A stretch of DNA of 64,000 bases from Octopus vulgaris (taxonomy: Eukaryota): NCBI GenBank assembly GCA_951406725.2, contig OX597823.1, positions 74,214,001 to 74,278,000 of the forward strand, written 5' to 3'. This document shows, one piece after another, positions 1-64,000 of this stretch. The position numbers and the translations under genes were made by a program. The notes beneath the pieces are model-generated. The model was not told the origin of the DNA. It did no database searches and saw nothing but the letters and a program-made list of their open reading frames with translations. Each line of letters starts with the position of its first letter. Position 1 is the first letter of the stretch.

Positions 1-835
1 AACAAAACCCCATCGTAATTGCTGAGGAACTATTAGAAAAGCTTGGATTTGGTCATTTAACCATTCATCGATATCTGCGTGCCATCGGAAACGTCAGCTA
101 ATTGGGTCAATGTATTCCTCACAAACATCCTGAGTTTAATCGTGCGCAGAGTGTGAATGTGTGCTCTTCTTTGCTGTCAATTCTCACGATTGATCCTTTT
201 TTGGAAAGAATAGTGACTGGTGACGAGAAATGGGTTCTATATAAAAATGTCAAGCGCCGAAGACAGAGTGTAGGGAAAGGAGAAACATAGGCACCCCAGG
301 CTAAAGAAGGTGTTCACCTACGTAAGGTGTTGTTATCTGTTTAAACCCCAACCAAACTATAACAAAGGAGATCTATTGCAAGCAACCTGAGTGGCTTAAG
401 TCATTGCTTGAAGAAAACGGCTTTCTTTGGTTTCAAGACGAAAGGTGTTCGTCTATGAGGATAATGCTCGGCCACATACAGCGAGGATGACATTCCAAAG
501 GCTGGAACAGTTTGAATGAGAAACAATGCCCTACCCACCATATTTGCCGGACATTGCCCCAACTGATTATCATTTATTCAGCAGTCTTCAAAATCATTTG
601 GACGGGAAAAAAATGAATTCTGTAGACGAAGTCAGAACAGTACTGGAGGGGTACTTTCATCACGGACAAGTGAGTTTGAGAAGAGGAGCCATGCAAGACT
701 ATCAGATAAATGGAAGAGCATTGTAGAAAATGGAGGAGAGTATATTTTAAATTAAAACAGAACTGTGTTTATCTTAATTTTAAAAACTAAAAGAAGTATA
801 AAAAACAAACGCATTATTCATGGGATGACCGAATA
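1..835 (+). mobile_element. Decayed mariner (DD34D) transposon: 3' part of the transposase and probable right TIR
   Basis: Translated fragments RIVTGDEKWVLY (first catalytic D), YEDNARPH (second D; cf. HDNARPH) and PYLPDIAPTDYHLF (cf. YSPDLAPSDYHLF), broken by stops and frameshifts. TIR-like CGCATTATTCATGGGATGACCGAATA ending in TA at ~810-835. Confidence 0.9.
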
Positions 836-1327
836 CTAACTTTCATTTACATAGCACTGCAGTTACGCCTAGTCGTATAAACTTAACCCTGATATATACA
901 TAAAGATGTAATATAAGAATATTAAGATTTGTTAAATCTTTGCCAATCTTTACTAGCCAGCAGCATAATTTTATTGATAGACTATATCTTCGATTTCATT
1001 CCAAATTTAAGACTGTAAAGTTAAAATTGTTTACTTCTTGATGTAAAGTGAAGAGGAATAGATAACAACTCTCAAGACAGAAGTGGTGACCAATATATAG
1101 TAATGATTATAGATTTCAGAAATGATGTCTCTGAAAACTGTATAATAAATACTACCTATGTAGACTTTTACATCATCTAAGCAATCAAATGTTTCAAACA
1201 AAATATAATTTCAAAGAAAATTATACTTTTCATGTTTCTCAGCAAACTTTCATTCATTTAAAGATTTTCAAAATAACTGTTGTAGTTCCATGGACAGACA
1301 CTATTAGTATTTCATAAGTCCTACTTG

Positions 1328-1860
<533 letters not shown>

Positions 1861-2232
1861 CCGCAATATAGAGAGCTAGTTAACTATCTAGCTTATGACA
1901 TAAATGGGCAGAGAACGAAGTTGAACACAATAGATTATAATAGAACTTATTCAGTTGATTAATCCACATAGGTTGTGTAACGAAATGTTAAGTGAAATAA
2001 AAATCTGATTAACACTTGGCCTTGCAGGTAACCTATTATGGTAATGGAATCACACAAATTGGCAAACGGAAGAAATAACAGAGTACTACTTCTAAGCATT
2101 GTGGTCCTCCGTCATGAAAGCCTACTTTTCCACTCAATCTTGCCAGTGAAATGTTGGGTTTGATATAATAGCCGAAACTTGGTTTCACGTCTTCATTAAA
2201 AGTCGTTATTAGAAACAAATAGAGCGATGGGA

Positions 2233-2655
2233 GGGCGGTGAGCTGGCAGAAACGTTAGCCCGCCGGGCGAAATGCTTTGTGGTATTTTGTCCGCCGCTAC
2301 GTTCTGAGTTCAAATTCTGCCGAGGTCGACTTTGCCTTTCATCCTTTCGGAGTCGATTAAATAAGTACCAGTTACGCACTGGAGTCGATGTAATCGACTT
2401 AATCCGTTTGTCTGTTCTTGTTTGTCCTCTCTGTGTTTAGCCCCTTGTGGGTAGTAAAGAAATAGGTATTTCGTCTACCATTACGTCTGAGTTCAAATTC
2501 CACCGAGGTCGACTTTGCCTTTCATCCTTTCGGGGTCGATAAATTAGGTACCCGTTACGTACTGGGGGTTGATGTAATCGACTTAATCCGTTTGTCTGTC
2601 CTTGTTTGTCCCCTCTACGTTTAGCCCCTTGCGCGTAATAAATAAATAAATAAAT
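2233..2655 (+). mobile_element. tRNA-derived SINE family B (Nin/Deu-like central domain): one full copy plus a 5'-truncated tandem copy
   Basis: Head GGCGGTGAGCTGGCAGAA, B-box GAGTTCAAAT, core GCCTTTCATCCTTTCGGGGTCGATAAAT. Second unit starts ~2466. 15-bp TSD AACAAATAGAGCGAT at 2214-2228 and 2656-2670. Confidence 0.9.
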
Positions 2656-3085
2656 AACAAATAGAGCGATAGATTGGTAGAATTGATTGAGTGACAAACA
2701 AAATATCTCAAGATATTCAATTACATCATTTGAGTTTATGCGTTCGAATTCTGCCCGTGTTGAGTTTGTTTTATAACTGCTCTGGGTTATGATTACTTTG
2801 ACAACACTGCTCCTCAGAAAGTTGTGACCTTGAAAAAATAAAGGAATAACTTTGAACATTACACTGGATTACATAAAATTCTTTACGCACGAGCGGAGAA
2901 ACCTGGGTGCAGGTCTTTGATTTGCTAGAAATAGCAACCATATCTTCCTATTGCAACGAGAAAGAAACTTTAGATAATATAGCCAGGACATACAAAAGGG
3001 CGAGATATTTGGAACACCTTTGATAGGGGTTAATTTTAGCGTAAAGAAATAACAATAACATCACCTTTTTAACATACATTGTTAT

Positions 3086-3309
3086 CTTTACTCTTTTACT
3101 TGTTTCAGTTATTTGATTGTGGCCATGCTGGAGCACCGCCTTTTGTCGAGCAATTCGACCCCAGGACTTATTCTTTGTAAGCCTAGTACTTATTCTATCG
3201 GTTTCTTTTGCCGATCCGCTAAGTTACGGGTACGTAAACACACCAGCATTGGTTGTCAAGCGATGTTGGGAGGACAAACACAGACACACAAACTTATACA
3301 CGTACATAC

Positions 3310-3348
<39 letters not shown>

Positions 3349-3512
3349 CGACGAGCTTCTTTCAGTTTCCGTCTACCAAATCCACTCCCAATGCTTTGGT
3401 CGGCCCGAGGCTATAGTAGAAAACACTTGCCCAAAGGGCCACGCAGTGGGACTGAACCTGAAATCATGTGGGTGGTAAACAAGCTATTTACCACACAGCC
3501 ACTCCTACGCCT
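3086..3512 (-). mobile_element. tRNA-derived SINE family A (dominant family, internal microsatellite)
   Basis: Head AGGCGYAGGAGTGGCTGTGTGGT with B-box-like GGTTCAGTCCC, internal (TA)n, 3' end GGCGGTGCTCCAGCATGGCC...CTGAAACAAGTAAAAGAG. Many copies in the window. Confidence 0.92.
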
Positions 3513-5192
3513 ATATATTAAACAGAGGCAAAGTGCCATAAATTGTTAAGGTGCAAGGGATTCGGCATTGCCGATTAATTCCACTTTTGTTCATTAGTAA
3601 TAGTTCATGGCCCATGGAAGTATGAAAAGTGAAGTTGATTCTGGCGGTGTTAGAACTCAGAATAATGAAGGGCAATGATAATGTAAAGTTTCGATTGCAC
3701 GTTACTACTGAATTTGTTTTTGCATGTTGTTACTCATGAAAATACTTTAACTTGTGCCAACCCACAAGGGACAGAGGGCAAGTCAGCTTCAGCATGCTTT
3801 GATCCCAGTGTTAAGGGGACCACCGCCCTTGCTAACTTCATTTTTTAAATTTTGATCTTAGTAATCTGTACGATGCAGTTTATTACTTTATAAAAGAAAA
3901 TAGCAAACTTCAATATCTCGAGGTTGGAAGATTTCAATATTTTATCAAAAATACTGATTACATAAACCGGTTCCAGTAACAACAGTAAAAACAAGAATAA
4001 CATGGACACCGAATAATCGCAACAACGAAATAAGCATTTTAGCAGAATAATAAGTAACTCACTTTTGCAAATTTCCACGATGTATTTGGCTTGTATATTC
4101 AGGAAATATAGCAATAATTGCAAAGAAATGCCAACTTATTCAAACAGGAAATTGTTCTAGCAAAGATATCAAATAAACAGTATCGTAAGTTAAAAATGAA
4201 AAACTAGTTGTCACCTGAGGTGTTATTGCAAGTGAGTATCAAATTAAGAAGCAGTACGAAGTCAGAAACACTTAAATGGAAGTATGTCTATCATTATTTA
4301 ATAAAGAAGTATTATTATTAAGTATGGCAACTTATGTTTCTTTGCATTCTGAGTTCCAATCCCGCTGAGAACGACTTTGCTTTTCACCCTTCCGGCTCTA
4401 TAAAGCGAGAATTCGTCAAATACTGAGATCAATATAATCGGCTCTTATCTTCTCCAGCTTGTGCATATGTTAGAAAATAACGTAGGAAGGGAACCACATT
4501 GATAGTTGCCGCTGGCCATATTGTTTCTTTTAAATATTTCTTTGCGGGGAATAGAAATAAAATGAGGTAAAAAAAAAGAACTGTCGAAATAAGCCAGAAA
4601 TGTGAGCTGGCGTTGTTATTATCTGCCAATAATGGAAATGCTGAAGAGAAAATTGTTAATAGTAAAAAAAAGAGAAATGAAAGCTAACAAAAGAAATAGG
4701 TTTAACTGGTGCTCCTGATGTTGTTTGACTCTATATAAATACGCGATGGACAAACTATGAATGGTTACATTTCATTTTCATCATCCTTAAGTTTATAGGA
4801 ATCCTACCAATGCACGACCTTTTTGAGAAATGTAGGATGTTCGGCTTCTATGTCTTTGCTGAGGTATGTTAGTCCTGCGATTTTGCTGTTGCGTGGTCGG
4901 TAATCGAGAAGTACGATGTGCATTCCAGAAGTTTTGAGAATTATTTTAGGAGAGGCAGTTATAACTATCTTTAATATTCATCTAATACGCTGTGCTGCCA
5001 ACTCTTGTTATTCAAAATTGAAGAAGACAGCTATAACAGCTCTTTGAACACACCCTAATAAACACTGCTTGTTACAGCTGACTATTTTGCAGAATGCAGT
5101 CGGGAAACGAAGGCAATATTCGCCATAGATAGAACATGTCAAGATCACTGCTTTTTGCAGCTGTTATCAGTTTCTTGCGAGCTTTAATGACT

Positions 5193-5429
5193 GTGGAGGC
5201 ACATGGCCTAGTGGTTAGAGTAGCGGACTCGCGGTCGAGGGATCGCGTGTTCGAATCTCAGACCGGGTGATGTGTGTGTTTATGAGCGAAACACCTAAGA
5301 TCCACGCGGCTCCGGCAGAAGGTAATGGCGAACTTCTGCTGACTCTTTTGTCACAACTTTCTCTCACTCTTTCCTTCAAGGAAACCGGGAAACCGGCCCT
5401 TATGAGCCAGGCGTGGCTCGAGACGGAAG
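5193..5429 (+). mobile_element. tRNA(Arg)-like SINE family C
   Basis: A-box TGGCCTAGTGG, anticodon arm GCGGACTCGCGGTC, B-box GTGTTCGAATC. 14-bp TSD GAGCTTTAATGACT at 5179-5192 and 5430-5443. Confidence 0.9.
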
Positions 5430-5639
5430 GAGCTTTAATGACTATGGCGGAATTCCCTCTTCATGCTAGGCAAGTACCTCTAATATTTGTATGTGTACTG
5501 ACTTTGAAACTACATTGTAGGACCTTGTTCTAAAAGGAAACTCCGATAATATCTTGTAGTCGCTGTGACTTTGTTCATTGTACATTTGTATGTTATATTT
5601 TCACCAATACCTATCTATTTGTAGCACAAATAATGTTAA

Positions 5640-6800
5640 ACAGGGAGCAGTGTTTTGCGTTCATCCCTTAAATATGAAGATATTTTTTCATGACCTCCAT
5701 ATATGTGTGTAATCCAAACTCTAGTATTGTAAATAGTTCCAGAATTCATATTTACATCGTCCATAAACTAAGTATGGGTTTTATTAATGTATCTTTCCGT
5801 TGTAGACTCTACAACATAACCACTATACTTTTGTTTAAAAAAATGATTGGGTATATTGCTAAAGTAAACGGAAGCGCAGATTCAGTATATTATAGAAACA
5901 TTCCTTTTGAAATGTTTATAATACCACAGACAGATATTCAGCTTTTAGTTACAAGTGCATGAATTGTCGATCGGTCTTTGTGAGAAATTCGATGGCATCA
6001 ACAAAAGCAGAATTTGCCAACTGCTGTAACTTCAGTAGCCATGGATAAAGAACAGAATTAAATATATTTCCGTAATCAAGCCTGTCACAAGATTTTGGTA
6101 TCTCAGACAGCGCAGCTTTATTTATGAAAAAGAAAAAAATTATCTTTCCGGCTCGAAATATCCTCACACTCTTCTCTTTCCGTCTGCCTGCTAATCAGTC
6201 ACTGTTTTATTAGGCTCACAATGTGATTGAAGAAATTAGTTTAGACAGTTTGTGTAAAATTTGTATATAATGGGTCTATAGATTTGTGCCAAGTCAGTGT
6301 TTTCATTATTGGTCATAAGATTTGTCCATCTTACGGCAAAATAATTTCAGTGTGTCAATCTGACCTTCTATGATTCTTTGAAATATACATAGTAATGACT
6401 TTATAGTACAGCAACATCTTGTGCCAGTATCCATCTGTTATGTATCATCCTGCCTTCTTTATATAATTTAGCTTCGCCAAAGCTTTGGTGCAAGTTTCAA
6501 AGACCAATATATTACATTTACTATTGATATCGATACAGTATTGATGATATCCACGATGGTATCTATGATGCACTCTGATTAAAATTTTTCCTTTCATTCA
6601 AGATCATAAGCGTTATTCCTGAGAAAACTTTTCTTTCACAAAGGTAATGCTTCTTCTTCATTCTCCTGTATACAGCTTGTGGGTTAAAAGCAAACTTATG
6701 ATTAATGCTGGTTCGATCTTCTGTTTTATTTCGTTAACATTTTTTTTTATTCACTCAGCATCTTAACTTCAAACTTTGAAGTTATTCGATATTCTCCAAT
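5640..6800 (-). mobile_element. Highly decayed R4/Dong-type (R2 group) non-LTR retrotransposon RT region
   Basis: Minus-strand motifs in the expected order: DGYWHK, YRPI..YKFYTNCLN.FLQSHCE, QADGK, LDYGNIFNSVLYPWL (cf. LDYKKAFDSVPHSWL), KGMFL..SALPFTLAIYP (cf. RGIFQGDSLSPLLF), FMDD (5756-5767). Many stops. Confidence 0.65.
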
Positions 6801-6999
6801 TTCTTGGTTTGTGGAATCTCAGAATATTGTTGATCACCGTATATGATGTAACTGATGTGCTGTCATATTATCCGCTTTTATTATGATATCTAAATATCCG
6901 ATACTACGGTGCAGAGTATTTATATTTTCTCATTTAGTTATTTATCTACTTGGATTGCTTACTATGACTTACATTAGCGAGCGCTCTGCAGCGAGGAGA

Positions 7000-7480
7000 G
7001 GTCGAACATATGTCAACAGTAAGAAGACCAAAACACTGCTGATGTTATAAAACAACATTACACAAAAACCATTTGAATATGAACCGTATATAATTAGAAC
7101 CTTCACGACTGCTCCAAACGTTTAACCAAGCATAGCAGCCGGATTTCTGGTCATTATCTTCAGAGCAAAAGGGGTTTCAACCTTCAACAATTATTGACAC
7201 TTTGCAAGGTAATATAGCTCTGTACACGCGTCTGGGTGGCTTCGGCGCTGTCCACACAGACATTCTAAACTACATCCAGAATAAGATCATCCGACTAATC
7301 GCTATAGTCAGATATCTAGCCCTACTTTGAAGGTCACTGCACTTACGAGATACTGGTCTTATGCTACCCTGCACTTAAACATTCTCGGCTCACTCTACTT
7401 TTCTCAACGCCCTTGCTGTGTCCAATACCTCAAGCCACAAATAAACCACAGCCAAATTTTATTAATTCCCTAAGCGCTAC
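7000..7480 (+). mobile_element. Decayed CR1/Jockey-group LINE, C-terminal RT remnant
   Basis: Fragment GGFGAVHTDILNYIQNKIIRLI (cf. WGG...LDRIQKKAIRLI); related to 24530-25200. Confidence 0.5.
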
Positions 7481-8097
7481 ATCTGGTTTTCTTTCTTTCT
7501 TTGTTTCATTCTCTCTCTTTCTGCCTGTCTTTCTGTTCATTTCATTATCGCAGGCCTTGGCTGCCAAGAGTTGTAAAGGAACACAAACAGCGACTAAAGT
7601 AAAAGAAACATGTACAGTTTTTCTTCATACTGACGGCAGCAGATCTTTCAATTTGCAACGAGCGAAATCAAGCATATTGAATATCCAAAAGGTTTCGTTT
7701 GGCGCTTACATTGTTATTCATCACTGCTGAATACAACTGGATCGACTGCATGAGGAAATGAGGATGACAAGCAAATGTAATATGGCAGATAAATATATTT
7801 AGTTATTTTAGGTTGAATTTTAACTCTACCATCGCAAGAAAAGTAAAACACATCTACGGTAATAGATATATGTTGTTGGGGTTACCTTTTTCCATATGTC
7901 TATTAGTATATCTGTGTTTCCATTGTCTTCTATCTGTCTGAATAGCTAAGTGGATCCCCAAGTGTCAAGTTTATATATTTCTAGTCATACGTGTGCATCA
8001 ATACGAATCCATAAATGCGTATTGGTGAATAATTCTATTTATACCAGTATAGTTATTAGTAAGCACGTGTCTTTGTATTCTTGTATGCGTGTGCTAA

Positions 8098-8422
8098 GGC
8101 GGCAAGATGACGGAGTCGTTAGGATGCAAGGCAAAATAATAAGCGATATTTCATCTGTGTTTAGGTTCTGAGTTCAAATTTTACCGAGGTCGAATCTGCC
8201 ATTTATTCTTTCGGAATCGATAAAATTAGTACCAGTTAAGGTCTGGGTGTCGATGTAATCAATGTAACCTTTCGGCGAAATGGGCCTTGTGCTAAAATTT
8301 GAAATCAGTATTATGACTGTCAGGCGGTAACCTGGAGCAGAATCGTTATCGTGCCGGACAAAGGTGTAGTGGCAATTTGTCCGTCTTTACGTTCTGAGTG
8401 CGAATTCCGCCGAGGTCGACTT
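8098..8422 (+). mobile_element. Two degenerate SINE family B copies
   Basis: GTTCTGAGTTCAAATT..CCGAGGTCGA motifs at ~8165 and ~8392. Confidence 0.75.
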
Positions 8423-8977
8423 TAATACAATCATAAAATGGTTTTATTAAATTAAAAAACAAACTTTCCCCTGTATAAAAAAGATCTTTGAATAATTAAA
8501 AAAAATATCATCTTTGTAAGACATCTTTGAAAGAAAAAGCAGTGTTAATTTGCTTATGTATAAGAGAATGTTTTAATTAATCCTTTTGTGCAAGAATTTT
8601 TTTTTTAAATACATACATATATATTACACACACAGTCACAAATATATATATATATACCAACAAACATTTAAAAGCGTGTGTGTTTTTGCGTGTGTATGCT
8701 TGTGTTAAAGTTTGCTTTGTGGGAGAATAATGCATTCATTTTCTCCCTTGATCGTTAATAGTAAGACGTAATTATTTGATTCTTGGAGATCCCAGTTGTG
8801 AGCCCACTCATGCTGTTGGAAATCATGTGCTCGTACTCCCTGTAAAAATATGCTAATGCCATCAAAATACTTTCTCGTCTTATTCATCTGGAACAAGTCA
8901 GCAACCAGATTGAAAATTTCCTTCCCTCCGAGCTACACTTGATGCCATTAACACAACTCATTCTATTCAGGCTGATA

Positions 8978-9372
8978 TACTCTTTTACTTGTTTCAGTCA
9001 TTTGACTGCGGCCATGCTGGAGCACCGCCTTTAATCGAGCAACTCGACGCCGGGACTTATTCTTTGTAAGCCCAGTACTTATTCTATCGGTCTCTTTTGC
9101 TGAACCGCTAAGTAACGGGGACATAAACACACCAGCATCGGTTGTCAAGCAATGCTAGGGGGACAAACACAGACACACAAACACACACACACATATATAT
9201 ATATACATATATACGACGGGCTTCTTTCAGTTTCCGTCTATCAAATCTACTCAAAAGGCTTTGGTCGGCCCGAGGCTATAGTAGAAGACACTTGCCCAAG
9301 GTGCCATGCAGTGGGACTGAACCCGGAACCATGTGGTTGGTAAACAAGCTACTTACCACACAGCCACTCCTG
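8978..9372 (-). mobile_element. SINE family A
   Basis: Near-identical to 3086-3512. Confidence 0.92.
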
Positions 9373-12300
9373 ATATGTATAATAATACACAATATGCTTT
9401 CTGTCATGTTATTTTCAGTAATATCGATAACTTATAGGAGATTGTTTGCTTATGGAAAAGATTCATCACATCGAATTGAACATTTTGCATTTGTTTTTCC
9501 TTTGGAAGACGCTATGACAAACGATTCTCTACATATTCAACTCCTAAACTATTTTATATAAGTTTTTACTCCATCAAATAACATTTAGCTATATATGCCA
9601 AAAATCACTTTGATGAAAGTTGTTTTTGGTCATTTTAGTTGGTCTTGTGACCATCTCCTCTGCTGAGTTGATTTCATTGTATGAATTACTGGTATGGCAT
9701 TTGTGAAGAGTTTTTAACAGTGTTGTGTAAAAAAAAACAATTGTAAAGACCAAGGATTACCGTTTAAAGGATAGCTGTTCTGTTTACATATATAAATGTG
9801 TTATGAGTTGACATGTTAAAAGATGTAATGACAAGTTGAAAAAAAAAAAGGAAATTTCTTCAACAACGCTTTAAATAATAATATTATTTAAAGTAGTAAT
9901 GTATATAATTTTTAGTTTGTTGTGTATTTTTGTAAATAGGTGTGTAGGAAATATAGAATATTTGAACAGCAAGAAAATTCGAGAGAGGTCTTAACGTGCG
10001 CCTCATGGTATATAGACTTCAGCTGCAATAAGAGGACCAGCTTCTGGGATTCGAGATGGTTCTTTTTGCATTTAGGTGCGAAAATGAAAGAGCTTCATTT
10101 TTGTCTGCTGTAAAAAAAAATATCGCCAGCTGGAAAAAATGTCAATAGTTATTTTATTAAAGTTCAGGAATATAATATAGCTAATAGTAATCGACAGTAA
10201 CTTTTAACATAGATGATGTGAGTTCAAATCCAAGGAAGCTATATTCTGCAGGAATCCTCTCGAAGTGTGTTTGTTGTAAGTCAAGCAAAGAAATCAAGCA
10301 ATCAGATGGTCAAACTCACTGATGCTCATAGATAGTATCCGATGCAAATTAAATAAAACCAACTGGTAAAACAGGAAACTTTCACTGCTCAGTTCGTAAA
10401 TTGCATAATTGTTGGAAAATATTCTTGTATAAATATAGTCATTAAAGATTGAAGGATCAATATGGTGTATACAAACATACAAAAGTGTGCTACAATGCAT
10501 TTTTATCAGTGAAGTTGTTCAGTTTATAAATTGTTCAAATTTTAAAGATGGTTCTTGAATTTACTACTGTCAGTAAAAAGTGAATAACGAAAGAGATGCG
10601 TGTATCAATATATATAACAATATTACAGGCAAGTTAACATGTTAAAACTGTGCGCGTGTGTTTGGCTGGCTAGTGATAGTATTTTGTGATTGAATGTCTG
10701 TATACTACATGGCAAAATTGATATATGCGGAAGGAGTCAAGGAAAGTGATCGCATACATGCTGTTTGTAAAGTTGACGGTGACGAAGCTGACGACAATGA
10801 ACTCTCTAACAGGACGCGTGAAATCTATTTCGTGGCATGTTGTAAATTTCAGGTAGCTGCGTTGTAAATAGTTGAATTAATTATGAAGAGCTTTGGTTGA
10901 AACTGATCGCCTTGGTTGGCTGTGGAAATGAAGAGAAGCTGCTATTTGTGGATGATGGAACGGGGCTTGTGTTTTTAAATGGTTGTCGGTGATGAAAACA
11001 TAATGGCTTGTGTCTGTCTGTCGAGGGTATACATCGAGTCTTTCAGCTATGTTTGCATAGCAAGAATGAATCTACTTCGTCTTTGGTGGTAATTCTTACT
11101 AGTATCAAGAACCAGATAGCTAATGCTTCAAGACTATAAAGAGATATGGAGACATACATTTTGGGAAAATGTTTGTAATAATTTACATCTGCGGAATAAT
11201 TCAGAATTAAACTCGTGTTTCCTTGTGAGACTTACTGCATGCAGAGTTTTGTTTGAAGTAAATGTTCGATTGCTGCCAATAGACAAAGAAGGATAAGTAA
11301 CTGTAAGCTGTGAGATGGATTATAACAGTAATGTGTATACATTCATATGATCAATATTAAAGAAATTTGTTGAGGAAACTTAGTTTGAAAATTTGAGTAA
11401 AGCTATGGTTAGCCCGTGTTTTCAGGAACTCCATGGCGTGAAGTGAGATTAAAACCAGTGAACTCTTGGTCTGTAGCGTCAGAGCTTTTGAATCCCATTT
11501 TGGTGGCGTCTGCATTAAACCATGTATAGTCACGAATATGATTACAATATGAAGTAATTGCTGTGATAGAACTGACGTGCTACTGTGCAGTATTTATTTT
11601 AAAGCTGTGTTTCATGGTCTATATTGCTATTAGTCAAGACTTACCAAATTTGACAAAAAGAAATGTTGGTTTAGTATCTTTGAACATTAAGCACCGGTCG
11701 ATTTTTTTTATAAGCTGGAAACCAATTTGCCCAAGTCGGTATTCCATACTTCTCCAGTTCAGTAGTTAGTCAGCAGTAGAATGTTTATTTTAAGCTGCAT
11801 TAGTGTATCTTAGACGAAATTTCGTCTACCGTAAAATATACATGAATCTGAGCAAAATATCGATAGATCATCGTTCACAGCAGAGGCATCGAAAATGAAG
11901 TCACTGTTTGCTGGAATTGGATTCAAAATACCACCACAGGTGACAATAAAAATTTCACGTTGCGCTAGATTAGCAAAGGAAGAACTAAAGTAACTGGAAT
12001 ATACAGCAAATTATTAAAGCATACAGATAAAAAAATTATACGATTTTATATCAGTCGGGAGAGCAGAAAAATAATTTCCAATAGTGGCGACAATTCGTTT
12101 CTCTTTCAATTATTTGTCTATCTGTGACTATTAATACAATGTGGAGGCTGCATAATTTTCATCATTCTTTGAGGGATAGAAGTTTTTGTAGTGCTATGAA
12201 TTTAAATGTTAATATACATGTAACGACTAGTTGAAAGACAGGAAATATCTCCAACTATATTTTTGATAACACTAAACAGTCATATACAAACTGTGTAGTT

Positions 12301-12408
12301 TCATACGTAATTTGTAGAGAGATGTGTGTGGAATAGTGGAATAGTTGAATAGCAAGATAGATAGATAGAGAGAATTATGAGTCATCTTAACATGCAAGCA
12401 CTACATGA

Positions 12409-12733
12409 TACTTGTACTTGTACTTGTGGAGACATTCACACTGGGTGGGTTGAGTCGGCTTCTTCTAACCACCCTCAAGGCATCTCGAACCATGGCAGTC
12501 CACGCACGACGGTCCTGCACCAGTTCACTGGAGATAGCGAGCCAGTCACAGTTCCATCGCCGCAGGCCGACCACCTGCGGACCCATGAGCACGGGGAGGT
12601 TCTCCTTGATCGTCGTAACCCAGGTCTTCAGCTGCCCGTCCGCGCGTTTCCGCCAGTTGGGAAGTGGAGTTGGGAGAAGGACATCACGGCTCAGTTCACC
12701 CACCGGATGCCTACATGCATGGCCAAACAATAA
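12409..12733 (-). mobile_element. 3' end of an RTE-clade LINE (5'-truncated)
   Basis: FGHACRHP...WRKRADGQLKTWVTTIKE...VQDRRAW, a typical RTE C-terminus. (CAAGTA)n tail. GC-rich against the flanks. Confidence 0.85.
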
Positions 12734-13438
12734 GAGGAATTTCTGAGGAGAACCAAATTCCAGCATTTATATTGGCTTGCTAAAAATGTTTGAGAAGTTT
12801 CTTTTTTAGATTTAGGTGCAAAAGCAAAAAGGAAAAGCTTCTTTTTTCGGTTAACTTCTATCAAAACTGGCGTCATAAAAGATTTACTGAAAACAGTGTC
12901 AGTAGGAGATTTCATAATGTTCAGGAATACGTTCTAACTAGTCAGTCAACATCAATTTTAAACTAAATCCATAGAAGCTCCTTACTCTGCATATATATGT
13001 AGGATTTTAAAGACTTGTACATTTCTAATTCTGAATTACGCGTCTATGGGTAGTAATTATTTATGTTAGAGAGTTCTGTATTCTTTATGAAAGAGATAGT
13101 TTTAAAATGTAACTAGTTAGTTTGAGGAGAACATAACCATGATTTCAATCGGAAACCCTTTTCAACGTTAGGGCTTGATTTTCGTTTTCGTGGAAATAGA
13201 TTTTCTGCATTCTAGGAGCAGTCATCTTCATCTTAATTGTGATACTCTCACTGTCAAACCTAAATATATAACTTCAACAGTATCTTCAGATATTTTAGCA
13301 AATCTTACATTTTGTGTGTCACTGAAATGGTAAAATTACTACTTACGCTAATAGAAAAGTTTCAGCAGAAAAAAAATATATATACTCAAATCACATTGGG
13401 TATATTTAATTCTAGTTTCTTCGCGGAAAAAAATGTAG

Positions 13439-13511
<73 letters not shown>

Positions 13512-14399
13512 TACTTAGAAATAGGTATACATGCTTACATACATACATAAACACACACTGACATGCACACATATGTGTGTGTACCAAATAGATATAAAAT
13601 ATTTCTACAGACTAGAATTTGTAGAATAAATATAATTGGAAATGCACATGAGGTGTTCCTGGTTGTCAGTTCTTATAAGAGAGATAATCTCGTCTTGATC
13701 AAGTTAATTTGAGACAGGTTTACATTCTTAAAAATTAAATGAAAATGTAAAAAACAATATATTTCTTTTACGTTCCCTTTCCCCACACATTACAAAGACC
13801 TTAAAATTCCTAGTCATTGGCTGTCGCTGGAATTAACACCGCAGAGAAGTATTGAGTAAATAATGTTGAGTAAATATTAAGAAATGAATGACACTGTAAA
13901 AACTTAGTTTAGCTGAAATGAAGGTGATAGAGAGATGCAGTAATCAGATTTCCTTATGTGTGCTACAGAGTTCACAGGTGTTTGGTCATGACATTATGAA
14001 AGATCTATTTTCTTTATCACTTTAGTCACGAGGCATTTATACAGACATCAATGTAACCTCTGAGAAGATAATTTTCTGGTTGATATTAATTGTTTGAAAG
14101 GACTCTATTTTCCTGTTCAATTTGTCTTTGCAGAACTACTTCTAATTTCTTCTATCGTTAGGTATCTATGTCAGTTTTCAGCTGTTCAGCTTGTGGCTTA
14201 TATTCTTAATTTTCTCCTTTATATATTCTATATTATTTATACTGCTATGTTATTACAATTTACGTTGTCAGTAAGTGGGCGTGCATTGCTAACATGCGGG
14301 AAATTATTCATTTAGTTCGCTGTATATTTGACCACCTAACAATACAGCTTCTCGAAATTGTCTGTGTATGCAAATACGCACATTCAAAACGAGTATATA

Positions 14400-14600
14400 T
14401 TCTTTTACCTGTTTCGATCACTTGACTGCGGAGCACCATGCTGGAGCACCATCTGTAGTCGAACAAGTTGACCCCAGGACTTATTATTTTTAAGCTTAGT
14501 ACTTATTCTATCGGTCTATTTTGCCGAACCGCTAGTTACGGGGACTAAACACACCAACATCGGTTGTTAAGCGATGGTCTGGAGAAACAGACACACAAAT

Positions 14601-14633
<33 letters not shown>

Positions 14634-14795
14634 CACGACGGGCTTCTTTCAGTTTCCGTCTACCAAACCCACTCACAAGGCTTTTGTCGTCCCGAGGCTA
14701 TAGTAGAAGACACTTGCCCAAGGTACTCTCGGTGAGACTGAACCCGGAACCGTACATTTGGGAAGCTAGCTTCTTACCACACAACCACTGCTCCG
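14400..14795 (-). mobile_element. SINE family A
   Basis: Homologous to the other family A copies. Confidence 0.88.
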
Positions 14796-15266
14796 TATAT
14801 GTTTATATACTTTTGCTGCAGTGGGGTTATGTATGACCAGATCATGTGTTGTGATTTATGGTTGGGTTCAATTTTAGGTACACATTTTTGTGCTTTCACG
14901 TGCGCATTTTAGTGTGTGCGCATTTTAGTGTGTGCGTGCATGTTAGTAAGTGCATGTTATTATGTATATGTTTTCGTATGAAGTCAGTATAATTCTGTTA
15001 TATCATACTCAGCTGAAGTCGGGTGGGAGTTTTCATAATTTGTAATGCTATTTCAGTTAAAATCTAAAAACCTCCATATATAATTCAATATAATCAACTG
15101 CTAGGCACCATCAAGCATCAGCACATAATTTTGTTGTCGAATCTTTGATACAAGTGTCAGAAATCTCGTTCAACTCAATGGGCCGAAGTAGTCTTTACTG
15201 TAGGAGCTCACACACCGGTGCCACAATGTTCTCTTACCTCAATGGATCGAGAGTGTTACGAATGCA

Positions 15267-15630
15267 TATCGTAAATCCTCGAGTATAGTCCTCCCTTGAG
15301 TATAATACGCAGGGAATTTTTAGGGGCCTGTACCCCTGAAAAACCTAAACCTTGTGTATAATACGCATCCCTTCTCTAACTTGAGTCAAGGAGGTCTATA
15401 TAACGTCCTTGATTTGTAAAAATGTATACGGTAACGTCCTTTATTATTATTGTATATATAACATAATGCAAACGTGTAGCTTTTTTGTGCATTTTGTTTG
15501 CAGAAAATAAATAACAGTAATAACGTTTAATAAATGTTGCTGATTGCAAGTTATGGATGATTCTTTTATGATTTTATGATATATTTTTGCCGAACTTGAA
15601 AGAATTAAAAGTAAAGCTGACCTCTGCAGG
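15267..15630. mobile_element. Possible pogo/Tigger-type DNA transposon end fragment
   Basis: TA-(T/C)CGTAAATCCTCGAGTATA start with repeated GTATAATACGCA subterminal motifs; no matching second TIR identified. Confidence 0.4.
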
Positions 15631-15723
15631 ACCTAAATTACTAATTCTATGTATGTATGTATGTATGTATGTATGTATGTATGTATGTATGTATGTATGT
15701 ATGTATGTATGTATGTATGTATG

Positions 15724-15766
<43 letters not shown>

Positions 15767-16430
15767 AATACACACATACACACACGTATTTATGTATATA
15801 TATATATATATATAGGTGCATGCGTATACACATACACACATATGAGGAAGAAAGAGGGAACAGAAAGTAAATTACGTAGTTTGATGACCTATATTCTCAC
15901 ATTCAGAATAAGATGTTCAGCTACAAAATTGCTTTGGATATAATCGTTTGATCTGTGAGAAATAACGACCAAATTGCCTGCAAACCACAACCTATCCACT
16001 TAAGAATAAAAGAACATATTCATTCATTCTAAAAGTGTATAATATAGTCCTATGTTTGATTGTGCAGATAAAATTATTACAGCTGGATCGCCTTTGATTA
16101 TACATGTGCTTAATAGTGTTGCCCGGAGGCTACACAACACTAACAACTACAATGATCACTTTAATGGTATAAGATACCAAATACTAAAGACATTATTTAC
16201 TGAGTTTCTAGTGCTAGATATCTTACATGATAATTTATAAATTATATGGGGGATTATATATTTTTGTATATTTAAAATGATCACATGTTAACTTTAGATC
16301 TATGATAAAAAGTGTGCCAGCCCTGAATGTTTCTCCGTGGTGTTCAGTCATTGAGTGGTTATTGCCGCGCTTGAATCATGGCTTATTTTAGGAGGAGGTA
16401 AAGTATAATTTGAAGAAGGATTACTTGCTA

Positions 16431-16760
16431 TACATTATCTATATTATTTAGATTCGACGGATATTTGTCCTCATTGGGCATATAGCATAGTGATTAAGAG
16501 CGCGGGCTACTAACCCCAAGATTCTGAGTTCGATTCCAAGCAGTAAACTGAACAATAACAATAATAATAATAATACAATCGAAAATTACCTTAGGAATGA
16601 GACCCCCAGGTTCAAAATTTCCCCAAGACACCCGAAGAAGCCTGGAGAGTATATCAGCCGAAACGTTGTGTTAACAACAAACAAGATGAGGACAAATATC
16701 CGTCGAATGTAAATAATTTAAATAATGTACATAATTCGTCATCTCTTAAATATAGAACTG
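16431..16760 (+). mobile_element. Non-autonomous Penelope-type element with tRNA-like head and hammerhead motif
   Basis: TSD ATTACTTG(C/T)TA at 16420-16430 and 16761-16771. Inverted repeat 16431-16474 vs 16686-16729 plus a ~31-nt extra 3' tail. A/B boxes at ~16483 and ~16526. Hammerhead motif at 16628-16671. Confidence 0.8.
16628..16671 (+). ncRNA. Minimal type I hammerhead ribozyme motif (core mutated, CCGAAGA)
   Basis: ACAC-CCGAAGA-a-gcctg..cagcc-GAAA-CGTT-GTGT: stem I ACAC/GTGT, stem II, palindromic AACGTT. Confidence 0.7.
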
Positions 16761-17146
16761 ATTACTTGTTATGTTTTGCTGATCAAGTTATCACATAAAG
16801 GTTCCCTCGTTAAGTGGATGTTCAAAGTGTAGCAAAAAAATAAAAAATCCCATAAGTTTTTGTACTGCATCCTGACACTAGTGAAGTTGAGTAGCAGGAG
16901 GTGGCAACAAGAATTTTCAGATGGTTAATGTTTTGCCATTTAATTTTTCAGTTATCACCGTGGTTTGGACAGCTACACGCAATGCGTTTGCTCTTGAAAG
17001 TTTTTTCAAGAAAGATGAACCTGACCGTCTATTGCGCTACATCTATAAATTCTACACACACACACATACACACACACACACATACATATACTATTTAGAT
17101 ATATATATATATATATATAGTATATACATATATATATATGTGTATA

Positions 17147-17184
<38 letters not shown>

Positions 17185-17187
<3 letters not shown>

Positions 17188-17560
17188 GGTAGCGATTTTC
17201 TTCACTACTTCAAGGAGTGACGACCCTGCCTGATACGAGTTCCGGGCTCAGCTGGCTCTGGCTGACAGTACCCAGTATGGGCCCCTATCCAGGGTTATGG
17301 AAAGGAGACAACCTTCAAAGAAATTCGGAATGGAGCCCCGTAGGCGGTTTAGTATTCGACTCGACACTTCTGGCAGCTCCTGCAACCAAGCTAGTGCCAA
17401 ACATAATGCTCTGTACACCTTTGGACTACCTCAGCAAGGTCGACAGAGGAATCCTGACTATTGGGATACCCAAGATTTTCTTACATCTAGCCCAGGCCTG
17501 CGCAAAACTGGAGAGGACATGAAAAGTAAAAACCAGACTGGATTAGTTTATGCACAACTC
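17185..17560 (+). mobile_element. GC-rich interspersed repeat next to (TA)n, possibly a LINE 5' UTR fragment
   Basis: Abrupt GC-rich block after (TA)n with no recognisable coding motif. Confidence 0.35.
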
Positions 17561-18571
17561 CATTGTCTCCCGAGATAAAAGGATGCCAACAATACATGTT
17601 TATATATATACATCTATACTATACAAACATATACTCACACACATATTCATGCATGTACGTGTGTATGGGTATATGCACATCGTTGTGTGACATGTTGGTC
17701 AAGTTGTGTTCTGTTACGCCTATAGGCAAAGCTATCCATTCCTTAAACGGACTTCAATAAAGTATGGAGGAGGAATTGTGGCCGATATTATCGGATATAC
17801 TAAAAACCTTGTATACCATATCCAAGAATAATCGGCTACTTCATTTTTCGCTTCATACTACCAACAATCTGTTATTATTTTTAATGCTTATAACAAACCA
17901 TATTTTATGTCGTAGACATCTAAATTAATCAGACGCAGTTTTCATGTGGTAACTTCCAAATGTTATGCAACATTATATCTATTTTATACCAAGTAGTACT
18001 TTGATGAGCGTGTAATCATAGGTATTTGTCAGTTTATACATTTATGTGTGCATGTGCGTATAATTTGAATTGTAATTTTGTCTTATATGAAGAATTAGTT
18101 TCTGACATATTTGATACTTGATTCGATATTTATTGAGGAAGGGAAGAAAACAGTATATTGCTGATGCAGTTCTCATGAAAATTAACAGCATCAGTGGCGT
18201 GGATTGAAACTGGATCTGTGAGGTGGTTCGATCAGCTTTTAATTCTTGGTTGCTAGCCAACAGAATATTCAAACTATGAATAAGTAAAGAAGTGTCTTGC
18301 TAATTTTACCATGTGATAATCGTTACAACATTGGACAAAATGCCTTGCAGTATTTAAATTTCCATAGAGATCATCTTTAACGTTTATCCTTCGATAAAGC
18401 ACATAAACACTGGTGTCGATAAATCAATTAATCACTCACATAAATTACTTACCTATTACCTATATTCGTTTCAAATTTTGGCATACGGTCAGCAAACAAA
18501 GGGTAAGTCGATTACAACTAACCCCTTCCCAGTGTTCAGCTTGCATTCATATTTTATATTTATTTTTTTGT

Positions 18572-18868
18572 TTATGCGCCCTTTTAAAGCCTAGCCAGGC
18601 TAATGGGCCCGGTATCCCGGTTTCTATGGCGTATGTGTTCCCCCAAGCTGGACGCCAGTCCATCGCAGCGTTACTCAAGAAACAAGATGAAAGAGTGTAA
18701 GTTGGGGCGAAAGTGTACAACAGGGGTCGCCACCACCCCCTGCCGGAGCCTCGTGGAGATTTAGGTGTTTTCGCTCAATAAACACACACAACGCCCGGAC
18801 TTGGAATCGAAACCGCGATCCTCCGACCGCGTCTGCTGCCCTAACCACTGGGCCATTGCGCCTCCACT
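18572..18868 (-). mobile_element. SINE related to family C, nested in a degenerate family B SINE (~18470-19005)
   Basis: Head GTGGAGGCGCAATGGCCCAGTGG, B-box GGTTTCGATTCC. Family B pieces on both sides. Confidence 0.85.
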
Positions 18869-19574
18869 GTATTTATATTACCGAACACAAAAGGATGAAA
18901 GGCAAAGTCGACTTCGGACGCATTTGAATTCAGAACGTGAAGACGGACGAAATTCTGCTAAGCATTTTGACCGGAGTGCTAAATATTCTACTAGCTCCCC
19001 GCCTTTCATAGAAAATATAACCTATATTAAAAACTATAACTTAAGTGGTTTGGAAGGGTCATCAGAATGTAGAAAAAATGTCTCTTAGTATTTATTCCGG
19101 CTGTTTACATTACAAGTTCATGTCTTCTTGGGGTGAATGTTGTTTTCCATCTCTTAAAGGTCGATAAAATAAAGTACCAGTCAAGTGATTGGGTCGATAT
19201 AATCAATCAAACCCATCTCCTTAAAACTCTTGGCCTTGTGCCTAAATTATAAGCCATTATTTAATAGTATATGCCGCTGACATTCAGACGTGCTAAAATT
19301 TCGTTCCGATAACTCGATATTTCACAAATGTAGCTGAAGGAAGTAATTTTTATTTCAGATTTTGTTTCCCACAAAGACATTTATTGAACATTTTGGAAGC
19401 TACTATTCAAATGGGGTTAGACAACAAGGTCAGTTTTAAAATTATTTCCATTTTATTTTACAGCCTAAATGTAAAGCAAAAGAGTATCGACTCAGTTTTC
19501 AAGATACGAATGCAGGACTAAAAATTTAAACAAAGCAAAACAAATGACAAAAAAGAAATAACAAAAATACGTGC

Positions 19575-20260
19575 AAATACTTGGAAAAGTGGAAATGTGG
19601 CATAGTTGTGCCCCCTGACGTCACAGCTTATCACATTTCACCAAAGAAGTGTACGACAGGAAGAAGACCAAAGATGACCTCGTTGTTCCATCTTTAATAA
19701 GGGTTGAGGCAGCCTTGGTAGGTGTTTTAAGTGAAATGTCCTTTATTGGAAATGAGAAGCCGTATATGTATCGTCTATAAAAGAGCAGACACAAAAAGAA
19801 AAAAAAGTCTCATCCTGTGAATTACATGTGCAACTCATTTTTGCCAGCTGAATGGATTGGAACAACATGAAATAAAGAGTCTTGCTCAAGGACACAAGGT
19901 ACTGCCAGGAATCGAACTCATGACCTTACGATCGTGAGCTGTATATCCCTAACCACTGAGCCACGAATCTTCACTCAAAGAGAAGGCAAAGTCTAAAGTG
20001 TTGCGACAACGCTGCCCGAAAGCTGATCCTGCAGGAAGAAATGAAGAGCTGATGGATGACAGTTACGGATATCGGTGACGATATCAATATCCGGTTACAA
20101 GCCACTTTAGAGGCACACTATGAGAAGGATAACAGCACATATGCAACTGTTTATGATATCTGGTCTCTTGGGGTGATCTCGGATATACATGTCCTCCTGG
20201 TCCCACAAAACAATAGATTTTCGCTTTCATCACCACAAAGTGAGGAGAAATTCAATCCAT
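19575..20260 (+). pseudogene. Probable decayed Ser/Thr kinase retropseudogene (CAMK group, STK33-like), interrupted by a SINE
   Basis: LGKGKCGIV (GxGxFG, needs a 1-nt indel) ~19580, VTDIG (DFG) ~20062, LQAT, DIWSLGVI 20155-20178, in kinase subdomain order. Confidence 0.45.
19825..19975 (-). mobile_element. tRNA-derived SINE family D, 5' part
   Basis: Homologous to the head of 37378-37731 (TGGCTCAGTGGTT, GAGTTCGATTCC). Confidence 0.8.
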
Positions 20261-23187
20261 TTCCGTCTTTTTATAAGCAGGGATCTATAATTATTCTGTT
20301 TACCTCCTGGATTATCAGCAATGTCAAATAAACGCTGTTGAGTTTTACAAATTTACCTCAACTATATTTTCTGTTATAACAATGATGTTCCTACATTCGA
20401 GTTGTTCATTTAATATTGAGGGAAGATTTGTTATAAGAACAAACTACAGTATTTGGAATCATGTAAGTTGTTGCTGTCGCGCTCTCCTAGTTTATTTGCT
20501 CGAGCATTTGGAAGACTTTTTTCTATTAATTGCTCGATGTATTGGTCATGTTAATCTTCCACTTGTATATTTATTGATATATTTTGATCTCAAGTCGTTT
20601 TGTGTGCATTTTGTCCTGTCACATGATTATATAAGATACGAACTGTGAATATGAAAGTGTAAATTGTGTAAATAAGATTATAAAAGATTGTGAGACAAAG
20701 CACTTTTTTTTCTGTTGTCTACTCCCATGTATCAAAGGCGGATACCTCGTAGGCAATTATAGTTCTGTTTTTACAAGTACTCCAACTAAAATTTAGAAGA
20801 GAGAATCAAAAAGATATCTTCATTCTACGAGTATAGATAAAGAAAATAATGATGTGTGTTTATCGTGTATGGAGGGTTATGAAACCTTCTGAAAATGTTT
20901 GGATTATTAATGAGTTTTAAAGGAAAAAAAATATTTCTTTTTTGTGTTTATTTTATAATGCATATTGTATTGTTGGCACGTTTACCTCAAAATATTTTGT
21001 CTCTTTTACACACTATTTTCTTTCCAGAATTTTATTGCTTGCAATAATTTTCAGTATGCCTTTTTCCACAGGAACAGTAAAAACTAATAACAAGAAAGAG
21101 AGTAAGAGTTCCATGCGACATTTTGAAATAAAATAATTCAATCTTCGAATACAAAAGCATTCAAAAAAGACAAACAAGCAAAAATAAGAATATAATCAAA
21201 GAAATACATTCAGTCGTAATTTAATAACAGAAAACATCAATACGCTCAACATAAACAATAACAAGAATAGTAGCAACAGCTGCAATAATGCACACAGGTT
21301 CCATACTTGTTAAATTGATAAAATGAGAGAAGAATTCAGCAGAAGAGTGGCGTGTTCGAATTGAGGAGAGAAAACTTTCTCTCTATCCGTTTCTCCTTAG
21401 AATTTTTACTCATAGATGAGCACTAGGTGTGTAGTATGCGTTAGTGGAAATATCTAACAGACAGAAATCTTTGATAAGTTACAGTGCAAAGTAACCCAGA
21501 ACCTTATCAAATCCCACTGAAGAAAAATATTTGCGGGGTGTCATATGACCATTACTGCTCCAAAATAGATTTCTAAACAACGCTGTCGTCATGAGTCAGG
21601 CCTGTCTGAAGTGTACATCAAGCGACGCATTTCATTGTTTACGTGCAGTACCAGTATTTGAACATTGCTGACAAGTGAAGTTACGTCCAGTAGCTGTAGA
21701 TCGATCTGACTCTCAGCTAAGCCGCTTGTAAACTATCTCACTGACTTCTTTTTTATTGGGAAGAGCAAACAGATATCTGTTCCTTGTTGGTCATGGCGAA
21801 GGCGATTGTACGGTGAATAAAACTGGAAGGACTAATGACAGATGTTTAGTTTTCCGTTCGACATTTACGAGCTTCTTCGTGTTCCAGTTAGGGAGTAAGT
21901 GATAATACTGAAAGAGAAGTATTGGCTTCCAGTGAATTGCAATGAGCACCAGAATGGCATACCCTATTAAGGGAACACTTACTCTTGATATTCAGATTGC
22001 TCTTAAGTTAGTGGGACTGTCCCTCCATAGGGTCAAGTCATTTAATATAATTTGTATTGTTTTATTTTCTATAACTATTTCTTTCTTAATCGATTCTGTG
22101 CAAAACCTGAACGCATTTTGCTTTGTATCTTGGTTATGTCCTCTCAAATCTCGTCCTTGTGGCAAATAGAACAAAACGTTGTTATTACTACAATCAATTA
22201 GATATTAGAAAAGTAAAAAACAAACAAACCTAATATCAATAAATGAAACTATTAAAATGGATATAATCATGAGTTACGGATGTTTATAACAGATTCAGAA
22301 ATAGATGAAAATACAAAGAGACACAAAGGAAAAATACTATTCAACGCTATAAATAAAATTTAAAAGATTGAAAAAATACCAGCAAGAAAACTACAATTTA
22401 TACAACAAAGTGCCAACACAATAAGATAAAGGGCAACTATAATAACTTTAAAAGGAATATATCAAAACAACGAACTATAATTTCAACTCTGAGGCTTCTA
22501 GTTTTTTTAGAAAGCAGATAAAGTAATTACAGAATAATTGCATCGTAGTAAAGTAATATTAAATATTGCTTTCTGTACAGTGTTATATTGACATTTTTAA
22601 TGTTGTTTTGTAATAATAACAATGGTCAATAAAATATCTGCATAGGAGTTGATTCGGGTTGAATAGAAAGCAATTTTGATACTGATTTCAAAACTGTCTT
22701 TGATTTTTCTGCAGCACGTATACTTTTTGCGATGAGACACAATTTGTTTTTGTCATTATATTTGAAATATTGAATATTTTCCAGAATATTTGCCGAGATT
22801 ATTGCTGTTCAGAAGAACCGATTAAATATAAAATCATTCAGACATTTTCTGCTGTGTTTGTGGTACATAATTTGTTGAACAAAAAGGGTCGATCAATGCT
22901 TATTGTCATTTTCACGATGCAGAGAGAATAAGGAGATAATCATAACGACTACTGTTTAGTTGAGTTAGCATTTGGATTTGACACAAAGAACACAAAGAAC
23001 TAATTATACGTCAAAACCCCTATTCAGCACAGACTCCATTATGATGAGATGAAATCTCATTTTCGTTGCCTCAAATGGTGAAGTTGCTTTCTTAGTTAAT
23101 GAAACAGACATAATTTAAATATAATTAGAGGTGTAGGGCATGCTATAGCACCTCAATAAATACTGGATGGAAATTTGAGTCAAGAAT

Positions 23188-23419
23188 TTTTTATTTCTTT
23201 ATTGCTCACAGGGGGCTAAACATAGAGGAGACAAACAAGGATAGACAAAGTGATTTAGTCAATTATATCGACCCCAGTGCGTAACTAGTACATATTTAAT
23301 CGACCCCGAAACGATGAAAGGCAAAGTCGACCTCGGTGGAATTTGAAGTCAGAACGTATCGGCAGACGAAATACCGCTAAGCATTTTGCCCCGCGTGCTA
23401 ACGATTCTGCCAGCTCGCC
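23188..23419 (-). mobile_element. SINE family B
   Basis: Reverse-complement match to 2233-2465. Confidence 0.9.
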
Positions 23420-23985
23420 AGCAATGTTTGAATGATTATTTTAGAAACTTATTGCAGTTTAAACAGTAAGTGGTGCGTGCACGCGCGGGAATTCGAATTA
23501 ACTAACAACCTAATTTGATGATCTCTCCTGTACTCTATACAAACATTTGAGAAACAATGTAGACGTGTAAAGCCATGAATTCACATATCATATTGCTAAT
23601 GGTTATCAGTGCAGTTTCCACAAAATCTCGATTCACGAGTCAACTCCTCTTCTCCGTTTCACAATGTGTGTCCTCTAGCTTTGGGAGGATTTGGTGAAAG
23701 CAATCTTGTCACCCACAACGTGAACAACACTTTAGACTGTGTCTTGCTTCCAAATATTCTATCGAAACAGTGTTCCCATAAAGCCCCCAGCTATCATTTC
23801 TATATGTAGCTTACTGTCAAATCTCAGTCTTACTGTGTGTGTTGACGGAGCCCGTTCTGAGTCTTATTTACTCCTACTTAAAAAAATATATTAGCAACAG
23901 AAGCAGCATTGAGGCCGAGAGGTAATATCTATTCCCACTCAAACGTGAATGTTCTGTTAGAACAAACTATACTGCGGTATTTACC

Positions 23986-24149
23986 GAGTGGCTGTGTGGT
24001 AAGTAGCTTGCTTACGAACCACATGGTTCCGGGTTCAGTCCCACTGCGTGTCACCTTGGGCAAGTGTCTTCTACTATAGCCTCGGCCCAACCAATGCCTT
24101 GGTAGTGGACGGAAACTGAAAGAAGCCGTCGTGTATGTATGTATGTATG

Positions 24150-24202
<53 letters not shown>

Positions 24203-24418
24203 ATGTATGTTTGTGTGTCTTCTTTTGACTCTCAACCTCGCTTGACAACCGATGCTGGTGTGTTTACGTCCCTGTAACTTAGCGGTTCGGCAAAAGAGAC
24301 CGATAGAATATTACCAGGCTCACAAAGAATAAGTCCTGGGGTCGATTTGCTCGACTTAAGGCGGTGCTCCAGCATGGCCGCAGTCAAGTGACTGAAACAA
24401 GTAAGAGAGAGTAAAGAG
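23986..24418 (+). mobile_element. SINE family A
   Basis: Full head-to-tail homology with the other copies. Confidence 0.92.
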
Positions 24419-24529
24419 ATATAGGTCTTTGGTGCACAATGTACGCTTATTTGTTTATATCGTCAGCGGGGAGATAAGCCACCACCATATCCCGTGATTT
24501 CAATCTTCCACGATCTCCACGATGTAACT

Positions 24530-25200
24530 AATGGTGCAGTTTTGAGACTCTAATATCATTTCTTCTATACATCATTTACTTCCTTAACGTCACACCCAAA
24601 AGCCATCTGCTCCGATGCAGATAATATTCTCATTAATTTCTTTCTAACATTCCCCAACTATGGACCATTCACTCGCAACATAAACTATACACCAACCCCA
24701 CACTGAAATCATGAACAGGGATCTCGAAAGCATCTTTCAGTGGGGATATTCTAGTGAACAGCTCTAAATTGGAACCCTCATAGCCGCTTCAACTGTAGGG
24801 TTTCATTGTTGTCGAAGATGTCCCCTGACAGAAGTTCATTTTTAACTTAACTAGGACCGTTTCGAACGACTGACTCTTCACTTCAAACATTTCAACAACT
24901 ATAAAAATCTTCAAAGACCTGGTGATACCTACATTTGGGACGATGTGGCTGCTGCAATCACAGTAACCGTTAACCGCATCAATTAAATGAATGATTGTCA
25001 TAAAGTCACCCAGAGATCAGCTCCAGTAACTTACCAACAAATACGCTATCTCCGCTCTCTGTCTCTTTTAACTTCACTATAATGGCTTCTGCTTCTCATA
25101 GCTAGATGGTTTCATGTTACCCCATGCAGGCATTCCCTCGCATTAATCCCTATACTCCCAGTTCTTGCTTGTGAGAAGTTCGTACTTAAGGAATTATTAC
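24530..25200 (+). mobile_element. Decayed CR1/Jockey-group LINE RT remnant
   Basis: DADN (cf. YADD), NRDLESIFQWG, and AISALCLF...HYNGFCFS (cf. SALCLFYRYYNG). Confidence 0.5.
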
Positions 25201-26644
25201 CCTGGTTATGTTTTACCGGAAACCGTTAACTTGAATATTCAAGTGAAATAGAATATTAAGGGCATCATTTCAGTCGTCTCGGGGACTAGGAAATCCATGG
25301 TTACCGTCCCTTTCTCTAGAACCACTAAGTATGATGAACAAATGTCCAGCCAGAGGTGACTTATGATAACATGGATATACTTCTCTGATGCCATTCAATA
25401 CATGTTCATCAATGCACAACTCTGTAAATTTCTCACAATTGTGGGTATAGAAATAGGATTTCTAAACGACTTCTTTTACTTATGCTGATGGATTAATTGT
25501 GCTCCTACGGGTAGCTATCGGGTGTATGACTTGAGGTGAAGGTCAGCACAGGAACTAGGAATGGATAATGTCTAATTTGCTATTTTACTTGATCCCAAGA
25601 AGATATTTCTACCCTTCTCTTCGTCATAAACTTAGTTAAAGGATTAAAGTATTCAGTACTTTTAAAAATCCCAATTGTGATTAATTCAAAAATATAGGTG
25701 AGATTGATTTTTGGCAACAAATCAAAGATTTTAAAAGATGCTGAATTTCGAAATTTTCAGTACACTGGAAATAATTATTTGTTAGGTTTTAAACGTTTAC
25801 ACGAAGACATACTGGATAATAAATTCACAGCAAGTGGAGATAAATGTAAGAGTTAAGGACCCTCCTCATGACTGTAAAAATATTATTAGTAAGCTTACTC
25901 CATCTTCGTCTAGTCATCTTTCCAGAAAACCATAGTATATTGAGCAATTAGCATGGAGAACGATTCCATCTGAATATTTGTGCAATAGAAACAAAATGTC
26001 AAGCAGTTTGAAAAGAATGCATGATAACTGAATATTTCCGGAAGCTACATCGGGGCGAACCAGGTCAAGTTTATAACAGTTCTTGACAACTCTTTTAAAA
26101 TCATGTATATTATTCACTTGCAAGTGCTTCTAAATGAATAGCTGATATAAGATGAGGCTAAAAGTTAATTATGTATGAAACTTGCAGTTACTGCTGGTAT
26201 ATGTGTTGCGCATATTGTTATTATATAAACATATAGATATGATACATAAATCATAGAGTAAATTCGCAATATGCTCATGAATTGAACAAAGCCTCTGTTA
26301 TAGTTTCTTCTGTAATCAGTAAAATAATCCATGATGCATTTTAAAAAGATTATATTGAATATTAGAAAAGAGATGAGACAGCCTAGGGAATATGTTCATG
26401 AATCTTCGCTTGAATTTGAAAATAGATGCTCTAGTGGGAATTAATGAATTACATTTACCAATACGAAGAGTTGAGTTTTGCTATATTGTTGCTTCATTAT
26501 ATTCACTTATAGTCTTAAGTGTTTCTAGTGTCCCTTTCCTAGCAATAAAAAAGAAGCTTAAATACATTTCAGTTAAAAGAGAGTAATGAATGTCTCACAT
26601 CATTGCAGGACCTTTTGCATCACTGCAGAATCTTTCGAACAAAG

Positions 26645-26910
26645 TCATTCTCGGTTCTGTCCCACTGCATAGCATCTTTCCTAATATAGCTTCAAGGCAC
26701 TCAAATCTTTGTGTTTGGATTTGGTAGGCGGAAACTGAAAGAAACTCGTCGTATATGACATCTCTGTAACTTAGCGGTTCGACAAAAGAAAACGATAGAA
26801 TGACTTTCCAAGATTAAAAATAAGTACTGGGGTCGATTTGCTCGACCCAAACTTTTTCAATGCGGTGTCCCAGCATGGTTGCACTATAACGACTGGAAGA
26901 AGTAAAAGAT
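26645..26910 (+). mobile_element. Degenerate SINE family A
   Basis: GGATTTGGTAGGCGGAAACTGAAAGAA and GTAACTTAGCGGTTCG motifs. Confidence 0.75.
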
Positions 26911-27119
26911 AAAACGTGTAAATATATATATATATATATATATATATAGATATATATAATGATTGAAAGGCTCCAATTTCCAGTAATCAGGGATGTTCGT
27001 TTTCCGGTCAGCAGCTGGTAAATTAAGCTTGGTTTCCTTTTGGGTGTCTATTGTATTCTTTACTGTATGAAATGAAAGTTTGAAGAGAACGCTTATCCTT
27101 ATGTTCTTCCGCTGAAAAA

Positions 27120-27641
27120 ACCTTTGTTGATGACTTGCACGCAAATGGTATCTTCCAGCTCACGATTTTGATTTTATTTATGGTCCCGGAGGCAATATTT
27201 TATATATACACGTCGTAAACTCCATACACTTGAAGTCATGAAATTTAGTTGCTGTTTATGCTGTATTCCAAAATAATACTTTTAAATGGTAATTCAAATT
27301 AATGATTTTATAAAAAATATCTAATGTGTATGCAGGTGAGCATATTTAGCTTGCAAAACTTTCGGGAGCTAAAGTGTCAAAACTTTCGGGAGTTAAAATG
27401 TCAAAATGAACATACGCATGCACACTCATTTTGTAACAGTCCCCACCCACCACAAAACATTAATTAAAAGGCTTAATTAAAAGTATTATTTAAAAGTATT
27501 ATTTCAGAACATTGCCTAAACAGCAACGCATCTTCATGACTTCGAGCGTATGGAGTTTATAAACATTTGCACTCATATTTTCACGAGAACTAGAAATGAA
27601 ATTGAAAGCGTGAGCCTGAAGCACGCGTCGTTCAAAAAGGG
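27120..27641. mobile_element. Foldback MITE with long imperfect TIRs, possibly piggyBac-derived
   Basis: 27216-27287 is the inverted match of 27488-27559, with weaker homology outward. Right end AAAAAGGG-TTA. Confidence 0.65.
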
Positions 27642-27659
27642 TTATAAACGCTAGAACAT

Positions 27660-28065
27660 TACTCTTTTACTCTTTTACTTGTTTCAGTCATTTGGCAGTG
27701 GCCATGCTGGAGCACCGCCTTTAGCTGAGCAAATGGACCCCAGGACTTATTCCTTGGAATCCTAGTACTTATTCTATCGGGCTCTTTTGCCGAACCGCTA
27801 AGTTACGGGGACGTAAACACACCACCATCGGTTGTCAAGCGATGTTGGGGGGACAAAAACAGACACACACACACACACACATACACACACACACACATAC
27901 ACACACACACACATACACACACACCGCATATATATATACATATATATACGACGGGCTTCTTTCAGTTTTCCTCTACCAAATCCACTCACACTTGCCCAAG
28001 GTGCCACGCAGTGGTAATGAACCCGGAACCATGTGGTTGGTAAGCAGGCTACTTACCACACAGCC
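27660..28065 (-). mobile_element. SINE family A (internal deletion)
   Basis: Homologous to the other copies. Confidence 0.9.
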
Positions 28066-28867
28066 AAAGCATTTTTTGCAAACTTTAAAAAAAGAATCAA
28101 GACAGTGGATATTCAAAAGAAAGCCAAGCCAAGATGGTTTGAAACGAGCAACTGTGATTACCGGAAATCAGTGCCTTTCAGTTATAATGTATTAACGAAA
28201 AGAATACGTTACATTGTATTGAATCGTTTAAATTTATCACTTCTGGTGGATCAACAGAGATTCATATATATATAGAGAGAGATTAATATACTTCTCTACC
28301 GATTCCATCATTGTTCATTGTTGACTAAGGTACAATTAGTAGAGCTGAATAATTAGTGGCGGATCTTTACGTTGTGTTCGACCTTTTGCGTTTCATGTTT
28401 CCGGAGCTCTGTAAAATGAAGATATAGTTAAGTACAACAGAGGTCATATTGTATTATAATTTCCTCACAATATTTGTGATGTTGTACTGTGTTAGAAATA
28501 TATAGCATTACGGAAGTGGATTACAGTTTAGAAGCTTGGAGTAATAAAAGTCTTGAAGATGAATCCCATTACTTAATTTATTGATCCCTGAAGATTAAAA
28601 CACGAAGTCATGCATCGTGGGATTTAAAATCAGAAATAAAACGATATAACAGCAAGTATTTGCCGCGCTGTTAACCCTTCGTCTCTTTTTACGCAATAAT
28701 ATATTAACTATTAAATGGATGTGATTAACTCGTAACCCTAGTGATTAATTAGCAATTGCGAATGATTAGACAAAGAAATCAAAGAAAAATGCGATATAAC
28801 AGCAAATTTCAACAGATATTTCAAACTTATGTACAGGTATGGTTGCAAGTTAACGTTTTGCCATTTT

Positions 28868-28980
28868 CCACTCTCTCGCTCTCTTTCTTCTCTCTCACGC
28901 TCTCTCTCTCGATTTTCTCTTCTCTCTCTCTCTCTCTCTCTTCTTTCTCTCGCTCTCTATCTCGCTTTCTCTCTCTCTTC

Positions 28981-29038
<58 letters not shown>

Positions 29039-29072
29039 CGACTTAACGCTCCATCCATCCATCCATCCATCC

Positions 29073-29141
<69 letters not shown>

Positions 29142-29145
29142 CCCA
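28868..29145. repeat. (CT)n/(TATC)n/(CCAT)n microsatellite
   Basis: Directly visible. Confidence 0.95.
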
Positions 29146-30017
29146 CCCACCCACTGATGCATCATTCTGTCAGTCTGTCCACTACTCATTCTATCTGTTA
29201 CCATATCTTTCGCTCTCATTTCTCTATCTACCAATCAGTAATTCAACCATTCCATACGTATATTTGTAATTTTAACGTCAAATTGAAACGAAATTGAAAT
29301 AAATAAAGGAAATACAGCCACAATCATTACCATAATTCGAATGGAATGATAGTGATGGGGTGGGCCTATTCTGTGGTTGTTCAACCTGCTAGAAACAGAA
29401 ACCAAATATTTCTCAAATGAGACCGCACCATCTTTTAAGACTACATTCGATAATGCAATACTGGACAGACTGTCTAAAAATTGAGATTGTCGCGGTTGAA
29501 ACACGGTTGACACACTTTTGATTGTAGTTCAGCTAAATGTAGTTTAAAGCTGGAGTAAAGAACAAGCGATGAGGAGAACAATAGCAACAACAACAGTGGC
29601 GACGGCAGGGGCAGTAACAGCAGCTGCAGCAACAGCATCAGAAACAGTAGTAACTGAAACACAGCGACAAAGCAGTGATAACGACAACGATAACGTTAAA
29701 ACCAACAGCAACGATAACAACAACGGTGAGGATATCATCGAATCGGAAACCAGTGAGAGGCAACCAGCCATCGAGACTAATCAAAACGGGATGCTCTCCT
29801 TTGACCTCCTTTGAACTTTGATCTCCTTTGAACATAGGTCAGCTCAGTCACAAGTGTGACAATAAGAGCGCAGCAACAAAGGACAATTCTGAAAGAAAGA
29901 AAAAATGACACAAACAAATACCATAGATTTTACCCGCTTATAATATAAAAGTTATTTTCCCTTTTACAAGCATTACAAAATAGAAATAGGAAATTGATGC
30001 AGCGCTAATGAAATAAC

Positions 30018-30343
30018 ATTATCAACCACGTATACTTAACGTATATATTTTGTGTGTCTTAGATGTTTTGTGTATTTGCCGGTGGGCTGCGATATGGCGT
30101 GGTGGAGAAAAACTCTTTCAAAGTGCAAGGTGTTTCGAGTACGTGATGTTGATAAGTAACACAAATGACGAAACATCAACGTCTATCCTACCTGAATGAG
30201 ATCTGGAGAGGATTGACTTGCCTGTCATTGACTTTCAGGTTTTTTAACACCTTGCACTTTGGGAGAGTAGTCTCTACCAAGCCAAATCGCAGCCAAATTG
30301 CAAATGTGCCAAGTATATACGTTGAGTATGTGTGGTCGATAAT
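30018..30343. mobile_element. Foldback/MITE-like element with ~100-bp imperfect inverted arms
   Basis: CAAAGTGCAAGGTGTT vs AACACCTTGCACTTTG, and ATTATCAACCACGTATACTTAACGTATATA vs TATATACGTTGAGTATGTGTGGTCGATAAT. Confidence 0.75.
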
Positions 30344-30483
30344 ATTTAAAAATAGTCTGTTTCTTATAATCTAATACTCAACAGTATTACAAAACGTGGG
30401 CCAACAGTGTAGTTTCCGTGTGGTCTCTGAATTACTAGAAACAGTAACCACATTTTATTCGAATTTTTGCACAATAGGATTTA

Positions 30484-30867
30484 ACTATTATATAAAATCC
30501 ATTCTATTTGTCCGCGTGTGTGTCTTCTAGGATCTCAGGCATCCTCCATCCGATTGCACTCAAATTTGATGTATAGATACCGACAGTATCAGAGCGTGTA
30601 CAAGTCTTGAAAAAATTGCTAAAAATCGATTCCAGGTGAGAATGCGATCGATAAAACCGTGGGAACGTGCATTTGTAAAATCGTTTTTCTTGGAATAGAA
30701 AAAAAGTCTCTCTTTATTTCTTCTTTTGCTGGTGTCTCAAATTTAGGTTAAATCAGTGTTTCTCAAAGGGGAGGCCTATGGGACAGTCGGACAAGTTGTT
30801 TTGAGAAAATTTAGTTTAAATGTTTGACAACTCAGTACCGTCCATTGGACGGGGGGCGTTTTGCTCG
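30484..30867 (+). mobile_element. Non-autonomous Helitron-like element
   Basis: 5' CTATTATATAAAA, 3' hairpin CCGTCCA-T-TGGACGG (30838-30852) about 12 nt before a CTCG/T end (cf. CTRR/T). Confidence 0.65.
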
Positions 30868-32049
30868 TTATATATAGTGAGACATTATAGTCAGAGATGG
30901 GATATCCTTAATCATAGGTCTGCTCGATAATGACTGGTTGATAAGAAGCTGAATCGTAAGGATATAATAACAGAAACAACAACAACAACAACAAAAGCTC
31001 AACGATAGTAACATCACCGAAATAAAACGTTTCAAAATGGCCGCTGAGAAGCGAAAAAAAAAGAGAGACAAACAACTAACCTACAACCGACATATCAGTA
31101 AAGTAGTTCCTCACACCAGCAGACAAACAAACAGAATGCAAGGTAGCCAAACATAGTTACAATCCAACAGCAACTCAGTAACTGTTGAGAATAGAAAATG
31201 GAGAGCGAGACGAGACAAAAATATTTGAGAAGGATCTTCACCTTCTCCTCCATCACCTCGTTTACAAAAATATAAAACGCAAACAAACCAATCACATGCC
31301 ATACAACAGTTTACGAAGCCAACAAACTGATGAAGCAAAACCAGAGCAGAGCAAAATAAAAAAAAAGGTAGCAGTAGAGAGAAGGAGAAAAAAGACATAT
31401 AATGAAACACAACCAGTAAACTACAAAACCTACAAAGACACAACAATAGAAACAATAACGTGAGTTCGTGTTCGTTTTGATGTTTGTCGATAGGAAATTA
31501 TTACCGAAGCATAGAAATCATTAAAATATCACATAATAAATACGTACGTGTGTAGGTGTGGAAGAATATACGTGGATTTGTATACGCATTCGTAATTCTC
31601 TCACTGTATCTATTTGTTTCTTCCTTTCTCGCTCTCTCTCAATCTCTCACTCATACACACGAAGATAGATATACAAAGAAAGTAATGAAAAGATCATTTA
31701 ATAGACACAAACACGCACACACATACATGTATGTGTATATAAATATATATATATTTATATATACATACACACATAAGTGCGTGTGTGTATTTATAGTCAT
31801 GTGTGAGTGTACGCATATGTATATCTATATGCACTGGGGCATGTATATATGATTATGTGTGTCTTATACACACACAGGCATACAGACACGCAAGCATACA
31901 CACATGCATCTACACAAAGAAAGGTATAAAAAGAAAGGTAAAAAAGAAAAGCAAGAGAAAGTACGCTTAATGGACGCAAACATACGTACACATATGAGTA
32001 AAGGTATACATACGTGTGTGTATGCATAGGTACGTGGCGTGAGTACGTG

Positions 32050-32063
32050 TTCATATATATACT

Positions 32064-32099
<36 letters not shown>

Positions 32100-32283
32100 T
32101 GTGTGTGCGTATATATATGTGTGTGTGCGTATATATGTGTGTGTATATATATGTGTGTATATATATATGTATGTGTGTATATATATATGTACATGTGTAT
32201 ATGTGTATATATATATATGTATATGTGTATATATATATATATATGTATATACATATATATGTATGTATATATATATATGTATA

Positions 32284-32322
<39 letters not shown>

Positions 32323-32535
32323 ATGTATATGTATGTATATATATGTATATGTATATGTATGTATATATATGTATATATATATATGTATGTATATATATAT
32401 AAATATATGTATGTATATATATATGTATATGTATGTATATATATGTGTGTATATATATATGTGTGTATATATATATATGTGTATATATATATATGTGTGT
32501 ATATATATGTATGTGTATATATATATATGTATATA

Positions 32536-32578
<43 letters not shown>

Positions 32579-32600
32579 TTATATACATGCACACATATTT
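32050..32600. repeat. Long (TA)n/(TG)n mosaic microsatellite
   Basis: Directly visible. Confidence 0.98.
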
Positions 32601-32924
32601 ATGTACATATGTTAAGATATGTGTTACACAGAGGTTCACAAGCACGCGCACACGCATATATATCATGAAAAAAGAAAGGTACAGAGAGAGAAAGAGAGAG
32701 ATTATGACTTCAACATGCGCATGAGTACATTTCGGAATAGGATAGCTAGGGAAAAATATGGAACTTTGAATATGAAAATCAGCGATGCTCTACATTCTGA
32801 AGAAGGCAACCAAATAGAAATAACTTGCAGCTAAGTTTTCACACTTTGTTGAGCTTTTCATGGTGTCCGTGATAGAAGAGTCGGAGATGGAGCGTGGAAG
32901 AGAAGGAGAGAGAGAGAGAGAGAT

Positions 32925-32956
<32 letters not shown>

Positions 32957-33164
32957 CGATGAAGTAGGAAAGAGAGAAGAAGAGAGAGAAAGAAGTGAAA
33001 GTGGTAAAGTACTGGGGTGAGGGATCGTGGGGCTTGTAAAAGATAAAAGAGGCAAATAATAAAGAAAAAACAAAGAATGGAGCAGCAACGATAGAGAAAC
33101 TAGTTATAGAAATAAGCAATCACATATTTTAAACGCATATCGTAAAAATCTGAATATCAATATA

Positions 33165-33205
33165 CGTATGAATGTATGTATGTATGTATGTATGTAAAAT
33201 CATAT

Positions 33206-33255
<50 letters not shown>

Positions 33256-33448
33256 GCATAGTGTATACAATATAAGCAAAATCACACACACACACACGCG
33301 CACACGCACGCACGCCACACACACATACAAATGTATATACATGCGATGAATATGGGTGCATATGTGTATACATACATACATATCTACGTATGTGTATATT
33401 GATATACTCAGGTACACATGTTCATATATCGCCATATATATATATATA

Positions 33449-33480
<32 letters not shown>

Positions 33481-33676
33481 TGTATTTGTGTGTGCGTGTG
33501 TATGTGTGTATATATAGATTTTTACACACACTTTTGAAAACTGTGTATGGCGTGACTGTGGAAACTCGTAGCAGTCTCCTCTTATCAAAACTAATTATAT
33601 ATTTATATGTGCTAATATATGTATTTATATATATGTATGTATATACATATATATATGTATAGTATATATATGTATA

Positions 33677-33760
<84 letters not shown>

Positions 33761-33787
33761 TATATATATATACACATATATATATAT
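33165..33787. repeat. (TA)n/(CA)n/(TG)n microsatellite cluster
   Basis: Directly visible. Confidence 0.95.
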
Positions 33788-34005
33788 TCCGGTCATTCAA
33801 AATGTGACCGCGTGTGTACCGTTGACGATTTTTTCCCTCCGTCTTTCCCCCTTTGGTTCCTTCCTTTTCCTATGCTTCGTATGTTTCTGACGAAGACCTC
33901 CGCTCGAAACGTTAAACCCTCCTTCTTTCCTTCTTTCCTGAGCGTCCAATAATACTATACTTGTTCCACGTCCACGGGTTGTTGTGTTTTCATGTTTGGA
34001 TTAAC

Positions 34006-34010
<5 letters not shown>
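33788..34010 (+). mobile_element. Short hammerhead-containing repeat (Penelope pLTR-like) within (TA)n
   Basis: GTTT-CTGACGA-agacctccgctc-GAAA-CGTT-AAAC at 33883-33917. Flanked by (TA)n. Second copy at 42285-42422. Confidence 0.8.
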
Positions 34011-34051
<41 letters not shown>

Positions 34052-36690
34052 AATGCATAGTATGCATAAGCAAAATCATATGCGCTCACGCGTACGTACA
34101 CGCACACGCATGTGCGCTTTTTGAGTTCAATAATTTAGATGACTATGTGCAGCTAATTGTTTAGCTTAATCTGTTTTTGTATACAAATTAGGTATGTCTC
34201 TACCTCGCTCTCTTTCTCTCTTTATATATATATATATATATATATAAATACACATCTATGTTCATATGCATGTGTGTGTGTGTCTCTGTGTATGCATGTC
34301 CCTGTTTGAACACAGGTGTAAAACAAAATTGAAAAAACAATACTCAAATACTGAAGTTGATGTATCATACATTTTGTTAAAGGTGATAATTTTCACTAAG
34401 TTTTACCGAGTGTTCCACATAAACCGTCATCAAACTGAAGCGAACTTTTGGTACGATGCAATGGTCTATAAATGTTTATAAATAGTGCAGGGATTCTTAT
34501 TCGGCAAGATATCGCATGAAAATTGAAAGCTGATTAGATGGCAGTTTATGACATTTCATAATGAATCTAATGTGTTTAGTAATACGATTTCAACTTGCAG
34601 ATGAACACTGTACAACAATGTACAAAATGGTGTAAAAATAATGTTGAATAAAAAAGAACATAACAATTTAGCATTAGTATAGGGTAATCATTTAGCATTT
34701 GCAGGACAGGAAGTACCTAATACAAAATTCATTCAAAATTAGTATTTAGGAAATATAAATGGAGCAGCATATAAATTCTTTCAAATAAATGGATTAGATA
34801 AATGCAAAGAAATACTAAGCGTTTATAGACGCTAACATCATCTAAGTTTGAATATATATATATACATATATATATATATAATTTTAAAATGTGATGATAA
34901 AAAAATGTGTGTCGATTACTTCTTCCATACACAATGAATATATAAATAAATCTCTCAGACGCACAAAGATATATAATATGAAATGCATGAAAAATATGAA
35001 AATATTAAAAAATGACATAAAAGGAAATACGTTAAAAGATAAAAGAAAGCCGAAAATTTCTAACAGTCTAAAGTAGGAGCGACATTTTAAAATGGGAGTA
35101 ATAATGTAACATTTTTAGAGTCTTTAACAAAAATATATGAATTTCCTATATCATGATCGATATATGAAGATTGTATAAGGATCAAATGCGACAGTTAAAG
35201 CGATTAATAGATCAAAGATGGAACATGAAAGTGTTCAACGTCTCCGTAACTCAAAAATAATGTTGATAACAGTACTAATAATTTTCAGTGAAGAGAAATG
35301 AATTTTTTTATTGTTATCCATTTAGTGGAAAATGTCTCGAAATCCAAAAATTTGACGAATGTCTACCACAATTCTGCAGTTCGGATTTTCATTCTAAAGC
35401 TGATTTGAACCACAAGTATCATTTAATTAACAGCCCTAATAGTTGACATTTCTCAAAATGTGATGCGTATATAGGTATAGGTATAGCAAATGCCCCACTC
35501 TACAAAACAACGTCTTTGTTTCTTGCTATCAAATTCCGTCCTTATGTAATAAAGGAAGTGTGGTAACTGAATACAAAATGAATGTAATCAATTCTAATAT
35601 TTAAAGGAAATATTATAAGAAAAAACTTTTCTTAATGCGGATAAAAATGGAGTAATTACGATGGCAGACGTTATCTATCAACATGGTTAAAACAAGTAAA
35701 CGAATCACCACACTAATATGATTTCTGGAGCTAATTTCTGTAGCTCGCATTACAGCGAGTTATGTAATACCTCGCTTCAAATTTCATAAAAGTAGTCGTA
35801 AATTCCCATGCTGTACTACTTCCATTCAGCTTCTATACTTGTTCAAAATTAGATTTACTAAGCTAAAACCTATATTCACTAGATATGTGAATGGAAAAGC
35901 AATAAAAATGTTGGAAACTTCAGACTACGTTGCACCACATTTCACATAAGCTTTGACTTTAAGAAGGAAATCGTCTTTATTCCTTCCTGTTTTTTTTTTA
36001 TTTTGGTAAATCATTGATGGACTCCTATATATCAATTGTTCATTCTATTTTGCACACAAATATTCTTTCTTTATACTCAGTCAGGACTCCTTGGTTTAAT
36101 CAAATCATTATATCTTGTTTCGTTATCTTCCTTTCATTGTTCTGAATATCCACAGTATATCCTGAAATAACAGACAGTAAATAATTGTGAAGACGTTCCG
36201 TTCGTGGAAACTGACATAAATATAATCCGCCGAGGTTTTGCCTGTACAATTCAATATTCCATATAAAATTGTTGGTTGTAATCCTTGCGTGTATTCAATA
36301 AAAAATTGCTTCCACGCATTTGCAAATTCAAACTCATCATTTTGTTATAAATATGAACTAAAACGACATCATCATGAGTAAAATCACTGTATTTTACTGG
36401 TAGATCATCATGATTTTAAAAGTAAAATGACGGCGTCAAGTTCAAAGAAAAGTTTCAGACAATATCTTTCTGACAAACTTTAGTATGGTAGTATGTTTGT
36501 GGCTTCGTATAGACTGATTCGTCTAATTTCCTACACTGGTGTGGTTTTACATGCAAAATTACGACAGCCATACTTTTCATTTTTCTTTTTTCTTTTTTGA
36601 AAAGTCAGCATTATTCAGCAAAACTAATTTTCGAAGACGAAAATGCAAAGTTTACGCCCGGCTTTTACATGTGTTTTTATTAGTGTGTAT

Positions 36691-36725
<35 letters not shown>

Positions 36726-37377
36726 CGTGCGCGTGCTTGTGCTCGTGCGTACGCGGGTGAGTGTGTGTATCTGATGTTTGTGTGCGTATGCGTGTACAGA
36801 AAGGTGCTTACATTTTATTTAATGCACAAATTGAAAGAAAGAGCCAGAGAGAGAGAGCGAGAGAGGAAAAATTATTGAAAGAGAGGTTACGACATTTCTC
36901 AGTAAAAAATTTCATAGAGACTTGTTCTTGTCATACTGGGGGCAGATCAAAATACGGCGTTGTTATACCATATTTCTTATAGTAAATATGTGTTTTCTAC
37001 TAATACATTCAAGACGAAAAAATCATAATTCGCAGGCGCACGCACGCACACACATACACACAGAGTTTTATAATTATTGTCGTCTTACTGTTATCCGTCT
37101 CTACGGGTCTCAGTGCCTTATGCTAAACTACGTATACAACGGTTATGTATGTAGGGCCCCAGTGCCTATACTACTGCTTGGTCATAATCTGTACACTATG
37201 ATCATAATTTGCATACCACGCACACACAGACACGCACACACACATACACACACGCAAATAATACGCCCTCCCCCACATGCACACTCATATACTAGGTTGA
37301 GGTAAAAGTTCGTGCGCCGTGAGTCACCATTGAACATGACATGAACTGAATGAACACACGCACCACAAAAATATATA

Positions 37378-37731
37378 AAGGGTAAAGAACCCCTTCAGTC
37401 ATGAATGACCATGGGATTGCACCTAGAAAGTTACCCTCCTAGACAAGGTTGTTTATGGCAAGTCCGGGCAAGGTTGTTTATGGAAGACCAGCAGTCGCCC
37501 ATGCATACCAGCCTCCCCTCTCCACGCCACCAGTGTTATCCAAGGGAAAGACAAAGGTCGATACAGCTTGGCACCAGTGACGTCGCAACTCATTTCTACA
37601 GCTGAGTGAACTGGAGCAACGTGAAATAAATTGGCTTGCTCAAGAACACAACACGCAGCCCGGTCCGGGATTCGAGCTCACAACCTCACGATCGTAAGCT
37701 CGACGCTCAAACCACTGAGCCATGCGCCTTC
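37378..37731 (-). mobile_element. tRNA-derived SINE family D
   Basis: Head GAAGGCGCATGGCTCAGTGG, B-box GAGCTCGAATCC, central TTGCTCCAGTTCACTCAGCTGTAGAAATGAG. Confidence 0.88.
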
Positions 37732-38256
37732 ACACAAAAATATATAAAGTATATCATTTTAACACGGTGCAGGAACTTTTTCCTCAGCCTAATATAAAAC
37801 CCATCTCGAAAGATGTCATTGCTCTCGGGCCGCTCGACTGCGCGAAATTGTGCATAACTTATTCATTTAACATTTCAAAAGTTATTTTGAAATTTTGTAA
37901 AAGACTTTCTAGCCAAAATATACTGTCCACTTTTCCAAGACATATAAAATAACTAATAAATGAAAATCGAAGAAACAAACAAAAGGTGCAAATGAAAGAA
38001 AATGAAATATTGATGAATTTTGTTCACAGAATCGTAAATCTTCAGAGAAATCGTAAATAAAATATATAAAACCGAAGAAATTGTCGGGAAATATAAAAAG
38101 CAAAAAAATGTTACGTTTGCTTAAATGAGGTGTTTCGATCAGCGCAACTATTCTTTGGTGAGCCGCACCACCTTCACCGATATTGTTTTCTTATAAATTT
38201 CTGAAAATTGGATAGTTTGTAATAAATTTTGCTGAGACACGTTTTCTTAGTTTCCA

Positions 38257-38352
<96 letters not shown>
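38257..38352. repeat. (TTA)n microsatellite
   Basis: Directly visible. Confidence 0.97.
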
Positions 38353-38364
38353 TTATCTCCTATA

Positions 38365-38725
38365 TTTTACTTTTTATTGGACTGCGGCCATGCTGGAGCA
38401 CCACCTTGGAGGGTTTCAGTTGAAGAAATCAACCTCAGTACTTATGTTGTTAAGCCTGGTACTTATTCTATTGGTCTTTCTCTGCCAAATCGTTAAATTA
38501 CAAGGATGGAAATATGACATCACGGGTTGTCAAGCAGTGGTGGGAGGCAAACACAAGCATAAAGATAAACACATGGACACAATCATACACAGACATATAC
38601 CACAGGCCTCTTTAAGTTCTACTTACAAAACTGTGATAATCCTGAGCCTATTGTAGAAAACACTTGCCCAAGCTACCACGCAATAGGACTGAACATGAAA
38701 TCATTCGATCGAGAAGCAAGCTTCA
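38365..38725 (-). mobile_element. Degenerate SINE family A
   Basis: GACTGCGGCCATGCTGGAGCACC and ACACTTGCCCAAG motifs. Confidence 0.8.
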
Positions 38726-38867
38726 CAGAGGGTGAAATTTAGAAAAATAATTTGGTTGGAAGTTTCCAAACATTTTTATCTCTTTCCCCACCATTGTTAC
38801 CACAAATTTTCATAATTTTAGCGTTTCACTTTATACATATAGACTATATACAAACTATACTGTCTCT

Positions 38868-39062
38868 CTCTCTCTTACTTGTTTCAGTCATTTGAATGCG
38901 GCCATGCTGGAGCACCACCTTTAGTCGAAGAAATCGACCCCAGGACTTATTCGTTGTAAGCCTAGTACTTACTCTATCGGTTTCTTTTGCCGAACTTCTA
39001 AGTTACAGGGACGTAAACACACCAGCATCGGTCGTCAAGAGATATTGGGGGGACAAACACAA

Positions 39063-39097
<35 letters not shown>

Positions 39098-39286
39098 TAT
39101 ATATATATATATACATATATACAACGGGCTTCTTTCAGTTTCTGTCTACCAAATCCACTCAGAAGGCTTCGGTCGGCCTGAAGCTATAGTAGAAGACACT
39201 TCTCCAAGGTGCCACACAGTGGGACTGCACCCAGAACCATGAGGTTGGTGAGCAAGCTACTTACCACACAGCCACTCCTGCGCCTA
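38868..39286 (-). mobile_element. SINE family A
   Basis: Full-length homology. Confidence 0.92.
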
Positions 39287-39682
39287 TATACATAAAATAT
39301 CGATATAACAAGCTATATACTCGAAAATATTTTTCAAAATTTCATTTAGAAATATTCATTCTAAAGAGAATTGCGAACAAAAACTTGTTCTGTCGGGAAG
39401 TAGGAGAATTATGCAAACCTAATATCCAATTTTTTTTCTTTAATGTTATCAACATATTCATAATCTACACGCTCGTAAACTTACCAATAAAAATGTCATT
39501 AAAAGAAGATATGCATTTTGAGAAAAATTATAAGGAATAAAAATCACCAGAGGAACTATACTGTAATCAATTCAAAATCCGTTCTCGATATTGACATTTG
39601 TACTTTTAAATCATGTAAGTTCAAGTAAATAAGCAGTTTCAGTTATTTTACAAAATTTGAATATGTAGGTGAATATAATCTC

Positions 39683-39914
39683 TTATTTCTTTATTGCCCA
39701 CAAGGGGCTAAACATAGAGGGGACGAACTAGGACAGACAGAGAGATTAAGTCGATTACATCGATCCCAGTGCATAACTGGTACTTAATTTATCGACCTCG
39801 AAAGGATGAAAGGCTAAGTCGACCTCGGCGGAATTTGAACTCAGAACGTAACGGCAGACGAAGTACAGCTAAGCATTTCGCCCGGCATGCTAAAGATTCT
39901 GCCAGCTCACCGCC
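39683..39914 (-). mobile_element. SINE family B
   Basis: Full copy. TSD TGAATATAAT(C/T)TCT at ~39670 and ~39921. Confidence 0.92.
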
Positions 39915-40017
39915 TTTAGTTGAATATAATTTCTATAACAAATGAATGACAAAAAAACATTATCTTTTCTTAAAAAATATTTATGCACATAGTCTTCTGA
40001 AGCCCATCATCAATCTT

Positions 40018-40322
40018 TTATCTTTTACTTGTTTCATTCATTGAACTGTAGCCATGCTGTGGAATCACCTAAAGAAAGAAATACTGGATGTCAAGCGGCA
40101 GTGGGAGACAAACAGAAACGCCACCAAGACAAACAAACGTGCATATATATGTGTGTGTGTATGTGTGTGTGTACAACGAGGTTCTTTCAGTTTTCCTGTA
40201 CGATATCCACGCACAAGAATCTGGTCTGCCCTGGGTTATAGTAGAAGACACTCAAGGTGCCACGCTTTGAGATCGAACCCAGAACCATGTGGCTGGGAAG
40301 CGAACGTCTTACTACATACACA
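40018..40322 (-). mobile_element. Degenerate SINE family A
   Basis: CTTTTACTTGTTTCA..GCCATGCTG and ATAGTAGAAGACACT motifs. Confidence 0.75.
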
Positions 40323-41290
40323 CCCCTTTTGTGTCTGGTTACAACTGTTAAAATTGCGCGATAGTCCATTGAAAAAACAAACAAGTAAACAAAGAAAGAT
40401 TCTTCTAGCTGGGTAAAGCACAGAATTAGGCCTACTTCTTTAGTACTTCTTTGTTTTGAGACAATGGAAATATTTTTTTCGGAAGAAATTTGTTTTACTT
40501 TACGGTCCAACCAAAAAACAATGTAAACAGATGAAACCGATATTGTTCAATCTAAATTACTTGGCGTTCGTATTTTATAAAAATATGGTCTAATTTTTTT
40601 TTTTAAAGAACATGCACAACGACAGTGAAGTACTGTTAGATATTTCACTCGAAAGTTTAAATGCTAAGGCATTCGAAAGATGGTTGTCCCCTCTGTGTTT
40701 AACCCCTTGTGGGTAGTAAAGAAATAGGTTGGGTATGAACTTCTGTTTAACTACTTTACTTACCTCTTTTTTTTTTTTCATTTCTTTTCCTTGTGGCTGT
40801 CTTCCTCGGATAAGCGGGAACTGAATAACAGTGGCTAGTAGTAAAGATAAAGGTTGCTATCATCATCTTTAAGTTGCGCCTGTTAAAAAAGTTCTCTGTA
40901 TCTATGGTTATTAAGGAAATGCTTAAATATTAAGGCAAAAAAATATTGCCTACATTGGTATCAACACCTGATTTATAAGATGTGGTGAAGCAGATTATCT
41001 TCCGGCTTATTTTTAATTTATTTTTAATTTTCAATATTACTTTTAAAATATTAAGTTTCAAGTTTTTAGCTTTTAACATTCCAAAATAGTTTTATAATGC
41101 TATTTTAAACTAAATAATTTGCTCTCAGCTTTCACCCTTATTCCATTTATTCCTTTTCTAAGAAAGTGTGCAACCTAATCTTTACTTATTTATTTATTTA
41201 CTTATTTTTTTTATTCATTCATTCATTCATTTACTTATATTTTTTTGCATTTATATATTACATATTTTATTTCATTATATGATAATGAAA

Positions 41291-41612
41291 TAGGCGTAGA
41301 AGTGGCTGTGTGGTAAGCAGCATGCTTACCAACCGCATGGTTTCGGGTTCAGTCCCACTGCATGGCACCTTGGGCAAGTGTCTATTATAACCTCGGGCCG
41401 ACCAAAGCTTTGTGAGTGGATTTGGTAGACGGAAACTAAATAATTTGCTCTCAGCTTTCACCCTTATTCCATATATTCCTTTTTCTTTCTAAGAAAGTGT
41501 GCAACCTAATCTTTATTTATTTATTTATTTATTTACTTTTTTTTTATTCATTCATTCATTCATTTACTTATATATTTTTGCATTATATATTACATACTGA
41601 AAGAAGCCCGTC

Positions 41613-41649
<37 letters not shown>

Positions 41650-41885
41650 AGTGTGTGTATGTGTGTGTGTATATGTTTGTGTGTCTGTGTTTGTCCCCCC
41701 AACATCGCTTGACAACTGATGCTAGTGCGTTTACCTCCCTGTAACCTACCGGTTTGGCAAAAGAGACCGATATAATAAGTACTAGGCTTACAAAGAATAA
41801 ATCCTGGGATCGATTTGTTCGACTAAAGGCGGCGCTCCAGCATGGCCACAGTCATATGACTGAAACAAGTAAAAGAGTAAAACGG
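41291..41885 (+). mobile_element. SINE family A interrupted by a copy of its upstream flank
   Basis: SINE split at GGAAACT|...|CTGAAAGAAGCC by 41438-41596, which repeats 41112-41264. Confidence 0.9.
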
Positions 41886-42225
41886 TAATACATTATGCTA
41901 TGTTTATACATTAGTTCAATCAAAGCCTAATAGTGGCTTTTGTAAGCATCTCCCAAGCAAGCATGATAAAGTTGTTTCCCTTTGAGGATCTACTTTGGTA
42001 TGGAAAATTTTTCTTGGGTGTTGATTTTGCTTTTGCTTTTCTATTGATGGTACTTAAGGTGAACTGGATTTACAAAAGATGATGACGTGCAACGACCATT
42101 AAATTGGTCACGCAAAATCATTAAATCCTGATTGTAAGTTTTCAGAACCGTATCATTTAATAAATGCTCTCCTCCATGCTGAAGTTCTCTGGGTCTGCCT
42201 CTATTGTCATCGCACGTAGTTTGTC

Positions 42226-42273
<48 letters not shown>

Positions 42274-42284
42274 ACATATATATA

Positions 42285-42419
42285 TGTGGTCAGGAAAGGA
42301 AAGAAAGAAGGAGGAATTAACGCTTCGAGCGGAGCTCTTCGTCAGAAACATAGGAAAAGGAAAGATTCAAGGAAGGGAAGACAGAGGAAAAAAATCGCCA
42401 ACGATACACATTCGGTCAC

Positions 42420-42422
<3 letters not shown>
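42285..42422 (-). mobile_element. Hammerhead-containing repeat, second copy of the 33788 family
   Basis: Minus strand GTTTCTGACGAAGAGCTCCGCTCGAAGCGTTAA, within microsatellite. Confidence 0.8.
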
Positions 42423-42479
<57 letters not shown>

Positions 42480-42543
42480 ATCTCCTTTGTTTGGATGACA
42501 TCCTTGTTCAGGAATATCAGCTGTGTACCGATTTCAATGACTA

Positions 42544-42593
<50 letters not shown>

Positions 42594-43154
42594 AAAAAGT
42601 CAGTAGTTTGCTGAAGAATGAAACGGAGAATAAATGATTTTTATGATGGTCGTTTTGATGACAAGTACGTTCAGAAATAGCTTGTTGTTTATTAATTTGG
42701 TTTTGGTTTTAATCTGCTTGACTGATTTTCGTTTGACATCTGAATGTATTTATGGTGGGTTTTATATGCATTTGTGTATGTAACTGTGTGGTGATTCTTT
42801 AAAAAAAAATTCAGTAATTTGTTTTAGCAACATAAATATCCGCTAGTGACATTGTTTGGTTCATCTGGAAAAATCATTCTTTTATAAAATTTGCAGTGTC
42901 TATATAAATAGAGTGCTATGCGTTTAATTTTACAGGTAATTTTTTTTTGCTTTGTTAAAATGTTTTTTATTTGTCTTTTTCCATTTCCTGTCGGTAGTTT
43001 TGATCGTCTCTTGAGCTTTTATAAAATAGGAAAATCTTGAATTCTCTATTTCCGCAAACTTCCTAAGATGTTCGTTCAGTGTGTATTCTGTCAACTTTAT
43101 ACTTTTATTAATATATAGATCTGCACACTACAGACACTCTATAGATGCACGTGC

Positions 43155-43185
43155 ACACATATACACACACACATACATACATATG

Positions 43186-43280
<95 letters not shown>

Positions 43281-43386
43281 TATATATACACACATATATA
43301 TATATAACACATATATATATATATACACATATATATATATATACACACATATATATGTATATATACACATATATATATATACACAC

Positions 43387-43474
<88 letters not shown>

Positions 43475-43501
43475 GTGTATATATATATATATGTATATAT
43501 A

Positions 43502-43540
<39 letters not shown>

Positions 43541-43664
43541 ATATATATATGTGTGTGTATATATATATGTGTGTGTATATATATATATGTGTATATATAT
43601 ATATACACACATATATATATACACACACATATATATATATATATATATACACATATATATATAT

Positions 43665-43698
<34 letters not shown>

Positions 43699-43770
43699 AC
43701 ATATACGTATATATATATATGTATGTATATACACACATATATATATATATATGTATGTATGTACATATAC
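43155..43770. repeat. Long (TA)n/(CA)n/(TG)n mosaic microsatellite
   Basis: Directly visible. Confidence 0.98.
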
Positions 43771-43925
43771 ATTTGAATGTATATAGGTGCAGGCGTGGCT
43801 GTATGGTAAGAAGCTTGCTTCCCTCACTACTGTGTGGACGTGTTCCTCTTCGCTGCTGGAGTTACGTCTTTGTATACCAACGTCGTGAATTATCGAGGTA
43901 AGACATTTGTTTTTTGGGGATTCAG

Positions 43926-44496
43926 TGAGAATTATTGACCGATTGCTCAACTAGCTACTTTATATAAGATACGTACTACTAACTTGGAGTACGTTCGCAG
44001 GTTTGATACTAGTGTTTATTTATTTTTGCTGAAGATGAAGTCTCCACTGAATTCCACACATTTATCTGCCTGTGGTTGTGTTAAAGTCTCACTTAGCGGT
44101 GAGAAGTGTGTTGTGGTGGCGTATCCCTTCCAAAATTGTGTTATTTTTTGTGACTGTTTTGCGCCCTTGCCAGGAGGATTACCAAGTTAGTCAGGAGTAC
44201 CAGGACAGCCAGAAGAATTTGCTGTGTTTTTTTAAATGTTTCTCGTCTTCTTCTTTACTTCCTTTATTTTGTTTTTTGTTTTTTAACTTTGAACTTTTGC
44301 TTTTTGTGGACTTGTTTTCAAAAAAGAATCATGGCAAAGACGATAAATAACACTGCGTTGGAGTGGGAGATTGCCCGCCCAAACAGTGGATGAAAGACTT
44401 TGAAGAGAGGATGGTGATGCTGCGAACGTACTCCAAGTTAGTAGTACGTATCTTTTATATAAAGTAGCTAGTTGAGCAATCGGTTAATAATTCTCA
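43926..44496. repeat. Element bounded by near-perfect ~75-bp inverted repeats
   Basis: 43926-44000 is the reverse complement of 44420-44496 with one mismatch and a 2-nt indel. Confidence 0.9.
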
Positions 44497-45089
44497 ATAT
44501 TTCATATTCATGCATCTTCAGTGGCGGCGTGTCAGGGGGTTTAGACTTTGTCAGAACATCGAGTCACAGATGACTGGCGCAACCTTCTCACTCACTTTCG
44601 TGGCAATTGATGCTGAACATGATATTCTGTTCGGTGAATCTAGACATTTATTCATGCCTAACAACGTTGTCAATGTTCCCACTTCAGAAAGCTCAAGCAT
44701 TTTTGAGCAGGGCGTTATAAAAGCATGTTACTCTCACTACCGTGAAAAAGCTTCATAAGATATACGGTATTCGTAAGTTTCAGCTATTTGTTTTGAGTAC
44801 GTTTTGCTGCTTAGCTTCGTCTAAGCTCACTTTTGGAAACTAAAATACTATAAGAATAGCTTTCTCTTTAGGATTCCCGTTCTCAGCTCAGCGCACATCC
44901 TGCTGTGGCTTTTGTAGGCTTCAATAAGGCTAGAGTTCTTTGTTTTCTGCGTTATTCTAATATAATTCTGATTCACCTACGGCACAATTATAACTACTGT
45001 GACCAAAACACATAAATTAAAATGTCAGTGTATGTGTAGATGCGTAGACTTGGTTTTACATTGTATTAGTTGCAGGGATTTTCGTCATT

Positions 45090-45437
45090 TTTACCTCCGC
45101 CTTAGCGAAAGTGGAGGTGTTGTTTTCAGTCGTGTTTGTTTGTTTGTTTGTCCGTGGATAAGATATCTCAAGAATCGCTGAATCGATTCGAGATGCTTGG
45201 CCTCGTGACTGGCACGAACTGATTAGATGTTGGGATCGATCCAGTACCGGACAAGGATTTTGTATTATTGTTCCTGTTTTTTAAACTTAATTTTTGAGAG
45301 CAGTCGGGTTCATTCTCGTTTGTGAGAGCAGTCAAGTTTATCTCAGATATTCTCATTTTAAAAATCATCTCCGGCTAATCATTGAGAGGACGTTGGTGTT
45401 ACCTTGGCGGAGGTTTGCGCTCTCTGAATGTTCTTGC
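45090..45437 (+). mobile_element. Helentron-associated (DINE/HINE-like) non-autonomous element
   Basis: T-run/ACCTCCGCC sub-TIR with adjacent partial inverted copy GTGGAGGT, (GTTT)n microsatellite, 3' GGCGGAGGT followed by a short stem-loop. Confidence 0.75.
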
Positions 45438-46711
45438 TTATTATATTTTTTCTTATTTGTAGCAATAATTAATCTTACCACCCGCATTCACATCAAGTGG
45501 CAGGATCAGTTGAATCGTAGATAATCGTTTGTGGCTCTACATTATGAGTTCGAATTCAGCAGAGAATAGTCCTTCCTGAACCGATAATATAAGTACCTTT
45601 CAGTAATTAGATTCATGGTCAGGTGGCCACTAAAAGGACCAATCACCCAATGCAGTTTAAGTGGATCGGAGTGTTTTTGACACACAAAAGGATACAAAAA
45701 TCTGTCAAATGTGGCAGAGTTTCTCCTGTAAAAGACTAACAGCGAACCAAAGCTGACAAAGCGGTAGATGCAACCAGTTCATCTGCTTCATAAAACAGCA
45801 CGAACACGAAGCAGAACAGAGCTATCGAATTTGATCGGTTTGAGTGCGTTGGCTGATGTCCACAAAAAAGAGAAAAGTAGATAAATATTTTGTGTGCACC
45901 AGAGCTTACTTGAGATATAGATTTCAAGTTTCAACACTGCATTTCGATCTCTTAGCTCTCAATCTTGGAAACGTCTCAGATCACTAGACATATACCAGTA
46001 ATACAGGTTGATTCAATAGCTTGTATCCGACGTCTTAATAAAACTGGCATCGTGCCTTATCAAAAGAAAATGTTATTGTTTTTTTTTCCTTATTTCTTGT
46101 TGTTGATACTGCTTTTATCTGCTTAAGATATAATTTCTAAGGCGACCTGTTTTGTAGCCAGATCGGTTTAAAATTACTGCCGTACACAAACAACTGTTTA
46201 GAGATTTAGCTATTGATTGCTTTGCTTGTGTTACGACTCCGATTCTTTTACGTCTGCGACCGATTGATCAAAGTAGAGTAAAAATCTTAATATCGGATAT
46301 TGCATTTCTAAAGAGAGAAACGAATCGAAGCTAATTTATTTTAGGAATGTTTCAAAAATAATCAATACAAATAAGGAACATAGTAATACAAAAGCAAACA
46401 AAAAGAACCCCAGCAAAAAAACACAAAAAGCAAATATAATATAAACAAAAACAAAAATGATAAATAAGGTATAGGGCTCTTTGCGCAACTGATAAATTGT
46501 TTATTTTTTTAAAATTACATTTTCTTTGCTTGTTTTCCTTTCCGTGGACTGAGGTCTGCTGATGGAGTATTTCTTTATCAAACGATATTTCCTTCTTTCT
46601 TTCTTTATTTTTTTCGTAGTTTCTGTTTTTCGTTTTCCATTTCATCAAATCCACTCAATTTCCTCTGATCACAGAACCCGAGAGGATGTTGTATGCACAT
46701 ACAGACCAGAC

Positions 46712-47171
46712 CACATACATACATACATGTATACATACACGCACACACACACACACACACACATACACGCATACAATACACACACACGCATGCACTCCAC
46801 ACATATACATATACATACACGCACACGCATACACACTCGCGGACACATACGTATGTATGCATATATATATATACACATGCATATATGTGTATGTGTGTGT
46901 ACCTATACATGTACATATATGCGTGTATATATCCATATATATATACATGCATACATATATACATACATACATTCATACACACACACACACATATATATAT
47001 ATGCATATACATATACTTACATATATGCTTATATGGGCAGATAGATAGATAGATATATACATATACATATACTTACATATATGCTTATATAGGCAGATAG
47101 ATAGATATATATATAGGTATGTATGTAGAAACATATAAGTATATATATTTATATATATATCTACTTATATG

Positions 47172-47216
<45 letters not shown>

Positions 47217-47225
47217 GTATATGTA
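46712..47225. repeat. (CA)n/(TA)n microsatellite cluster
   Basis: Directly visible. Confidence 0.95.
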
Positions 47226-47952
47226 TTATTATCATTATTATTATTTTCATTATTATTATTATTTGGCATTCTTTATTTAATCTTCACACTCGTTGGTATT
47301 CTTCATCCAACCACTTGGTAGCTCAAATCTGTAGAAAGAATACAACTAAAAAAAAAAAAAATTACAAACAAAAAGAAGAAACAAGAAAAGAAACAGCGAA
47401 TGCGAAATCTACAAGGAAAATAAAAGCACAATATGCATTTGTTGAATCTTCAAAGCCACGAAGATTCAAGTGGTGGATTTTGACCACTTCTTGCAGAAAT
47501 TTCTTCACTTACACATAAACACACATACACACGCTATTACAGACATATGTATCGAACTGGAATACAAACACAGAGCATAAATATATACAAACACATCTTG
47601 GAACAGACATTCGAACGTCATACACACATATATATCGTATCTCTTCACTCTTTCCTTCATCCTCCCTCTCTCTCTCTTTTATCCATTTTCTCCTTATATA
47701 AATGGATATTGGTTTGTTTAACTTAGCAGAAAACCAACCGTGGAAAAGAAGAGTTATAATCAATTGCATCGATCAGAGTATATTACTGGTGCTTACTTTA
47801 TCGATCCACGAAAGATGAAAGGTAAAGAACTCCGACAAGATTTTCGACTTAAGATTTATAGCGAAGAACACAAATCCCAATAATACACGCGCACACACAC
47901 ATGTATGATATGTATAAACGTATTTGCATACATATACATATAAATTATGTTG

Positions 47953-48028
<76 letters not shown>

Positions 48029-48034
48029 ATATTG

Positions 48035-48405
48035 TCTTGTTTGAGTTATTGGACTACGGTCATGCTGGTACACCACCTGGAAGGGTTATACTTGAACAGA
48101 TCAAACCCAGTATTTATATTACTTTTTAAAATCTTGTATTTATTCCATCTGTCTCTTTGGTTAAATCCGTTATTTACGGGTACGAAAACAAACCGATATC
48201 AGTTGCAAGCGGTGGCCCGTGTCGGTGAAACGTAAAATGTGCCCGTGTTGGCACCACGTTATAAGCACATTATCATTCTGCGAAATGGTTGACGTTAAGA
48301 AGTAGTATTCACCAAACTGCCAAAACTACACTCCGGCGCGTAGCACCTGTCAAACCCTCCAGCCCATGCCAGCATAGAAACGGACTTTGAATGATAAAAA
48401 TGATG

Positions 48406-48486
<81 letters not shown>

Positions 48487-48490
48487 CCTA

Positions 48491-48524
<34 letters not shown>

Positions 48525-48690
48525 CGTTTGTCTACGATGGGTCCAGCAGAGTTACACACAGAAACCGTTGATCGGTCCAGCGCTATAGTTCAAGATACTT
48601 GTCTAAAGTGCTGTACAGCAGGACTGAATGCAAAACCACGTTTCCTTTCCAAAGCGAGCTTCTTAACCACACTTCCATGTCTATACGCTT
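48035..48690 (-). mobile_element. Degenerate composite SINE family A with internal (TATC)n and a fragment of another repeat
   Basis: GGTCATGCTGGTACACC near 48058 and CAAGATACTTGTCTAAAGTGCTG near 48591. Confidence 0.6.
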
Positions 48691-48999
48691 CCATTCAGAA
48701 ACGTGTATTGAGAGAGATACACAGATATTAAATAGTGAGCTGGAGAAAAATCGAGAGATTTAGAGAGAGATAGAGAGAGTGTCGAAATGGGCTTACAATT
48801 CTATTATGCTGCTTAGTCCTAATTGTATTTTGGGATGTTTATATCTTGTGACTTTCCTCTCCAATAGAGGCTTTGCCTATCTTTAATGCTGCACTCAATG
48901 CCTATAAAATATGTCATGAAGAGTTCACTGACTGAAATAGATGAAGAGAGTCAGTGTTCTTGACTATCTATCTATAGGTAGATAGACAGATAGATAGAT

Positions 49000-49087
<88 letters not shown>

Positions 49088-49272
49088 TGATAGATAGATA
49101 GATAGAGATATAGATAATATTCCTTTTCTTGAGTCATTGGGATCTATTACTTACATTAGCTATCTTCAATGCCCAACTAGCCTAAAGAATGAAAACATTA
49201 CGCATATAGACACACACATACACATACTCGCACATACACACACGTACACACACACGCACGCACATATGTACA

Positions 49273-49725
49273 TGCAGATCGCTCGGGCAAAATTTGATAG
49301 TTTGCTCAAAAGGGAACTAAAACACAACATAGGATCCAAAAATGGATGTATTTTTTAAAAATCAAAGAATATATATATTACATTATTTCTGGATGATAAC
49401 AGTTTACTTGAAATAACCGTCTTCAGCGTCCTCCATGGCCTCAAGTGACTCTGGAACATGCTGCATGCATTTCTCATTGTGCCAGTGGGAAAAACCTTCG
49501 AACGCTTCCTTGATCTTGGCCATTAGCTCGACCTTGGTGTACAGGTAGAACAATATGGTGTCTTTCTCAACCGCGCTCAAAATAATCCTTGGGATTACAA
49601 TCAGAGGAATTAGGAGGCCAGAAACTGGAGCGGGTGAAGTCGTCAAAATTCTCCAATAACCACACTTTTGTTGGATGTAGCAAAAGGCTAAATACTGCGT
49701 CCACATATATGGACATCAAGCAGTA
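49273..49725 (-). mobile_element. Decayed Tc1/mariner transposase C-terminus and terminal region
   Basis: Frameshifted WPPNSSDCNP(K)D motif (cf. WPPNSPDLNPLD), TKVELMAKIKEAF, EDAEDGYFK (cf. AEGGYFE). Confidence 0.8.
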
Positions 49726-50025
49726 AACCGTGTGACGGGATTTGGTAGACAGAGACTAAAAGAAGTCCCTAGTATTCTGGACGGCTAAAATCTACAAGTG
49801 TTTTTTTTTCTCTCTGTTTATTTTTTGTTGTTCCTTTCCGTTAGAGAGTGTGGGCTCGAAACGTAAGATACTTATTCATTTCCTCGAGCGTCAAACTAAT
49901 GCTCTTACTTGTTGTTCATACACCTGTCTTCATGATTGATTGATTGATTGATTGATTCTAGTTTCAGCTTATGAGCTGTGGCCATGCTGGGGCACCGACA
50001 TTTGGTGTTGCTACTTGGTTTCACT

Positions 50026-52155
50026 TCACGAAAGCTTTCTAGCAACTGCCATTTGGTGCATGAGAGAGTTCGATGCAGCTGCCCTCATCTGCCCCTCCTG
50101 CCGTGAAGTTGGTTCATCTGGGACACCTGACAGGAAGAGATCTAGCTTCCTTTTAAAGACATCTGCATCCACCTCATGCAGGTCTCTCAGGTTCTTCGGG
50201 AGGATATTGAAGAGCTGTGGGCCTCGGAAGCCCAGGCTATCACAGAATCTTGTCCTACATCTTGATGGCAAGTTTGGAGTCCTAGGCACCACGCAGTGGC
50301 GCCCAGTTCTGGCATTTGCGTAACTCTCGATGCCAAAGTTCAGGACACGTCCCTCCAGGATCTTCCAGATGTATATTATGGCATATCTTTCCCGCCTACG
50401 CTCCAGGGAATATAGTTTTAATCTCTTGAGTCTTTCCCAGTAGCTTACATTCTGCATAGAGGCTATCTTCTTCGTGTAGCTACGTTGGATCGCCTCGAGC
50501 TCTGTGATCAACTTGACACTGGATGGTGACCATAACTGAGAGCAGTAGTCAAAGTGGCTTAGGACAAGTGTCCTCCAGAGGACCATCATGGTTTCTTGTT
50601 CTCTTGTTCTAAAGGTTCTGAGGATCCATCCGGCCAGTCGTCTACATTTCATTGCCAATTTAGCAACATGTACACAAAAGGTCGCGTCATCACTCATGTA
50701 AATACCTAGGTCACGCACTGATTGTGCCTCTGGGATTGCTATTCCTCCGGGTCCAGTGTATTCATTGGGTATTGCATTTAGTTTTGCATGCTGATAGTAT
50801 AGAGCTTGAAACTTTTCAGCATTGAACTGCATGCTATTCTTTTCAGCCCACTTGTATATTTTGTTCAGCTCACATTGCAGGTGTTTAGTGTCCTCAGGGT
50901 TCTGTATTGCCTGTGAAACTTTTGTATCATCTGCATAACTTGTGATCGTGGCTCTCTGCGTGGCTGAGGGCATGTCTGAGAGGGCCATTATGAACAGTAG
51001 TGGTCCCAGAACAGTGCCCTGCGGAACACCGCTCACTATTTGCGTGTTAATGGAAGTGGCCCCATTGGCTACTACCACCTGACTTCTATCTTTCAGAAAG
51101 TCATGAAGCCATTCTCCCAGTTTTCCAACTATGTTGAGATCACGCAGTTTGTGACATATCATTCCATGATCGACTTTATCAAAGGCCTTTGCAAAGTCGA
51201 GATATATCACTTCCACATTTGAGTGGTTGAGCAGCCGTTTCAGCACCCAGTCATAGTGTTGTAGGAGCTGAGTTAAACAGCTTCTCCCTGGTCGGAAACC
51301 ATGTTGGGTGTCAGGCAGCAAGTCATTCTCTTCAAGGAAGGTGATCAGCTTCCTTCTGACTATTCGTTCCATGACCTTGCTGATGTGTGAGGTCAGAGAG
51401 ATAGGTCTGTAGTTCTTGGCTTCCGCTCTGCCACCTCCTTTATGAATGGGGCATATTTTACCTTCCTTCAGTTTTCTTGGAAGTTTGCCAGCTGCAAGGA
51501 AGCTCTGAAAGAGGAACTGCAGTGGTCTTGCTAGGACTCTCTTACATGCTTTTAGGAGGATTGCCGGGAATCCATCGGGGCCAGTAGCTGAGTCTGTTTT
51601 CATTTCATCTATAGCCTTGATTACATCGTCTTCCTTTATATCGATGTAATCTATCGTCGCCGCCTCTGATTTTATATCTGCAGTGGTAAAAAAGTCAGTT
51701 GGATTGGTGATTTGGAGATGCCCAAGGGGTGGAGTGAAAACACTCTTGAATTGCTCATTCAGTATTTCACTTACCCTCATTGGTTTTCCTGTAAGTGTGC
51801 CATCCTTTTCGAGGAGTGGCCCTATTCTACAGTGCACCGTGGCTGTTTCTTTGGCATACCTGTAGAAAGCTCTGGGGTTAGATTTTATGTTGTCTATAGC
51901 CCAGGCTTCTTTGTCTGCTCTTTCTTTTTCATGGGAGAGTTGCAGACATTTTTCGATTTCCAACAGTTTTATTTTTAGGCGGGACTTTTCACTGCTTTCA
52001 ATCTGTTTGTTTCGGCGATTTGAAAATTTTGTACGCCGTCTCATTAAAATTTTCCTCTCTCTGGGGATTTTGTTCTTGTGTACAGTGGCCTTTCTCTCTG
52101 GGACACATTTGTAGCATATGGCTTGCATTACAGACATGAATTGTTGAAGTTTCAC
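50026..52155 (-). CDS. LINE ORF2 reverse transcriptase portion (709 aa)
   Basis: GPDG, NYRPISLTS, QHGFRPGRSC, DFAKAFDKV, SGVPQGTVLGPLLF, YADD, RDLG. Confidence 0.96.
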   Translation of the reverse strand: MKLQQFMSVMQAICYKCVPERKATVHKNKIPRERKILMRRRTKFSNRRNKQIESSEKSRLKIKLLEIEKCLQLSHEKERADKEAWAIDNIKSNPRAFYRYAKETATVHCRIGPLLEKDGTLTGKPMRVSEILNEQFKSVFTPPLGHLQITNPTDFFTTADIKSEAATIDYIDIKEDDVIKAIDEMKTDSATGPDGFPAILLKACKRVLARPLQFLFQSFLAAGKLPRKLKEGKICPIHKGGGRAEAKNYRPISLTSHISKVMERIVRRKLITFLEENDLLPDTQHGFRPGRSCLTQLLQHYDWVLKRLLNHSNVEVIYLDFAKAFDKVDHGMICHKLRDLNIVGKLGEWLHDFLKDRSQVVVANGATSINTQIVSGVPQGTVLGPLLFIMALSDMPSATQRATITSYADDTKVSQAIQNPEDTKHLQCELNKIYKWAEKNSMQFNAEKFQALYYQHAKLNAIPNEYTGPGGIAIPEAQSVRDLGIYMSDDATFCVHVAKLAMKCRRLAGWILRTFRTREQETMMVLWRTLVLSHFDYCSQLWSPSSVKLITELEAIQRSYTKKIASMQNVSYWERLKRLKLYSLERRRERYAIIYIWKILEGRVLNFGIESYANARTGRHCVVPRTPNLPSRCRTRFCDSLGFRGPQLFNILPKNLRDLHEVDADVFKRKLDLFLSGVPDEPTSRQEGQMRAAASNSLMHQMAVARKLS

Positions 52156-52695
52156 GTCGATGTCTGGCGAGGAGAGACATTTAGCCAGTTTTGTTTGAGG
52201 ATCTCTTTCTCAATTTGTTTCCAGTTTGCCTTATGGTAGTTGAAGCTGGAAAGATTCTGAGGGTTTCTTGTAGGCTGCATGTCCGTGCTCTCTTTTGGCC
52301 CGTACATGGTCAGCTCTATCATGTTGTGATCTGAGAGTAGTGTCGGTGTCACTTTCACATTATGGATGAGATCCATGTCATTTGTGAAGCAGAGATCCAG
52401 TGTGTTACCTGCCCTGGTTGGTTGGAGTATTACCTGCTCCATGTACAGGGTGTTGATGAGGTTCAGGAGGGACCTCGCCTGTCCTCGTTCACATCTTGTC
52501 ATTCCTGGGAGAGAAAGGCCCTCGGGCCATCTGACATTGGGCAGGTTGAAGTCTCCCATAAGAAGTACACTTATGTGTTGTTCTAATGTGGTTAGAACTT
52601 CTTCTATTTTTATAAGGCAGTCTTCAAACTTGCCCACATGGCTTGGGGCATCTGGAGGGCGATATGTAGCACACAGGGCGATAAAAAATTCAACG
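52152..52695 (-). CDS. LINE ORF2 APE endonuclease C-terminal part, frameshifted from the RT at ~52181
   Basis: YRPP, GDFN, PTR..NTLDL, SDH motifs. The ORF-track N-terminus beyond ~52695 is microsatellite/SINE read-through. Confidence 0.93.
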
Positions 52696-52707
52696 ATATA
52701 CACACAC

Positions 52708-52753
<46 letters not shown>

Positions 52754-53289
52754 GCGCGCACACACATATACACACATATATATGTGTGCCTTTGTGTCCG
52801 TGATACCGCTTGGCAACCCATGCAGGTGTTTTCATGTCCCTGTCACTTAGCAACTCGACTATGTGGCTGATAGAATAAGTACTGGAGTCGATATATTCGA
52901 CTGAAAATTCTTCAAGGTAATCTCCTAGCATGGTGGCTGTCTAATTCCTGAAATAAGTAAAATATACATACATACATGCATACATACATACATACATACA
53001 TACATACATGCACACACACACGCACACACACATACGCACACATACATACTGCGAAGTTTGCTTTTCTCATCTGAATATTCTAACATGATATTGTGAATAC
53101 ACAGGAAATCAAAGTTTATATGAACTATTCGTTTAAAATGTGTTACGCATTGAACTATGTTCGGAATAAACCTTCCAAGGATAATATGTATGTAATTAGA
53201 CGTGCGTGTGCGTGCTATTCCCAAACCCCTACAGTTAACTTTATAGATACTTACAGATATTTTAGTTAGCGTGACTGAATAGGTAGATA

Positions 53290-53373
53290 TGTATATGTAT
53301 GCTCCTGTGTGTATACATAATCATACATATATGCATACATACGTATATGCATACATACATATATATATATATG

Positions 53374-53427
<54 letters not shown>

Positions 53428-53504
53428 CATACATATATATACATATATATATACATATATATATACACACACATATATATATACATATATATATATATAA
53501 ATAC

Positions 53505-53566
<62 letters not shown>

Positions 53567-53625
53567 GTATATATGTATGTATGAACATACATACAAACAC
53601 ACACACACACATACATACACATGCA
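53290..53625. repeat. (TA)n/(CA)n microsatellite
   Basis: Directly visible. Confidence 0.97.
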
Positions 53626-54300
53626 TGTCTGCAGTGTTTCTTAATTTGGTACTATTAAACTATGATAAACATAATCAGCTTTTATTCTTCTTATTGTTGT
53701 AACAATTACGTTGATGGTTATGGAGATTCAACGGTCCGGCAACAGGTTCATTGCATGATTAAATGTTATAGTATCTGTTTGGTTCAAGGGTATTATATTT
53801 TATCATGAATCCTGTGACGTTCCTTATAATTTGCTTCGTTTTCATAGTTGTTTAGCAATAGATCAATCTTGATCGAGCACATTTATGATCAAAGATATTT
53901 CAGACATGAGATATCTGCATTCTACATTGACTAGCATACTAAACTTGTCATTATAATATGCATTACATGTGTATCTATATTATGGGGCGAAGCAATGTTA
54001 CCAGTTGAGATTATGGTCAATTATAGTCGAAGCGATGTTATCAGTTAATATTGCTTACATACATATTTGTGCGTATGTTTGGTTATGCCTTGCAAACATG
54101 AAATCGATGTTTACACTGGGTTGTGTTTCTGTCTGGCATAAAGGTGATATATGGTTGTTATTCAGACAAATTGAGAGGTTTAACCTTTTAACGGTATATA
54201 TGCTCGGTTTCTGCACGCTGCATACGTTTTAATTTAATATACACGCGCAAACACAAATAAACACGCTCATAAGCACACACACACACACACACATGCACAC

Positions 54301-54341
<41 letters not shown>

Positions 54342-54419
54342 ATTGAGGTAATCAGATCAGATGGTTCATATTTGTAGATATTTATTTATATATTACATTT
54401 TTTACATATATATCATATC

Positions 54420-54469
54420 ATTCGGATTAGCGCTTGCTCCCATTCTAGTGGGTTTTCAAATCAAATCAG
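54420..54469 (-). ncRNA. Variant hammerhead-like motif (U3/A8 core) in the Penelope 3' region
   Basis: GATTTGAT-TTGAAAA-CCCA ctagaa TGGG-A-GCAA-GCGCT-A-ATCCGAAT. Confidence 0.45.
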
Positions 54470-54537
54470 TTGTGGGTAGTTTGAACCTTTTTATAGTTTC
54501 GTAGTAGTGGGTGAGGAGGAAGTGAGACAGAGAGAAA

Positions 54538-54613
<76 letters not shown>

Positions 54614-54821
54614 ATTTATATCTGAGAGTGAAGAAGTGTTATTTCCGTTGGTCTGCTGGACCCCCTGTGGTTTTATAAGAACTTTGGCTGTCCATTTCAA
54701 TGTCACTGAGTGTGTGTTGTGCATAGGTTGGCCTGGCAAATGTCATTTGGGGTCACACTTTCTATGATCATTCTGTGGAGGTGTGTGTGTGTGTGTGTGT
54801 GTCTCTGTGTGTCTGTGTGTG

Positions 54822-54873
<52 letters not shown>

Positions 54874-55392
54874 TGTGTGTGTCTGTGTGTTTGGAGAAGG
54901 GAGATAGACAAAAAGAGAAAAGTGAAAATAAAAATAATAATAATAAAAATAAAAAATTAAAAAATAAAAAAATAAAATAAAAACAAAAAATAAAAAATAA
55001 AAAATAAAATAAAAAAATATATAAAGAATAAATAAAAATATAAAGAATAAAAAATAAAAAAATAAAAATAAAAATAAAAATAAAAATAAGGGAGGAAGTG
55101 GAGAAGAAAAAATATTTTTGTGCGTTGATATTTATACCAACACATATATATATACACACACAGACTTATACATAAAATATTTGAAAAAACCTTTTTATCG
55201 GTTCAAAATGAACAACCAAATTATACCATCTTGAAAGTTGTATGTCATAGGAAAGTTAAAATTAAAGTGACAATTAAAGGGTAAAGATGGAAGTGAATTA
55301 TAAAGATAATAATATAATATGATGTATATAACAGGCAATACACACATCTACACACACACAGATTTTTCCTTCAATGTATGTTGAGTAAAGTT

Positions 55393-57228
55393 TCAGCCAT
55401 TTAATTTGGGGGAGAACTTAGCTATGAAATGTTTTTCCATATTCCTCCTGAAGGGGGTGTCATTCTTCGGACACTTGTAGAAGGGAAATATCTTAAATTT
55501 TCCTTCTCCACATGTAGCTAGGTGTGTGCTTAGTGGTATTTTGCGTAGTTCTTCCTGCCGAATATGTTGTCGGTGGATCCTGGCTCGCTGGCACAAAGAA
55601 TTACCAGTTTCTCCTACGTAATTCTCCTTGCATGTGGGGCAGGTTATGCAGTATATGACGTTCTGCGTCTTGCAGTTCATATCTGCATTTACTTTGAATA
55701 TGACACCATTTTTAAATCTTATCTCTCTGTTGCTCTCTATGTATTTGTAGGTGGGGTTGCTGCAGGTCCCACATCTACCATCTCCGCACTCTTTTGCAAA
55801 GAATTCCGTTTTAGTTTCTGAAGAGAATTTCGCTCTTGTTAGGTGTTTTTTTAGGTTTTTGTCCTGTCGTCTACTGTTTTTTATGCTATATTTGTTTAAT
55901 ATGTTTTTCATTTTGGGGCTCTGTAAGGCTATTGGTAGGTTTGAATGTATGGTTTGGAAGATGTTGGTAACTCCAGGGTTGTGTGTGTTTATAAAAGGGA
56001 TAGTGTTTTCTTTGTTTTTTGTTTTGGGTGTCCTGAGTTGTGTGATGTCTAGTTTTAATGCTCTTGTGATTCCATTTTCTATTAGTTTAAGGGGGTATTT
56101 TTGCTCTAGGAGGAAGCTTTTGAGTTCATCTAGTCTTATTAATCGTATTTGTGAATCAGTTACTATGCTACATATTCGTCGTGCCATACTATATGGGATG
56201 TTTCTTTTTGTGTGGGATGGGTGGCAGGAGTGGAAATTTAAGTATTGATGTGTGTCAGTTTTTTTGTAGTGGATGTCTGTTGTGACGATGGAGTTGTGTA
56301 TTTTGATGTTGATGTCTAGGAAGGGAAGTTCGTTGTGGCTGGTATCTATTGTGAAATTGATAGATGGGTGCAGCGTATTGAGGATGTTGTGGAATGTTTG
56401 TAGGTCCTCTTCTGATCTGTTCCAAAAGATGAAACAGTCATCGAGGTAGCGTTTCCACTTTTTCTTGATGTCTTCTCTGAAGTCGTGTTCGAAAACTTTC
56501 CCTATTTCGTCATATAGTTTTTTCTCCAGGAAGCCCATCACTAGGTTGGCATATGAAGGTGCGAATTTTGTACCCATAGCCGTGCCTTTTATCTGTCGGT
56601 ATGTCTTGTTGTTGAATGAGAATGTGTTTTCTTCTAGTATTAGTTGGGTGGCTTGGGTGATAAAGTTTGTCTTGAAGCGTTCATCTATAAGTTCTCTGTA
56701 TTTTTCTATTGATTGTTTTATAGCTTCTAGACCTAGGGTGTGTGGTATGTTTGTGTATAGATTTGTGACATCAAAGCTTGCAAGTATGGTGTTTTTCGGG
56801 ACTGTATTTGGAATGTGTGTGAGGAAGTCTATGTCATCCCTTATGTAGCTTGGAATCTGTGGGCATAGAGGTTTGAGGAGTATATCTATGAAGTGGCTTA
56901 GTTGTTGTGTTGGTGCCTGGGGTCCTGCCACTATTGGTCTCATCGTGAGGTCTGCAGGTCTTTGTACTCTTATGTAGTGGTTCCTCTGTTCCTTTATGGC
57001 TCTCTGTATTTCCGAGCTTTTATGAATTTTAGGTAATCCATAAAAGTTGCTTTCTTTGGTTTGTGAGTTGCATAGATAATCTTCCTCCTTATCTGTAAAG
57101 GAGTCCTGATATTCATTGACTAAAGTTCTAATTTTTCTTATTGTTGTTTTCTCCGGTGGTGTTGGTTCCTCTTTGTAATATGTCTGGTTGTTCAGTAACT
57201 CTAGTATCTTTTCTTTGTAGTAATCTGT
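55393..57228 (-). CDS. Penelope-type RT plus GIY-YIG endonuclease (N-terminally truncated; frame open upstream of Met 56943)
   Basis: FYGLPKIHK, RPIV, SFDVTNLYTNIP, QIKGTAMG, RYLDD, LPFLD, HSCHP, CxxxxCxxC linker, VIYCITCPTCKENYVGETG, R..HRQH, E..FI..F.PKLN. Confidence 0.96.
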   Translation of the reverse strand, partial: TDYYKEKILELLNNQTYYKEEPTPPEKTTIRKIRTLVNEYQDSFTDKEEDYLCNSQTKESNFYGLPKIHKSSEIQRAIKEQRNHYIRVQRPADLTMRPIVAGPQAPTQQLSHFIDILLKPLCPQIPSYIRDDIDFLTHIPNTVPKNTILASFDVTNLYTNIPHTLGLEAIKQSIEKYRELIDERFKTNFITQATQLILEENTFSFNNKTYRQIKGTAMGTKFAPSYANLVMGFLEKKLYDEIGKVFEHDFREDIKKKWKRYLDDCFIFWNRSEEDLQTFHNILNTLHPSINFTIDTSHNELPFLDINIKIHNSIVTTDIHYKKTDTHQYLNFHSCHPSHTKRNIPYSMARRICSIVTDSQIRLIRLDELKSFLLEQKYPLKLIENGITRALKLDITQLRTPKTKNKENTIPFINTHNPGVTNIFQTIHSNLPIALQSPKMKNILNKYSIKNSRRQDKNLKKHLTRAKFSSETKTEFFAKECGDGRCGTCSNPTYKYIESNREIRFKNGVIFKVNADMNCKTQNVIYCITCPTCKENYVGETGNSLCQRARIHRQHIRQEELRKIPLSTHLATCGEGKFKIFPFYKCPKNDTPFRRNMEKHFIAKFSPKLNG

Positions 57229-57370
57229 GTAATATATATATATATATGTATGTATATATATAATGTAGATCCACTTCAGATTTGTATTTGTCTAGCAAGT
57301 TGTCTCGCTTAGAATCCTAGATGGACATTGAGGTGTATCCAGGGATAACAGCTTCATGTTTTCACAGTCA

Positions 57371-57439
<69 letters not shown>

Positions 57440-57499
57440 TGTCTGTATCTGTCTGTCTGTTTGTTTCTCTGTATGTATATATATATATCTTTCTTTTCT

Positions 57500-57709
57500 T
57501 TTATCTTTTACTTGTTTCAGTCATTTGACTGCGACCATGCTGGAGCACCGCCTTTAGTCGAGCAAATCGACCCCGGAACTTATTCTGTGTAAGACCAGTA
57601 CTTATTATATCGGTCTCTTTTGCCTAACCTCTAAGAGACGGGGACGTAAACACACCAGCATCGGTTGTCAAGCAATGCTAGGGGGACAAACACAGACACT
57701 CAAACACAT

Positions 57710-57754
<45 letters not shown>

Positions 57755-57906
57755 CATATATACGACAGGCTTCTTTCAGTTTCCGTCGACCAAATCCACT
57801 CACAAGGCTATAGCAGAAGACACTTACCCAAGATGCCACGCAGTGGGACTGAACCCGGAACCACGTGGCTGGTTAGCAAGCTACTTACCACACAGCCACT
57901 CCTGCG

Positions 57907-57909
<3 letters not shown>
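57500..57909 (-). mobile_element. SINE family A
   Basis: Full-length homology. Confidence 0.92.
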
Positions 57910-57960
<51 letters not shown>

Positions 57961-58076
57961 GGGGCAGGCAACAGGTTGCTTATACCGAAATCTACCCGTA
58001 AATAATTGTTGTTTTTTTAAAAAAACTATTAATTATTTACCCTTATATTATTAATAATGGTATATATATAAATGTG

Positions 58077-58156
<80 letters not shown>

Positions 58157-58157
<1 letters not shown>

Positions 58158-58549
58158 ACAATTTGAATAAAAAATATTAGTACATTTGATTTTCAAGCGT
58201 GATGCTAGTCGTCAGCCATTTTGAATTTGAATGGCAGAAGTTGATTGTTATTACCTTAAGGTGGGCTGCGATTGGTCGAGGATGGTCACGCGCTGTCGTC
58301 GTTTGATGTTAGTGTATGGGTAGCTATTTGTTGAAAAATACTGCAAGGTGAACAGGAAATGGAACAATTTTCACGCTAATTGTTACCCGTACATCAACTT
58401 CAAACCACAACACGGCGCGACCTTCCTCGACCAACAGCAGCCTACCTTACGGTAATAACAATTTACTTCTGTCATTCAAATTCAAAATGGCTGACGGCTA
58501 AATTCATGCTTGAAACTCAAGAGTACCAACGAATTTGAATCAAACTGTT
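58157..58549. mobile_element. Long foldback element (~180-bp imperfect arms), MITE-like
   Basis: CGTCAGCCATTTTGAATTTGAATG vs CATTCAAATTCAAAATGGCTGACG, with complementarity continuing toward the centre. Confidence 0.85.
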
Positions 58550-58570
58550 TTGCTTCATACATGTAACTCC

Positions 58571-58625
58571 CAGTTCTACAATTAAGAGATGAGGAATTAT
58601 GTACATTATTTACATTATTTACATT
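58571..58625 (-). mobile_element. Isolated 3' tail of the 16431-16760 element family
   Basis: Reverse complement matches 16707-16760 (TGTAAATAAT..GTACATAATTC.TCATCTCTTAA..TAGAACTG). Confidence 0.85.
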
Positions 58626-58654
58626 GGAGCATATGTATATATTGCTGAGCTATG

Positions 58655-59021
58655 GATGTGTAGTAGCTTGCTTACTTAAAACATCGTTCCGGGTTCAGTT
58701 CCACTGCGTGGACTTGGGCACGTATCTTCTACAAATAGCCCCGGGTTGACCAAAGCCTTGTGAGTGGATTTGTTAAACGAAAACTGAAAGAAGCCTGTCG
58801 TATATGTGTTTGTGTGTGTGTATGCTTGTGTGTCTGTGTTTGTCCCCCCACTTTCGCCTGACAACTGATGATGGTGTGTTTACGTCCCCGTAACTTAGTG
58901 GTTCGGCTAGGGACCGATAGTATAAGTACTAGGCTTACAAAGAATAAGTCCTGGGGTCGATTTGTTCGACTAAAGGCGGTGCTACAGCATTGCCTAAGTC
59001 AAATGACTGAAAAAGTAAAAG
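58655..59021 (+). mobile_element. SINE family A
   Basis: Homologous to the other copies. Confidence 0.85.
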
Positions 59022-59023
59022 AA

Positions 59024-59076
<53 letters not shown>

Positions 59077-59211
59077 ATATCACCGTGATCACCGTGACCG
59101 ACCAGGCTATCAGATGTTGCTATATGCATATACAGATACCACACATATTCATATATACGGGCTTGTGTATGTATGTATGCCGTGCCTGTATATTTATGCG
59201 TCTGTATACAT

Positions 59212-59280
<69 letters not shown>

Positions 59281-59742
59281 TACGCACACACTGACATAGA
59301 AACACACACGTATGTTCATAATTTTAAAATCAGCCCCCCCCCCAAAAAAAAAAAACAAAACAAAAAAAAAAAGAAGAGACATAAATAAATCCTATTATCT
59401 GCAAAAGTAGAATTTCTTTAACTGGTTGGGAGCGAAATCTGAAATTATATCAAAGCATGAAATACTTCGAAATGTGAGGCTGCAAGGTAATCAATATCAA
59501 GAACTACCATTGGAAAACAGTTAAAAGGTTAACGTGCCGTTACAAATGCTACAAAATTATTATAGGTTAATTTATTTAATCCCTAAGTAATGTTTATTGC
59601 CGTTTCAACATAGCTGTTCGTTATGGAACTACGTTACTACCATTTTTTTTAACCTCAGGAGGAAATCTCCAGCCGGTTAGTGACGCAACCTGTGTCCGCT
59701 ATATTATGAGCAGGGTAGCGAACCCCTACCCTCTAGCGGTGA

Positions 59743-59801
59743 CAAGACCAGTATACCAGTCTGGTTTCAGAGTATTTACCTTCATCAGTACAGGACACCT
59801 G
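59743..59801 (-). ncRNA. Type I hammerhead ribozyme motif with intact core
   Basis: CCTGTA-CTGATGA-aggt aaat actct-GAAA-CCAG a CTGG-TA-TACTGG: canonical CUGAUGA/GAAA core, GUA triplet, stems I-III. Confidence 0.8.
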
Positions 59802-59891
59802 TCTCTGCTACACATGATAGTTATTCATTCTAGCTCGCAAAATACACTTTGCTTATTTAATGCGAGTGTGCACCGCATGATTTGTTTAATA

Positions 59892-59943
<52 letters not shown>

Positions 59944-61178
59944 ATTAATAATATTTGGGTAATAAAGATTTTAGAAAGTTTTACTACCTGTGACCTAGCG
60001 TATAGAAAAATTAGTCAATAGACTATATATTATTAATATAAGATACAGTGTACATTTAAACACATTAAGAGATTTCCAGCATAGGAATCTTTTTACGCTA
60101 GAAAGAACAGCTAAAGTCCAAACCACTAATTAGGGATAAATTTTCGAAGGGAATGAAAAATAAAAACATTTACCATCTCGTTCTTGGACCATGGTTTCTG
60201 ACTTATTCTAGTAAATAAAATAATTTACCATGGTGAAGTCTTCATCAACAGGGACGCCCACTAGGCCATGCTTCCTTATATAACACAAGTTTCATCTGCT
60301 CTTGCTATACACTACAATGTCTGGGACGAGGTAGTGCTTGTCTTGCGCAGGATTTTCATGTATGAAACTTTCTGAAGATACGATGAGTCTTCCAAATACA
60401 AACGCTAGCCGTGATCTATATGGACTGACGGCGCTAGTGGCAGTATTCTGTGATCAACTCAAACTGGAAAATCACTCTCTAGACAGTCAGTTGGAGTACA
60501 GTTCAAGACGAAAGCATGTTCGTATAGTTTGTAGAATAGGCCTCCAGTTCCGGCGTTTGTTCCTGTACAAATAATACTAACAACAATAATAATGTAGATG
60601 GTAGACAACAAACATTTGCAGAAAAGGGGGAAGAAGAAGGATGGGGAGCGGAATGGTAGATACTGTGTAGAATATAAAAGAAAACAACAAAACCAAAACA
60701 ATAACACAAGAAGAGAAATTCGATACGATGAAATTTTGGTTTGAGGTTGTGTCAATTAAGGCATCGTTGTGTAGCGGTTACACGGTTGGAATGAAGATAT
60801 ATATTTAAGATCAGATTAGGCAGTGCTTTCAAGATTTGAAGAAAACAAAAAACGGAAGAGTAAAATACTACAAACGAGCAGACAGGTTGTAGAATATCTA
60901 ATACGAGGTGTGTGTTTGAAATCTGTAATTACCATTCTTGTTAGAATTCCGAGCTAACTTTGAGATGCTTAAAAGAATCGAACAGGTCGATAAAACGAGT
61001 AGGTTATATAAGAAAAACCTATGCGTATGTGTACATGAACTTTTGTGTGCATATATGAGTGTATAATCATACGTATATCTACATATATACACACCTACAT
61101 ATGTACACACACAAACATATATACATATATACATGAATATACACACATGTATATACGCACACATATGTATACATACCT

Positions 61179-61228
<50 letters not shown>

Positions 61229-61489
61229 ATGCGTATATGCATACATATGCACATACACATATATATTCATGTATATAGTTGAATGTGTGTGTGTCTTTGG
61301 GCGGGTTGGTGCATATTTAAATGAATGTATGCGCGTGTCTAGATTTCATTCGTATTACGCATAAATGTACTTTTCAGTTTCGGTGACTAAAATGAAGATA
61401 CCTTCACTAATAACCTGATTATAGAGGCACAGACACATGCACGCACGTTTTCACTCACTCTCTCATACACACACCAATTTGCATACGAA

Positions 61490-61491
61490 CA

Positions 61492-61582
<91 letters not shown>

Positions 61583-61619
61583 TTATCTATCTATTTATCT
61601 ATCTATGTATCTATCTATT

Positions 61620-61692
<73 letters not shown>

Positions 61693-61709
61693 GTTTGTTT
61701 GTATGTATG

Positions 61710-61745
<36 letters not shown>

Positions 61746-61855
61746 CACACACATATTCTCTCTCTCAAACACACAGACATACATACACGGGCACACACAA
61801 ATTCGGACATATACAAACACACGCACACAAGCACAGACACACACACACACACAGA
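61490..61855. repeat. (TATC)n/(TA)n/(CA)n microsatellite
   Basis: Directly visible. Confidence 0.96.
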
Positions 61856-62379
61856 CTATTTCCTAAATATAGACGTGTACACATAATGAAAATGTAAGTT
61901 GTGCTGTTTTAAATTCGGCAGTTTACAGCTAGAAACGGTAAATTATCTGCTGTAGAGGTATTTTGATATTCAAACCGTGACTTATCTTGGCAACTCTATG
62001 GTGAGTTAGTTTATACAAATGCCGTCCCGTATGCTTTAACGTGTCTTCTGTTGATGCTCAACTTCCTGCGTTCGCTTACTGCTACGATTGCGAATCCTTC
62101 TGTCTGTTATTAGTTTTTCACTCCCAGGGACGCCATCAAATTAACAGACATATGATCAGTGTAGTCCATTTGCTGTTTCTTTTTTGTTGTTGTTGATATA
62201 CATTGTATTTATTTCTACGTTATGTAAAGTATTAGTAGTATTTCAAAGACGGTAAGGTGTAATTTTAGAGAGACTGACTGCTATTTCTAACCTGTTGAAG
62301 ACTAATGTGATCCTTTGAGATCTACTGTGCTTGGTCAAAGTGGATCCTAGGTGCACTTCATCGAGTCTCTCTTCGTTTA

Positions 62380-63385
62380 GTATAATAATGGTTGCTGTAT
62401 TTTGGCTGTTATATTTACCAAGATCTTGCTCTTTTCTAGCCGATCTCCAACTCGTATGCTTCTAGTACTTATTCTAGTCTGTAGCTGAGATCCTGTATTT
62501 CTGCTGCACTGTTTCTTAATAGGGCAATAATATCAGCAAAGCGCTGTTTGGAAATGGGCCGTCCTCCAGTAGAGACAGAGGGGTGAAGGTATTCAAGTGA
62601 CTCCTGCATGAGGTTCTTCAGGGAGATGCTGAACCGAACTGGAGAGAGGAAACAGACTTGCCGAATACTCACTTTTTTCCAGAAGAATTCTCCCATGTTG
62701 CTCAGGAGAACTGCACTGCTTGAGTTTTCATACAGCGCTGGGAGTATTTCGATGAGATTGTTGTCGAAAGTAATAATTCTTCATCAGCTGCCACTATCTA
62801 CCGTGACAAACACGGTTAAAGGCCTTTTTGAAGTTGATGAAGTTGTGATAGAGGTCAGACTGGTGTTGATGATGTTTCTCAGTAAGTAGTCTAATGTCAA
62901 ATATCTGGTCCACAATACTTCACTTGGGGTCTAAATCCCGTTCTTCTGCAAGATATTTTGCATCCCCCTTAAGCCTGTTTAGCAGAACTCTTAGCAATAA
63001 TTTCCTGGGGTGGCTAATTATGCTGATTCTTCTATAATTCTGGTAGTCTTAAGTTGCTTTCTTGGGAATGGGTATCAGTGATTGGGTCCACTTCTTTGGC
63101 CACTGCTTCACCTCCCATATTTTCTGACAGGAAACTGTTAGTGCCTTGATAAGCATTGACTCTCCATGTTTTGGGGGCTCTAATGTAATATTATCCACTC
63201 CTGGAGATTTCCTATCTTTGAGCATGCGAACTGTAACTTCGACTTCTTTCTGGAGAATTGGAATATTCCCAAGTTCTCTGTTATTTTTGTTGTTGTTGGA
63301 ATTGTCTAGGATGTTGCCGTCATGTTTGATGTTGTGATTGCAAAGGGTTTTGCAGCGTTCAGAACATCTTTTGATGACATGAAAC
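62380..63385 (-). mobile_element. Decayed RTE-clade (BovB-like) LINE RT fragment
   Basis: KSPGVDNI, QWPKKWT, NYRRISIISHP, FINFKKAFNRV, VSIRQVCFLSP (cf. VGVRQGCLLSP), GGRPISKQRFADII (cf. NLRFADDI). Confidence 0.9.
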
Positions 63386-64000
63386 GCTCATACAATAAAT
63401 AAAACAAAATAAACAGCACGCAGTACAACCACAAATTCCCCTAACTGTACCAGAACGAGGGCATTTTTATTCCGTGGAAACTGCTTGCTATAAAACAAAG
63501 CCAACAAGGCAACGGTATCACCTCCACCCAACAAAACGACATTGGTGCCACTAGAAGAACATTCAATAACGAATACACGTACCACCCACACACATACGCC
63601 AAAAAATATGTAAAATCAACGTAATTTCCCTGTGTACAAATATGTAACAGAAGGCTTGATGTGGCCAAGTAGAGCTCTGACCAAAATCATTCTAACCAAG
63701 ATGTTCCACCTATTTTTATCTAATAATTTACCCAAGAGTATGCTATATAAAGTGACCTCCGTTTATTAAGTTCACTTAATGCGGGAGATATTTGGCTGTA
63801 ATTGTTCTTTTTAAAGTAACTGCATCCATGCTTCCTCGTTCTCTCGTCAGTTTTGTCAGTTTGTCCTATTGATGGTAAGCAGAAATGTACTCTTACTTAA
63901 GAATTATAATCTAAATTTAATAAATATATAAAACTTAGTAAATTTGGAATAATTTGAGAACAGGAATTTATTTTGTATCTTGAAATGCAATTGACAAACA

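Follow-up and report, generated by a model that had tools for sequence, protein, structure and literature searches.

The insert described here occupies positions 16420-16771 of the window, the 64,000-nucleotide stretch of Octopus vulgaris DNA (contig OX597823.1) that was analysed. It is flanked by a target-site duplication (TSD), with a left copy beginning ATT at 16420..16430 and a right copy at 16761..16771, both on the plus strand; these are identical at 10 of 11 positions, and the duplication stretches to 13 nt at 92% identity. Inside the left TSD is a tail-less inverted arm of 44 nt (16431..16474, minus strand), which is a 93% copy of 16686-16729 and represents a second short cDNA of the same element as the insert. 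The main arm, on the plus strand, begins at about +1 of a tRNA-derived head (16476..16548, +1 to +73, assigned by alignment to host tRNA-Arg(ACG)), in which the A box (16483..16493) carries three changes relative to the family state and the B box lies at 16526..16537. A variable-length (AAT/AAC)n tract (about 16551..16578) separates the head from the 5' end of a Penelope-like element (PLE) ORF (16597..16760, plus strand, ATG at 16597), recognized by its translation and by its match to the homologue P0005. In this copy one extra base near the beginning breaks the frame, which is open afterwards through the end of the tail. Within the ORF is a minimal type I hammerhead (16627..16672, plus strand), consisting of helix I, the core plus an extra A, helix II, GAAAC and GUU, and the main arm ends in a 31-nt PLE tail (16730..16760), identified by genomic matches to the family form and lying between two classes of 3' end. 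The original prediction had described the TSD, the 44-nt inverted copy, the ~31-nt tail, the A and B boxes, the (AAT)n tract and the minimal hammerhead, and all are found in place. The second tail fragment that it had noted is also present as a 58-nt 3' fragment of the same family at 58571..58628 (minus strand, 91% identical to the insert copy).

The family and its coding hammerhead

The family is indeed dispersed. In the 2.8-Gb host genome there are 3054 exact matches to the tail in its family form, compared with none for a reversed control; with 11 of 63 independently found tails being exact, this gives a rough figure of ~17,000 tail-bearing copies. Copies have a median identity of 90% to the family majority state, and the window copy is 92% identical to it. 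The 3' ends fall into two classes, at +240..+259 and at +280..+283, and in 48 of 54 copies with inverted structure the tail-less arms stop at +239..+259. Direct repeats of at least 8 nt flank 32 of these 54 copies, compared with 44 of 2862 mismatched control pairs, and the TSDs are therefore more than chance. Two insertions 1.1 Mb apart on C1 (L098 and L100) have 300 nt of common flank at 97% identity, reflecting duplication either of the segment itself or in the assembly.

The PLE ORF opens with the codons that form the hammerhead and the 31-nt tail. A consensus core of CTGANGA had been anticipated, and CTGATGA (70) and CTGAAGA (26) are the two commonest cores in a set of 217 matches to a loose pattern, some of them in unrelated sequence. 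The hammerhead core (window 16632-16638) is coding as well, and the family is divided into two subfamilies in which its free base results in either Asp or Glu, a difference that is associated with another site, at +64 of the head; P0005 retains the same peptide across the hammerhead core. The hammerhead of the window copy is degraded, with the core CCGAAGA, one helix II mismatch and a predicted energy of -5.9 kcal/mol, and that of another copy (L026) is predicted to fold at -13 kcal/mol as a 5-bp helix I plus a 6-bp helix II. Rfam called no hammerhead. The motif resembles the minimal type I hammerheads of metazoan PLE pseudo-LTRs, in which helix I is short, a base is left unpaired 5' of helix II and a real helix III is lacking, and which occur mainly as dispersed singles or as opposed pairs from truncated PLEs; relative to these, helix II is 5-6 bp here (PMC4209133, as far as its accessible text extends).

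An autonomous element that carries the head

Among the first 30 loci, three have an endonuclease (EN) ORF ending directly upstream of the head. A search with the EN peptide produced 3524 candidates, 150 of which were scored, and in all 30 of the loci taken from it (including the query locus itself) the head lies beyond the stop codon and on the same strand as the ORF, typically at a distance of ~30 nt. The same arrangement is present in 13 of 14 longer loci, which partly overlap the 30, and in 11 of 12 loci found with the foreign homologue P0005, again in partly overlapping sets. The order of the unit is thus an ORF encoding a reverse transcriptase (RT) and then a GIY-YIG domain, the stop codon, ~30 nt of spacer, the tRNA head, (AAT)n, the ATG with the hammerhead, the tail and the remaining ORF, with the head upstream of the next ATG. 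One locus (L165) preserves a complete 2.4-kb unit, with the repeat, an ORF with RT and GIY-YIG motifs, the stop, and then the head, AAT tract and hammerhead, although the 2.4-kb ORF is broken in that copy. The ORF begins at the ATG just before the hammerhead and reads through the tail, and in L165 and L132 the frame continues into the RT. All 285 nt of the repeat, including the head, are collinear with the terminal repeat of this autonomous element, the kind of element sharing the 3' sequence that had been sought as a check on the original prediction.

The coding assignment is supported by several lines of sequence comparison. A profile search matched RVT_1 (E 2.9e-08), the window translation matches the N-terminus of the full-length P0005 at 20 of 51 positions (E 9e-05), and 381 homologues have the same layout of RT followed by GIY-YIG. 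Pfam gave no match with the EN fragments, its GIY-YIG model gave none, and a PDB search gave at most weak, generic RT matches; the C-terminal EN motif, VYSIPCSCG..YKGET..R..EH..H, was identified by direct reading. The family has the characters of EN+ PLEs, namely a single ORF in which RT precedes a GIY-YIG domain with CCHH-type cysteines, partial tandem or inverted pseudo-LTRs with 5' truncation, a tail of 30-40 nt at a single end (seen as the two classes of 3' end), and a minimal hammerhead motif in the pseudo-LTR, as judged by sequence and predicted fold. A zinc-finger linker between RT and EN marks Neptune and Nematis (a criterion taken from the accessible portion of PMC8557442). No CX2-5CxxC cluster was seen on reading the linker of this family, and membership in the Penelope/Poseidon clade is therefore likely. 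A sister PLE family lacking the head was sought among 150 matches at 49-58% identity, and the 12 loci checked all belong to the same head-bearing family.

The closest described system is Poseidon_Ac (PAc) of Anolis, a member of the Penelope/Poseidon clade with an RT and, at the C-terminus, a GIY-YIG domain (PMC11167929, accessible portion, for this and the following comparisons). The PAc protein nicks AT-rich DNA, RT starts at two internal sites flanking the tail, and hammerhead cleavage is not required for insertion. The PAc ORF, like the present one, begins inside the hammerhead region, with the tail comprising the first codons between the two RT start sites, and the ATT or AT-rich target and tandem pseudo-LTR layout are also common to both. 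In contrast, neither a tRNA-derived segment nor a fixed hotspot of 5' ends is described for PAc in that text. Given the collinearity of the repeat with the autonomous unit and this PAc-like layout, the insert at 16420-16771 is interpreted, with a probability of about 0.9, as a solo pseudo-LTR with a short inverted second arm and a TSD, a 5'-truncated copy of this PLE. Insertion by Penelope machinery, as originally proposed, is borne out.

The original prediction further held that the insert is a Penelope-mobilised, tRNA-headed ribozyme SINE, that is, an independent non-autonomous lineage whose own copies spread via PLE enzymes. Its Penelope component, tRNA head and family hammerhead core all stand, and the linkage of head to hammerhead or tail is not chance nesting, since 72 of 90 head-anchored copies retain one or the other within 600 nt downstream; the other 18 break off into unrelated sequence with no common body. 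The separate SINE does not survive. The head is part of the autonomous element, with which the full 285 nt are collinear; none of 153 variants tested is specific to solo copies; both subfamilies are found with and without the ORF; non-CpG divergence is similar in solo and ORF-linked copies (3.8% and 4.5%); and sampling of ~0.97 Mb of loci turned up no free SINE bearing this head. The sole strong differences between the two sets are small deletions at +5..+9, which occur in the ORF-linked copies. Given the lack of solo-only variants, the shared subfamilies and the lack of a free SINE, a separate SINE lineage is unsupported. It remains true that head-bearing arms are mostly without an upstream ORF (165 solo and 62 ORF-linked, in samples not designed for that ratio) and that solo copies with intact boxes are transcribable in principle, but the view of an independent SINE is now largely refuted and very doubtful.

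Other known classes were also considered. The tRNA-derived head with A and B boxes is a SINE2 character, but a SINE2 assignment as a distinct non-autonomous lineage is opposed by the collinearity with the autonomous repeat and the lack of solo-only variants, as is a SINE2 with a LINE-supplied 3' end, the 3' part being PLE ORF sequence. Animal non-LTR retrozymes are similar in being short hammerhead units that are related to the pseudo-LTRs of PLEs and believed to employ their enzymes, but they form head-to-tail tandem arrays (accessible parts of bioRxiv 10.64898/2026.07.22.740005 and PMC7761336), whereas copies of the present family are solo or head-to-head. This assignment was rejected, as the 90 tail-anchored loci contain solo or inverted copies, few direct partial repeats and no arrays. 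The Schistosoma repeats Sm-alpha and Sj-alpha are likewise tRNA-related, SINE-like, hammerhead-bearing and of high copy number, but are described as separate SINE-like elements with canonical hammerheads (PMC2770079, accessible portion), whereas here the head lies within the repeat of an autonomous element and the hammerhead is coding.

The tRNA-derived head

The autonomous PLE itself bears the head, a 73-nt segment derived from tRNA-Arg(ACG) that is exactly tRNA length and in which both the A and B boxes are intact in the family. The family majority head aligns end to end with host tRNA-Arg(ACG) at 50 of 74 positions (z 8-9, 1000 shuffles), with an alignment score of 65-70 compared with 42.5 for the best shuffle; for the window copy 44-46 positions are identical (z 5-6). 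Ten other host tRNAs, which do not make up the full set and were scored against one copy, gave lower scores, with 37-48 positions identical. Two anticodon-stem pairs are altered on both sides relative to tRNA-Arg(ACG), and the acceptor and T stems are broken. ARAGORN found no tRNA in the window or in 30 loci, nor was one called by Rfam, so the case for a tRNA origin depends on the direct alignment with tRNA genes of the host. The silence of these two programs might be taken to mean that the likeness is accidental, but with a full-length, collinear match that shuffles fall well short of, this explanation is hardly credible.

The A and B boxes fit the Pol III promoter consensus. Per-site variation among copies is 3.7% in the boxes and 3.8% in the remaining head, and box conservation equal to the head average is expected of dead copies and is therefore uninformative. 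Upstream of the head, the spacer at -19..-3 imperfectly mirrors the head's initial 17 bases and has the same shape as present-day fold-back junctions, which may indicate that the tRNA copy was captured by a fold-back-type event.

Several observations concern tRNA genes and the AAT tract more generally. At G000:C2:211887733-211907121, more than 20 genes of the tRNA-Arg(ACG) type lie in tandem on a single strand, and a tRNA-Cys cluster at L205 includes one copy with an ACT anticodon. The AAT tract behind the head is often much expanded or broken by other elements; LINE-like coding fragments, presumably of Dong/R4 type, lie just behind it in three loci (L258, L260 and L262), and a common tRNA SINE lies within it in L176.

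A PLE with a tRNA-derived segment in its repeat was not found in the literature searched, with Repbase, Dfam, SINEBase and subscription papers outside the scope of the search. The accessible portions of PMC8557442, PMC4209133, PMC7761336, PMC13282606 and its supplement, PMC8969392 and PMC6685494 contain no such element; the word tRNA is absent from the main text of PMC4209133, and tRNA, Pol III and promoter are all absent as terms from the accessible text of bioRxiv 10.64898/2026.07.22.740005. A parallel is provided by the TRIMp3 elements Helenus, Ajax and Cassandra, whose terminal repeat likewise contains a Pol III promoter derived from a small RNA, with an origin by SINE insertion proposed (PMC10886601, accessible portion). 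TRIMp3 elements are non-autonomous and of the LTR class, and their autonomous partners are argued to be bound to Pol II and to be without the repeat (same portion of PMC10886601), whereas the PLE described here is autonomous and itself bears the repeat. The element is a Poseidon-type PLE, itself a known kind, that bears a tRNA-derived promoter-like module and would shed SINE-like solo repeats.

A hotspot of 5' ends and its possible origin

The 5' ends of copies are concentrated at the start of the head. Tail-anchored copies were sampled as the first 90 of 3054 matches, including one pair that is a segmental duplicate, and 18 of the 90 were excluded because long AAT tracts made them untraceable. 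Resolved copies extending past +20 number 38, of which 30 have their end at -20..+20 and eight enter the ORF. The hazard at the head start is 0.038 per nt, compared with 0.0024 in the repeat and 0.0018 in the ORF, or about 15-20 times background (binomial P about 1e-21). In the head-anchored sample (the first 90 of 651 matches), 14 copies read through, 19 fold back, 54 end at -8..+9 (seven of the 90 at +1), three end at -20..-25 and none at -9..-19, with about three of the ends appearing by eye to be read-through copies with small deletions. The gap at -9..-19 is not significant alone (P 0.53). The edge of the hotspot is at -7/-8, and fold-back junctions are found at that point. A separate, minor cluster of 5' ends is present in the family ORF at approximately -552 to -566 from the head, where four of 19 copies at risk end within 30 nt, with a fifth just inside.

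Pol III tRNA precursors start ~7 nt before +1 of the tRNA. The explanation preferred here, which we consider to have an even chance of being correct, is that the head is a Pol III-type promoter and that run-off of RT at the 5' end of the RNA sets the ends of most copies. The RNA would start at about -7 of the head, and RT primed at the tail, ~285 nt downstream, would run off its 5' end. The freed cDNA end would be self-complementary and could either snap back or anneal to a second cDNA primed on the other strand, resulting in inverted arms inside one TSD. Copies reaching into the ORF would stem from the downstream repeat of a read-through RNA, and the element would shed SINE-like solo repeats from its own promoter without any separate SINE lineage. 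Run-off is favoured because the hotspot coincides with a tRNA-type promoter, its edge is sharp, the hairpin is weak and there is no stop at comparable folds. The inner head hairpin is predicted at -2.1 kcal/mol, and ends are found in only one of 25 copies at an RNA hairpin at -372 and in none of 19 at a palindrome at -517, folds that are equally or more stable. The promoter of Penelope has been located in its pseudo-LTR (PMC2377424, accessible portion).

Several points count against run-off, namely the lack of an RNA start in RNA-seq, the sharing of the edge with a palindrome, the deletions in read-through copies, the loss of pairing in the acceptor and T stems and the exclusion of the 18 untraceable copies from the 38. 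Two standard RNA-seq runs, from a species that is possibly other than that of the window and sampled at ~6% each, gave 10,414 and 6,950 reads aligned to the family, with mates spread evenly across both strands. Of these reads, 63-66% continue into dissimilar sequence, as transcripts reading through embedded copies would be expected to do, and no discrete RNA start, or position with many starts, was seen in either run. The main loose end in the RNA is the fold-back joint at -7 (393 and 309 reads, 58 contigs). No head-tail circular joint is among the joints listed, from a library type unsuited to circular RNA.

The main alternative, possible though not favoured, treats the tRNA segment as a passenger. 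It would be an old retrocopy of a tRNA or a simple SINE, trapped in the spacer, and as RT copied a continuous transcript made by Pol II, the cDNA would snap back on the small palindrome around +1, whose imperfect extension spans -19..+17. The prominence of the fold-back at -7 among loose RNA ends is consistent with this, as is the genome-wide tally of exact junctions, in which fold-backs (459) are as common as native junctions (452). The hotspot has its -7 edge in common with the perfect palindrome, which ranks first in strength among the five short hairpins tested, and the extended hairpin is predicted at -6.7 kcal/mol as DNA. Deletions of at least 4 nt across the palindrome are found in 13 of 53 read-through copies, compared with six events in the remaining head (a comparison biased by locus selection), which suggests an obstacle on a continuous template, and at a weaker palindrome at +125 ends are in mild excess and one or more fold-backs occur. 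However, the comparable folds elsewhere in the unit produce no hotspot, shuffled sequences fold as well as the head stretch (z 0.24), and so abundant an element would pay a high price for the loss of ~80% of its cDNAs immediately before the ORF. Both boxes are also kept despite 32% divergence from the tRNA, although this retention may date from an earlier SINE stage, which counts against run-off. If the snap-back explanation holds, this Poseidon family would be an ordinary one that captured a tRNA and has an instructive hotspot of truncation.

An RNase P-like cut of the tRNA-like fold at or near +1 could also split tandem transcripts, with RT then running off the cut end or jumping imprecisely to the upstream piece. 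The small deletions of read-through copies centre on +1, where the seven head-anchored ends noted above also lie. A cut at +1 would, however, remove -7..-1, which many ends and all fold-backs contain, and the acceptor stem is unpaired, making this an improbable explanation.

A stronger form of the promoter hypothesis, that Pol III transcribes the whole 2.5-kb protein-coding unit from the captured tRNA-Arg promoter and that SINE-like solo repeats are shed in their thousands when RT is primed at the 5'-proximal tail site, is unlikely; if correct, the element would be a SINE built into its own partner. Pol III read-through of the unit would need an absence of T4 runs. The family-state unit contains none on its sense strand, compared with 2.3-2.7 expected, but this is not significant (P 0.06-0.08; 0.09-0.25 in single copies), and a control LINE ORF also contains none (1.7 expected), while the family of the second PLE in the window has four (3.8 expected). 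A P value pooled over copies is not valid here, since the copies lack independence. The lack of T4 runs was thus rejected as evidence for Pol III.

The regeneration of pseudo-LTRs and the driver of PLE transcription are both described as open questions in the accessible portion of PMC2377424, and both become testable in a family whose copies share a 5' end, sharp to the base, at a tRNA-type promoter. Such a family would also show how an autonomous PLE could give rise to hammerhead repeats of the SINE-like or Sm-alpha-like kind with no separate step of fusion. In practical terms, repeat pipelines could misfile the ~17,000 copies as tRNA SINEs.

Finally, a second, unrelated PLE is present in the window at 55393-57216 (minus strand), with 607 open codons that encode RT and GIY-YIG domains joined by a cysteine-rich linker, and it appears Neptune-like by the linker criterion of PMC8557442 (accessible portion). 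No tRNA-like head is evident by eye after its stop codon. Its 3' 321 bases are 100% identical in 40 of 40 scored copies (741 candidates), and this second PLE is therefore very young and probably active.
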